Shown piece after piece: positions 1-64,000 of a stretch of DNA of 64,000 bases (position 1 is its first letter; each line of letters begins with the position of its first letter). The stretch is taken from NCBI RefSeq assembly GCF_026210795.1, contig NC_089434.1:2604001-2668000 (forward strand), read 5' to 3'. Under the pieces are notes generated by a model, which was not told the DNA's origin, did not search any database, and saw only the letters and a program-made list of their open reading frames with translations. The position numbers and the translations under genes are program-made. Source of the DNA: Rhizophagus irregularis. Taxonomy: Eukaryota.

Positions 1-3000
1 ACGTGAATGCTGCTCCTTTGCTGCGACCATCCGACCCGCAAAGCTCTCTTCTAAACAAGTCGTGTATTTATATAATGCTGTTCTTGTACCAAAACTTGAA
101 TATCGGATGCAAGTTACCCACTTGTCTGAATCTGAATGCCACCTAATAACGAGAAGTATACGATCCGTTGTAAAGCACAAAGCGAACTTTTCTCGTTTTT
201 TACCCAACCCCATTCTATTTTTGTCCCAAGCTTTGGGCTTGATTAATTTGTTCGCTCATCAACGACAATGTCATATTACTAATTTATTTTTAATGGCTAA
301 TTCTTCTTCTTCTTTTATTCAATCTCTTTTTATTTACAGATTGTGTTTAATTCAATATAATTTTTTGATTCCTATTTCTCCTTTATTAATTAAGGACTGG
401 TCTATATGGTCTTCTTTATTTTCTTTTAAGAAAGATTATATCGCATGCACTATTGCTCTTCTAACTTCTACTCCCTTTCGTTTGCTTCATACTCAACTTT
501 TGAAGCTTCCAAATTTATCCCTACCAGATGGATGCGTTCCTTTATTCGAATGCACGACGCCTAAAGCCTTTAAAGCTTATTTCCCCATTTTGCGAAACGA
601 CAACTGTTTTATTTATCTCAACTTGTTACTCCTCAAGGAACTCATTTAATTTCTTGGAAGGCTTATTATGACAATTTGGTTGGACGACGTGGCCCTGGCC
701 GTATCCCTTATTGGTACAAAGATATTCAACAAGTTACCACTATTTCTGACTCCAACAATCGTCTGCTGGATCATTTCACTATTACGCCCAAGATTGTCTC
801 TTCATCTTATGAATTGGCTCCCTGTTCATCCTCTCCTTCTACTACAAAAATTGGATTGTCACGTTGGACGATTATGGTTCTCCCATCTTTGGCAAACAAC
901 TCTTGGTCCAAACAAGTCGTGTACTTGTTCTATTGTTCACTGGATTTCTCCTGATTGCGAATCTTCGCCTGGCGATCTCATTAGACTCTCTCCTTGCCCT
1001 GGTTGCGCTGCTTCATACTCCTTTGCCTCCTTCCAAAAAACGGAATGCTGATTTAACCCTTTGTACGCCTACGGTCTCTCTACAACATTCGCTTATTTTG
1101 CCCACTACTAATGAACGAATTAGACGTACTACTTCTGAAGTGGCTTCACCTTTTACTTGGGCTGATATAGAAGATGGTGTCCGTCTTTATTATAGTAGAT
1201 TGGATTTTGATTCCGATTCTTCTTCTGCAGATACCGTTATAGTCTCTAATACTCCGCTCACAATTGAATCCTCGGCTGCTGCTGTCTTTGCAAATTCCCC
1301 GTTGGTCGTTTCCTCGATTCGTGCTATACCTTTTTCTTTTACGCTGATGGGTCTCTTATTAATTTAGGCACTCCCGATGTCTCTATGGGCTGGTCTTGGA
1401 TGCAAATAGTCCCTGATGCAGGTTTTCCTAACTCCATCGCCACTTATGCTCATGGCCTTATACGAGATAATCTCTCTTCTTCTCGAGCTGAGGCTGCTGC
1501 TATATATGCAGTTTTAACTATTTCTCCACGCGACTCAGAAGTTACTATTTATACTGACTCACAAACTGCCATTGATGGCCTTCGAAGTTGTTCTTCTTTT
1601 GTCTACTCAAACAGTCGTCTGTACTACAAAACTACAAATTTTGAGCTTTGGGCGATTATTGAGCGAACCATCCTTTCCAAAAATCTGACAGTTTTTCCTG
1701 TTAAAGTTAAAGCTCACTCCGGCAATTATTTAAACGATTTTGCTGATTCCTTGGCCAATACTGCCCATACCGCGTCATCTAGTATTCTGATCTCCGGAAT
1801 GGACCTGGCCTCTGCTCATGATTTTGTCTTAGTGTATGATAACGATGTTGTTTGTGAATCTAATCCGCGACACCTTCTCAAACTATATTATCAAACGCAG
1901 TTAATGCGTGATTTGTTAAATTTAACGCGTTTTCACTTCACTTCTTTATTGACATCTAATATAGATTATATTATTGACTGGAAATTACTTGGTTTACTTT
2001 AAATTTCAAGCCCTCTCATGATGCATCTTTTACTCCCGACCACGCATCAAGACACTTAACCTTTAAATTCAAACTTTTCTTGGATGATTTGCCTACTTTG
2101 GAAAAGCTGAAACGGACTCGACCAGATTTATACATGGACGAATTAACTTGCCGTTCTTGTATCGACCGCATGGAAGACCTGATGCACCTTTTTATGTGCA
2201 AAAATCGTCGTCTACCTATGCAACAGATTCTTCAATCTTATCAAAACCATTTGCTTTCTAAACTTCTGGAAGCTGGAAACATGGCTGATATTGACCTTAC
2301 TCCACTTATCGCTAAACTTACCTCTTTTTCATGCTGGTCCTTTTCTTCTACTAATTGGTCCTCTTATGCCCTTGTCCGTGGTTGTTTGCCTAAACTCTTT
2401 ATTGACTTATTTGTCGATTTATCCATCCCAAGGAACTCTGCGATTAAGGTTATCGCTGCTATTCACAATAATTTTGTTCAAAAATTCAGACGACGAATTT
2501 GGAATCCGCGTTCTTATGATAAAAGTAGATGGGAAAACGCGATGAATATTACCTACAAGATGAAAACTACTCTGATGCCTTCTAATTTGCCTTTGTCAAC
2601 GTACATACCTTACTCATCTTTACCACCTCTCGACCCTACACGATTCACGCGACTCCAGAACCGATTGGTTAGTTAACTCGATGAAATATGGTTTGCCTTG
2701 GTTTAATCACTTTTCGGGTTTTATGGGTCGTCTAACGGTGCTACTTAATAACAGCTTTTGCAGGATGGAGTGTCGATTTTTATAGTGGGCGCGCTATTCG
2801 TTATTTTGTTAGCATAGTTGCTTCTACTTTGTTTGAAATATATCAACGGGGAAGATCTGGGGAAATTTAGTGTAATGCGATTTTTCTTTTTTAGATTAAT
2901 TTTTTTACTTTATTTTTTCTTAGGAGACTATATAGCTTTGTTTTTAGTTAGTTTTATTTTTATATTTTTCTTTTTATTTTTGTAAATTGTAAAGTTCGAA

Positions 3001-3060
3001 TAAAATTAATAAAGATAAAGGCTACTATGCCATGTTTGCCTGGTTTTTGACTAGTAAAAA
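1..3060 (+). mobile_element. Non-LTR retrotransposon (LINE) copy 1, cut by window start; RT C-terminus, RNase H, C-terminal Cys/His knuckle, 3' UTR; frameshifted
   Basis: ORF pieces 62-649, 1385-2002 (RNase H motifs SSSRAEAAAI, IYTDSQ, KVKAHSG, NDFADSLA) and 2080-2676 (CRSCIDRMEDLMHLFMC); T-rich 3' UTR ending gactagt + aaaaa; closely similar to 3925-6979. Confidence 0.9.
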
Positions 3061-6000
3061 TACTCGCCCCATTACTCTACTTGAAGTGATTAGAATATCT
3101 CTTGTCAAACTTTTTTATAATCGCCTTTCTACTATTATGGCCTCACATAATGTCCTTGAAAGCGTAACAATTACGCCTGCTTCCTTCCCAGCTGGGTTCT
3201 TGCCGTGACCCTATTATTACTCTAGAATCTATTATCCATGACGCTGATATCAACAAAAATCCACTTTGGATTCTTTCCCAAGATATTTCTAAAGCTTTTG
3301 ACTCAGTTGATCTAACAATGTTACGTTTCGCTTTAGAACGTATACGTCTTCCAGCCTCCGCTGTTAAGTTTATCCTTTCCTTTTTCACGAAACGCACTAA
3401 TCGCGTTTTCACTGCTCATGGATCTACGCCTGCTTATAGAGTTCGCATTGGTATTGACCAAGGCGAAGTTATCTCTCCTCTTTTATGGGTTATTTATATT
3501 GATCCCTTACTTACTGTTTTGAAGAATGAAATGATGGACCCTTATGTTCTTTCTACACCGTCTTTAATTGATTCTCCAACTTCTTCTCCTGATTTGAAGA
3601 TTAATAATTTAGTTTTTATGGATGACTCTACTCTTATTTTCTCGTCAAAAGCTGGCATGGCATTTATGTTATCCATTACTGAAGAATTTTACCAAATCAA
3701 TAACACTTCTGCCAATCACAACAAATATGTGTTAATCACTAATTCGTTGCCTTTGACTTCGAATTCCACTTTACTCCCTATTACTTTTAACTTGGATTTA
3801 TCCTCTTTAAATAGTGTTCCTTCTATTACTATTACCCCAATTTCCATGACAACTTCTTTTCGTTTTTTAGGTGTTTGGTTTAACATTAAGAGCTCCCGTG
3901 ATTTTGTCAAAAAACAACTCAAACGCGAATGCTGCTCCTTTGCTGCGACCATCCGACCTGCAAAGCTCTCTCCTAAACAAGTCGTGTATTTACATAATGC
4001 TGTTCTTATACCAAAACTTGAATATCGAATGCAAGTTACCCACTTGTCCGAATCTGACTGCCACCTAATAACGAGAAGTATACGATCTGTTGTAAAGCAT
4101 AAAGCAAATTTTTCTCGTTTTTTACCCAATCCTATTTTATTTTTATCTCAAGCCTTGGGCTTGATTAATTTGTTTGCTCATCAACGACAATGTCATATTA
4201 CTAATTTATTTTTAATGGCTAATTCTTCTTCTTTTTTTATTCAATCTCTTTTTATTTATAGATTGTGTTTAATTCAATATAATTTTTTGATTCCTATTTC
4301 TCCTTTGTTAATTAAGGACTGGACTATATAGTCTTCTCTATTTTCCTTTAAGAAAGATTATATCGCATGCACTATTGCTCTTTTAACTTCTACTCCCTTT
4401 CGTTTGCTTCATACTCAACTTTCGAAGCTTCCGAATTTATCTCTGTTAGATGGATGTGTTCCTTTATTCGAATGCATGACGCCTAAAGCCTTTAAAGCTT
4501 ATTTCCCCATTTTGCGGAAACGACAACTGTTTTATTTATCTCAGCTTGTTACTCCTCAAGGAACTCATTTAATTTCTTGGAAGGCTTACTATGACAATTT
4601 GGTTGGACATCGTGACTCTGGCCATATCCCTTATTGGTACAAAGATATTCAACAAGTTACCACTATTTCTGACTCCAACAATCGTTTGCTGAATCATTTT
4701 AATATTACGCCTACGATTGTCTCTTCATCATATGATTTGGCTCCTTGTTTGTCCTCTCCTCCTACTACAAAAAATTGGATTGTCACGTTGGATGATTATG
4801 GTTCTCCTTTTTTTGGCAAACAACTTTTGGTTCAAGCAAGTCGTGGTACTTGTTCTATTGTTCACTGGATTTCTCCTGATTGTGAATCTTCGCCTGATGA
4901 TCTCATTAGACTTTCTCCTTGCCCTGGTTGCGCTGCTCATACTCCTTTGCCTCCTTCCAAAAAACGGAATGCTGATTTAACCCTTTGTACGCCTTTACTG
5001 GTATCTCTGACATTCGGCTTATTCTACGCTACCCAATGAACGGATTAGACGTACTACTTCTGAAGTGACGTCTCCCTTTACTTGGGCTGATATAAAAGAT
5101 GGTGTTCGTCTTTATTATAGTAGATTGGATTTTGATTCTGATTCTCCTTCTGCAGATACCGCTGTAGCTTCTGTTACTCCTGTTACTATTGAATCCTCGG
5201 CTGCTGCTGTTTTTGCAAATTCCCTGCTGGTCGTTTCCTCAGATTCGCGCTATATCTTTTTCACTGATGGGTCTCTTATTAATTTAGGCACTCCAGATGT
5301 TTCTATAGGCTGGTCTTGGATGCAAATAGTCCCTGATGCAAGTTTTCCTAACTCCATCGCCACTTATGCTCACGGCCTTATACGAGATAATCCTTCTTCT
5401 TCTCGAGCTGAAGCTGCTGCTATTTACGCAGTTTTAACTATTTCTCCACGCGACTCAGAAGTTACTATTTATACTGACTCGCAAACTGCCATTGATGGTC
5501 TTCGAAGTTGCTCTTCCTTTGTCTATTCAAATAGTCGTCTATACTTCAAAACTACAAATTTTGAGCTTTGGGCTATTATTGAGCGAACCATTCTCTCCAA
5601 GAATTTAACCGTCCTTCCCGTCAAAGTTAAAGCTCATTCTGGCAATTATTTAAACGATTTTGCTGATTCCTTGGCCAATACTGCTCATACTGCGTCATCC
5701 AGTATTTTGATTTCTGGAATGGACCTGGCCTCTGCTCATGATTTTGTCTTAACTTATGATAACGATGTTGTCTGTGAATCTAATCTGTGACACCTTCTCA
5801 AACAATATTATCAAACGCAGTTAATGCGTGATTTGTTAGACTTAACGCGATTTCATTTTATTTCTTTATTATCATCTAATGTAGATTATATTGTCGACTG
5901 GGATCTTACCTGGTTCACTTTAAATTTCAAGCCTTCTTATGATGCATCCTTTACTCCTGAGCACGCTTCAAGACACCTAACCTTTAAATTCAAACTTTTC

Positions 6001-6979
6001 TTGGATGATTTGCCTACATTGGAAAAGCTTAAACGAACTCGACCAGACTTATACATGGACGAATTAACTTGCCGTTCTTGTATCGACCGCATGGAAGACC
6101 TGATGCACCTTTTTATGTGCAAAAAACGTCGTCTGCCTATGCAACAAATTCTTCAATCTTATCAAAATCATTTGATTTCCAAAATCGTAGAAGCCAGAAA
6201 ATTGGCTGATATTGATCTTACTCCATTCATTGCTAAACTTGCTTTTCTTTCATGCTGGTCCTTTTCTTCTCACAAATTGGTCCTCCTATGCCCTGCTCCA
6301 ATTAAGGTTGTTTACCCAAACTCTTTATTGACTTATTTGACAACTTATCCATTCCAAGGATTTCTGCGATAAAGGTTATCGCTGCTATTCACAATAATTT
6401 TGTCCAAAAATTCAGATGCCGAATTTGGAATCCGCGTTCTTATGAAAAAAGTAGATGGGAAAACGCGATGAATATTACTTATAAGTTGAAAACTACTCCG
6501 AAGTCATCTAATTTGCCTTTGTCAACGTACATACCTTACTTATCTTTACCACCTCTGACCCTACACGATTCACGTGACTCCGGAACCGATTGGTTGAAGA
6601 ACTCGATGAAATATGGTTTGCCTTGGTTTAATCACTTTTCGGGTTTTATGGGTCGTCTAACGGTGCTACTTAATAACAGCTTTTGCAGAATGGAGTGTCA
6701 ATTTTTATAGTGGGCGCGCTATTCGTTATTTTGTTAGCATAGTTGCTTCTACTTTGGTTGGAATATATCGGGGGAAGATGCGGGAAATTTAGTGTAATGC
6801 GATTTTTCTTTTTCAGATTAATTTTTTTTACTTTATTTTTTCTTAGGAGACTATATAGCTTTGTTTTTAGTTAGTTTTATTTTTATATTTTTCTTTTTAT
6901 TTTTGTAAATTGTAAAAGTTCGAATAAATTTAATAAAGATAAAGGCTACTATGCCATGTTTGCCTGGTTTTTGACTAGT
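3056..6979 (+). mobile_element. LINE copy 2, 5'-truncated within the RT domain, in tandem with copy 1; degenerate
   Basis: RT motifs TRPITLLE (~3062), QDISKAFDSV, GIDQGEVISPLLW, FMDD; RNase H FFTDGS in ORF 5065-5790; zinc knuckle in 5824-6372; premature stops; same 3' UTR as copy 1. Confidence 0.92.
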
Positions 6980-7671
6980 GCCTGTCGTACACTTTTGAAA
7001 TTTTTTGGAAAGTTATATCGTACTGTGGTACAAATTTCCTTTTTGGGTGCTCATGTGAAGTGACTTTTGTCATACACTTAATAGTCAACAATAAAAAAAA
7101 TTTGTTGTACACTCAATTAGTGGTAAAAAGACTTTGTTGTACATTTAATTTATAATATAGAAAGTTTTGGTGTACACTTTTAACCAAATTGATAATTTTT
7201 ATTATTAGTTATAAGATTTATATTAAGACAAAACTTAAAATAATTGCACATTAATATAAAAATTAATAGTTGTGAAGTTACGATAACTGGTTAATCATTT
7301 TATATTATTAATTTATTAATATTTAATGAATTATTTTTCACCATTTTTTCGCAATGTTATATAAATATATTTAAAAAAGTATTTACCCAAGATATATAAA
7401 AAAACTAATAAATATTATTAAATAAATTAATGAAATTTATTTTAATTGACTTATTATTAAAAAACTTTTATTAATAAATAACAAAAATGTTTCTTATTTA
7501 ATCTAATTAGCATAGTCGTACATTTTGCAATTTTATTCAATTGCTTTGAATGTACATTTTGGCTAAATTTGGAGCAAATATTAAACATTCATCGTACAAT
7601 ATAAAAAAATTTTTGCTGATGTCATACATTTAAGCAAAATTTTGCTGTACACTTTGACACTTTCTCAGACA
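6980..7671. repeat. Probable non-autonomous DNA element or remnant with (T)GTCGTACAC-like motifs clustered at both ends
   Basis: About ten variants of tgtcgtacact at ~6984-7180 and ~7515-7655 around an AT-only core; no TSD resolved. Confidence 0.35.
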
Positions 7672-7689
7672 AAGTTCACTATATAACAA

Positions 7690-9994
7690 ACGTTCGTATT
7701 CAGGGGCCCTCTTGAAGGATGAAATTGTGTCAAACGGTCTTGGCTGAGAGAGAGGTTAAAAAGCCAGAATTAATATATCCATTTGTACTGATTCATCAAC
7801 AATTGAAAACTCTATATCGTTGGTCTCACTTTAAACGGTTACTTCGACATTAGTCAAATTATCGACAATTCGATAACATACTGACCGATATATATGACAG
7901 TCAAATCTGGAAAACATTAAGAGAAACTGACGATGAAAATTCAGCAAAATTTTTCTGACCAGAAGTAGTCAATTCACATCTAGGACTAATGATAAACTTT
8001 GATTGGTTCCAGTTCTACGATAATACATTTTATAGTATCAGGGTAATTTACGCGGCTATCTGTAATTTACCCTGTGACATTTGGTTCAAATGCGAAAATT
8101 CGCTAGTTCTCAGTCTACTACCAGGACTGAACGAAGTAAGCTTGCACAAGATTAATCATTATATTGTGCCTATTGTCAATGAATTAGAGTTACTATGGAT
8201 TGAAATAACTTTAAATCAAACATTTGAGTGCCAAAATGGAAAAAATATTCATGCGACTTTAGTACTAATTTCGTGTGATATTCCTGCTGTTCAAAAAATA
8301 TGCAGGCATATTTTAGCTTTGGTTTCTTGCCATCGGTGTATGAAATGAGCAAATTATGAAAACAACTAACATAATTTTGCAAATATGGAGGATATGGAGA
8401 ATTGGTTCATTACTCGTGATTCGACTGAACATCATCGGAATGCTCTTGCATGGCGAAGTTGCAATTCCACCAATTCAAGAAAGAATTTCGTTAGTGAAAA
8501 AGGGGTTAGGTGGTCGGAGTTACTTTGATTGCCGTACTTTGACCTAATTCATTTTATTATTGTAGATCCAATGCACTGCTTATTCTTAGAAATTGCGAGA
8601 TGGATAATGAAGAGGATTTGGATCGATGAGGGTGTTTTAACCCTGAATGATCTAAAGAAGATTCAAGAAAAAATGAATTAATTCAAAATACTGGCTGATT
8701 TAAGACGAATTCCTGGAATATTGAGCGCAGAAAAGGGTTTTTGAACTATACAGCTGATTAGTGGCAAATTTTCTTTATAATCTATGCAACTACCTTATTG
8801 TGGAAACATTTACCGTCAAAAGATCAAAAAATCTTGACACATTTCGTTCGAGTTTATTCTATTTTAGTAAGCCGAATTTTAAAAATTGAATTAATGGAAG
8901 AAGCTCATGAGAGGCTAATTAAAATAATTAAGCTTATTGAAGTACACTATGGAAGAGTAAAAATTACACCTAATCTTCACCTTTCGCTCCATTTGTGCGA
9001 TTATTCAAATGATTTTGGTCCATTGTATGCATTTTGGTGTTTTTCATTTGAGCGTATGAATGGAATACTCGGTAAGATATTCTTTTTTTTACTTTTTTTA
9101 CTTTATTCGGATGTTTACATTGTTGATCTTATTTTTAATAATTTTTAAGACTCGTTGCCAACAAGTAATAAACAAATTGAACTGGAAATAATGCGTCAGA
9201 TAATGAATGATAATCAAATTGGAGATATCATTAGTTCTGACATTCAAACAAAAGGCTTAGAATTGCTTGAAGATCAACCCACAACTGGTTCAATATTGGC
9301 TGCAGACCAATTTTCTTTAGATGAACTAGAGCAGTTTTGGCTAAATGCTAAAAACATACAGGAATCAACTATTACTGGATGCGAGCCATTTTCTAAAGAA
9401 ATGCTGAAGCCTAATTCTGAAGCAATAATGACCGAATCAATGCTTGAACTGATGGTTGTTTTTTATAATGCTTCTTATATCAAAATGTACAAGTTTCGCA
9501 AATCAGCAGATGAAATTATCCAAGATTCTATAACAATTCGAGTAAAGATAAATCAATTTGGAAGATGCCGAATTGGTTCTGAAGTATTTGGCTTCGCAAT
9601 GTCAGTTCGACATACAAAAAGCTCGTGTGTTCTAGCCAAATTTATAACTAGTGATGGAGAAGTCGACAGTTATCCTGGACAAATTCAATACTTCTTCAAA
9701 CATACAGTCGACTTGCCAAATGGACAAATGGAACATAATTTGGCATATATTTGTTGGTATCGACCAGCTAGTATGAGTGAAAGTTGATATTATTTTCATA
9801 TTGATAATGAAGATGAGAGCTGTAACGTCGAGTTGTGGAAATCTGAATTTTATAATGAAAGTCGCGATTGTATTATTCCTGTACATAATATCCTTTGTCG
9901 ATTTATACCATCAAAATATCAAATTTCTACTCAGAGTAATGCTATTGAATATTTGGCGATTAATCCAATTAATCGCAAACTTCAAATTCGTTAA
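7690..9994 (+). pseudogene. CACTA/En-Spm (Tnp2-family-like) transposase pseudogene
   Basis: INFDWFQ..ICNLP, ISCDIPA, VDPMHCLFL, KITPNLHLSLHL..FGPLYAFWCFSFERMNGILG; intron ~9072-9149; several in-frame stops and frameshifts. Confidence 0.8.
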
Positions 9995-10055
9995 TAATTA
10001 AGTATTTTGGTAAAAATCAGCTAAATTATTTTTTTTATTTTTTTAATTTTTATAA

Positions 10056-12898
10056 GGATAAATCTAATTGTAACAGCCTGTTACGCATCTTATTTGTAAC
10101 AACCCCCAATTTTATCCAATTAAAATTTAAGATCAGGCGTAATGTAAACAAAAACAAAAGATCAGTCATGTAAGCTAAGACAAAAAGAATTTTTCAAGAA
10201 ACTGCTTATAACTTAAAATTTTGTCTATGAAACTGTCTTAAATACATTAAGTAAAAGTTTTCCAAATTAAATTTTGCATATAAAAATTTTATTTGTGAAA
10301 CACATTAAATTTATTATTAAAAAAAAATAAAAAAAAGGATGTTACAAATAAGATATGTAACAGGCTGTTACAAATACATTTTTTCTTTTTATAATTACTT
10401 GACGAGAGACACGTTTATTAGACGAAATTTTATTTTATGAAAAGATTCTTTTGTAGTATTTTTATTATAATTACTTGTCAAAAAAGCAAGTCGAAATTCA
10501 TTTTACAATAAAAATTTTTGTTAATGATTATGCACTGAATATAAACAATGTAAACAAAGTATAAAATTTGAATTAAAAAATAATGTTTTTTACTATTTGG
10601 CAAAATTGTGTCAATTTATATGACCAATCGGCAAAATTTACTGAACGAGCCTTAAAGGAACAAGTTTTCGTATAACAATCGGTATAAGTCAATTTTTCGC
10701 AAAAGACTGAATGAGTTTTTGTTTAACAATCAGTATCAGTCGATTTGTAATTGATTTTACCGATTTTTGCCGATTGGTCAAAAAATGTGACGAATTACAT
10801 GACCAATCAGCAAAAATTATGCCAAAAACGTTTAACGGTCAAAAGTTTTGATTTTGACCAGTGTATTATTGTAAAAAAGATCTTTTTTCTTTCTATATGC
10901 TGATTCTTCATATAACAGATAATGAAAATACTTAAACTTCAATTTTTTCTAATCTGGTATTAATCTAGCAGCTAATCTTATAATTTGGTATGTAAAATTT
11001 TAGATAAATTTTGAATTTTTTCAATGTAATATGTATAAAAGTGGGTATAAATTCTGAAATTTTTTGGGGTAAATTTCTTTAAATCTGATCATTTTCCCCC
11101 ACATTATATATAATTGTCCGGAATTCTGTTACAATTATGTAAAGAATATAATAAATTGCTCAGCATCTAATGATCGTAGAAAGATGCAACACAGCTTGTT
11201 GGAATCATCTCATTGAGACAAATCGAATGGTAGTAGTTTCATCTTTCTATGATCACTAGCTGATGAGATATTTAGCGAAACATCAAAAATCGGCATTTTA
11301 ATATTTCTTGATTTATGTTTACTGCGCCACTAAACGTTTTGCTTAATTTCTTAGCATCTAGTAATTGTAAAAATATGATTAATAGCTCTTTAGAATCGCC
11401 TAATTGAGACAAATCGAATAGTAGTAAGATTATCTTTCTAAGTATGATAGATCGCAAGCTATACAAATAAATGTTAAAATGATAAATTATTAGATAATTC
11501 GCGGTTTATTGCACCTAGAAAGATGATCTTACCACCATTCGATTCGTCTCGATTAGGCGATTCTAAAGAGCTATTGATCATATTTTTACAATCACTAGAT
11601 GCTAAGAAATTAACCAAAACGTTTAGCGGCGCAGTAAACATAAATCAAGAAATATTAAAATGCCGATTTTTGATGTTTTGCTAAATATCTCATCAGCTAG
11701 TTATTGTAGAAAGATGAAACTACTACCATTCGATTTGTCTCAATGAGATGATTCCAACGAGCTGTGTTGCATCTTTCTACGATCATTGGATGCTGAGCAA
11801 TTTATTATATTTTTTACATAATTGTAACAGAATTCCGGACAATTATATATAATGTGGGGGGAAAATGATCAGATTTGAAGAAATTTACCCAAAAAATTTC
11901 AGAATTTATACCCACTTTTATACATATTACATTGAAAAAATTCAAAATTTATCTAAAATTTTACATACCAAATTATAAGATTAGCTGTGCTAGATTAATA
12001 CCAGATTAGAAAAAAATTGAAGTTTAAGTATTTTCATTATCTGTTATATGAAGAATCAGCATATAGAAAGAAAAAAGATCTTTTTTACAATAATACACTG
12101 GTCAAAATCAAAACTTTTGACCGTTAAAAGTTTTTGGCATAATTTTTGCTGATTGGTCATGTGATTCGTCACATTTTTTGACCAATGGCAAAAATCGGTA
12201 AAATCAATTACAAATCGACTGATACTGATTGTTAAACAAAAACTCATTCAGTCTTTTGGTGAAAAATTGACTTATACCGATTGTTATACGAAAACTTGTT
12301 CCTTTAAGGTCGTTCAGTAAATTTTGCCGATTGGTCATATAAATTGACACAATTTTGCCAAATAGTAAAAAACATTATTTTTTAATTCAAATTTTATACT
12401 TTGTTTACATTGTTTATATTCAGTGCATAATCATTAACAAAAATTTTTATTGTAAAATGAATTTCGACTTGTTTTTTGACAAGTAATTATAATAAAAATA
12501 CTACAAAAGAATCTTTTCATAAAATAAAATTTCGTCTAATAAACGTGTCTCTCGTCAAGTAATTATAAAAAGAAAAAATGTATTTGTAACAGCCTGTTAC
12601 ATATCTTATTTGTAACATCCTTTTTTTTATTTTTTTTTAATAATAAATTTAATGTGTTTTACAAATAAAATTTTTATATGCAAAATTTAATTTGGAAAAC
12701 TTTTACTTAATGTATTTAAGACAGTTTCATAGACAAAATTTTAAGTTATAAGCAGTTTCTTGAAAAATTCTTTTGTCTTAGTTACACGACTGATCTTTTG
12801 TTTTTGTTTACATTACGCCTGATCTTAAATTTTAATTGGATAAAATTGGGGTTGTTACAAATAAGACGCGTAACAGGCTGTTACAATTAGATTTATCC
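10056..12898. repeat. ~2.84 kb inverted repeat (palindrome), ~1.4 kb arms, short central spacer near 11460-11495
   Basis: 10056 ggataaatctaattgtaacagcctgttac... is the reverse complement of ...gtaacaggctgttacaattagatttatcc 12898; the match can be followed inward to about 11455/11500. Confidence 0.95.
10069..10372. mobile_element. ~300 bp MITE-like element inside the left palindrome arm (mirror copy 12585-12885)
   Basis: Terminal inverted repeats tgtaacagcctgttac(gc/at)atcttatttgtaaca at both ends. Confidence 0.65.
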
Positions 12899-13028
12899 AT
12901 TAATTAATTATTGTTGATTAATAAAAAAAATATTTTTTATTCTAGACTATGTACAAGATATTTAATGGAGATGCTAATTATGTATTCATATATTCAAATT
13001 CTTATCCAATATATTCGTCACAGATGTG

Positions 13029-15783
13029 TTAGACAACTTTTCTTTTTTTAGGCGTGTAATGACAATCAGGAATATCAAATTTTTCAGCTCTTCGTGGATT
13101 TTTCCATCTCTTCAGATTATCAGATGAGTTTGTTGTATAATTTACTATCTCCATTGTATTTAAAATTTTGAGCTACAGAAAAATGATGATCAATTTAACT
13201 TGTTAAAGTTAAAAATATAACAATCAGAATGGAAGTTTACCTTGGCATAAATAATGGAGACCAGAGCATCCAATGTTCTGCTAAATTGTTTTACATCGGC
13301 ATATATTTCCAATGGTGCTTCTCTCATATATCGACATACATATCCTTTTGGACAATCAAGGTTAGTCTTGATTAAATTAGCTCCTACATAAATTCCGAGC
13401 GTTAGTAATTTCGATCAAGTTCAATTCCAAAAACGTATCAATACATACAAACCTGCGTGAATAAATCCCGGGATGTTGATTTTACGCATCTTGTCTTCGT
13501 CAAAGTCTACCTTGCGTGCTAGACTAATAAATATGTCTTTTAAAACTTTTGGCAAAGATAAACCGCATTCCTTTATAGTCTTTGTCCCTTGTTCTCCTTC
13601 CCATTTCGATCCAGCATCGGATGCTGCCCAATCAACCAAACGACCGAACGTAACCGTCTCCTTTTTTTCCTATAGACTTCCGTTGCATTGGACCTATGTT
13701 GCTAAGGGTTCTGCCACGATTTTTCCTATCTTTGGTCGCTAGTCCAGCTTTTTCGCCTCTATGTAAAAAATATAAAGTAATAAATGATCCCTTAAATGGT
13801 TCTTAATTAAGCTAGATGAATGCTTATATCTACTTTAAATACTTCCATATAGCCTACATACTATGAAAATTTCGGGTATTTTTGCCTGCAAATCTATTTA
13901 AGAATAATATTATAACAGTTACTCTTTTACTCACCCGACGAAAAACACAAAGGGTACATCCGAAAAGGCTATATCAATTGTCCTCCAAACATTTATTCGG
14001 AACCAACTTTCTGGTAAATCTTGTGTACTTGTTAACGGATTTGGCTCCATTTCTAGCAAACGAACCCTGAAAAATATTTATTTATTGATAAGTAAGGAGT
14101 AAGATATGAACTATAAGAGTTCATCACTTACCAATCAGACACTGTGGTTCTTACATGTTCGTATGGGAAATCAACATGAGGATTGTAATTTTCGCAAAGT
14201 CGAGGGTGTGAAGAATAAAGTGCTTTGCGTATATCTTTTGTTGAATCCTGTAAAGAGAACTAGTTTGTCATAAAGATGCTAGACGATTGGAATGGCATCA
14301 TTCACAAATTACCTTTGCAAAAGAATCGATATATTCCAGCAAGTCATCATCTATTTTTGGTAATTCATACATGGATTTTGTTTCGCGAATCTCTGTTATC
14401 TCATCAGAAGTGAATCCAGACTGAACAAACTTGTCTCCAGGATCAATTATGAAGGAATGGACAAGACTAAAACAAACGAAATTTAGGTTGATTAGCGATC
14501 ACATTCTTGATTGTGCACCACAGTGTTATCACGGCTCTTACTTATGATATCTGCATTTTTTCCCTAGATTGTACAAGACATCTTCCACATATGTTCCTGT
14601 GCTGAGCTTCCACTTTTTATAACTCTTCATTGACTGAAATCTATATTCAGAAGACGGTAAGGCGAATTCTACAAAATCAGGGCTTGTGCAAAGGCAACAA
14701 AGACTCTTACCTTTGTGTAAATAATTCTCTGTCTTGAAAAGTGAATTCATCTAATGATTCGTCACTTTCAATTTCTTTGACTTTCTTATCCTGAAGCTCT
14801 TTGGTTAACTTTTCCCCCTCCTCGTTGTAATCATCTTGAAAGTCGGCAAATGATGATTTAACAGCTGGTGTTGTAGAGGTAACACTTTCTGAAATATGAT
14901 CTACTAATACATGCTTAGATTTGTATTGAAAGATTACTTCTTTTACAGCAAAAATCTGGATCTCGCGCTAATAGTAGATCAAGAAGAAAATATAAACATC
15001 ATACCACGATATAACATCGAAAACAGTACTTACTTTATTAACTCGATCCTCGATTGCAAGAGTTGCTAAGTTTGAGCAATGTTCCTTCCATAATATTAAG
15101 TTTGCAGGATCTTTATCGCAATTCTAATGAATGATATATATATATATAAAGAAATTAACTACGGAATCTTTACCACAATTCTAGTGAAAATAATAGTGAT
15201 TGCCTAGCCACGCATGATATGATGGAACCTATGAGATCCACCATCATAGCACACTTCCCACTTCAGGCAAGAAACATCTTGTCTTGTGCGATAAGATCGC
15301 TCAGTTAGCAACTGCAGGGTATGGGTTGGCCTATATATGATACCAGCGCATGCTATGATGGACCTATGAGATCCATCACCATAACACACTTCCCACTTCA
15401 GGCAAGAAACATCTTGCCTTGTGCGATAAGATCGCTCAGTTAACAACTGCCGGGCGTGGTAGACATAGTAAAGAAAGCGTTCTTAACTTGTAATGATTTC
15501 TCTAAAGCAGCCGCTTTCAGCTTCCGTCCCGTAAATGCTGAAGGAGGACTTTGAGTTCAAAACCCAGTGTTCTGTGCGCTTGTCCTTTACTACATCCAGG
15601 AACTTGATTGATGTAATAAATGTCCCAATCACTTATACTCCCCCATGAGGCTGGGTTACGGTTCCAGTATTCTGAAAGACAGTAATAAGAAGACTAAAGT
15701 TACTCTCCTAATAATAATGATGAAAAACAGAGCTTACCCGGATAGTACAGGGCTGCAAGGAGTTTGTCGTCGGTAAAAGTCAT
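13029..15783 (-). pseudogene. Multi-exon gene of a large fungal family with a possible restriction-endonuclease-like C-terminal fold; appears disrupted
   Basis: Start MTFTDDKLLAALYYP|gtaag; exons encode KKWKLSTGTYVEDVLYNLGKKCRYH, LVHSFIIDPGD, WAASDAGSKWEGEQGTK; ends PDCHYTPKKRKVV*; stop and frameshifts in places; family call from recall only. Confidence 0.55.
15204..15450. repeat. Tandem duplication of a ~135 bp hairpin-rich unit
   Basis: cacttcccacttcaggcaagaaacatcttg..gtgcgataagatcgctcagtt occurs at ~15252 and ~15387. Confidence 0.85.
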
Positions 15784-15955
15784 TTTCAATTGTCTCGTAG
15801 CTTGGAGAATAACAAAATAATCTATTTATCAGTTACTGATAATCTCTTAAACAGTGAAAACGCGGTGGGTTGGGTGTGATGCCTGTGATGAATATTTTCA
15901 CCGTCACGTGATAGTAAATTTTTTATGGTAAACCGCCTATATAAATAAGGAGCGT

Positions 15956-16028
15956 CCTTATCCTAGACCCCCGGTTCAGGTTTCTTATTCTAGACCCCCG
16001 GGGTTCAGGCTTCTTATCCTAGACCCTC
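15956..16028. repeat. Short tandem repeat, ~30 bp unit, about 2.5 copies
   Basis: cttat(c/t)ctagacccc...ggttcagg repeated. Confidence 0.7.
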
Positions 16029-16465
16029 CTTAAATATGATTGGTTTAATCATCCACCGAAATCCATTGGACAAGACTTATTTTTGCATGAAAATTTTTCA
16101 CGATGCACTGTATACACGCGTAACAGGTGTGACGGAAACATGTACTGTATGGATTCCTATGTATGTATGTATGGTGGTCAATGTATGGTATACGGTGTAC
16201 TTTTCATACATACATACTTTTTTATTAAATTATATAATTAGAGAAAACGTATGTATGTATGAAAATAAAATTTCACGTGACTATACATTGAATTCGGAAA
16301 TTTTTATAAAAAAAAATCCCTACTGACTACTTCACGTTTTTGATTTTTTTTTAAAAAAAAATTTTTTTCATGTATTAGAACTGTAAACGCAATTTATATT
16401 TTCTTTATTATGATTTATAAACGTATTATTATAAATTTAACAAAAAAAACTAAATATATTTTTTT

Positions 16466-18810
16466 TTAACATTTTTGTTGATTTTCTATTTCTAATGCTT
16501 CGGCTTTAGCTTCCATCATTTGTGCTTCAGCCTCAGCTACTCGTGCTTTAATTTCACGCTCCCTTAATATAATTTCCTTCTCTTTAAGTTCTAACTCGAG
16601 ATTTTTTTTATGAATCTCTTTAGAAAATGTTTCTTCTTCATTGTCTGATAAAATATTTTCAGCTCTTTCATGATTTTTCTTTGATCTAATAGGTGTTCTA
16701 CTATTAGAAGATGATAATTTTCTTTTTTTTGATGACTTGGGTAATTTACTTTATTCTTTTGAATACGAGATGCTATATATTATAAAAAAATTTTAAAAAT
16801 TTTTATAAATAAATAAATTAATTGATAAATAATGTTTTTACTTACTTTTGCGTACAATTGAATTTTGTAATCTCTTAACATCACTTTTGTCTCTATGAGT
16901 ATAAGGTACTCCATTTTTGTCATGAACTTCAATCGTTGTATAACACCTTGCATCGTACCTTTTTCCTCTTTAAATTATTTATAATTAATACATAATATTC
17001 ATAATATTAAATGTAATTTGGTAATTAAAAAAACTTAAACTAACTTTAAAATGGCTGATAATAACTTCAATTGCTTTCCTTCTCTGTTAGCCATGAAATG
17101 GGCCGCTTCAGCATTATTAGTATCTGATCCACTTTTATTCCAAATCTCATGATCAACATTTGAAACGTATTTATTTAAAGAAGATAAAACATATGATTGT
17201 CGATAATAATTCAACCATTCTATAAGAAAAAACATTTTTAAAAATTTATATTAATTCTTTTAAACTTCTAAAATAAATAAATAATATACCTTTTATTCCT
17301 TCATCATTTGTATCTTCTATTTGTTGCAGAAGATCATGAACTTGTTCTTTACTAGTTGCATTAGGAATTTGTCGTATTAAATTTTTCGTGCTTATAGTAA
17401 ATGTTTTATGAAATAAATTTTTTAAAAAAAAAATTAATTAATTAAATTAAAAGTAAAAGAGATAACTATTCAATAAATTTATAAATACCTTTCAAAGTGT
17501 ACAAGGCATGTTTTCAAAATAAATGTCAAGTGTGTTTCCCAACTTTTTTCGTGATCCAAATCATATAATGCTAATCCTAACCCCTTAGCCTGTGCAGCGT
17601 CCAAATCAGCCAGAATACATCCAATACCACTTCCATGAATATGTCAAAATTGAATAGATTGACCACTTACTTCACGAATTATTTGGAATAAAGATGAGAA
17701 TAACCTATGATACCCTTCAGCAGTAAAAACATTAGTAAATATACGACAAAATGACAATACTTAAAAAAAAAAAACTATGGTTAGTAACATCATTAATGTA
17801 TATCATTTATAATGCATGATGGGATTAATTTAAATAAAAATTTTACTTATTCAGGTGATGTTTGGAATTATACATGTTAATTTTAAATTCATTTATCTCT
17901 CCATTTACTCATTTAAAACTGACATTAATTTGAAAATAATCAAGTGTAATTAATTTTTTAGCCTGATTATCAAGCATACAAGTAATAATTACTTGGCCAT
18001 TATTTGAATAATGTAATAAAATTTTAAAAAATTTACCAATTTTGCAAACATAATTTATTAAATCTGATTTGGGATTTAATATATCATGATAAATTCCTAT
18101 AACTCCTTGTCCAAAAGGATGCAAAATCTTGTATGCTTTTCTTACTAAGTATCATAACTTGTCTATATTATTGAAAGAAACATAAACTTCTGCCAATATT
18201 TCTTTATTAAAATAAGTACTGAATAGATTTTCTATTAGTTTAATACTAGCCGTTAATCCGTTGCTTTGCAATGGTATACATACATATAAAAAAAGTGTGT
18301 AACAATTAATTCTGGCCAGAATTATATAATCAGTGCAGAAATTTCCTTTTTTGGAGTATTTGTGAAACTAAAATTTCCTATTTTTGTGGGAACTGGAAAG
18401 CAAAATTTCCTTTTTTAGAGTATTTGTGAAACTAAAATTCCCTATTTTTGTGGGAAGCAAAATTTCTTTTTTGGAAGTTCGTGTAATGTCACGTGATAAA
18501 GTGCCCAATGGAAGTGATATTACGCAATTCAAATTTATTTATACAGTGTAGTCTAAACATTATGGTTACACACAAAAACAATTATTATATAGTATAGATA
18601 TAGATATCAAAACTAAATTAATTATTAATTGATAATAATAAATAATAATCTTATTAATATTTTATACCTGATAATATTGATCTTGAAGTAACATTATCAT
18701 CTTGTTGAATAGCTTGAATAATTAAAGATTCTAAGTTATTCTTAATTTCAGAAGGAATCCTTTCAAGTGTTGGGATGGATGATTATGTATTTCTATATAT
18801 ACAAGTGCTA
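16466..18810 (-). pseudogene. Intron-rich Mutator/MULE-like transposase pseudogene
   Basis: IHNHP motif (~18780), GCILADLDAAQAKGLG, KTCLVHFER, SGSDTNNAEAAH (MULE-like D, CxxH and E motifs); coiled-coil tail; stops and frameshifts. Confidence 0.65.
18246..18604 (-). mobile_element. Non-autonomous Helitron in an intron of the MULE-like gene
   Basis: Minus strand starts TCTATATCTATACTATATAA and ends with hairpin ccattgc-aaa-gcaacgg then CTAG; inserted between A and T with no TSD. Confidence 0.8.
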
Positions 18811-18880
18811 TAAAAGAATAGTTATAAATGTTTATAAAAGTATAATAAAAATATCATATAAAAGATGGTATCATAATAGA

Positions 18881-19952
18881 TTTTTTTTTTTTTTTTTTTT
18901 ATGTTTTAGGAGATATCAGCATAACCGGCTCACCAAAGCTATGTGAAGGGAGCATTACAACTCCAGTTGCAGTAATATACTCCTATCGTTAAGCAACAGA
19001 TAACCAAACAACCTACTCTAATTATTTAGAAGTAACCGGATGTTCATCCTTCCTACCCCCTATATACCACACTGGGAAGACGATCCAAGTTTATACCCAC
19101 ACAAGAATGGATCGTAGTGCAGCAGGGTTTCTAACACAGTTATGCTACCTACTAGCACCTGTCAGAAGTGAGCAACCACCCACGTATGGCAGATATAATG
19201 GAGCAGACATCTAGAAGTCCTTCCATGATAGTTAGCTTAGAGGTACTGCAATACTAAGACTACTAATATGGCCTCACTTAAAGTCCACTACAGGCTGCAA
19301 TTACTGTATCAGCTTACCATAGTTGTAAGTCCCCCAGTAGTATAGCAGTGACTATCAGAACAGTAAGCTACTAAGGGTACTGGGATCCTTCCTTTATTAT
19401 AAGTAACCAACCCAGATTCCGAGAGATCACTCACCAAGACGTCATTCGCAGGAATCGAACTTTACCTTAGAACCTTATATACCTGTGAGCCTATGAACGT
19501 CTCCAATCAGCCTAAACCTATTAGAAGGTAAACTACTGCTAAGACATTGCACTTGAGACTTTACCATCTATTTTAGACCATCTAGCGTAGTAAACCCCCA
19601 CAGTAAAGTTCTGTATAACTTAGTGGTATTGTAGAGTGACCACCAAGACAAGAGCTCACCCAGATGGTATGCAAGCAGTAACCATCCAGACAGGACAATA
19701 GGCTTCCCAATGGCCTCATAGGGAACGCTAGGAGGATACCATAACCCTTTGTTGAAATATGCCACCGACCGGTACATACTAATTTACCATGATGCAGTTC
19801 AATCCCTGTACTTTCATACTATTGGTAGTAATGTCTGCAGTAAAATTCTTTTAATTTCCATGATCAGCGAAATTGAACCTGTGACCTCACCATACTCAGG
19901 CTTCATGAGGGGACTCACAGACTAACCAATGAACTAAAGGTGATCAACCCAT
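18881..19952 (-). mobile_element. ~1.07 kb SINE-like retroposon with tRNA-like Pol III head and poly(A) tail
   Basis: T20 at 18881-18900; TSD tatcataataga(t) at 18869-18881 and 19953-19965; minus-strand 5' end has A-box-like tagttcattggttag and B-box-like ggttcaatttc; second B-box gttcgattcc at ~19452-19461. Confidence 0.8.
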
Positions 19953-20021
19953 TATCATAATAGATATTTTCAAACAATAAAAATAATTATTTTATGTCGG
20001 AATTTGTATTACCATCTTTAG

Positions 20022-20340
20022 ATGCAAATATATCAAGATTCACTAATCCGTTTTTTATAATTTTAGGCTCATTGAAAAGCCCTTGTTCTGGACTTTATAG
20101 GCGAAAAAAGAGCTCGCCGATTGAATCATTAGATCCAGAAATATTTACATTTAAAGTTGAGGTATGAATTTTTTAACATGCTTAAATGCAAATATCTTGG
20201 GATCCACTAATCCGTTTTTTATAAATTTAGGCTCTTCAGAAAGTCCTTGATCTGGTCTATATGAGCGAAAAAAGAGCTTGCCGATTGGATCATTAGATCT
20301 GGAGATATTTATGTTTAAAGTTAAGATACAAATTTTTAAT
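20022..20340. repeat. Tandem duplication, ~165 bp unit x2
   Basis: atgcaaatat..cactaatccgttttttataa..gcgaaaaaagagct..ccgatt..atcattagatc at ~20022 and ~20187. Confidence 0.75.
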
Positions 20341-20754
20341 ATATATAGTAAGTACTAAGAATTATTAATTTAAAAGAAATATTTACCAACTTATAGTATA
20401 ATAACATTAAATAAAAGTTTTTTAATACTCACCCCCAATTTACTGTATATAGTATTTTGTATAATAAAAATATAACAAAATCAATGTTTTAATTAAAGGT
20501 AAACAAATCAACTTATATATATATTATTTTTTCTATTTTACATGCTATTTTACTATTTTATATACTATTTTTTATTTTATGTGTTATTTTTCATCTTTTT
20601 ATATACTATCTTTTATGTTCTTTTTATGTTACCTTTTTAATATGCTATCTTTTATATACAATCTTTTTCTAATATGCTATTTTATATGCTATTTTATATG
20701 TCATCTTTCTATGTTCTGTCTTTAATGTATTATCCTTTCTTTTTATATGCCGTC

Positions 20755-20990
20755 TTTTTGTATTATCTTTTCATATTATCTTTTGTGGCTTATATTTTTT
20801 TGTATTATCTTTTCATATTATCTTTTTGTATTATCTTTTCATATTATCTTTTTGTATTATCTTTTCATATTATCTTTTTGTATTATCTTTTCATATTATC
20901 TTTTTGTATTATCTTTTCATATTATCTTTTTGTATTATCTTTTCATATTATCTTTTTGTATTATCTTTTCATATTATCTTTCATATCATA
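20755..20990. repeat. Minisatellite, 26 bp unit (tattatcttttca + tattatctttttg)
   Basis: About eight near-perfect units; source of spurious ORFs. Confidence 0.9.
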
Positions 20991-21516
20991 TTATCTTTTC
21001 GTTTTTCTAATATTATTTTATGTATTTTTATCTTACGTGTTCTTTTTAATTCACTATTTTCTATTTTCATGTGTTATTCTTATAATCTATCTCTTGTAGC
21101 TTATAATTACTTCTCCTAATTATTCCTATTGATGAACTTGATAAACTTGTTGCTAAGCCGCAATCGATCAACTTCCTATTTACTCTATTTGATCTTCATT
21201 AATCATCCAATAAGCATTACGTCATGTAGATCATTTCTCTTCTTAAATGTTTATCCTTTTTAGCTAATTATTTATCCAATTATATGACTTTTTATCACGT
21301 GATCTTTCATTCTGTATATTATTCCTCTATATTATGCGATTACCTGGTTACAATGGAGGTATATTTTTCCATCAAATATATTTAGTAAAAAGACCCGTAA
21401 TTTAAGTTTTTTTTCATTGTACTGTTATTAAAAAATATCAGAAATATCGTAAAATCATTTTTTTTATTTTTAATAAAAAATATGAAATATGGTATTAATT
21501 TTAATGATAATGACAC

Positions 21517-21954
21517 TAAGGTTGCTTGCCGAAATCAAGTAGTTTAAGCCAAGCCTGAAACTTTTTTAAAACCGAAAGTTTAGGCAATTAAAAGTAAATT
21601 TGCCAAAATTATACAATGCCGAAACTTTTACTGAAAGGCCGAAATTTAGCCGAAACTATTAGCCAACATTAATACTATAATTCTGGCCAGAATAATGATT
21701 GACACGTAAATTTCCTTTTATGGAATTTTGTGTAATATTTGTGCGACATATTTCTTTGATTTTACTGGAAAACAAAATTTCCTTTTTTTGGAAATTTGTG
21801 TAATATCACGTGACACAATGTCATGATTTTGGCCGAATTTTAATTTTGGCCAAAATTAAGACCGAGTTCCGGCCTAATTTTGGCATTTTCAGCTTTTGAT
21901 TTGATTGGCCAAAACCTTTCAGAATTTCCTTTTTAGTTTCGGCAGGCAACTTTA
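21517..21954. mobile_element. hAT-type MITE
   Basis: TIR taaggttgcttgccgaaa / tttcggcaggcaacttta; 8 bp TSD aatgacac (21509-21516, 21955-21962). Confidence 0.88.
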
Positions 21955-22825
21955 AATGACACAGTTTTAACTGCTTTAGAAGACCTAGACTAGGAATTGG
22001 AATCGATTCCCATTATTAGAATCGTTATTAAAATCGATTAATCGCGATTAATCATTTCGCAAATACCGATTTTTTTTTATACTATTTATAATAGGTGTGT
22101 TTAAACACATATCACGTGATTACGAAAAATTACAGTGATCGATGAACAAAATTCCTTTTTTGGAAATTTGTACAACCTTGTGCGATAGCAACTTGAATTT
22201 TATTGGGAGATAAAATTTCCTTTTTAGGAAGTTTGTGTTCCGTCACGTGATTCGCGGGCGGAATTATGAATTTGCACTAGTCGAAAAAGGAACATTCGGC
22301 CTTAATACAATTCGGCCTATATTCGACTAAAATTAAAAAATTCGACTTCAATTAGTAATGATCTACGATTAGACATATATTCAACCTTGTTGAATAAACG
22401 TTACGCGTTACGCGTTACGCGTATTAAAAGTTTAAAAAAGGATCATCTTATTGCATTCTTTTTTAAACTTTTTTAATTTTCTTTCTTCCCCTTCCCCTTT
22501 CCCTTCGTTCCTCTTTCCTCCTTTTACTTCCCTTCGTCCCTTTACTTTTCTTATCCTTTTCCCCTTTCCCCTTTCCCTTCGTCCCTCAGTTTTTTTTTTC
22601 TTTTGTAGGTCAAGACGCCCATTTAGAAGGCCGGACTTCCTATTTCGAAGGTATATATATACCTTCAAATTTTATTTTGTTGTTTTTTAACGAAACGTTT
22701 TACTAACGTTTTCGTTTTTTGCTTTTGTAGATCAAGACGTGACTGAGATTCGTAAGTATTATTACGAATAGTGGATTTTTTTAATATTATAGAACGGTTT
22801 ACCAGCCGTTCTTGTTTTTTTATAG

Positions 22826-23405
22826 ATTTCGAGGGAAGTGAAAACGAAAGGGGAAGAGAAAACGAGAGGGGAAGCGAAAAAAACGAAAAAGGTGGGCGAA
22901 AACGGGAAGCGAAAAAATAAAAAGAAAGGGGAAGCGAAAAAACGAAAGGGGAAGAAAATGAAAGGGGAAGCTAAAAACAGAAAGGGAAGCTAAAAACGAA
23001 GGGAAGCTAAAAACGAAAGAAGCCAAAAACGAAAGGGAAAAATTTAAAAACGAGGGCTAAAAACGAAAGCTACAAAAACGAAAGGGAAGCTAAAAACGAA
23101 AGAAGCTAAAAACGAAAGGGGAAGCTAAAAACGAGGAAAGGGGTTAAAAACGAAAGGGAAGCTAAAAACGAAAAAAAAACGTGGGATAGGGTAAAACGAA
23201 AGGAAAAGGAAAATGGAAAAGAAGGGGGAAAACGAAGGGGAAAAGAAAGGGAAAACGAAAGGGGGAAAACAAAAGGGTAAAACGAAAGGGTAAAACGAAA
23301 GGGGAAAACGAAAGGGGGAAAACGAAAGGGGAAAACGAAAGGGTGAAACGAAAGGGGAAAACGAAAGAAAACGAAAACGAAGGGAAGGGTAAAACGAAAG
23401 GAGAT
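22826..23405 (+). repeat. Purine-rich degenerate tandem repeat (aaaacgaaaggg-like)
   Basis: Dozens of aaaacgaaag(g)n units. Confidence 0.9.
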
Positions 23406-23429
23406 GGATTTCCGAAAGAGTATTTTAAG

Positions 23430-25130
23430 ATTCGTAAGTATTGTATTACGAATCAAATATTTTTTTTTTTTTTGTTTTTTTTAAATATTATCGTTATGAA
23501 CGGTTTACTAACCGTTCTTTCTTTTTTTAGGTTCGGGTGGGCTTCCGAAGAACGGAAAACCCAAAGATTTGTAAGTACGAATCTTTAATTTATTTTTGTT
23601 ATTTTTTTATTATTACGAACGGTTTACTAACCGTTCTTGTATTTTTTTATAGGTTCGGGAGGCTTCGAAGAACGAAAACCCAAAAGATTCACGTACGAAT
23701 CTTATTTTTTTTATTTTTTTTTAATATTATGAACGGTTACTAATAACCGTTCTTTTTCTTTTTTTTTAGGATCGGATGGGCTTCCGTGTTCCGAAGAACG
23801 GGAAAATTCCAAGATTCGTAAGAATCTTGGATTTTTTTTTATTTTTTTTAAAAAAAATATTACGAACAGTTACTAATAACCGTTCTTTTATTTTTTATAG
23901 GTTCGGCCGTTCGGGTGGGCTTCCGTGTTCCGAAGAACGGGAAATCTCCAAAGATTCGTAAGAATCTTGGATTTTTTTTTTATTGTTTTTAAAAAAAATA
24001 TTACGAACGGTTACTAATAACCGTTCTTTCTTTTTTTAGGATCTGGTGGGCTTCCGAAGAAAGGAAAACCAAGAAACCAAGATTCGTAAGTAAGTACGAA
24101 TCTTGGTTTAATTTTTTTGTTTTTTTTTTTAATATATGAACGGTTTACTAATAACCGTTCTTTTCTTTTTTTAGGATCGGGTGGGCTTCCGAAGAACGAA
24201 AACCCAAAGATTCGTAAGTACGAATCTTTAATCTTTTTTATTTATTATTATTACGAATGGTTTACTAACCATTCTTTCTTTTTTTAGGTTCGGGTGGGCT
24301 TCCGAAGAACGAAAACCCAAAGATAAAGATTCGTAAGTACAGTACGAATCTTTATATATTTTTTATTTTTATTTTTTTTTATCATTTTGGAACGGTTTAC
24401 TAACCGTTCCTTTCTTTTTTTAGGTTTCGGGCGGGCTTTTGTGTGGGAAAAACCAAGATTCGTAAGTACGAATCTTGGTTTAATTTTTTTAATTTTTTTT
24501 TTTAATATTAATGAACGGTTACTAATAACCGTTCTTTCTTTTTTTAGGATCGGGTGGAGTGGGCTTCCGACCTTCGGAAAAGAAGAACCAAGATTCGTAA
24601 GTACGAATCTTGGTTTATTTTTTTAATTTTTTTTTTTAATATTACGAACGGTTACTAATAACCGTTCTTTCTTTTTTAGGATCGGGTGGGCTTCTGACCT
24701 TTGGGAAAGAGGAACCAAGATTCATAAGTACGAATCTTGGTTTATTTTTTTTTGATTTTTTTTTCAATATTAATGAACGGTTACTAATAACCGTTCTTTC
24801 TTTTTTAGGATCGGGTGGAGTGGGCTTCCGACCTTCGGGAAAAGAAGAACCAAGATTCGTAAGTACGAATCTTGGTTTATTTTTTTGATTTTTTTTTAAT
24901 ATTATTATGAACGGTTACTAATAACCGTTCTTTTCTTTTCTTTTTAGGTGCCGGGTGTCTCAGGTGTCTTCTGAAGAACGGAAAAAACCAAAGATTCGTA
25001 AGTAAGTACGAATCTTGGTTTTTTTTCTTATTTTTTTTTAATATTATGAACGGTTACTAACCGTTCTTCTCTTTTTTTTATAGGTTCGGGTGGATTGCTA
25101 AAGAACAATCAAAGATTCGTATATACGAAT
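23430..25130 (+). repeat. Tandem array of ~13 units (~115-145 bp), each with two palindromes, splice consensus sequences and a variable GC-richer segment
   Basis: Repeating (aa)gattc-GTAAGTAC-gaatc(tt), T-run, gaacgg-tt(t)ACTAA(TAA)-ccgttc, polypyrimidine-TAG, g(a/t)tcgggtgggcttccga... Confidence 0.92.
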
Positions 25131-28100
25131 ACATGAATCATGTAATTGTGGAATTGTATTTGAATTAGCAATATTTTTTGTAAATTAGATAGATGCAATA
25201 ATAATAATATAATTATAAAGTATTTAAGCATTAATAAATACATTTATTTAATAAATTTGATAAAAAAAATCAAAATAAATTCATAAATAAATGGGTTGTT
25301 ATTAGACCATAATTCGGCTTAAAGTTTTAAGGTCGAATATTGGTCAATTTAAACCTAAATAATGGTCGAATAATTAGTCCGAATTTGGGACGATTGGCAC
25401 CCTAAATGCGCCCGAAAATTCGACCTCAATTTGACACAGGTTAGACCATTATTCGACCTATATTCGACCTGGTCAAATTTAGGCCGAATTGTCCTTTTTC
25501 GACTAGTGTTGGCCAAAATTAACTATTATGAACAAATAATAATTTACGGTCAAATTAACGAAACTGCGCCACAATAAGTAGATTCGATTTTTATTCGAGA
25601 TTCGATTTAAAATCGATTCTTATCGATTTTCGATAGTTTCGATTTTAATCGAATCTTTTCCGATCCCTACACTAACGATAATTCGCACACTCAATTTCAA
25701 CAACAACAACAAAATTTTCTTGATGTAAATGGTTCATTTATCAATTTCAATAACTTTCGTGGGTAACACTTTCTGATTTAAGTAATATAACATACAGTAT
25801 ACTATATGCTATTCTACACATCTATTTTTCCTATCATTATACGATATTTTATTTTGATATTTTTATATAAGGAGAATTTTATAGGTTATTTATTAGCAAT
25901 ATTTATTATTAAGGTTAATTTTAATTTACGGTCAAATTAACGAAACTGCACCACAATAAGTAGATTCGATTTTTATTCGAGATTCGATTTAAAATCGATT
26001 CTTATCGATTTTCGATAGTTTCGATTTTAATCGAATCTTTTCCGATCCCTAACCTAGACAATACATTTTTCATTGAATATTCAAATTCTGAAGATTCTGA
26101 AGATAAAAAAGAATCTAATATTATCAATCAGTGGTCATGTCAGGGATCAGCAGGGATCGGTATGGGAAGTTGATTTAATTAAAGGTTCTACATTTATATT
26201 AATACATTTTTGTAAAACCGTTTTTTTGGTTAAATAAAAAATCTTACATAATAAAGTACACTAAAAATTTACATGTGACTTAGTGCTATTTCGAAGTTAT
26301 ATTATATTAAGTTTTATCATTATTGGATAAATATTGAGAAACTTTTATTAGGAGCGTATTTTTACGAAGCGAAAAATGGCCAAACTTCAATTGTATTTTA
26401 ACGTAAAAGTGTTGTTTCAACGTGGTCTGTAACACTATGTTATGCAAAACGTGAAGACCTTAAGTAGATATTTTTGTCTCCTTACGGACAAAAAAGAATG
26501 TCAGTAACTTGCATCTCTACAATTTATTTTGACTATTTTTTGTCAAAGGAAATCATTAATGTCAGAACAAAAATATGAAATTTCCACACCCTTGCCTTCT
26601 ATAGACTTTTTAGAAGAATACAACGATGAAATAAGCAGTAATGACGAGTTTGGACGTGAAATGTTAAATGAAACACTTGATAATACTAGTGATATACATT
26701 TTGAAGACCCTGAAAAAAAAAAGAAAAATGATTGTGAAACATTTGAACATGATGAAGTTATAGATAATTTAGAACACACTGAACTTACACCATATGTAGT
26801 TATCGATTTTATTAAGGGTGAAGTTCAACGATGTGGGGAATCAACGAAACTAAGACAATTACGAAATTTGTTTGGAACATGGCAAGTCGACAGAGATGCA
26901 ATCAATGAAGTTGATGGAGTTTTAATAAGATTAGGAGTATGTAATACTCATTTCCAATTTGATAATAAGTATCTACATCAATCACGAAATAAACAATTGA
27001 AAGATTTTAATCAAGGAATTATTCAATGGAGACGATGCATTTCTTGTAATAAATATATTACTTTTTTTTCTCGGGGCGCAGGATGCACATTACATTCTTG
27101 GCATTTAAATAAACAAAATATTCAAGTTCCATGTATTGGACAGTATACATGTGAGGCGCTACGAGATTGTCTACCAGTGTGTAAACGGGCTTTTGATGAC
27201 ATTAATCCGTGGTAAAAAGTGTGTGTTACTGGTATTACGAAAATTTGGGTAGTCATATTCATCATCATTCTGGGAGAGGAAAAAGTGGGATAACATGTAC
27301 TACATTACATGCTGATGATACAGCAAAAGGGTTAGAGTATTTGGGTAACTGGTTAATTAATATCGCACAAACAGGAAATGACAAAGAAAAAAATCAAAAA
27401 ATATTAACTAAAGCTTTCGAAGCCCTTCTTCCCTTTGCCGACCTAATGTTCAGTTCCAATTCTACTATTACTACTCTTATCTCAACTACCCTAAATGAAC
27501 CTCCCAGTTTGTTTATGATAAAGACTCTTTTTATTGAATTTTCTAAAAAACAAGAAATTGAAAAAAAATTAGAAATCAAAGAAAAAGAACTTGAAAAAAA
27601 AGAAATTGAAAAGAAAGAAATCGAAAAAAAATTAGAAATAGAAGATTTTGAGGCAGGTATACTCTCTTTTTCTTCATGAAAACTCACGGTAAAAAAAAGA
27701 TGCGAATGAATAATTTTTTGATTGATTGATACAGGAATTTGGTTGTACATTTGGACAAAAATTATGGAATTCTTGATCATATGTCAATTCAAGAGCATCT
27801 GCCTTAGAATCTCCGCAAACTATTCAAGAATATTACGATGGGTTTCCCAAGTTTTTAAATGATTTCTTCTTTGGAGTAATTGATGAATTATATCAAAAAA
27901 TGATAATAGTATGCAACTGGCAACGAAAAAAATGTCACAAGTTACCAAAAACTGTAATTTCTGAACTGATAATGAAAACTGTAACATTATTACGTCGATG
28001 TTATTAGGACTAGCTTTTCCTCATTTGAAAATTTGGTTATCTCAAGTTTTAGCTAGCCTTAGTCGTATGCCAAGATTACTGGGTTCTTTTCAACAGTTGT

Positions 28101-31100
28101 TAACAGTTTGTCACGTAAGTTCTCATAGTGACAGACACGAACAAAAACTTGCAAAAATCCGAATGGAAGAATCGAATCCATCAAACCGTTTAATTCGCGC
28201 TAACAATGTGTGAAATTTAGCAATCATCGATAACATCGATTTTAAAGAGAAGAGTTTCAAGTTCGGTAATATATATGATGTTACGCGTGGTAACTCACAT
28301 GCCACTCTGAGAATGGCCTTTCAAGCCCAATTGCCAGTCGAAATAGAAACTAGTCCTGAACAAGTCATCGAGTTAACTCCTAATACTTCATTATTCGGGA
28401 TGAATTAGAGTATTGATGAAACGTTAAATATGTTTCAAAAGGTTATTTTTGATTTGTTAGATTTCAAAGAAATTGAAGGTGAATTAATTTACAAGACAAA
28501 TTTTGATGGGGAAACTATCAAGCGCGTTTTACTTACTAAATTAGACCCAGAATGTCTTGGTCCTTCTCCCAATGTTGTAATATTAGAGCCAGGAGCCAAT
28601 CCGAATTCTGACGAAGAAATTTTGCATGTTTCTGAAATGTATAAGGAGGACTTTGCGATGAACAATCATTCCTTTTTAGATATCATAGCAGATGAGGCGA
28701 TCTTTCGTAGGTTAATCAAATGCCGGGAGAAATGGCCAAATATAAGACCTCACTTGGGCCAATGGCACACGTTGAAGGACTTTTGTTCAGTTTTGATAGT
28801 CCTATTCTCTAGTTACGGATTATTAAATTTGGCGTCATGTTTGGGCGTTCATTTCTTGGACAAATTATAAGCTGCAGTCAATTATCGGTCAACTGCACGA
28901 GTATTGGATCTTTTATGGGTGGCAGTGGGGATAGCAATCAATATTTACATAAAAAAAATTGGAATATCACTTTCAGATATAATAGATGATGAAAATGATG
29001 CTCATGTTTGTCTCAAAGTATAGTATACCTTTATTTTATATTACCAATTAATTATATTGTATTTTATTTATTTTATTATTTATTTATAATTATGTAAAAC
29101 TTACTTTATTACAATAAAAAGATATGGTACTTATACTATAAATGGGCTGGTATCTGGAAAGTGCATTGGATGGGAATGCGCATAGGAAACTTTGGTCTGC
29201 AACGAAATTCTTTATCTGCAGCGGCTTCACTTTACGCAAGTGCAGCGAAATCCAACTATACGACAGCTATAGCCCATTATCTTAACGTCATGCGCAAATT
29301 CTTAAATTAAATTAGAAGAAAGATTAAATTATTGTGGCACCTTTAAAATTCCCCGCGATGTTAATGAAGATTCACGGCATGTTTGTTTTGGCTTTGACGA
29401 AGCTCTGAAAACGTTTGGCGTAAGGTTTATCAAACAAAATGTTTATGGAAATATAATTGATGAGAAGAACCTTAGAGATCAGATAAAGTCTTCTCAGGAC
29501 GAAAGAGAAAGGATAGACCTGTTAATGAGTGAGTACCTTAATGATTATGCAGTTTCATATAGTGAACGGGCTATAAAGTCACACAAGAAATCTTTATGAG
29601 AGCTCGTGAATGACTTCATAACGGGTTTTGGAATGTCTGACCCCTTATCACACCAACTATTCCAAGAATATACACCCACAGAAATGCATAAGGAAGGGCT
29701 TAGTAGACTGTTTAATTGTTATCTAAATGGTTTAAAATGAATTAAAGCAATATACCGGCAAGAAGTTCTAAAGACAGAAGATAGAAATCCACAAGGTAGA
29801 AGGACAATAGGAGTTGTTAGAACGAAGGTGAAAGATTATAATAGTAAGAAAAAGGCTGAGAAGAGAAAAATAATGATTCCAGAACTTACACAGCCTGTAG
29901 TAAAAGATTTAAATGAAACGTCACTAACCATCGAACCACAATCCAAATGAAGAAAAATAGCAGGTGCCAGACATCGAACTACCGAAAATGAGACAGCAAT
30001 TCTTTGTGCACTAAAAATATATAAAAATTACCTTCCGGAAGATGCTATTGGTTCCGTTCGTGAGAAATTGTCAGAAGTTTGGACTGTTAAAAAGGTGCGA
30101 GAGTGGTGGAATTATCATAAGAACAAGGAATTGTGAAAAATTGTAAATATTGGGCAGTGATAAATAAACAGTTTGCATTTGCAAACCGCTAAAATCAATC
30201 ATTATCAGTTATTATCGTTTTTTTTATTTAGTTTGTTATAATAATATAAAGAACAAATGCAATTCCTATAGGTTAACTAGTCGATAAAATAAAAATTTGC
30301 TATTTGCCTTTAAAGTTACTATCCTAACCACCTTTTTATGTCTAAACATTTCGATTGCACTTAAAAAAATACGTGTAATCATGCACTTAATACAGAATTT
30401 GGAAATCGTATAAACTTGCATCTTGGGTTGAAATCAAAAAAAATAAGGAAAAGTTGACCATATGTAAAGTTTTTGTATAAATGTCATACTATAAAAAAAA
30501 GTGTTGGAATAGATAACCAGAAACCTCTAAATTGAAAAGTTCTTAAGGTTCTTTCGTTAATTATTTGAGCCAATATCACGTTGCATTAGACCATTCATTT
30601 TTGATTATTAGTGTTACACAAAATTTCAATTAGTGATCGACAAGTGAATCGCCTTATCCTGACATGACCACTGATTGTTATACTGAATAACGATAATGAT
30701 GATAAAATAACATCAGATTTTGATAATAATTTTAATTTAAATAATTTAGAATTTGAAAAAGTTTTGATAGTTATATTGAAGATAAAATATACGATAATTT
30801 GAAATTAAAGGTTAAAGAATTTTTTTAAAAAGGGAAGTATTCATGCCATTCTTCTAATCAATCCTATTTTATGAAAATTGGTTATGAACGATTTCTTAAA
30901 CGTCGAGCAGAATTTGAAAGCCTGGATAAAAATATAAAGAATATGGTTGTCAAAGGCCAACTCATGATTTTCAAAAAAAATGAAAATACTAGAAAAGTTA
31001 ATGAAAGTAATAGAAAATATGTGCATTTTAATTATTGTTTTAATAATAATCTTCCAATTTGCTGTACAACATATAAAAATCTTATTGGAGCCAGTTATAA

Positions 31101-31221
31101 ATATTTAGATACGATTATACAACATTTACGAGAACATGGCATTGAAGAACATATATATGGAAATACTGGAAGAGCTCCAAAAAATATGAATTGTATTGAA
31201 GTTAATTATGATATAGCACAT

Positions 31222-33031
31222 TGTAACCATGGACATCGAACTTAATGAAATAGATAAATAATACACTGAACAGAAGATCACATAATAGAAAGTCACATGA
31301 TTAGATATAAAGATGTTAGCCTTAATTATTTTTTAAAAAATTTGAATTACGGCTATAAGATTTTTATAGCCTTAATTAATTACAGCATATAAAATTTTGT
31401 ATTATGACACTTTTTTGAATTACGGCTAACATCTTTAATTGGATAAATAATTAGCCGAAAAGGATAAACATTTAGGAAAAGAAATAATCTACATGATGTA
31501 ATGTTTATTGAATGATTAATGAAGATCAGATAGATTAATTAAGAAGTTGATCAATCACGACATGATAACCAGTTTATCGAGCTCGTCAATAGGAAAATTC
31601 TGATATACTGTAATAACAGGTTTATCAAGTTTATTAATAGGAACAATTAGGACTGAGGAGTAATTATAAGCTACAAAAGATAGATTATAAGTTGGGAACA
31701 TTTGATTATTTTTCTTTACAATAGAATATTTCTTTACTAGAGTTCTGAATGGATTAGGTCAGGTTAGTTTAGGTTATATCAGGTTGTCTATTTAACTTAA
31801 CCTGACCTGAAATCTGAAAAATTTCAGGACTATTTTTATTAAAGTATTGAAAAAAAATGGTACAAAACTTTTTTTTTTAATATAATATTATAAAAAAAAC
31901 GTTTTTGCAACGTTTTTTAATAAAACATTGAAAAAAAATATTGCAAAACATTTTTTTAATATAACATTATGAAAAAAATGTTTTCGCAATGTTATTATTG
32001 AAATATCAAAAAAAAATGGTACAAAACATTTTTTTAATATAATATTATGAAAAAAATGTTTTCACAACGTTTTTCTTAAAATATTGTGATTCAACATTTT
32101 TATATTAAAATCATATAAAAAAGTAAATCCCAATACTGCAATTCACTTTTTTTTATATAGAATTAATATAAAAAAAGTGAGTTGCGATATCACAATTCAC
32201 TTTTATTATATAAAATCAAGATAAAAAAGTGAATCGCAATATTTCAACTCACTTTTATTATATAAATTAATATAAAAAAGTGAATCGCAATATCACAACT
32301 CACTTTTATTATATAAAATCAATATAAAAAAGTGAATCGCAATACCGCAACTCACTTTTTTTATATAGAATTAATATAAAAAAGTGAATCACAATATTGC
32401 AACTCACTTTTATTATATAGTAGAATCAATAGTTTCAGGTCAACAGGTCAATCAGGTCATGTCAATCTTCATACCTGACTTGAATTTCAGGTCAGGTCAG
32501 GTTAGGTTACTTGAATTTGGCTAACCTGTTCGAAGCTCTATTCTTTACGATGTAATATTTGAAAGATTATTTTTTTTTAAAGAATAACAGATGGCACATA
32601 AAAGATAGCACATAAAAGAAAGTATATTAGAAAGAAAGAACAGGTTATTTTAGTGTACTTTTATAATTTTAGGGTAGTAAAATTAAATTTCAAAATATAT
32701 AAATATAGGTGGAATTCAATAGGTCAGTGGAACTCAATAAAATATTAATTATTAGAAGTTATTTTTGAATATACTTATGGTTCGCCTAAGTTTTAATTAA
32801 TGTTTTATAATGATAATTATAAGATTAATAAAATATAAACTTTCGTAATGAGAATTATCGTATTTTGGAAGAAGAAACAAGGATAAAATATCATGGCAAG
32901 AGCTATCGCAGTTTGAAAGTTAAGTAGAAATAAAATCTAAATCAAGCAAAAATATATTAACGTTTCGTTGAGATTAAATATAATAAGGCGATTCCTTTTT
33001 ATTTACTATCGGGTGGCAGATGGTGATGACA
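31222..33031. mobile_element. TGT...ACA-ended insertion (solo LTR or Ginger-type non-autonomous element), ~1 kb without the nested MITE
   Basis: Ends tgtaacc.../...atgaca; 4 bp TSD acat/acgt (one CpG transition); removal restores ..IARDVF..; 31430-31690 has an inverted homolog at ~21080-21290. Confidence 0.65.
31738..32540. mobile_element. hAT-type MITE with internal palindromic tandem repeats
   Basis: TIR tagagttctgaa / ttcgaagctcta; 8 bp TSD ttctttac (31730-31737, 32541-32548); tcaggt/acctga subterminal motifs. Confidence 0.85.
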
Positions 33032-34187
33032 ACGTGATGTATTTTTATTTTTAAAAAACTATTCAAACATACATGGTATGCCTTCACCTGGGCGGCATTT
33101 CAATGAATTTTCATGTCTGTTGTATTTCTTCGACCAGTTTCAGCTATTCTTCAGTATATCGTGACTATGTACAAGCTTATAAGTAAGGAAAAGCATGAAC
33201 CAGAAATTCGTGTTATGGTTGAATCAACTTTTGTTAAAATCTGGAAATCCTTAATACCATCACTTCAGTTTATGTCCTCAAAATCCAATTTGTGTGAAAA
33301 TTGTAAGACAATGAAAATGGACATTCAATATATTACACAACATGAAAAAAAATTGGATTTTACAGAAAATTATTTAAATCATTTAAAATGTACACAGCAA
33401 GAGCGAGATTATTACAATTCCAATATTGCATGTGCAATTAAAGATAGCAAAAATAATCCCAATCCTTCTGGATCCCAAACTTTATACAAAACCTTTAAAG
33501 AAGTCGCTCATATTGCATATGACTGGATCCAAAATGTGCAAATTCCATATTTTTCACAACAAATAGGACCTTTATTTTTTAAAAGTTCTTGAAAAGTACA
33601 CATTTTTGGTATTTGTAATACCAGCAATTTTTCTCACACTCAACAGATCAATTATATAATTAATGAAAGTGAAATGCCTGATGATGGAAAACAAGGAAAG
33701 GGCGTTAAGTTTGCAATTTAAAAGTACAATTGTGGAGAAAAAAAATTAATTGTTACCTGTAATAATTGCATAGGACAAAATAAAAATAATTACATTTTAT
33801 TTTTTTATTCATGGTTGATTGATCGTAATATATATGATAAAGTTGAATTGAATTTTATGATACCTGGACATACAAAGTTTATTTGTGATGGGTGTTTTAG
33901 TCTGATTAAAGTTCTCTACTGAAAAAGTAAGGTAAATACCATAGATGATATAGTTTCAATTGTTAACCGTTCTAGTACTGCAAATAGTTTTAATGTTGCT
34001 CAGCGTTATTTAAATGGAGAAGGTTTTCAATATTATAATTTTAAGAAATACTTTCAAAGATTTAAAAAATTACCTCTTATTTAAAAATATCATCATTTTT
34101 ATTTTTCTTCATGGAATCCTGAGTTATCTTTTATAAAGATAGACTTGAAAATAATTACAAAAAAGCTACAGTTCGTACTTTTTCTTA

Positions 34188-34721
34188 TTGTCCAGAGCAT
34201 AGCGAAGGACTATATAATTTTACGAAGGTTGATGACAATTAGTGTCACGTGGCGATTTCTGATTATCCACACACGTCATTTCTGATTGGACCGCACAGCT
34301 ACATCAAAAATAAACAAGTAAAAAAGTTTATGATTACCTTTTTTTTTTAGATTTTGGCTAGTAAGTATATTTTTCTTTTAAACGACTTTCTTATTTTTTT
34401 CCTAGGGTTTCTGGATTTCTTGTATACATAGGACTGGTGAGTTGTTTTTTATTTGTTTTGCTTTAAAGAAACGTTTTTAGCGTTTCATTTTTATTTTCTT
34501 TATCTAGGAACACAGGTTTTTTTGTACATGCCGGACTTTTAAAGGTAAATTGTAAGGGCTTTTCTTACTTGTTTAACCTTAAAGAAACGTTTCTAACGTT
34601 TCATTTTTCATTTTTATTTTTTTAGGGATGCCAGATTTTTTGTACAAATTAAATTTTTAAAGATATTTGGATTTTTGTACAAATCTTTCGCTTAGGACTT
34701 ACAATGGTTTCCGTTTCCTAG
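34188..34721 (+). mobile_element. Helitron-like non-autonomous element carrying repeated micro-exon/intron cassettes
   Basis: Inserted between A and T without TSD (removal restores RTFSYDTNIL); ends aatgg-ttt-ccgtt-tcCTAG; 5' end is TT rather than canonical TC. Confidence 0.7.
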
Positions 34722-34816
34722 TGATACTAATATTCTATCACCTATAATTAATTGTAAACCCCTTTCTTTAAAAAGACAAGAGAAATTATATAAAGAAATT
34801 GCACCCTATGTTAATA

Positions 34817-35363
34817 TACGTGATTATTTTGCAATCTCTGGTAATAATATATTGTTTAAAATTTAAACCTTTTATTGTTTAAGGTTAATTTAATAATTTT
34901 AAATTTATTTTAGCAACTAGCACACTAATCGAAAAAGCTTTTTCTAGTAGTACTGATCTTATAAGTCAAAAAAAATGTAGTTTTTCAGCTGAAACAATCT
35001 GTGCTTGCATGTGCTTAAAATTTTGGTGGAAAATAGAATTGAAAAAATAATTTCAATTTATTTTATGTAATAAATAATTTATATAAATAAATATATAAAT
35101 ATAAATAAATATAAAGGAATATAAATATTAATTTTTGACATAAAATAAATAAATATAATTACATAAATAAAATGCGTAAGTTTAACCTGGATAAACTTGA
35201 CTTGGTCAAGTCGATTCAAGTTCAGGTTAAAATATTTTTAAATTTAAGTCGAGTCAGATTAGATAATTTTATAATTTTAACTTAACTCAACTTGACTTGA
35301 TTTTGTTGAGTCAAGTACGAGTTACCTTTTAACTTGATTCAACTCAACTCGTCCAGAACTCTA
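34817..35363 (+). mobile_element. 3' remnant of a hAT transposon (dimerisation-domain exons plus right terminus)
   Basis: IRDYFAIS|intron|ATSTLIEKAFS..SAETICACMCLKFWW*; aactcaact subterminal repeats; terminus ccagaactcta (reverse complement tagagttctgg, like 31738). Confidence 0.7.
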
Positions 35364-35699
35364 TGTAGAATAAAAAACATTACTTCATTATCCTTTACCC
35401 AATGCTTAAACCTTATCAGCAAGCATATTTATAGAAGGATTTGTGGTTAAAGCAAAAATGCGAATTATAGAAGATTTATGGTATTATTGGATGCATAAAA
35501 AATAAACAAATATGTGTTTTATTTTTATAGAATTAATAATAAAAGAATATTTGAAATTTTTTTTACACTATATACTGTATATTTTATTTAGTATATATAG
35601 GTATATATTCTAATTTAAAGGATGAGTCAAGGTTAAAATTGACTTTTACAGTCAATTATATCAATTTTTCATAAAATAATCACATAACAAGAAAAAGGT

Positions 35700-36760
35700 C
35701 AATATCAAATGTACTCAAAGATAATTCTCAACCAATTGCTAAACTAATTAGGTTCAGCACAAGGACAAAAGTTAACTGTTTTTGTGACAAATGTGAAGGA
35801 AAATTGGTCGATTCTCGCACACAGAGAAAACATGCAAGTTCATCAAGCCAATTGTCAATTCAGGAAGATATCGAAGCTGAATCATTTCAATAAAATACAA
35901 ATGATGAGTCATCTCAACAAAATACAAACGATGAGTTATATCAGTCAGCTAGGTTTAGTAGGCAACAAATTAAAGTTTCACAAAATACTGTTGATATAGA
36001 AGATATAGAAAAAAATTAAGAAACTGACGATTCTGATTTCAATTATTTATCTTGAGAACATGTATTAAGATATACTAAACTTTCAACAACTTTCACCGAA
36101 CTTTTCATTAATGACTTCGAACAATCAGAAGTTACCGAATCTGATACTGGCATTGATGATAATGACGATTCAGCAAATAATGAATATTCTGAAATTTTTG
36201 AGAACTATTTATGTCCTCCATTTGAACCATCAATTAATACAAAGGTGGTGAATAATAACCGAATATTATGGATTTTAATCTGGATTATGAGATTTTGAAT
36301 AAGGTTTAACCTTCCAGAAACAGGAACAGAATCATTAATAAAATTCATGAAACTGGTGTTAAGAGAAATCAGAGGTTCCAATTTTGATACATTTCCTGGC
36401 ACTTTGTTTCTTGCAAAAAATGCGCTTGGTTTTAAAGATCTATTTCATAGCTTTGTGCTGTGTCAAAAGTGTTATAAATTATATAATAAACAAGAATTAG
36501 AAAATTTTAATCAAGATGAAGATCTTACTGTAACGAAATGTCAACATATTGAATTTCCAAATTTAACAAGTTGTAGATTAAAGTAGTGTCAAATTCCATC
36601 ATACAACCGAATCTTATTAACAAATGAAAAACTAAGTTTGAAACCTAAATTAATATATCCGTTTGCTGGAATTTGTCAACAATTGAGGAAAATGTACAAT
36701 CGACCAAAATTTAAACAATTCCTTCGATACTGGGCAAATCATCCAAATCATGATAACATT
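35700..36760 (+). pseudogene. N-terminal fragment of a CACTA/Tnp2-like transposase
   Basis: CQKCYKLY..CQHIEFP..KPKLIYPF..QQLRKMYNRPKF resembles KPELIYPF..QQLKTLY at ~7760; degenerate. Confidence 0.55.
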
Positions 36761-37339
36761 TATTTATTGCATCTAGAGATATGAAATAACTACTATTAGA
36801 ATCGTCTTGATGAGATGATTCTGATGAGCTCTATTTTATTTTTCTGTGATCATTAGATGCGAAGTTATTAAATGAAATATTCTCTTTATATATAAAATGA
36901 AGATCATTATTAATCTTTGATAATGAATTATTTCTGATCTACAAACCCAACCACTTGATTTTTTTTTTAAAAAATGTTTTTCTCGTTATGAAAAATTTAG
37001 TAATTTTATTACAAAAATATTTTTTTTTTTAATATTTTTAATTATATGTATATTAATCTTATGAATTAATTTAAAATTCACCCTAGGTTATTTTTTAATT
37101 TTAATTACCTTAGGTGAAATTCACCTTCTTGATTTGTGTTACATTTCACAATTATTTATTTATTTATTTATCACGTTATGATTATAAATAAAAAAAATTT
37201 CTTTTCTAAAAAAGCTTTGTTATTAACACATATTAAACACTTTGACTCAGTTTTGTTACTTATATCTTGTGAAGCTACAGGTATTTCATACAATTCATAG
37301 TGTATTTATTTCTAAATTTCTTTCGTGTTATATTTTCTA

Positions 37340-37830
37340 ACTTCAGAGCGTAATTTCGTAACTTTAGTCAAATGAAATCAACTTTCTTTATTAAGTGAAA
37401 GTTGTTCAGCTATGTCGAAACTACTTATATTTTGAATATTATAAGCGTAGGTATAATACTTGTAGAAATATTCATATTTTTTATAATAACAATAATTTTT
37501 GAATTTTTCATTTTCTGTTTGTTAATTTCAGAGCGTAATTTCACTACTTTAGTCAAATGAAATTGACTTCCTTTATTAAGTAAAAGTTGTTCACCGATAT
37601 CGAAACTACTTATATCTTATATTTCATGAGCATAGGTATAATACTTGTAGAGATATTCGCGTTTATATAATGGCAATAATTTTTGAATTTTTCATTTTTT
37701 GTTTATTAAATTCAGAGTGTAATTTCACTACTTTACTCAAATGAAATCAACTTTCTTTATCCGTATTTTTCATAATGGTACTAATTTTCGAATTTTTCTT
37801 GCTAAGAATATAATTTCACCATTTTGGTCA
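37340..37830. repeat. Tandem ~185 bp repeat (about 2.5 copies), probably inside a decayed DNA element (~37075-37990)
   Basis: ttcagag(c/t)gtaatttc..acttta(g/c)tcaaatgaaat at ~37342, ~37527 and ~37711. Confidence 0.7.
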
Positions 37831-38999
37831 ACATTTTAGCTATCAAATTTTATAATGCTTTAATAAAGTAAAGAGGAAAATTTTTAATTTATAATTTATT
37901 AAAAAATCAGTTTTACTTTACATGTATAAATTCTATAAATCATATGACCAGGTGATTTTCACCTGGGGTGAGCATTAAAATTACCCTAATCTTATAATTT
38001 TACATATATTAATATAGTAATTATTAAATATATTACTTAAATAAAATTAATTATAAATTATTAAAATAATTGATTTTTTTTAATAATTTAGACCATTTAA
38101 TATTTATTTATCACTTAATTTATAATAAAATATATTACTAATTTTTGTAAAATGTTTAATTTATTAAAAAATATAAAAATCACAAAAGTAATGCATAACT
38201 TTTTTCTGATAAATTGTGTTGTACTTGAAAAATTAACAAATCAATCTATATTACATTTTGGTAGTTTACATCATAAATAATTTATATTTAAAATTTTATT
38301 TTGATTGGCTTTAATTTGATGTCAATACATGTGATTAAAATTCATATTCAAAGGTGATGCGTTACTTTTGTAAGTTACTGTATATAATATTATAATATCA
38401 ATTATTATTATTAATTATTCATTATAATTATTATCAGTAATATCATTATTATTATATATATCTTTTGCAATTTCATTAGGATTATAATTATAATCTTCTG
38501 ATTCACTATTACTTTCTAATTTATTATCACTATCATTACTATTAGTATTTTGACTATTTTTACTTTCTCATTACTTAAATCTGTATCACTATTATCTTGT
38601 ATTAATATCAATATCTTTTGTAATAATTGGATTATTTAAATCAATAAAATTTTTCAACTGTAATGGATGCCATTCAATAATAACTTCAACATTATTATTT
38701 GACTTATCATTAATTATATTTGAATCTTCAAAATTGGAATCTTTATCTACTTCTTCAATTTCATTAAAATCTAATGAATGAATAATTTCTGTAATTTCTT
38801 CAGTAAAAATATTTTGTCTTTAATATACCAATTCCTAAACTCATGAATCATGTTAATTTAATCTTTGCAATTAAATATAACCAAATTTATTTGTACTAAT
38901 TTTGTCTATTTTGTAAACTTATAAATCATATTAATTTAATCTTTATATTTAAATATAATCAAATTTATTTATATACTAAAAAGTGAACAATTTTGTCTA

Positions 39000-39200
39000 C
39001 TTATTTGCAAATTTGTGATACTGTAAATTATTTGCAAATTATTTGTGATACTATAAATTATTTGCAGATTTGCAAATTATTTGTAATACTATAAATTATT
39101 TGCGGATTTGTGAATTATTTGTGAGTTTGCAAATTTGCAGATTATTTGTAATACTATAAATTATTTGCAGATTTGTGAATTATTTGTGGGTTTGTGGATT
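39000..39200. repeat. Degenerate tandem repeat (aaattatttgcagatttg-like)
   Basis: Repeated tataaattatttgcagatttg / aattatttgt motifs. Confidence 0.7.
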
Positions 39201-39954
39201 ATTAGATTACTAAGTGCAATTGATTTTTAAAACCCGCAATATTGCAGATTTTAGAAATTAATTGAGGACCCATTTTTACACTTTAGTCTTTTTGGTGAAT
39301 ATATATTTGATTTAGAGGACTTTATAAATTCTAATTATTTATCTTAGCCTTGCCTATATAAGAAAAAAGTTAGGTCTATCTGCGAAGAAAGATATTTTTA
39401 CAAGGATGGATATGTCAAATACTATAGATCTCCACCAGAAAAATGTGCATATTCTGCTGTAATAGGCTGACTTTTTCTACAATACATGTCAAACCCATTT
39501 ATAAGAAAAATTGATTAGAGAGTCGCAAAAAGAGTGAATAAGATTTGTAACTTTGGCCAAAGACGCTAAAGTAAAGGAATTTTGAATATCTATAATAAAA
39601 GTGAAAATAAGTTTTAAGATTACTAATATTAAATTATTTTATATAGCTCATTTTATCTGCCAATACATAAAAAATTAATTTAAAATGATCAGTCTAATTT
39701 GGCCTAAATTTAATATATTAAAAACTTAAATTAGATTTATTATAAAAACAAAATAATCAGCCAACTTAATTTTAGCCAGTTTAATTTCAGTCAAAATTAA
39801 AACGATTTTGGCCAGAATTATGAAATCTGAATTTAATAAAAAATCATATGCTAGTTCAGATCTAACTTAAATTCTGAATCCCATTTGCAGTCTTTAATGT
39901 AAAGATATTAACTTTAAAAGATATTATATACTGTATAAAATAATCTCAAAAAGT

Positions 39955-40584
39955 CAAATCAGAAAAAGCTACACTAACAATTGCTTCCCTTTTTTTAGAA
40001 ATGTTTATTACTGAATTTTATAAGGTTATTTGGCAACCACGTTGTGACATAGTTGCAGATTGGGAACGTACAAAAGGAATTAAAAAGCAAGATTTAAGGA
40101 AAAAAATATCAGCACAACAACGTATCGTATATGAAAGAATTCCAACCCAGCAAGTGGAAGATGGTACATATGACCTGAAGGGAAGAAAAAAATTTTCAAA
40201 CGTGGTGAACAGTGGTCAGTTGCTTTAGAAAAAACAAGACAATATATAAATCAATTTATTAAAAATGGAAATAGGGTAATTTGGAAGGCATATAACAATC
40301 TCAAATTATATAAATACAAATATAGTTCTTCTTTTTGTTTAGAGGGTAGTGAAAGCATTTACTAAAGCCATATGATGATGATGATCCTATATAATCTGAT
40401 AGCTACTATGGGAGGATATAGGTGAATTTCATAAGGTGATGGTAGGGCACGGGAGCAATCTTATGGACGGGGGACCGGTTTGGAGTTTTAAACAAATTAA
40501 TTATACATGTAACAGAACTTTCTGTCTTTTATATAATTAATAAACTCACAAATTGCACTACCTTGCAAAAAAAAAAAAAAAAAA
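39955..40584 (+). mobile_element. 5'-truncated LINE 3' fragment (different family from 1-6979) with poly(A) and TSD
   Basis: A-run 40567-40584; TSD (aaaa)taatctcaaaaagt on both sides; ORF end FYKVIWQPRCDIVADWE resembles the FRRRIWNPR..RWE LINE C-terminus. Confidence 0.82.
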
Positions 40585-41429
40585 TAATCTCAAAAAGTTA
40601 TTATATTTTATAATTAAATAATTTTTTTTTATATTTTAAAATTTTTTAATTTAAAATATAAAGTGTATAAAGGATTAGCTTTCAAATAAAAAAAATTTGA
40701 GTAATTTTATTAGAAACTTATATATTTTTATGCAATATGAAAATTACCAAGTATTTTTAAAGAAATCTGGCAAATTTATGTAATACTATATATTACTTAT
40801 TACATTTAAATAAATAAGCTGCTTAATAAGACATAAACATTAATCCTATAAAAAATTTTATGTAAATATAATATATTTATAGGAATAATAAAAATATAGA
40901 ATAAATTCTAATGTTAAATTTTACCAAAAAGAAAAAATAAAATAAAAAAATTATTATTAAATATTTTTCAAAAAAAACTTTAATTTATAATTTACCTAAG
41001 AATCTGAGTAAATTATTATATAAAAATTGGAAAAAATAATTAAAAGCATTAACTCATAATCCAGTGATTAATTTATAGTTTTCAATGTTCTTTTAAAAAT
41101 AAAAAAAAAGATATCAGATTAGTAGATTGTGAGATAATTGTCAAAAATTATTTTTTGAGGATTGAATTTCAAATCTGCTTTCTTTTGCAAAAGTAGTTTT
41201 TTGTAATTAGCTCATAATATACTGGTCCAATTTTAATATCTTTTTTTTTTATTTTAAAAAAGGTATTAAGAGTTATAAAATAGCTTAAGGATTCGTTAAA
41301 ATACAATTACTAGATTAGATGTATATTATGAAATCAGTCACGTGATAAACTTTGGATTTGGTAATTAACATTTCTTACCTAAAATAGAAATCAGCTGGTA
41401 ATGTGATTATCAATACCGTTTATTATAAT

Positions 41430-42314
41430 ATGATAAAATCTACAAATCTCTTTCTTCCTTTTACTGATAAAATGTTAATCAGTACCATGTCGATAACAAA
41501 AGGAGCGTTCGCAACGGTTTTAAAGAATTCAAATTTTCGAATATCTTCGGTATTATTATCCAATACATTAAAAAATTCAACTAACAAGCTTATTTCATCA
41601 AAAAGAAATAGCAACAACATATTAGCACACTTAAAAAATCAATATCAATACCAAGCATTTATTGACGCAAAGGATGCTACAAGACAACAATCGATACTAA
41701 GATTATCATCCTTAATGAATTATCATAATTCATTTCGTAATTCATTTTCTTCATTACAATCGCCAAAAAAAAATTCCACATTCAACACTAATTTCTTATA
41801 TTCTAAAAAGAATTCACAGTCGAGGAATAATTTAACATCTATTTCAAAAGATTCTTCCTCAAAAGTAACTTCTGTAGAAACTGATACAGTCGAGGGAAGA
41901 AGTATGACAGAAAAATTTAAAATATTGACAAAAAAATATGGAGTATCAGCTATAGTAGTATATTTAGTAATTTCAGCATTGGATTTAGGACTAACATTTA
42001 TTCTTATCCAAATTGGTGGAGCTGATCGTGTTAGAAAAGTTGAAGACTGGTTTACGGAAACTTTTGGTAGTTGGATCGTCTTACGAAAAGATCCTAACAC
42101 TAATACACCTAAAACTGACAATACTGAGAATGACACTGCTGTTAATGGTAATAAATCTAATAAAACGCCGTCGTGGGCTAGCACGTTAGTTATTGCTTAT
42201 GGTATACATAAACTATTAGTTCCTTTTAGATTAGGAGTAACCGCTGCTGTCACTCCTCCTATAGTTAAAAAATTAAAAAGAATGGGCTGGAATATTGGTG
42301 GTAAACATGTGTAA
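41430..42314 (+). CDS. DUF1279/FAM210-like (yeast Nat2-like) mitochondrial membrane protein, single exon; start codon uncertain
   Basis: Ser/Lys/Arg-rich N-terminus; KKYGVSAIVVYLVISALDLG and LVIAYGIHKLLVPFRLGVTAAVTP. Confidence 0.78.
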   Translation: MIKSTNLFLPFTDKMLISTMSITKGAFATVLKNSNFRISSVLLSNTLKNSTNKLISSKRNSNNILAHLKNQYQYQAFIDAKDATRQQSILRLSSLMNYHNSFRNSFSSLQSPKKNSTFNTNFLYSKKNSQSRNNLTSISKDSSSKVTSVETDTVEGRSMTEKFKILTKKYGVSAIVVYLVISALDLGLTFILIQIGGADRVRKVEDWFTETFGSWIVLRKDPNTNTPKTDNTENDTAVNGNKSNKTPSWASTLVIAYGIHKLLVPFRLGVTAAVTPPIVKKLKRMGWNIGGKHV

Positions 42315-42561
42315 AAATTTCAATATGAAGTTTGATAAGTAGATTTTTACTTTTAATGTAAAAATAAAATTTCGATAAATAAGTTAGAATAAAAAAAAAA
42401 CCAAAATTAGAATTAATTTAGCTTAGTTTCATGAATTCTTTAAATCAAATAAAATTGGCAAAGCCAAATCTTTTTCAGCTTAAATATATTTTTTTCTTCA
42501 TTGGTTCATCATCATCATAATATACTTGTTTAATAAGAACTCTATTATTTGTCTTGGTAAT

Positions 42562-44446
42562 TTACCCATTCATATCCATAAATCCTACCAAGAACTCATT
42601 CATATACTTCTTACTAGCAGGTAAGCAACTTGTACTTTTTCTTAGCAATAACAACAACTCTAAACAAATATCATCTTGATATATAAAATGTTCCACCGTA
42701 TTATCTTTTCTCCATTGTTCCAATAACCTACATAATGAAGAATTAAACGAAGAATTTATAATATTGAATAATGGTTATAAAAGAATCAAAATATACCTTA
42801 CGGACTTATCATCATCAGTATCTTGGTTTATAATCGTACAATCAATATACAATATCTTCATAACTATTTATAAGCGGATTTTTTGGATTTAATAAACCCT
42901 TTTTGATAAATATATTTTCAAAAGAGATTATGATAATTTACCATCACATATTTTCAAATTACTTTCAACAACGCTACAATCTTCTTCAATATTCCTTGAA
43001 AATATTTTGAAGGAATTACATTCTTCCAATACATTCGTCATAATTTTCGAGTCCCATCCAAACAACCAAATCTATATTTTTTGGTAATACCAAAAAAAAG
43101 TAACTTTTGAATTGTACAAAAAAAAAAAAATATTTAAACAATTAAAAAAAAAATTCCGTTACATACCAAAAGATAAGGTTGTTTAAGTTTTTTTCCTTTA
43201 ACTATAAATCTATAAGTTGCATGTACTTTTGTTGCTTCAAGAAAATCTATTGCTAAAAAAGCGGTAAATTTATATTTTTGTATAACTGACCTATAACAAA
43301 AAAAAAAAAAAAATTCTTAATTGAACATAACAAGATCCATTTTATTAAATGATGCTTACTCTTTTTTATCAGCATCGGCACCGCCCTCCATTTCAACTAA
43401 AGTCATATACTTATTAAGTTTAACAGCTAACAATTTTAATTCATCTTTTTCTTCCTCTTTAGATTTACAATATAGACCATCTCCAACAGAAGCGAAACAT
43501 CTTGAACAATTTATTGATATCCATTTCTTTGACATTCCTTTTGTCCACTATGTTTTTTTAAAAAGAATAAATATATGTGTATATTGTTAATACATAAATT
43601 ATAATTAGAGAATGTACACTCACGTAATAACATGTCAAAACAATTTTAGTCAAGAAGCATGCTGATTTGAAATATGAGTAAATATTTATTTTTGGACTCG
43701 TAGTATCGACCAAGTTATCATCATCTCACAATAATGGCCTTCTTTAAGTCCGTGTTAAACCGCAATTTATTAATTTTTTTGAGAAGGGAATAATAACTTA
43801 CATCAATTTCATGTAATTCTTCTTCATCGACTTTCAAAGAATCCTCTTCGATATTATTAGGATGCAATAAAAAATAGCTATTGGAAACCAATCCAATATT
43901 TTCTTGTGCGATAATATCACCAATTTTAGCGTGCTTATAATCTTCCTGGTGACACATCCAACAATCTACTAACTCAGCCCAATGTTCCGATGGCATGTCC
44001 AATATTTTCTTTAACGTATTCTTTTTAACTAAAAATTTTTTACAATAACTACATAATATATTTTTAAACGAAGATATATTTGTTGAATTAAAAGGGGCTT
44101 GGTAGGTTTCGCTTATGCTAATATCTTTTTTTGGTGGTCTTTTACGTACAAAGGTACGTAATTTTAATTTTATGTCTATGCCTTCATTAGAATTTGTTAT
44201 TATTGGTTGTTCTGAGGTTTCTACTGTTTGTATTAAAGGTATTTCAAGTTTTGATGTAGAAAAAGTTTTTGTTGATTTCGAAATTGTTTTAGTTGGTGAT
44301 TTTGATTCAAATATAAATTTTAATGGATATAACCCGAATTCATATAAAGTCTCTTCTTTACTTCTCGTTAAACCAACACTAACAGTCATAGACTTTACAT
44401 TTGGTAATATTTCGGCAAAGATTGGTAATTCATTTTTATTTTCCAT
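42562..44446 (-). CDS. HECT_2 family E2-binding protein (UBE3D/Ipa1-like), ~5 exons
   Basis: LCSYC, LDMPSEHWAELVDCWMCH, INCSRC; GT-AG introns; last exon ends STSCLPASKKYMNEFLVGFMDMNG*. Confidence 0.8.
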
Positions 44447-44580
44447 AATTATAAAAAAAAATAGAATAAATCTTTAATGAAATGATAATGATAATCTGAT
44501 ATACATAAGTGATAATCTAGATAATATTATAGATATAGCCCAACCTTTTTTCTCGCCCATTTTATAACATACCTTAAAAA

Positions 44581-46528
44581 ATGAATCGAATACAATTTTC
44601 ATATTATTCAAGTACAAAAAAATTTACGTCATGTTACAAAAAAATGTTTTCATCATTACAAAATTCAAAGAGTTTAAATTCATTTCAAGGTAAATTATTT
44701 TCTGTCGTGAAAAAAATTATATATATCTCTATTTCCGATCATAAGAATATAATTATGAACTATTTTCATCAGTTTTATCAACAGAAACTCCATCTAATCC
44801 ATATCCACATGTGACTCATAACGAAACATTTACAATAGAAGGTATATCATATAAACTAGATGATCAAACAAACGTTTCGCCTTCAATTTTATCAAAACTC
44901 TCTCGAAAACTTCATTTACAACCACATCACCCACTCTACATTTTACGAACACAAATCGAACAACACTTTCCACACTTTTCTTACTTTAATACATTTAATC
45001 CTATCGTAACAGTACAAAAAAATTTCGATGATTTGGGATTTCCAAAAGATCATCCTGGTAGAAGTAAAACTGATAGTTATTATATAAATAAACAAATCAT
45101 GTTAAGAACACATACTTCAGCTCATCAATTAGAAGTATTCAGTAAGATGAATACTAAGTTTTTGATTAGTGGTGATGTTTATAGAAGAGATGAAATTGAT
45201 TCTTCTCATTATCCTATTTTTCATCAAATGGAAGGTGCTCAAATATTTAATATACAAAATATAGAACAAGAAATATCTAAGGATAAAAAATATTTAATTT
45301 CATTGAATTCAAGAAAAATTCCTTTAAGAGATAATAGTGAAGTTAATGATGATACAATAATTTCCACAAACAATCCAATACAATCATGTCATCCAATTGA
45401 ACAAGTTAATTTTGCTATAAAACATTTAAAATTTTCTTTAAATTCTTTAATAAAAAAATTATTTATAAATCATGATGAAAATTTAAAAATTAGATGGATT
45501 GATGCATATTTTCCATTTACTTGTCCAAGTTGGGAAATGGAAATTTTTTTTAAAGGTAAATGGTTAGAAATTTGTGGTTGTGGTATAGTTGATCAAAATA
45601 TCTTAAATAAGGCTGGTAAGTGATACTTTGAGATTTCTTAAAAATTTTCTTCTTTATACTTATGGAATTATTAATTTTTTTTTTCTTTTGAAAATCTTTT
45701 TTTTTTTTTAAATACAACAAAAAGGTCAAAGTGATAAAATTGGATGGGCATTTGGATTAGGATTAGAACGTATAGCTATGGTATTATTTGACATACCAGA
45801 TATAAGATTATTTTGGTCACAAGATGAAAGATTTTTAGATCAATTTACTGATTTTAATGATAATAAAATTATAAAATTTCTCCCCTTTTCAAAATTTCCT
45901 CCCTGTATAAAAGACATTAGTTTTTGGTTAAATGATCAAAATTTTCATGAAAATAATTTTTGTGAAATTATAAGGAATAATGCTGAAGACTTGGTTGAAG
46001 ACGTTAAACTGGTGAGCCTTCCTTCAGACGAGAAAATTCTTTTTTTGAATTTAAAGAAATAACTTGACATCTTGTATTGTTATAGATTGATGATTTTGTA
46101 CATCCGAAAACAAAAAAAAGAAGTTTATGCTATAGAATTAATTACAGATCTATGGACAGGTAGAAAATTTTATGCATGATAAATAATTATACATATGTAT
46201 ATTTTTACACAGTGAAATTCGATATACCGGAACCTCGATATAACGGATCATAAGTAAAATCTTGGTATATCGGAATTGGGGCGTATAATTAATTTACCTC
46301 GATATAACGGAATTCTTGATGTAACGGATTTTTGACAAATTTTGTTAATGGAACGGATGGTTCTATTATATCGAATTTCACTGTGTATATATTCATATGT
46401 ATATACAAATATTTATTAATTCCTTAATTTCTTACTTTGTTAGAACTGTCACAAATGACGAAATTAACAAAATACAAGAACGAGTTAGAGAAGATATTGA
46501 AGAAAAGTTAAATGTTACTTTGCGATAA
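44581..46528 (+). CDS. MSF1: Mitochondrial phenylalanyl-tRNA synthetase; exons ~44581-44689, 44773-45615, 45725-46011, 46086-46159, 46444-46528
   Basis: [79 protein letters not shown]-terminal anticodon-binding domain. Confidence 0.95.
46208..46385. mobile_element. Tc1/mariner-pogo-type MITE in the last MSF1 intron
   Basis: TIR cacagtgaaattcgatata / tatatcgaatttcactgtg, TA on both flanks; internal ctcgatataacgga repeats. Confidence 0.85.
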
Positions 46529-46639
46529 CTATTCAAATTATTTATTTTGAGTTATTGCTACATATAATTGTAGTTAATTTGAACATTTCGATGATGTTTT
46601 TAAGTATTATTACTTTTAAAATATTATAGTTTAATATTA

Positions 46640-49600
46640 TTATAAAGATTTTTTTTCCGCTTTCTTTGCTAATGATGCTTGATCCACAGTAAATTTAATA
46701 GCATCAACAGCTGGTCTTGTACGTAAATAATACATGCCAGTTTTAAGACCCTTCTTCCACGCGTAACTGTATAGATAATATTAAATTATAAGTAAATGAT
46801 GAAAAATAATAATAAGAAAAAATAAATAAATAAATACTTACAAATGCATGGATGATATTTTAGCAACACTGGGTTCTGATAGAAAAACATTTAACGATTG
46901 TGATTGATCAATAAATGGTGCACGATCTGCCGCAAGATCAAGCAAAACTTTCTGTGGAATTTCCCAGATAGTTTTGTAAAGGTTTTTTAATTCATCATCC
47001 AACTCCTCAAGACCTTGGATGGAGCCGTTGGCAGCAATGATCTCATTTTTCATTTCCTCATCCCAAACACCTCTCTCTGTAAGATCTTTAAGCAAATGAT
47101 AATTCTAAATAAACAAGATATAATTAAATTTTTTATTCATGTTACTATAAAATTATTTGATTATAATACTTACGACTACTTGAAATTCCCCACTTAATAC
47201 ACGTCTTTGATAAATATTGCTTGTGTATGGTTCAAAGCATTCATTGTTTCCAAGAATCTGACTCGTAGATGCAGTGGGCATCGGTGCAATCAACAAAGAG
47301 TTTCTTACTCCATATTGACTGATCTTTTCTTTCAACTCTGCCCAGTCCCATCGATCTGAAGGTTGTACTCCTGTTCCCCACAATTCGTAATGAAGGATAC
47401 CTTTACTAATCGGGGAACCCTCATATGTAGGGTAAGGACCATCTTTAGCAGCAATTTCACATGATGATTCAAGAGATGCATGATATAAAGTTTCAAAAAT
47501 ATCTCGGTTAAGCTTACGCGCTTCATCAGATTCCCATGGATACCTAAGAAGTATCAATGCATCTGCAAGCCCTGTTTTATAAAAGAATCGAATATCGTTA
47601 TTACCATTGAATTTATCTAATAATAATGACTATTACTTAAAAATAAGTTATACTTTCCTTGTACTCCAAGGCCAACTCTGTTAGAATCAAAAAGAAAATT
47701 TTAATGGGAATTACTTTCAATAAAAAAAAATTCAATAATTATATACTTACGGTCTATGTCTCTTGTTACTTTTTTCAGCTTCTGGAACGGGATAATAATT
47801 TTCATCAATGACTTTATTTAAATTCTTTATAACAACTTTAGCAATTTCATGAAGCTTCAAGAAATCAAAAGTTTTCGATTTGGTATTAACAAATTTAGGT
47901 AATGAAATTGAAGCTAAATTACAAACGGCTACTTCATCGGGTGCAGTATATTCAACAATTTCAGTACATAAATTAGAGCATGTTATAGTACCAAGATTCT
48001 TTTGATTAGATTTTTCATTACAAGAATCTATAAATATTAATAAGTCTTTAATGTTAACAAATTTTGAAAAATATTTAAAACAAACAATTTTTAAGTTATA
48101 TGGTTACCTTTATATAACATATAAGGCATGCCAGTTTCAATTTGAGCATCAACTATGGCAACCCAAAGTTTCTGTGCTTTAATTGTTTTACGTGCTTTAC
48201 CGGATCTTTCATATTTAATATATAATTCTTCAAATGCTTGGCCATAGAGTTCGTAAAGACCAGGACATTCATGAGGACAGAACAAAGACCAATCATCATT
48301 CTTTTCAACCCCTTTAAATTATAAAATATTCTTGGAAATCATTTCATATAAGAAATGTAAAAGAAAAATTTATTTATATACTTTTCATAAAAAGATCCGG
48401 AATCCATAATCCAAGGAACAAATCACGTGCGCGAATTTCTTCTTTACCAGTATTTTTCCTCAAATCGAGAAATTCAAATATATCGGCGTGCCATGGTTCA
48501 ATGTATCTAATTTAACCGAACATGGTTTAAATTAAAACATTTGAATAATCAACTTGAACAATCAACTATTATATTTTACTTACACGGCAAAACTTCCGTT
48601 CCTTTTACCACCACCTTGATTTACAAAACGCGCAGTGTCATTGAAAACACGTAACATTGGGACAAGACCATTTGAAGTTCCTCCAGTACCAGCAATATAG
48701 GAACTGGCACACCGAATTTTTTGCATGCTAATACCAATACCACCAGCAGATTTGGAAATTAAGGCACACATTGTTAAGGTATCATATATTCCCTCGATAC
48801 TAAAGAAGTGAATACACGTAAAATAATTTTAAAATCGAATCCTTAGATAATTTTAAACATAAATATTTTAAATATTACCTATCATCTTTCATTTGCACTA
48901 AAAAGCAGCTTGACATTTGTGGTCTTGGTGTACCAGCATTAAACAAAGTTGGACTTGCATGAGTAAAATATTTCTCGGACATTAAATTATAAGTTTCAAT
49001 AGCTGCATCAATATCATAACCATGAATTCCAATAGAAACACGCATCAACATGTGTTGTGGTCTTTCAACAACTAAGCCTACAAAGTCACAAAAAAAAAGG
49101 TATTAGTACATTTCTGATAACAAAATTTTTTTAAAATTATTTCATTTATACCTTCAATTCTCATTAAATAACTTTTTTCCAAAGTTTTAAATCCGAAATA
49201 ATTATAACCATAATCTCTATCATAGATGATTGCTGAATTCAATTTATCAGCATTTTCCATAACAATATCATAAACTTTTTTAGAAATTAAAGGTGCATGG
49301 ACTTTACGAATTGGATTAACATGATTATAAAGATCTTGAATAACTGTGCTAAACTTAATATTTCAAGAAAAGGTTAGGGTTTAAGATTAGGATCCGTTTT
49401 TTTATGTGATTTAATAATCGTGAAAGATATTATTATTTATACTTGTTTTTTTGTTTCCTTGTGTAAATTAGAAATTGCAATTCTTGCCGCCAAAATAGCA
49501 TAATCAGGATGATTACAAGTTAGATATGCAGCAGTTTCAGCCGCTAAATTATCAAGTTCCACAGTGGTGACACCCTGATACATACCACTGACAACCTATC

Positions 49601-49895
49601 ATTAACATAAAAAAAAAACGCGAAATATTTTTAGATCAAGATACGTAAATTTGGAGAGAATTAACACACCTTCTGAGATATTTTCGCGGGATCAACAAAC
49701 TCCATATTTAAACCATAACATAGTTTAGAAATTCTGGAAGTTATCTTATCAAAATAAACTGTTTCTTTTCTTCCGCCTTATTATAATAAATTTATGAATA
49801 AATAATTATTCAACAATAAGCAAAAACCAGTAGAAAAATATTAACATGAAGTTTTCGTTTGTTCTTTTTTACACACCTCTCTTTATGACAAACAT
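46640..49895 (-). CDS. RNR1: Ribonucleoside-diphosphate reductase large subunit (class Ia R1), many short introns
   Basis: [17 protein letters not shown]-cone, [54 protein letters not shown]; ends [20 protein letters not shown]. Confidence 0.96.
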
Positions 49896-50547
49896 ATTTT
49901 CTTTGATTTAAAAAATTAAAATTTTTAATACTACTTTCGGTATAGATTTTTATTATATTACGAAAATAAATACTATAGATATTTCTTTTCGTTAAAAAAG
50001 AAAAGGAAACAAAAAAGAATTATTTATAACAAAGGACAAAAAAAACTAATGAAAATTTAACGTAACACGACAATCAAATTTCCCTCGTTGTTACATATCT
50101 GATATGGAAAAAAGTCATTTCCTATTGCTATAAACGAATGAAAAAAATACGATATTTTTCCTGCTCATAACCTTCCTCAATAAGTAAGCAATAATTTGAA
50201 CGTTAGTCATTATAATCGGATCAGAGACCTGTCGCGATTGTCCAGATTGTCCAATAGACATGGTGAGATTATATTAACGTGAAAGTCAGTTAACGCTATC
50301 ACGTGCAAATGTATAACTCCTAAATTCTGGTAGGATCATTAGGATGTATACACCCCCCCATATTACATGAGTTGAAAATTTAGATGCGTCATATCATTAA
50401 TTACCATAAATTATAAATAAATCAAATGTTATTAATGATATATATACAAAAAATAATATAAATACATATGAATAAATATAATAAATAATACTATATTTGT
50501 CTAATCCAATCTAAAATTTTATAATCGTTCTTTTTTTCTTTTTTTTT

Positions 50548-52864
50548 TTATGCAATTTCAGCATACATTTCAATAATTTCATTATGAAATTTTATTTTAG
50601 CTTGATACCTTTTCAATTTTAATGTTGGAGTAAGTAAATTATTTGTCATAGAAAATGGTTTATAAGTTAAATGAACATTTTTTACAATTTCAAACCCCTT
50701 CAAATTATTGATTTTACCATATTTTATAAGAGATTGAAGTAAATATCCTTTAACTTTAGAATCTTCACATAATTCTTGAAAAGATTTTCTACCTAAATTA
50801 TTTTGTTTGGCCCATTTTAAAAGCATTCCTTCATCAGGTACAACAATAGCAACTAATGAAGGTTGTAAAGAATCACCATGAACAAATATTTGGTGAACAA
50901 GTTCATGTTTAATATATATACTTTCGATCTAAAAAAAAAAATTGTTTTTTCATACGTTATTAAAAATAATAATAATAAATAAATAAATAAATAAATAATA
51001 AAGTAAATACCTTATCTGGAATAATATATTCACCCTGAGATAGTTTAAAAATATTTTTTACACGATCTATAATTACTAGACGACCTTGATCATCCCAATA
51101 TCCAATATCACCAGTATGACACCAGCCGTCCTTGTCAAGAGCTTCAGCAGTATTTTCAGGAAGTTTATAATATTCACGAAAAACGCTATGACCACGAACA
51201 CAAATTTCACCTCGAGGATAAGGATTATCTCTTGAAGTATAATTCATTTCTGGTACATCAATTAATTTAACTTCGACGCAAACTTGTGGTGGACCAACGT
51301 GACCAGACGAAGTATCTCCAAACAAAGACTTTTTTTAAAAAAAAAAAAAATTAAAATCGCTCGATAAATCATATATAAATAATTATAATAATAATAGATT
51401 ATCATATCAAAATATTTACCATTGTCAAACAAGCAGCATTTTCAGTTTGACCATATCCTTCATATACATCAACTGAAAAAGCAATTCTCAAAAAATCCAT
51501 AACTTCAGTTGAAATAGGAGCGGCACCAGACAAAATAACTTTAACTCTACCACCAAGTCTAGCTCTAATTGGAGCGAAAACTACACGATCCCACATCCAA
51601 TGATCAACATTTCCTTTATCCAATCCATTTTTTTTCGCATTGTATGCAGCGGTGAACATCCATTGTGCAACACCACCTTTAGCTTTAACTCCAGCCATTA
51701 CTTTATCATAAACACGATTGAGTAAACGTGGAACTGAAATGAATATGGTAGGCTTCAATTCAGCAATGTCATCTAATAATTTCAAGGTATTACCTTGATA
51801 AAATCCAATCGCTACTCCCCCATAAATCATAGTTGCAGTATTAACCAATTCATATACATGGGCTGATGGTAAATATGAAATATGTACATCATCTGTTGAT
51901 GGTAAATAACATTTTCCTTTTTCAGAAAGCCATCTAATACTAGCAACATTTGCCATTATATTTTTATGGGTCAGTACTACACCTTTTGGTGTACCTGTTG
52001 TACCAGAAGTATAACAAATTACGGCAACGTCATTAGGTCTAGCATTTTCAGCATTAATATGATGAACAGATCCATCTCTTTCTATGACAGCAAAATTTAA
52101 TACTCTAATATTAAGTGAATTTGCAAGATCGGTAAATTCTTGATCATATTTATCTATAACGATAATTGTTTGAAGAGTTGGTAATTTATCCTTCATATTA
52201 AGAAGTATTCGACCTTTATCAATTGTAACAATACAATATTCCATCTCAGTTTGATTTATAATATATTCAATAGAATCAATTCCTAAAGTATCATACAATG
52301 GAACTGAAATGAAATTATATTGATGACATGCAAGTTGTGCCATTATCTAAAAAATTTAATCAAGAAATTAATTAAGAATTTAATAAATTATATATCATAA
52401 TTAATAGAAGAAAATATTTACATATTCAGGGGTACTGATTAAGAATATCCCTAAGATTTCTTTAGGTTTAAATCCTAATTTACTTAAACCTGAACCAAAA
52501 TTCGCCACACGTTCTTGTACTTCAATATATGATTGCCAAACATAAGGTCCAGCAACACCATCCCGAATTTCTCGATGTCCCAAGAAATTTCTATTACCTA
52601 TTATTAAAATTTAAATTTTATATAATTCGAATAATTAAAGAGGAAATAATTTACGATTGAATTTGAATATCATAGATAATTTAATAATTTACCTGCTTTA
52701 TTAACACCATGTAAGAAATTTTCGTACAAAGTAGTTGCATTTGGTGGGTGAATAATTAATTTATCAGGACAGAGAGCATTTCTACGAGGTTTTCCTTCTC
52801 CAGGAATATCAGGAGCATCAGCAACTTCGATTGAATATTGTGTTTTCAATTGCGAATAACTCAT
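50548..52864 (-). CDS. Long-chain fatty acyl-CoA synthetase (ACSL/Faa-like), 5 exons
   Basis: [69 protein letters not shown]. Confidence 0.93.
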
Positions 52865-54169
52865 TTACGTTTAATTATTTAAATTTTCTTTTTAACTTTA
52901 TTTTAGCGTAACGAATTCTTTTAAATAAGCTATCTTTATCTCTCTTTTTTTTAATAAAAAATAGATATATGTGAATAATTGTTTGATGTAAAAAAGCAAA
53001 AAAAAAATTGATCATGTACTTAAATAATTTTTCATTTTATTTATATATTCATAAAATCTGCTAAAATTAGACAAAAAAAAAATTGATTCACATTTCCTTG
53101 AAAACTATATATATATATTCGGACATTATAATTAATTAATATAATATAAACAAACATAAATATAAATATAATATATATAGCGGAAAATTTTTTCAAAAAT
53201 GAAAATATAACTAAATGAGAATGGCTGATAGATCATAGTTATTGATTTACTTCGTGTTTAAATATGTACATATTTTTATTTTTTAAAAAGGGAATTATTT
53301 GTTAGTCGGGGATGGAAGAAATTACCCATTATAGGTTTGAATTACAAGATTTTCTATAATAAGCCAAGTTAATCTCTTTTTGATAAACAATAATTTCCAT
53401 TTCTTTATTTTTCTTTTTTATTATCCCCAGAAGGCGATCAAAAGAAAAAAACGGGAAATATTTTAAATTAAAAATCATTGGTACTCAAGCGTTTGGCACA
53501 GGTTTATCCTGAGATCTTCGTATATTATTCTCTTTCTAAAATTAATTAAAAATTTAAATGATTTACTAGTGTCTCTAAAGTGTTTCATAATCTAAATTAA
53601 ATAATGCACGTGATCAAATTAAATTTAACTAAAAATGATGCGTATTTTATAAATTATATAAATTATTTAATATATTGCATTATAATGATTCAATCATAAG
53701 AATACTTAATATAGGAATAATGATACAATTCTCTGCAGTAACAAAAGCCTTTATAAAGACACTTTCAGGGTCGTTACTTATCTCTTGGCAATTTAACGGA
53801 TGGTTGTATAAAAAGAATATTAAAGTTGTGTTCATCTTATCAGTTATAATCTGTATTTCTTTCTTAATACTGAATAAACTTTGTATAATTTTCTTTTTAT
53901 TACAATAAACCAAACCAAAATTAAAGGATTAATTGTTATATATAGACAATGTCTTTTTACTAATCATAATACACGAATTATCATTCATTCGAAATCAGCA
54001 TAGATTATGCTACGCTATGGAGAGATAGATATATAAAGCATAATAAATTATATGTGTGAGGATGTTTTTTTTAAAAGGAAATAAGGAAATCACAAATATT
54101 AATACTAATTTATTGACACAAAAAAAAAGATGTATAAAAAAATGATTTAAATGTGTGACAAACATTTTT

Positions 54170-55394
54170 TCAGCATTCCTTTCTACGTGTTAATGATCTT
54201 TCTTTCTCTGTTTGTCGTAATACCATCATGCTAATAAATTTCTCACGTTCATCAATCATGTTTTCATACTGTTTCAAGTTTTCTTCCTTAGCCGATTCAT
54301 CCAAATTATAGTACATCTTTTTAATGGCCATTAATTGATCGGTTACAAACCTCAATGTATCCGATAAAGGAGATGCTAAGTGAAGAATAATAATGTTATT
54401 TTTTTTTTTTTATGATTAAACAAATAAAAGGAAGAGTTATTTATTTAATAATGATACCATTATGAGCCTTTGCAGCAGTTCGTAGAAACGATATTTTATT
54501 TTCGGTTCGCTTTAATCTTTCAATTTGTATATCATATTTAATCAGTTGCTTTTTTAGCTTGAGATTAAAACATTTCGCCTGGTAAATTCGATTTTTTTTT
54601 ATAATATTTAATAAATACAATTTTAATAGGATTCTCAACAAAAACCTTCATCAAAATACCAAATTAAACAATTATTTACGGCCATAATTTTTTTTCGTAA
54701 TAATTCAATCTCTTTATCAGTTTCTACTTCTACACTTTCATCCACATTAAAATTCACGCCCTGATACAATTAAGAAAGTAAAATAAATATGTTCAATCTT
54801 TAAATTTGAAAAAAAAAAAATAATAAAATTTACCTCATTATGCTTCAATACGACCGTAACATTTTCACGTATAGCAAGAATCTTATGTAACGTGTATATC
54901 TCAAATCGTTCAAAATATTTATCAACCAAATTTTCCAACAACGTTTCAATTTGATGTGTACCCTGTATGACGAAATGTAAAAAAAAAAAAGTTATTCTAT
55001 TCATTCATTCATAAATATATAAAAAAAAAACAAATTATTTTAAAAATTTGATTTTCACATGCACCTGTTCAACTTCTTTTTTATTTTTCAATTCAGAGTT
55101 TACAAAATTATCCATACCAGCAATAGCTATATAAATTAATTCATTAATAGAATTAATTATATCATCAACAAAACTTATTGGTAAAAAACCGAAATGTTCT
55201 GTTATTATTTCATTTCTTATTGCAATATCATTTAAACAAGTTATTTGGTTATTAGGTTGGATTAAATCTGTATCCTCTTCTTCAGAATCTGATACAAGTT
55301 CTAATAGTTTTGATATTTTTTGATATTGAATTTGATATTGCTGCTGCGGTTGTTGTTGTTCTTCTTGTACGTGATGATCTTGTTGCTGGGACAT
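54170..55394 (-). CDS. MIS12: Kinetochore protein Mis12/Mtw1, ~5 exons
   Basis: IITEHFGFLPISFVDDIINSINE and GTHQIETLLENLVDKYFERFEIYTL, followed by coiled-coil exons. Confidence 0.85.
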
Positions 55395-55714
55395 TTTAGT
55401 TTATGTTAAGAAATAAGAAAGGTAATGTTTAAGGATCTATGAACTTTTTTCGGTACAAGAAATTAAAAGAAAAGAAGTTTTTCGCGTTTTTTAAAAAATC
55501 ATTATCATCACGTGATTTAACTGATTATAGTAAGTGAGCATACTTTCTGAAACGATTTTGTTATTCTACCGCAGTTGAAACTATCAGGTGATCATCACAA
55601 TTTTATTTATACAAAAAAATTTTTTTTTTATTTCATATTTCATAACTTTCAATAAATTACAATAAATATTCAATAACTATAAATATGTTTAAATTCTATA
55701 TTTTTTTTTTACTA

Positions 55715-56831
55715 TTATAATACGAACATAGCTATAGTTCCAACACCAGCTAAACCAGTAAGAATATTAGCATTTCTTAAATCACTATTAGGTTTAGCGA
55801 CACTTGTTACTGTAGAGGTTCCCTTTCCGCCTTTAGAAACACTTTTACCATCGCCCAATTGTTTTGGAACATACTGAACACCATTTAAATCAGCGGTAAT
55901 CGAAAGAACATTTTGATTATCACTACCTTGATCATAAAAATCTACAGCAATAAAATTAGGAATTTTATCGAACGTTTGTTGGCATTTTTTAGCATGATCA
56001 GCTAAACTAGCAGAATTTGTGGTGTTCGCTTTATCAGGTTGAGGCACATCAATTGAAGTACTAATTGCTAAAGTACCATATAAGAAATGATTTAGAACGT
56101 ACATCGGACGTTCCTGATTTTTTGGTCTGTCAACTGTACATGTAAATGCATTTGCATTTTCATTTTCGAATGGGGTCTCAAATACATAACTATATTCTGG
56201 CATTAACCTAATAAAAATTTGAACAACATATGTAAATTTTTTTTTTAATAAAATAAAAAGGACAAGAAAAAATTGCTTACCATTGAACAGATGGATCAGC
56301 ACCTGTATCAACAAAATTTACAACTCTTTTACCACTTCCAATCATATCATTCAAAGTAGGCCAATCTTTACCAACTTCTTGAAAATGAGCGTATTTGACA
56401 AACCCAGACTGAGTGTATATACTATTGAACATAGCGGCTGGTACTTTACCAGCATTTTCCCATAATATAGTAATAACTTCATTTGGGTTATCATCTAACC
56501 AAGTACCAATTTGTTTTAAAGTAGTAGCTGCTGGACCTTGATCTAACAAGTCGCATGAGCTATGACATAAATGTACTTCATTTGTATTGTTTGTGGGAAA
56601 GTTGGCATCCAACATAAATCCTCTAATACCATCTTTCAATTGTGTTGGTATATCATAATTTTGGTTCGCCGCTACAGACTTACCATAAGCGTAAGCATTA
56701 TGTGTTGTTGGGTATGCTATACCGGAGTATAGTTTACCACAAAGTTCAGGATAACCATTACATGCTTTTTGTGAACTGACTATTGATGACAATAATGTTA
56801 TGGAAAATATAGTGATAATTATTACTTTCAT
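55715..56831 (-). CDS. Secreted, probably GPI-anchored PLC-like phosphodiesterase (PI-PLC X-like), exons 56831-56281 and ~56208-55715
   Basis: Signal peptide, ACNGYPELC, TTHNAYA, QLKDGIRGFMLD, LCHSSC, PNFIAVDFY, hydrophobic C-terminus. Confidence 0.88.
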
Positions 56832-58943
56832 AATGACAAGAAAATAATATAATATACACTTATTAAATATTTGAAGAAGAGAAAAATGGATTTTTTTTTT
56901 TGAGAATTTTATTTAAATAAATAAATTTTTTTTTTCCAAATTTATTAATTTATTTAAAAACCCCTAATTTTTGAATAAAGTTTCTTGGCTTGTGAAATGG
57001 ATTTTCACTTTCTGAAAATAAAATTTACCGATAAAAAGATATTAGAATTACTGAGGCGGTGTCTATTTATAACTTGTATAAAACCTTTTCCGAAAAATTT
57101 GGACCCGAAAATAAAAGGAGAAGAGGAGGAGAGAAAAAGAATGTGATATATTTATTTAAAAAAAGTGGGTCAATTATACTTATTATCATAATAGCCCCGT
57201 TATTATGTGCATCGGGTGATACCGATAAATAAATAATTTATATTGTATTGTAAACAACTTTATTTTCTTACTATATGAGGTAACTTCATAAATTAAAACA
57301 ATTCTTAAATGAGTAATGATTTATATATTTTTGAAACATGTTTCTTGTTACAGATAATTCAACAAAGGTAATCTTACTAAAAGTTAGATTTTTCCTAAAT
57401 CTCAAAGCCTTCTTTTTCCTAGCCACGATCAAAGCCATTTTTAACGATTTTTTTTCATAAATTTTGTACGAGATGATCGTGATTGGGGGCGAGGTAAGTT
57501 AGGTAACACAAATACCATTTGTTCTTACGGAAATTACAGTAAATAACATGGTAATATAAAAATAGAATAAATAGAACGGAATTATGTTTATTTGGATCTA
57601 TTTATTATCTTGGCAATTTTACTTGGCTTTTATCGGGTAGATCATCACCAGGGTTTCATTTGTGGCTCATCAATTTTTTACATCGGATAACAAGTTTTGA
57701 TTCTGGTAAAAAGTTTAAAAAGTTTATTATCTCTGTAAACGCGCTTAAGAGAGATTAATTTAGTACGAGTTAAAATTATATTTTTACGTTAAAAAAAAAA
57801 GGAGTAAAAAAAAAATAAAACTATTTTTAATGATATCATCCTTAATTCGGTAAACAATAAAAAAAGGAGTTGTTAGTAAAAGGTTTTATTGGTTGAATCC
57901 TAAATTTAAAACGAATCAATTTAAGAAATATAACAATAATAATTTTTAGTTATTTAGTAATCAAGTCTTTTAACCATAAATTGTAATTTGGGTTTTATAT
58001 TTTTATATTGAAACATATTCTTTATTTGACCTGCATATTAGAGTTTCGGAGGGTGATAAGTTACATTAGTTAGATTTTAAGCCGCAACCCTTTTTTTTAC
58101 AATAATGTAAAATAAATGGTAGGGGCGAAATATTACTTTGCAGTTTCACTGGACTTGTAAAGGCTGTATAAACTCGATGGCTGGCATGGCATTGCCGGAT
58201 ATATATATATATAATCATAAGGGACCTATTGAGGGTAATTTTAATTGGTCAAAAAAACCATTAGCGTGGCTTATTTTCAACCAATCATTTATGCATTTCA
58301 TTAAATTATCCATTTATAGTTAATTTTGGTCTAATTTGATTATTTGAAACTTCATTGCTGTAAAAATTAGGGAACCACGAGTTATACACGTGTGAATAAC
58401 GCTACATAAATACGACTTTGCCATTAATAGTTGAAAAAAAAATCATTATATGATAATTTCGAGTTTAGCATTTTCTGCTAAAATTCTGAGTTAATCATTA
58501 ATCAGGTGACTTTAATGCTAGTCAGTCTTACTCTAGTTTTTAATTTTAAAATTTGACTAAAATGACGATGTTCTTTGCATCTCCAAACATTAACTATTTA
58601 GAGTAAAGAACCCCCATGGCAAATTCAAACAATATTTTTAACATTTGTATTAACTATATTTGTATAATTATTTTTTTATCAAAAAAATTTGAAATTTGAA
58701 AAAATTTATAATTCGAATATATGACATTATAATTTAAACCCGAGTACCTAACCATTATCGGTTGATTGTGTAATTTCAAAATGATTTGTTTCAGAATCAA
58801 GTGATGAAAAAATACTAATTCAGAGTAGTATACTGCGCTTATAAGACACATAACTAACTTTTAACACAAAAAGCAATGAACTTTGAAAATTTTATTTTTT
58901 TTTTTGTAGACAAGTAGTATAATTGCTTTATCCGTGCCAAATA

Positions 58944-59243
58944 CCGTATAGCACTGACTAAGGTACCCGGGTACAAATCAAATTTATCCTATTTAAAAAA
59001 TTGAATCGTACTCGGGAGTACTTTTGTATGGAACATGGAAAAATCAGCCAGAATTAGCCTAGTTAGCCTAATTTTACCAGAATTAAAAATTATCCTCTAC
59101 ATATCATATCCGGTATATTATAAGGGCAGCACGCTAAAATGGGGGTTCCTTAGTCAGTGTTATACGGCAGTGATGTGTTGGAATTTGGAGAATTGGAAAT
59201 TCCAATAGCTTCCAATCTTCCAATGCACATCACTGCTATATGG
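58944..59243. mobile_element. Tc1/mariner-type MITE with a 68 bp element nested in its right TIR
   Basis: TIR ccgtatagcactgactaagg / ccttagtcagtgttatacgg; TA at 58942-58943 and 59244-59245. Confidence 0.75.
59168..59235. mobile_element. 68 bp hAT-type mini-MITE
   Basis: TIR cagtgatgtg(c/t).ttggaa / ttccaatgcacatcactg; imperfect 8 bp TSD ttatacgg / ctatatgg. Confidence 0.7.
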
Positions 59244-59815
59244 TAACTACTTCTTCGGTGTTATCAATATGGAATAGGAACTGAAAGCAATGAAAATTAA
59301 AGCATTTGATTCATATTCATATAAGGAAACAGCTATTCACTATAACAATAATGACCTAAAAATGGTACATTTAGGAAATTTCATTGTTAAATGATTTAAA
59401 ATGTTTCTACTACCAGTTGTTTGGGGCTTCCAATACTATTACTCATCTTCATTGGACTTTTCTTCGACAACGAACTCAATGAAAGTTGATATGATTTTAA
59501 TGATATCTTTTCATCTTTATTTGTTTCGATCTAAATAAAATTCAACTTTTTTACGAATTTAATACTTAGTAACTACTGATTTATGAAAATAACAGAATTT
59601 TTATATTATTACAAATTTAATAAAAATGCAGTTTATATATACTTTTAAGGATGATATAATACTTACACTTAGATTTTTTTCTAGACGCATTGACAAGAAA
59701 AACTTTTCATTAAAGTTGTGCATATTTCAAATTGCTTTGTTCGTGTTAGCAAGGATGAGAATACATTTTATGAAAAATGTAAGCCCCATTATTTACTTAT
59801 TTTTAGACTTATACT

Positions 59816-60382
59816 TAGGGATGGCAAAAAACATGTTTTAAAACAATTTTGGCGTTTTAAAACATGTTTTAAACGTGTTCTAAAACATTAAGCACTTTAC
59901 TACGTAATACATATCTGCAATAAAAATTTAAGCATTTTATTATATAATATATATTTAGAGTATAGCCGGACCGACCTTGTTGGAAATTTTATTTGTAATA
60001 GCTTAGTGATACTAGTGATCCTCTACTATTCGTTAAATAAAATGTGCGCTAACTCTTAAAAAAAAAAGAATTATATAATATATTAATTTTAAATCTTTTA
60101 ATCGATCAATTAAATCAATAACTAATGTCATTTCCACAATAATTACACACTTTTGACGAGGTGTTTTTCGCAACTCATTCAAAGTGCTTACGGACGTCTT
60201 CTGATGATGGTCTTCCACGAGAATAATTTTTAAAAAAGTTACAAAAAAGGTTATTAAAAAATAATTACGCAATAATCATGCCGATAAATGTTTTAAAACA
60301 AAAAAAAAAAAAGTTTTAAAACAATAAAAAACTGATTTAAATTGTTTTAAAACATCTTGTTTTAAATCACGTGCCATCCCTA
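59816..60382. mobile_element. hAT-type MITE
   Basis: TIR tagggatggca / tgccatcccta; perfect 8 bp TSD cttatact; gttttaaaac subterminal palindromes. Confidence 0.92.
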
Positions 60383-60710
60383 CTTATACTATACAGCAAC
60401 AAAATATTTTATATCTGGGAACTTCAAATTTATTTCTTAATTTGAAGTATTTTTATTAATTATCTATTGCTAATAAATACATACAGTAATTATCAAAGGA
60501 GAAGGTAAACAAATTGTTCTATTTGCCTATATAACAAAGAAATTCAAATAAAGACTCCAGATCGGCTCCAACCATTGGTTTTCCATTCATGTATTAAATT
60601 TTTAAAAACTTAATTATACATGATTTGATATCATTGATACTTACATTTTCAAATGCGCTTTTTAAGCAGGAAATAAAGTTAAATTGATTTGGAGAGTAAA
60701 ATTTCATTTA

Positions 60711-60910
60711 CCCTATAAAAAAAGAATATCCGGAAATTGACATCGAAAATGTCCGGAAAATGAAAATTGTCCGGAAAATTGCATTATTCCGGACACTTTC
60801 CGGACACTAGGCCTGAGCCCTCCTAGACATTCTAGACATTTTCTGGGAATTCAAAATGTCTTGGCGTCCGGAATATTGCAATTTTTCCGGACATTCTTTT
60901 TTTTATAGGG
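60711..60910. mobile_element. 200 bp MITE with CCC...GGG ends
   Basis: TIR ccctataaaaaaagaat(a/g)tccggaaa; internal tccgga repeats; no exact TSD found. Confidence 0.75.
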
Positions 60911-62992
60911 ATTATTGTTGGTTTTTTAAATTTATTGGACGATACTTTGATTCAAATTTGAATGACTTAATTTAATTATGGTGAAGTAAATTCTACGCAA
61001 ATCACTAAATAATTAAAATATTATATTTTGTCCCTACTATAAGGTATTGTATTGTATAAAATAAGGTAAATTATACGAGCTATGGTGTCAACCCTGAAAT
61101 TCCTGATATAATAATAATTATGATAGTTATTATGAAATATTTCAGGTTATTCGAAAATAATGTTAGTAGATTTTTAATCGTTATCATATGAATGAAACAT
61201 CTTTAAATTAAAATTATTGAATCATTTAAATTTATAAAATTATAATTTTTATTGTTGGTTCAGAATTAATTAAGTTAATTAAGCGGTTTTTTTTATTTGA
61301 ATTTTAAAATAAGGAAAAGTCAAAAAAAAAAAAAGAAATTTGGGAAGGTTTATTGAAATAGCGTTTGGACGGATCCCCAACAAAATAAAGATAGTCTATT
61401 AACTATTTTTTATGGTATTAAACCTACATATTAATGTAGACCTATTATTAGAAACACTATTAAGAAAACAGAATTAAAGATTTTAAACTTTATTCTAATT
61501 AATCAAAAATTGCGAATTCTAAATCACGTGACTTAAGATAAGCAAGTGATACACAAAAAGTTAATTCCGGCCGGAATTATAAACTTAGCCAGAGTTACCG
61601 CCGATCACTGATTATCCATAAAATAAAATAAAAAACTAAATAAATAAAATAGCTTTTATGTTAAATTTGTGATCATTCTGCTACAAATTAAATGGTGCAC
61701 AATCGATTAGAAATGATTAATCGGAATCGAAAATTTAGAATCGAAAATAAATTAATTGATAAACGATTAATCGCGTAATTCAGTCAATTTTGCTTCATGG
61801 AAAAGATTTAATATATATATCATCGGATTCGGTGGTACATGACTTTATAAAACTTTTATGATTACAGTATAAAGAAGCTACAGTATTACAGTCAGCTCTA
61901 TAATATAAGAGGGTGTGCAATTTAAAGAGAATAAAATGAGACCATGTAAAGTTGGAGCTTACATTAATTGGATGGCAAAAATTCAACGTCCAGTCGGAAG
62001 ATAAAATCATTTGTCTTTATAGGCTTATCAATCTCATCAACTCTTGTATTTATTGGCAAATTGTTCAAAAGAATTGGTGTTACAAATAAAGTTGACGAAA
62101 TATGATATTCGGCTGTTTTACTGCCAATTATCGATGAGAAATATAATAAGGAAACTCATGGACTTATGATTCCATTTGGCGTAAATACTGAACGTATTTT
62201 GTATCACAATAATAACAAATAAATAATAGATAAAATAAGTAAATGAAAGAATTATCAAATTCTGAACGTGGAGGAAAACAGTTGACAAGGAGTACCTTAA
62301 ATTTTTGAAATTTTGGATTTAACAAACAAGTGATTTTAGCCATTGCTTCACAAACGAACACAAAGAACCATAATTGGTAAAACCACATTGTTATGAAAGA
62401 AAATATATTTATATACTTCGAAAAATGAAAATGCAAGAAATGAATAGCCTTATTTTTTTTATGAAATATTTAATAGTTATGTTTCCATTTGGCTAATTTG
62501 GAAGCGTTCTGATGCTTCTGGGGGTTAATATGCGGTTGCAGAAGTATCTACTGAACCAATCGGTGTTAAGCGAATTTACGATTGGAATTGAGTTTGAAAA
62601 CAAAGTTTGGTTACACAATTTTATATATTAATCCTTACACAATCTAACTAAAATTCTTTATTATTTTATGTGATGTCGGCCAGTAGGTAATAAAATATTA
62701 GAGTAGTAGGTCTAAATTCTAAAAGAGCCGAACTCTAACCCAGTTCCTTCGTTTGATTATCCGAGCATTTATTTTATTTAGGTTAGTTATCCCTTTTTAA
62801 ATCATTAATTCCATGAATCGTAGAAGTGAATTAGTATTGCGTACGCTATCATGAATAATTAGGTCCAACTATTCTATGCAGAGAAAATATTTCTATTAGC
62901 CAGAATTATTTTATTTTTCCATTTCTAATCATCATATCTGCAAAAATCTTATGAAAAATATAGTTGTTATTAACATAAAATAATATTACTAA

Positions 62993-63016
62993 CTAGGAAA
63001 CGGAACCCGTTGTAAG
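62993..63016 (-). mobile_element. Helitron-like 3' terminus related to the 34188-34721 element; 5' extent not resolved
   Basis: Reverse complement cttacaacgggttccgtttcctag-t matches cttacaatggtttccgtttcctag-t at ~34698-34722. Confidence 0.6.
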
Positions 63017-63618
63017 CAGTGTTGGAAATCAGATTATTTTTATACGCGCAGAACGTACATTATTCATATAAAATAAATAATATTATTTCAAGGAGTCACT
63101 GATTTTCACGGCTGCGTCGTGAAAGTCATTGATATCCACAGTTCCCCGTGAAATAACTTACGTATAAAGCGCCATTATGAAAAAATATCGCGTACAATCA
63201 TGTACGCTGCATCCATCACTGATCGAGATAAACTAGATTTACGATTTTATTGGCTGATGATCATGTGAATGGATAAAATAAACACCCGTGACCGTAGATT
63301 TTTCATATCGAAGGTTCATCATAATACAGTAAAATTTCAAAAAAGGTAAAATTAGTAAAAATAGAAATTTTATCTTTGATTGGTTCATCAGTATAATGCA
63401 CAAATAAATAAATGTCAATAATTAGCAGGAAAAAAAAACTATTTTTACCTTATAAATATTTAAATTTCAGAACCAATTTTTTTTTATAGCTATTACGCCT
63501 AATAATTTTATCGGTTTTCTTCTACGACACAATAAAATATTGCTCTTTTTGTAATGCCAAATAAGGTCTTATTAAAAAAATTTGTTCTACCTGAATCCTC
63601 ACGTAATATTTATCAAAA

Positions 63619-64000
63619 ATGGGTATAATTTTCTTGACACTTTTAGGTATGTTAAACACATTGCCTTATCTGATCATTTTTTTTTTTTTTTGTAGAGTAC
63701 AAAATTGAGAATGTAAATAACCTAAAAAAAAGATGTGAAAAAGCCATGAAGATTGTTCCAAATTATGGCGAATTCACAAAAAATTATTTTTCTATTAAAA
63801 AAGAAAAGCTAAGTGATATCATTACACAATGGCAAAACAATTATCCAGATTTGTATTACGAATTAGAGCAATGGAAGGAAGGAACCGGATTTACACATGA
63901 AACGATAGCCTTACTTCGCAAAACCAAAAGCAAAAAAGTAGTAGAATGCGTATTTCTAAAGATTTACGAATCGGAAGGGACTGATATCCTAAACTGTGTT
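63619..64000 (+). CDS. 5' part of a hypothetical protein gene (exon 63619-63646, exon from 63696 open to window end)
   Basis: ATG..ttttag|gtatgt intron ..tgtag|; spliced frame MGIIFLTLLEYKIENVNN.. stays open for ~110 aa. Confidence 0.6.

What the first reader, a model, noticed from the sequence alone, without database searches (positions are those of the whole stretch)
22609..25130. CACTA element carrying ~16 micro-exon cassettes with hairpin-enclosed 5' splice sites and branch points
Seen: inside a clean non-autonomous CACTA element (TIRs, TTG TSD) the + strand repeats a full spliceosomal unit. Each unit has a polypyrimidine tract + TAG, a short GC-richer exon (42 and 21 nt, one long purine-rich exon, then 13 exons of ~38-57 nt), a donor in the loop of a hairpin (gattc-GTAAGTAC-gaatc), a T-run, and a branch-point-like TACTAAC/TACTAAT inside a second hairpin (gaacgg...ccgttc). 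The stems co-vary: exons ending ccaagattc face gaatcttgg, aaagattc faces gaatcttt, ataaagattc faces gaatctttat, and at ~24255 gaaTgg pairs with ccAttc. The first cassette builds the same two hairpins from different sequence (atttcgaagGTATA/tataccttcaaat; aacgaaacgtt/aacgttttcgtt). Exon lengths are not frame-preserving and no long spliced ORF was found. Inference: a transposon-borne, heavily spliced non-coding transcript with structurally gated splice signals (silencing evasion, small-RNA source or intron propagation). The alternative is DNA palindromes made by template switching. I know of no description of this architecture.
Basis: partly seen in the sequence, partly recalled or inferred. Interest (0 to 1): 0.88.

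Follow-up and report, generated by a model that had tools for sequence, protein, structure and literature searches.

The report
Fungal transposon with fifteen hairpin introns
A gene-less jumping element in a root-symbiotic fungus holds fifteen short introns whose splice signals sit in predicted hairpins; RNA reads from this element family show several of the introns cut out, giving a likely non-coding RNA that may help the element pass as a gene and stay unsilenced.

Summary
Window 22275-25508 is a non-autonomous CACTA-type element of Rhizophagus irregularis or a very close relative. It has 32-nt TIRs and a TTG duplication, confirmed by an empty site. It carries 15 introns of 74-97 nt, each with one hairpin over the donor and one over the branch point. 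RNA reads of the family join exons at the predicted sites of introns 1, 2, 3, 7, 9 and 13, and at a donor 4 nt downstream in introns 8 and 13. The intron 1 and 2 joins are absent from two probable DNA sets. Corrections: the donor GT is usually in the stem, not the loop; exon 1 starts further upstream; and stem covariation fits DNA template switching, so it does not show selection on RNA structure. Exon lengths and 150 public gene models mix reading frames, so the RNA is likely non-coding and those 'proteins' are likely artefacts. Best reading: a tandemly amplified exon-intron unit makes a gene-like spliced RNA that likely helps the element avoid silencing. That function is untested; a neutral by-product is a close rival. 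No description was found in the searches run.

The parts
22272..22274 (.). Left copy of the 3-bp target-site duplication (TTG)
   Evidence: empty site with one TTG in X15 (6 contigs) and X17 (1 contig)
22275..22306 (+). Left TIR, starts CACTAG
22275..22420 (.). Left subterminal region, 5 copies of a 7-nt motif (34 per kb against 0.45 per kb window-wide)
22400..22429 (+). Candidate promoter: three 7-nt ACGCG-containing repeats and a TATA-like box (inferred)
   Evidence: Sequence; X22 depth is 0 at 22397-22450 and rises from about 22480
22480..22650 (+). Exon 1; start approximate, includes the pyrimidine-rich tract
   Evidence: depth; no sharp start was listed
22651..22730 (+). Intron 1; donor hairpin with different arms from the other units
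   Evidence: Junction in 26 reads (X22) and 1 (X24), 0 contigs in X15 and X17
22731..22751 (+). Exon 2 (21 nt)
22752..22825 (+). Intron 2
   Evidence: Junction in 33 reads (X22) and 3 (X24), 0 contigs in X15 and X17
22826..23433 (+). Exon 3 (608 nt), purine-rich 13-nt tandem repeat
23434..23530 (+). Intron 3
   Evidence: loose ends at 23531
23531..25083 (+). Tandem array, period about 135 nt: exons 4-15 (38-57 nt) and introns 4-15 (23571-23652, 23693-23769, 23818-23900, 23958-24039, 24086-24174, 24214-24287, 24333-24423, 24462-24547, 24597-24679, 24724-24808, 24859-24947, 24998-25083)
   Evidence: joints 23957/24040, 24089/24175, 24213/24288, 24723/24809 and 24727/24809
25084..25290 (+). Last exon; 3' end approximate; AATAAA motifs at about 25230-25280 (poly(A) site inferred)
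   Evidence: Depth falls after about 25174 and is 0 beyond 25317 in 3 of 4 runs
25290..25508 (.). Right subterminal region, 8 motif copies
25477..25508 (-). Right TIR
25509..25511 (.). Right copy of the target-site duplication (TTG)

Best explanation
This is a non-autonomous CACTA-type DNA transposon whose interior is a tandem array of exon-plus-intron units that RNA reads of the family show are spliced, giving a likely non-coding RNA that likely helps the element stay transcribed and escape silencing by looking like an intron-rich gene. Steps: (1) it inserted into another repeat and duplicated TTG (shown by the empty site); it would borrow a CACTA transposase (inferred; partner not identified). 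(2) One exon-intron unit carrying two short palindromes was amplified head to tail and diverged (array shown; slippage or unequal exchange inferred). (3) Template switching during replication likely keeps the two stems perfect (inferred from two-sided changes, a loop inversion and the lack of G-U bias). (4) Transcription likely starts inside the element near 22480-22560 (depth only). The introns are removed at GT..AG sites, at the first GT or at the GT 4 nt downstream (shown for the family, not for this copy). (5) The product is a repetitive RNA of about 1.5 kb with no kept frame. (6) Dense splicing likely shields active copies from small-RNA and methylation silencing (inferred by analogy, untested); inserted copies that are silenced decay by CpG deamination.
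For: Splicing, reads in X21/X22/X23/X24: intron 7 18/19/24/16; intron 9 27/32/21/9; intron 8 at the +4 donor 11/17/20/12; intron 13 20/21/16/1 and at +4 18/1/20/6; intron 3 as loose ends 48/36/60. Introns 1 and 2: 26 and 33 reads in X22, 1 and 3 in X24, none in X15 or X17 contigs. These skips are intron-sized (74-85 nt), unlike the whole-unit skips of 118 and 634 nt. Empty site. Non-coding: 23 exons fall 6/9/8 into length classes mod 3; 94 of 150 gene models use two or three frames of the repeat; no Pfam hit for P0001 or P0004. Signals outlast exon cores: donor hexamer pairwise identity 0.80 against 0.60 for exon cores (0.47 with gaps); 10 of 12 lengthened donor loops keep GTAAGT on the 5' side. 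Analogy: introns are a barrier to nuclear RNAi in C. elegans (PMC5554785, abstract); R. irregularis TEs are CG-methylated and expressed ones less so (PMC8647823, passages).
Against: No test of function: no small-RNA, methylation or per-copy data. Inserted copies lose donors like any CpG: G+1 to A in 3 of 28 units, equal to C-1 to T in 3 of 28, and G>A at 22752 in about half of the X17 depth though not in X15. A cut-and-paste passenger needs no RNA to move. Only 120 of 1926 laid reads in X21 are 99% or more alike, so this copy is not shown to be expressed. Only 15 of 193 joints were displayed, so introns 4, 5, 6, 11, 12, 14 and 15 have no exact displayed joint and intron 10 only an offset one. 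X21 and X23 are one sample. X15 and X17 are not on record as DNA. The units were picked by pattern, which inflates signal conservation. Many intron-covering reads remain in the poly(A) runs. In Cryptococcus stalled spliceosomes trigger RNAi instead (PMC6643885, passage).
Confidence: 0.45

Rival explanations
1. Neutral by-product. A palindrome-rich unit that happened to contain an intron was amplified as an internal tandem repeat. Template switching keeps the stems, and the spliceosome uses the inherited signals with no benefit to element or host.
For: Loop inversion in L002 and a loop-less unit in L001. G-U and A-C mismatches are balanced. Donors decay at the CpG rate. Template switching makes multibase compensatory changes and perfect stems (PMC8794818, abstract). 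Unchecked scan notes report other tandem exon-intron arrays in this genome.
Against: Both palindromes centre on splice signals, also in intron 1 with different donor arms. Exon cores have diverged more than donors. Loop expansions spare the donor. The array recurs with at least four different 5' and four different 3' tags in gene models.
Confidence: 0.33
2. Slow-splicing trigger. The hairpins delay spliceosome assembly, and the stalled RNA feeds RdRP and Dicer, making small RNAs that restrain the family or its neighbours.
For: Predicted donor hairpins (mean -13.6 kcal/mol) exceed the predicted U1 duplex (at best -7.6). Intron-covering reads are abundant in the poly(A) runs; in X22 intron 2 has depth 27-41 beside 33 junction reads. 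Stalled spliceosomes trigger siRNA in Cryptococcus (PMC6643885, passage). Splice-site regions of yeast introns are depleted of stems (PMC12350175, passage).
Against: Buried donors are spliced. Intron depth is near zero at several introns in X24. No host-gene control; intron reads may come from decayed copies, antisense RNA or DNA. The same yeast paper found no correlation between such stems and the spliced fraction. No small-RNA run was laid.
Confidence: 0.13
3. It encodes variable basic peptides by alternative splicing.
For: 150 public R. irregularis models; a 275-codon open stretch in the joined exons; some models fuse the array to other ORFs (P0036, P0070, P0016).
Against: Exon lengths are not multiples of 3; frames switch within and between models; no Pfam match; all hits are named from one species.
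Confidence: 0.05
4. It is a source of mobile introns (introner-like).
For: Near-identical structured introns recall introner-like elements and sister stwintrons (PMC8469720, abstract).
Against: The introns occur only in tandem with their own exons in the window and in 3 of 3 metagenome loci. The hairpins are local and the donor stem needs exon sequence. No genome was available to search for solo copies.
Confidence: 0.04

Closest known systems
Non-autonomous CACTA (CMC-EnSpm) elements; the superfamily, including Plavaka, is reported in R. irregularis (PMC11075540 and PMC8647823, passages seen)
   Same: CACTA-starting TIRs, 3-bp TSD, subterminal motif repeats, no transposase; internal tandem repeats are known in plant CACTAs (recalled, no call)
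   Different: The internal repeat unit is a working exon plus intron. Neither paper's main text contains 'intron', 'splic' or 'hairpin'.
Sister stwintrons and introner-like elements of Hypoxylaceae (PMC8469720, abstract seen; PMC9024468 and PMC12403724, listing only)
   Same: Families of near-identical fungal U2 introns with internal symmetry
   Different: Those have 45-55-nt terminal inverted repeats across the intron, insert singly in genes and lack TSDs. Here two local hairpins cover donor and branch point, in tandem inside a DNA transposon.
Micro-exon arrays: Schistosoma MEGs and Tuber 3-bp mini-exons (recalled, or named only in scan notes); 3-nt exon kinase arrays of this genome (unchecked scan notes)
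   Same: Tandem duplication of exon-intron units into long arrays
   Different: Those keep frame and feed a protein. Here exons are 31-57 nt, frames are mixed, and the array rides in a transposon.
Template-switch-maintained hairpins (PMC8794818, abstract and start of the introduction seen)
   Same: Perfect stems and multibase compensatory changes
   Different: Described for structured RNA genes, not for splice-signal hairpins in a transposon array
Introns as a shield against silencing: EMB-4/Aquarius in C. elegans (PMC5554785, abstract); HUSH and intronless elements (PMC8770142, listing only); PATCs (PMC4947018, listing only)
   Same: Intron-rich transcripts resist silencing, the function proposed here
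   Different: Those are host rules in animals. No such rule is shown for Glomeromycotina, and no element is reported in my searches to amplify introns for this purpose.

Membership tests
CACTA (CMC-EnSpm), non-autonomous | TIRs starting CACTA/CACTG | tested here: met
   32 nt, 91%, CACTAG...CTAGTG
CACTA (CMC-EnSpm), non-autonomous | 2-3-bp target-site duplication made on insertion | tested here: met
   TTG on both sides; empty site with one TTG in X15 and X17
CACTA (CMC-EnSpm), non-autonomous | Subterminal repeated motifs | tested here: met
   5 and 8 copies at the ends, 1 in the 2.9-kb interior
CACTA (CMC-EnSpm), autonomous | Encodes a tnp2/TnpD transposase | tested here: not met
   No such ORF in the element; P0001 and P0004 have no Pfam hit
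CACTA (CMC-EnSpm), non-autonomous | Moved by a CACTA transposase with matching ends | not testable with these tools
   No genome held; a broken tnp2-like gene lies at 7959-9145 (below Pfam cut-offs), link not shown
U2 spliceosomal introns | GT...AG ends, branch consensus, pyrimidine tract | tested here: met
   14 of 15 start GT (one AT; intron 5 weak), 15 of 15 end TAG
U2 spliceosomal introns | Removed from RNA, present in DNA | tested here: met
   Joins for introns 1, 2, 3, 7, 8 (+4), 9 and 13 in family reads; DNA control only for introns 1 and 2
U2 spliceosomal introns | Lariat at the predicted branch A | not testable with these tools
   No lariat data
Introners / sister stwintrons | Single introns inserted at new positions in host genes | tested here: inconclusive
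   Only tandem copies in the window and L001-L003; no whole genome
Introners / sister stwintrons | Long inverted repeats joining the two intron ends | tested here: not met
   Folds give two local hairpins
Micro-exon genes (MEG-like, 3-nt exon arrays) | Frame-preserving exons encoding one protein | tested here: not met
   Lengths mod 3 are 6/9/8; 94 of 150 models mix frames
Mirtrons | One hairpin from the 5' to the 3' splice site | tested here: not met
Known Rfam families | Match at gathering score | tested here: not met
   12 weak matches, all far below gathering

The most novel reading that the evidence does not exclude
A family of non-autonomous DNA transposons has evolved a gene-mimic module: an expandable array of introns whose donor and branch point are each held in a self-repairing hairpin. 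It is kept because dense, structure-tuned splicing marks the element's chromatin as 'gene' and blocks methylation and RNAi. The module is shared among subfamilies with different ends and seeds exons into neighbouring genes.
Probability: 0.3. Interest if true: 0.88.

Novelty: new variant of a known kind. Interest (0 to 1): 0.7.

Why it matters
(1) A DNA-transposon passenger has no need of RNA, yet this family makes a 15-intron transcript. Many copies in graded states of decay offer a natural test of whether introns shield transposons from silencing in a fungus with CG methylation and small RNAs. (2) Donors predicted to be buried in strong hairpins are used, although splice-site regions of yeast introns are depleted of stems (PMC12350175, passage); the array is a ready model for how the spliceosome reads structured sites. 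(3) At least 150 protein clusters named from R. irregularis are likely mis-annotations of this family, which inflates orphan-gene counts. Some models splice the array into other ORFs, such as a HARBI1-like nuclease (P0036).

Tried and rejected
No whole genome is held, so copy number, solo introns and the autonomous partner were not searched. No RNA holder was listed in the index; this blank is not used as evidence, and the raw-read runs came as same-species additions. Collection scans: viral contigs 0, prokaryote genomes 0, metagenomes 3 loci. Rfam gave nothing at gathering score. Circular RNA rejected as unsupported: the 'goes back' joints 24858 to 24680 and 24215 to 24177 link near-identical exon types (exon 14 is nearly exon 12; exons 9 and 10 share most letters) and fit ordinary splicing in sister copies. 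A special fold of the spliced RNA rejected: z -0.7 to +2.1 for 12 adjacent exon pairs. Specific pairing of the 5' pyrimidine tract with exon 3 rejected: -114.0 against shuffles -108.1 +/- 4.4, best -114.6. G-U bias as a sign of RNA selection not found. Linking the tnp2-like relic to the element by shared ends not accepted: the CACTGGTC motifs at 10863 and 12096 are an outward-facing pair with identical flanks. The bacterial promoter scan is uninformative for a fungus. Scan look-ups by sequence, by words and near the place found no report of this array. Regex rows that were not true donor hairpins were dropped: 28 units kept of 46 raw matches.

Full report
ORGANISM AND SETTING. No genome is held for the window. 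The only homologue of the in-window reading at 23190-23585 is a Rhizophagus irregularis model, and all 108 and 42 relatives are named from that species. The window is R. irregularis or a very close relative.

THE ELEMENT. It spans 22275-25508 (3,234 bp). The TIRs are 32 nt, 91% complementary and start CACTAG, with TTG on both sides. A 7-nt motif occurs 5 and 8 times in the subterminal regions and once in the interior. Contigs of two other data sets run from 22274 straight into the sequence at 25512 (6 contigs in X15, 1 in X17). That is the empty site with one TTG, so the duplication was made on insertion. No transposase frame lies inside.

THE ARRAY. There are 15 introns of 74-97 nt and 16 exons; 23494-25091 is a tandem repeat of period about 135. 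Every intron ends in a T-rich tract and TAG, with a branch-like site 20-27 nt upstream. Donor and branch windows fold at a mean of -13.6 and -10.6 kcal/mol. For 45 intron-like sites picked by pattern elsewhere in the window the means are -2.6 and -1.6; 4 and 1 of them reach the weakest element value. The donor GT is predicted paired in 11 of 15 introns. The branch A is paired in the 7 TACTAAC-type introns and looped in the 8 TACTAAT-type ones. Three soil-metagenome contigs hold the same units with other flanks.

SPLICING IS REAL IN THE FAMILY. Four raw-read runs with the same species label were laid on 23400-25520 (at most 3 samples, 2 studies; X21 and X23 are one sample; about a quarter of each run was read). 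Reads in X21/X22/X23/X24: 23957/24040 18/19/24/16; 24213/24288 27/32/21/9; 24089/24175 11/17/20/12; 24727/24809 18/1/20/6; 24723/24809 20/21/16/1. The window has A at 24724, but 98 of 128 X21 reads there have G. Loose ends at 23531 match the end of exon 3 in 48/36/60 reads of X21-X23. Only 15 of 193 joints were displayed. On 22100-22880 the intron 1 join has 26 reads in X22 and 1 in X24, and the intron 2 join 33 and 3; both are reported as joints with a few exon letters between. Neither is in the X15 or X17 contigs. These two runs are not on record as DNA; I treat them as DNA because they cover flanks and introns and hold the empty site. The libraries look unstranded, so the + direction rests on GT..AG orientation. 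Most reads come from sister copies (120 of 1926 are 99% or more alike in X21), so this copy is not shown to be expressed. X22 depth is 0 at 22397-22450, rises from about 22480 and is unbroken across 22608, so exon 1 is longer than 42 nt and transcription likely starts inside the element. Intron-covering reads are many in X21-X23 and few at several introns in X24; there is no host-gene control.

TWO DONORS. The consensus holds a second GT 4 nt downstream, in the hairpin loop. Reads use it in introns 8 and 13, and its peptide signatures occur in 47 of 150 models in each of two frames. Models are biased towards open frames.

NOT A PROTEIN GENE. Exon lengths mod 3 are 6/9/8 over 23 units. Of 150 models, 94 use two or three frames of the repeat, 53 one, and 3 none of my tags (80 of 108). 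P0001 and P0004 have no Pfam hit. The joined exons do have a 275-codon stop-free stretch, 170 aa from ATG, probably because the purine-rich exon is poor in T. Translation is not excluded. At least four 5' and four 3' tags recur among the models, pointing to several subfamilies or insertion contexts.

WHAT THE HAIRPINS SHOW. Covariation is real: 94.6% of cells paired, 6 of 16 pairs with two-sided changes, 0 of 500 shuffles as high (this control ignores relatedness). Outer donor pairs match 0.70 against 0.53 for shuffled arms. It does not show selection on RNA. Branch-stem mismatches are 3 G-U and 4 A-C in 232 cells. The 24255 change is C>T plus G>A at CpGs, and C>T and G>A make 231 of 460 variant places in X21. 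One L002 unit has its loop inverted, and one L001 unit has lost it. Template switching gives such patterns (PMC8794818, abstract and start of the introduction). For selection on splicing: both palindromes centre on splice signals; donors are more alike than exon cores (0.80 against 0.60, pattern-picked units); 10 of 12 lengthened loops keep GTAAGT 5'. Against: G+1 is lost in 3 of 28 units, as often as its CpG partner.

MECHANISM. Shown: insertion with TSD, the array, splicing of family RNA, mixed frames, CpG-type decay of copies. Inferred: trans-mobilisation, tandem amplification, template-switch upkeep, an internal promoter, and the purpose. I commit to gene mimicry against silencing (0.45). 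It rests on analogy with intron barriers to nuclear RNAi (PMC5554785, abstract) and on methylated TEs and TE-derived small RNAs in this fungus (PMC8647823, passages). Rivals: neutral by-product 0.33, stalled-splicing RNAi trigger 0.13 (PMC6643885, passage), peptides 0.05, intron source 0.04. The anatomy and the splicing are far more certain (about 0.9) than the purpose.

LITERATURE. Searches for this layout listed no paper describing it; the library covers Creative Commons PubMed Central papers and bioRxiv only. Two R. irregularis TE papers have no main-text hit for intron, splic or hairpin (passages), and the assembly preprint treats introns only for gene models (passages). I opened no supplements; their TE libraries may already hold this family as an unnamed or CMC consensus. 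Closest structured-intron families are the Hypoxylaceae stwintrons (PMC8469720, abstract). Unchecked scan notes report coding arrays of 3-nt exons in the same genome; they suggest the genome readily amplifies exon-intron units, which helps the neutral rival, and I did not test them.

VERDICT. Observation partly confirmed with corrections; the splicing prediction is borne out for the family; structural gating is not shown. New variant of a known kind. Interest 0.70.

Noticed in passing
window 7959-9787: Broken CACTA transposase-like gene: Transposase_21 E 2.7e-05 and DUF4218 E 6.8e-04, both below the curated cut-offs. It has an ordinary-looking intron near 9073-9148 with no evident hairpin (read by eye).
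   Followed up: partly
window 10863 and 12096: Two identical 32-nt CACTGGTC-starting motifs face outward with the same flank; the first 13 nt match the end of the array-bearing element in L002. Probably parts of a larger inverted repeat.
   Followed up: partly
window 22100-22274 and 25509 onward: The element sits inside another high-copy repeat: the empty-site contig in X17 has depth 769 against 43 for a contig over exon 1 (summed depth is no true copy number).
   Followed up: partly
window 23832: In X24, 55 reads carry 30 T before this place: possible oligo-dT priming on minus-strand RNA or on an A-run, hinting at antisense transcripts.
   Followed up: no
L003 1455-1640 and the last unit of L001: Other donor-adjacent hairpins with different sequence follow the array, suggesting further intron types of the same design.
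   Followed up: no
P0070, P0071, P0074, P0079, P0094; P0036; P0016; P0084; P0086: Public gene models splice array exons into unrelated ORFs, including a DDE_Tnp_4 nuclease: possible exonisation or annotation error.
   Followed up: partly
window 574-6710: Two tandem copies of a LINE-like element with reverse transcriptase-like and RNase H-like frames (read by eye; not scanned).
   Followed up: no
window 25519-25670 and 25925-26052: A direct duplication of about 130 nt in the right flank (seen).
   Followed up: no
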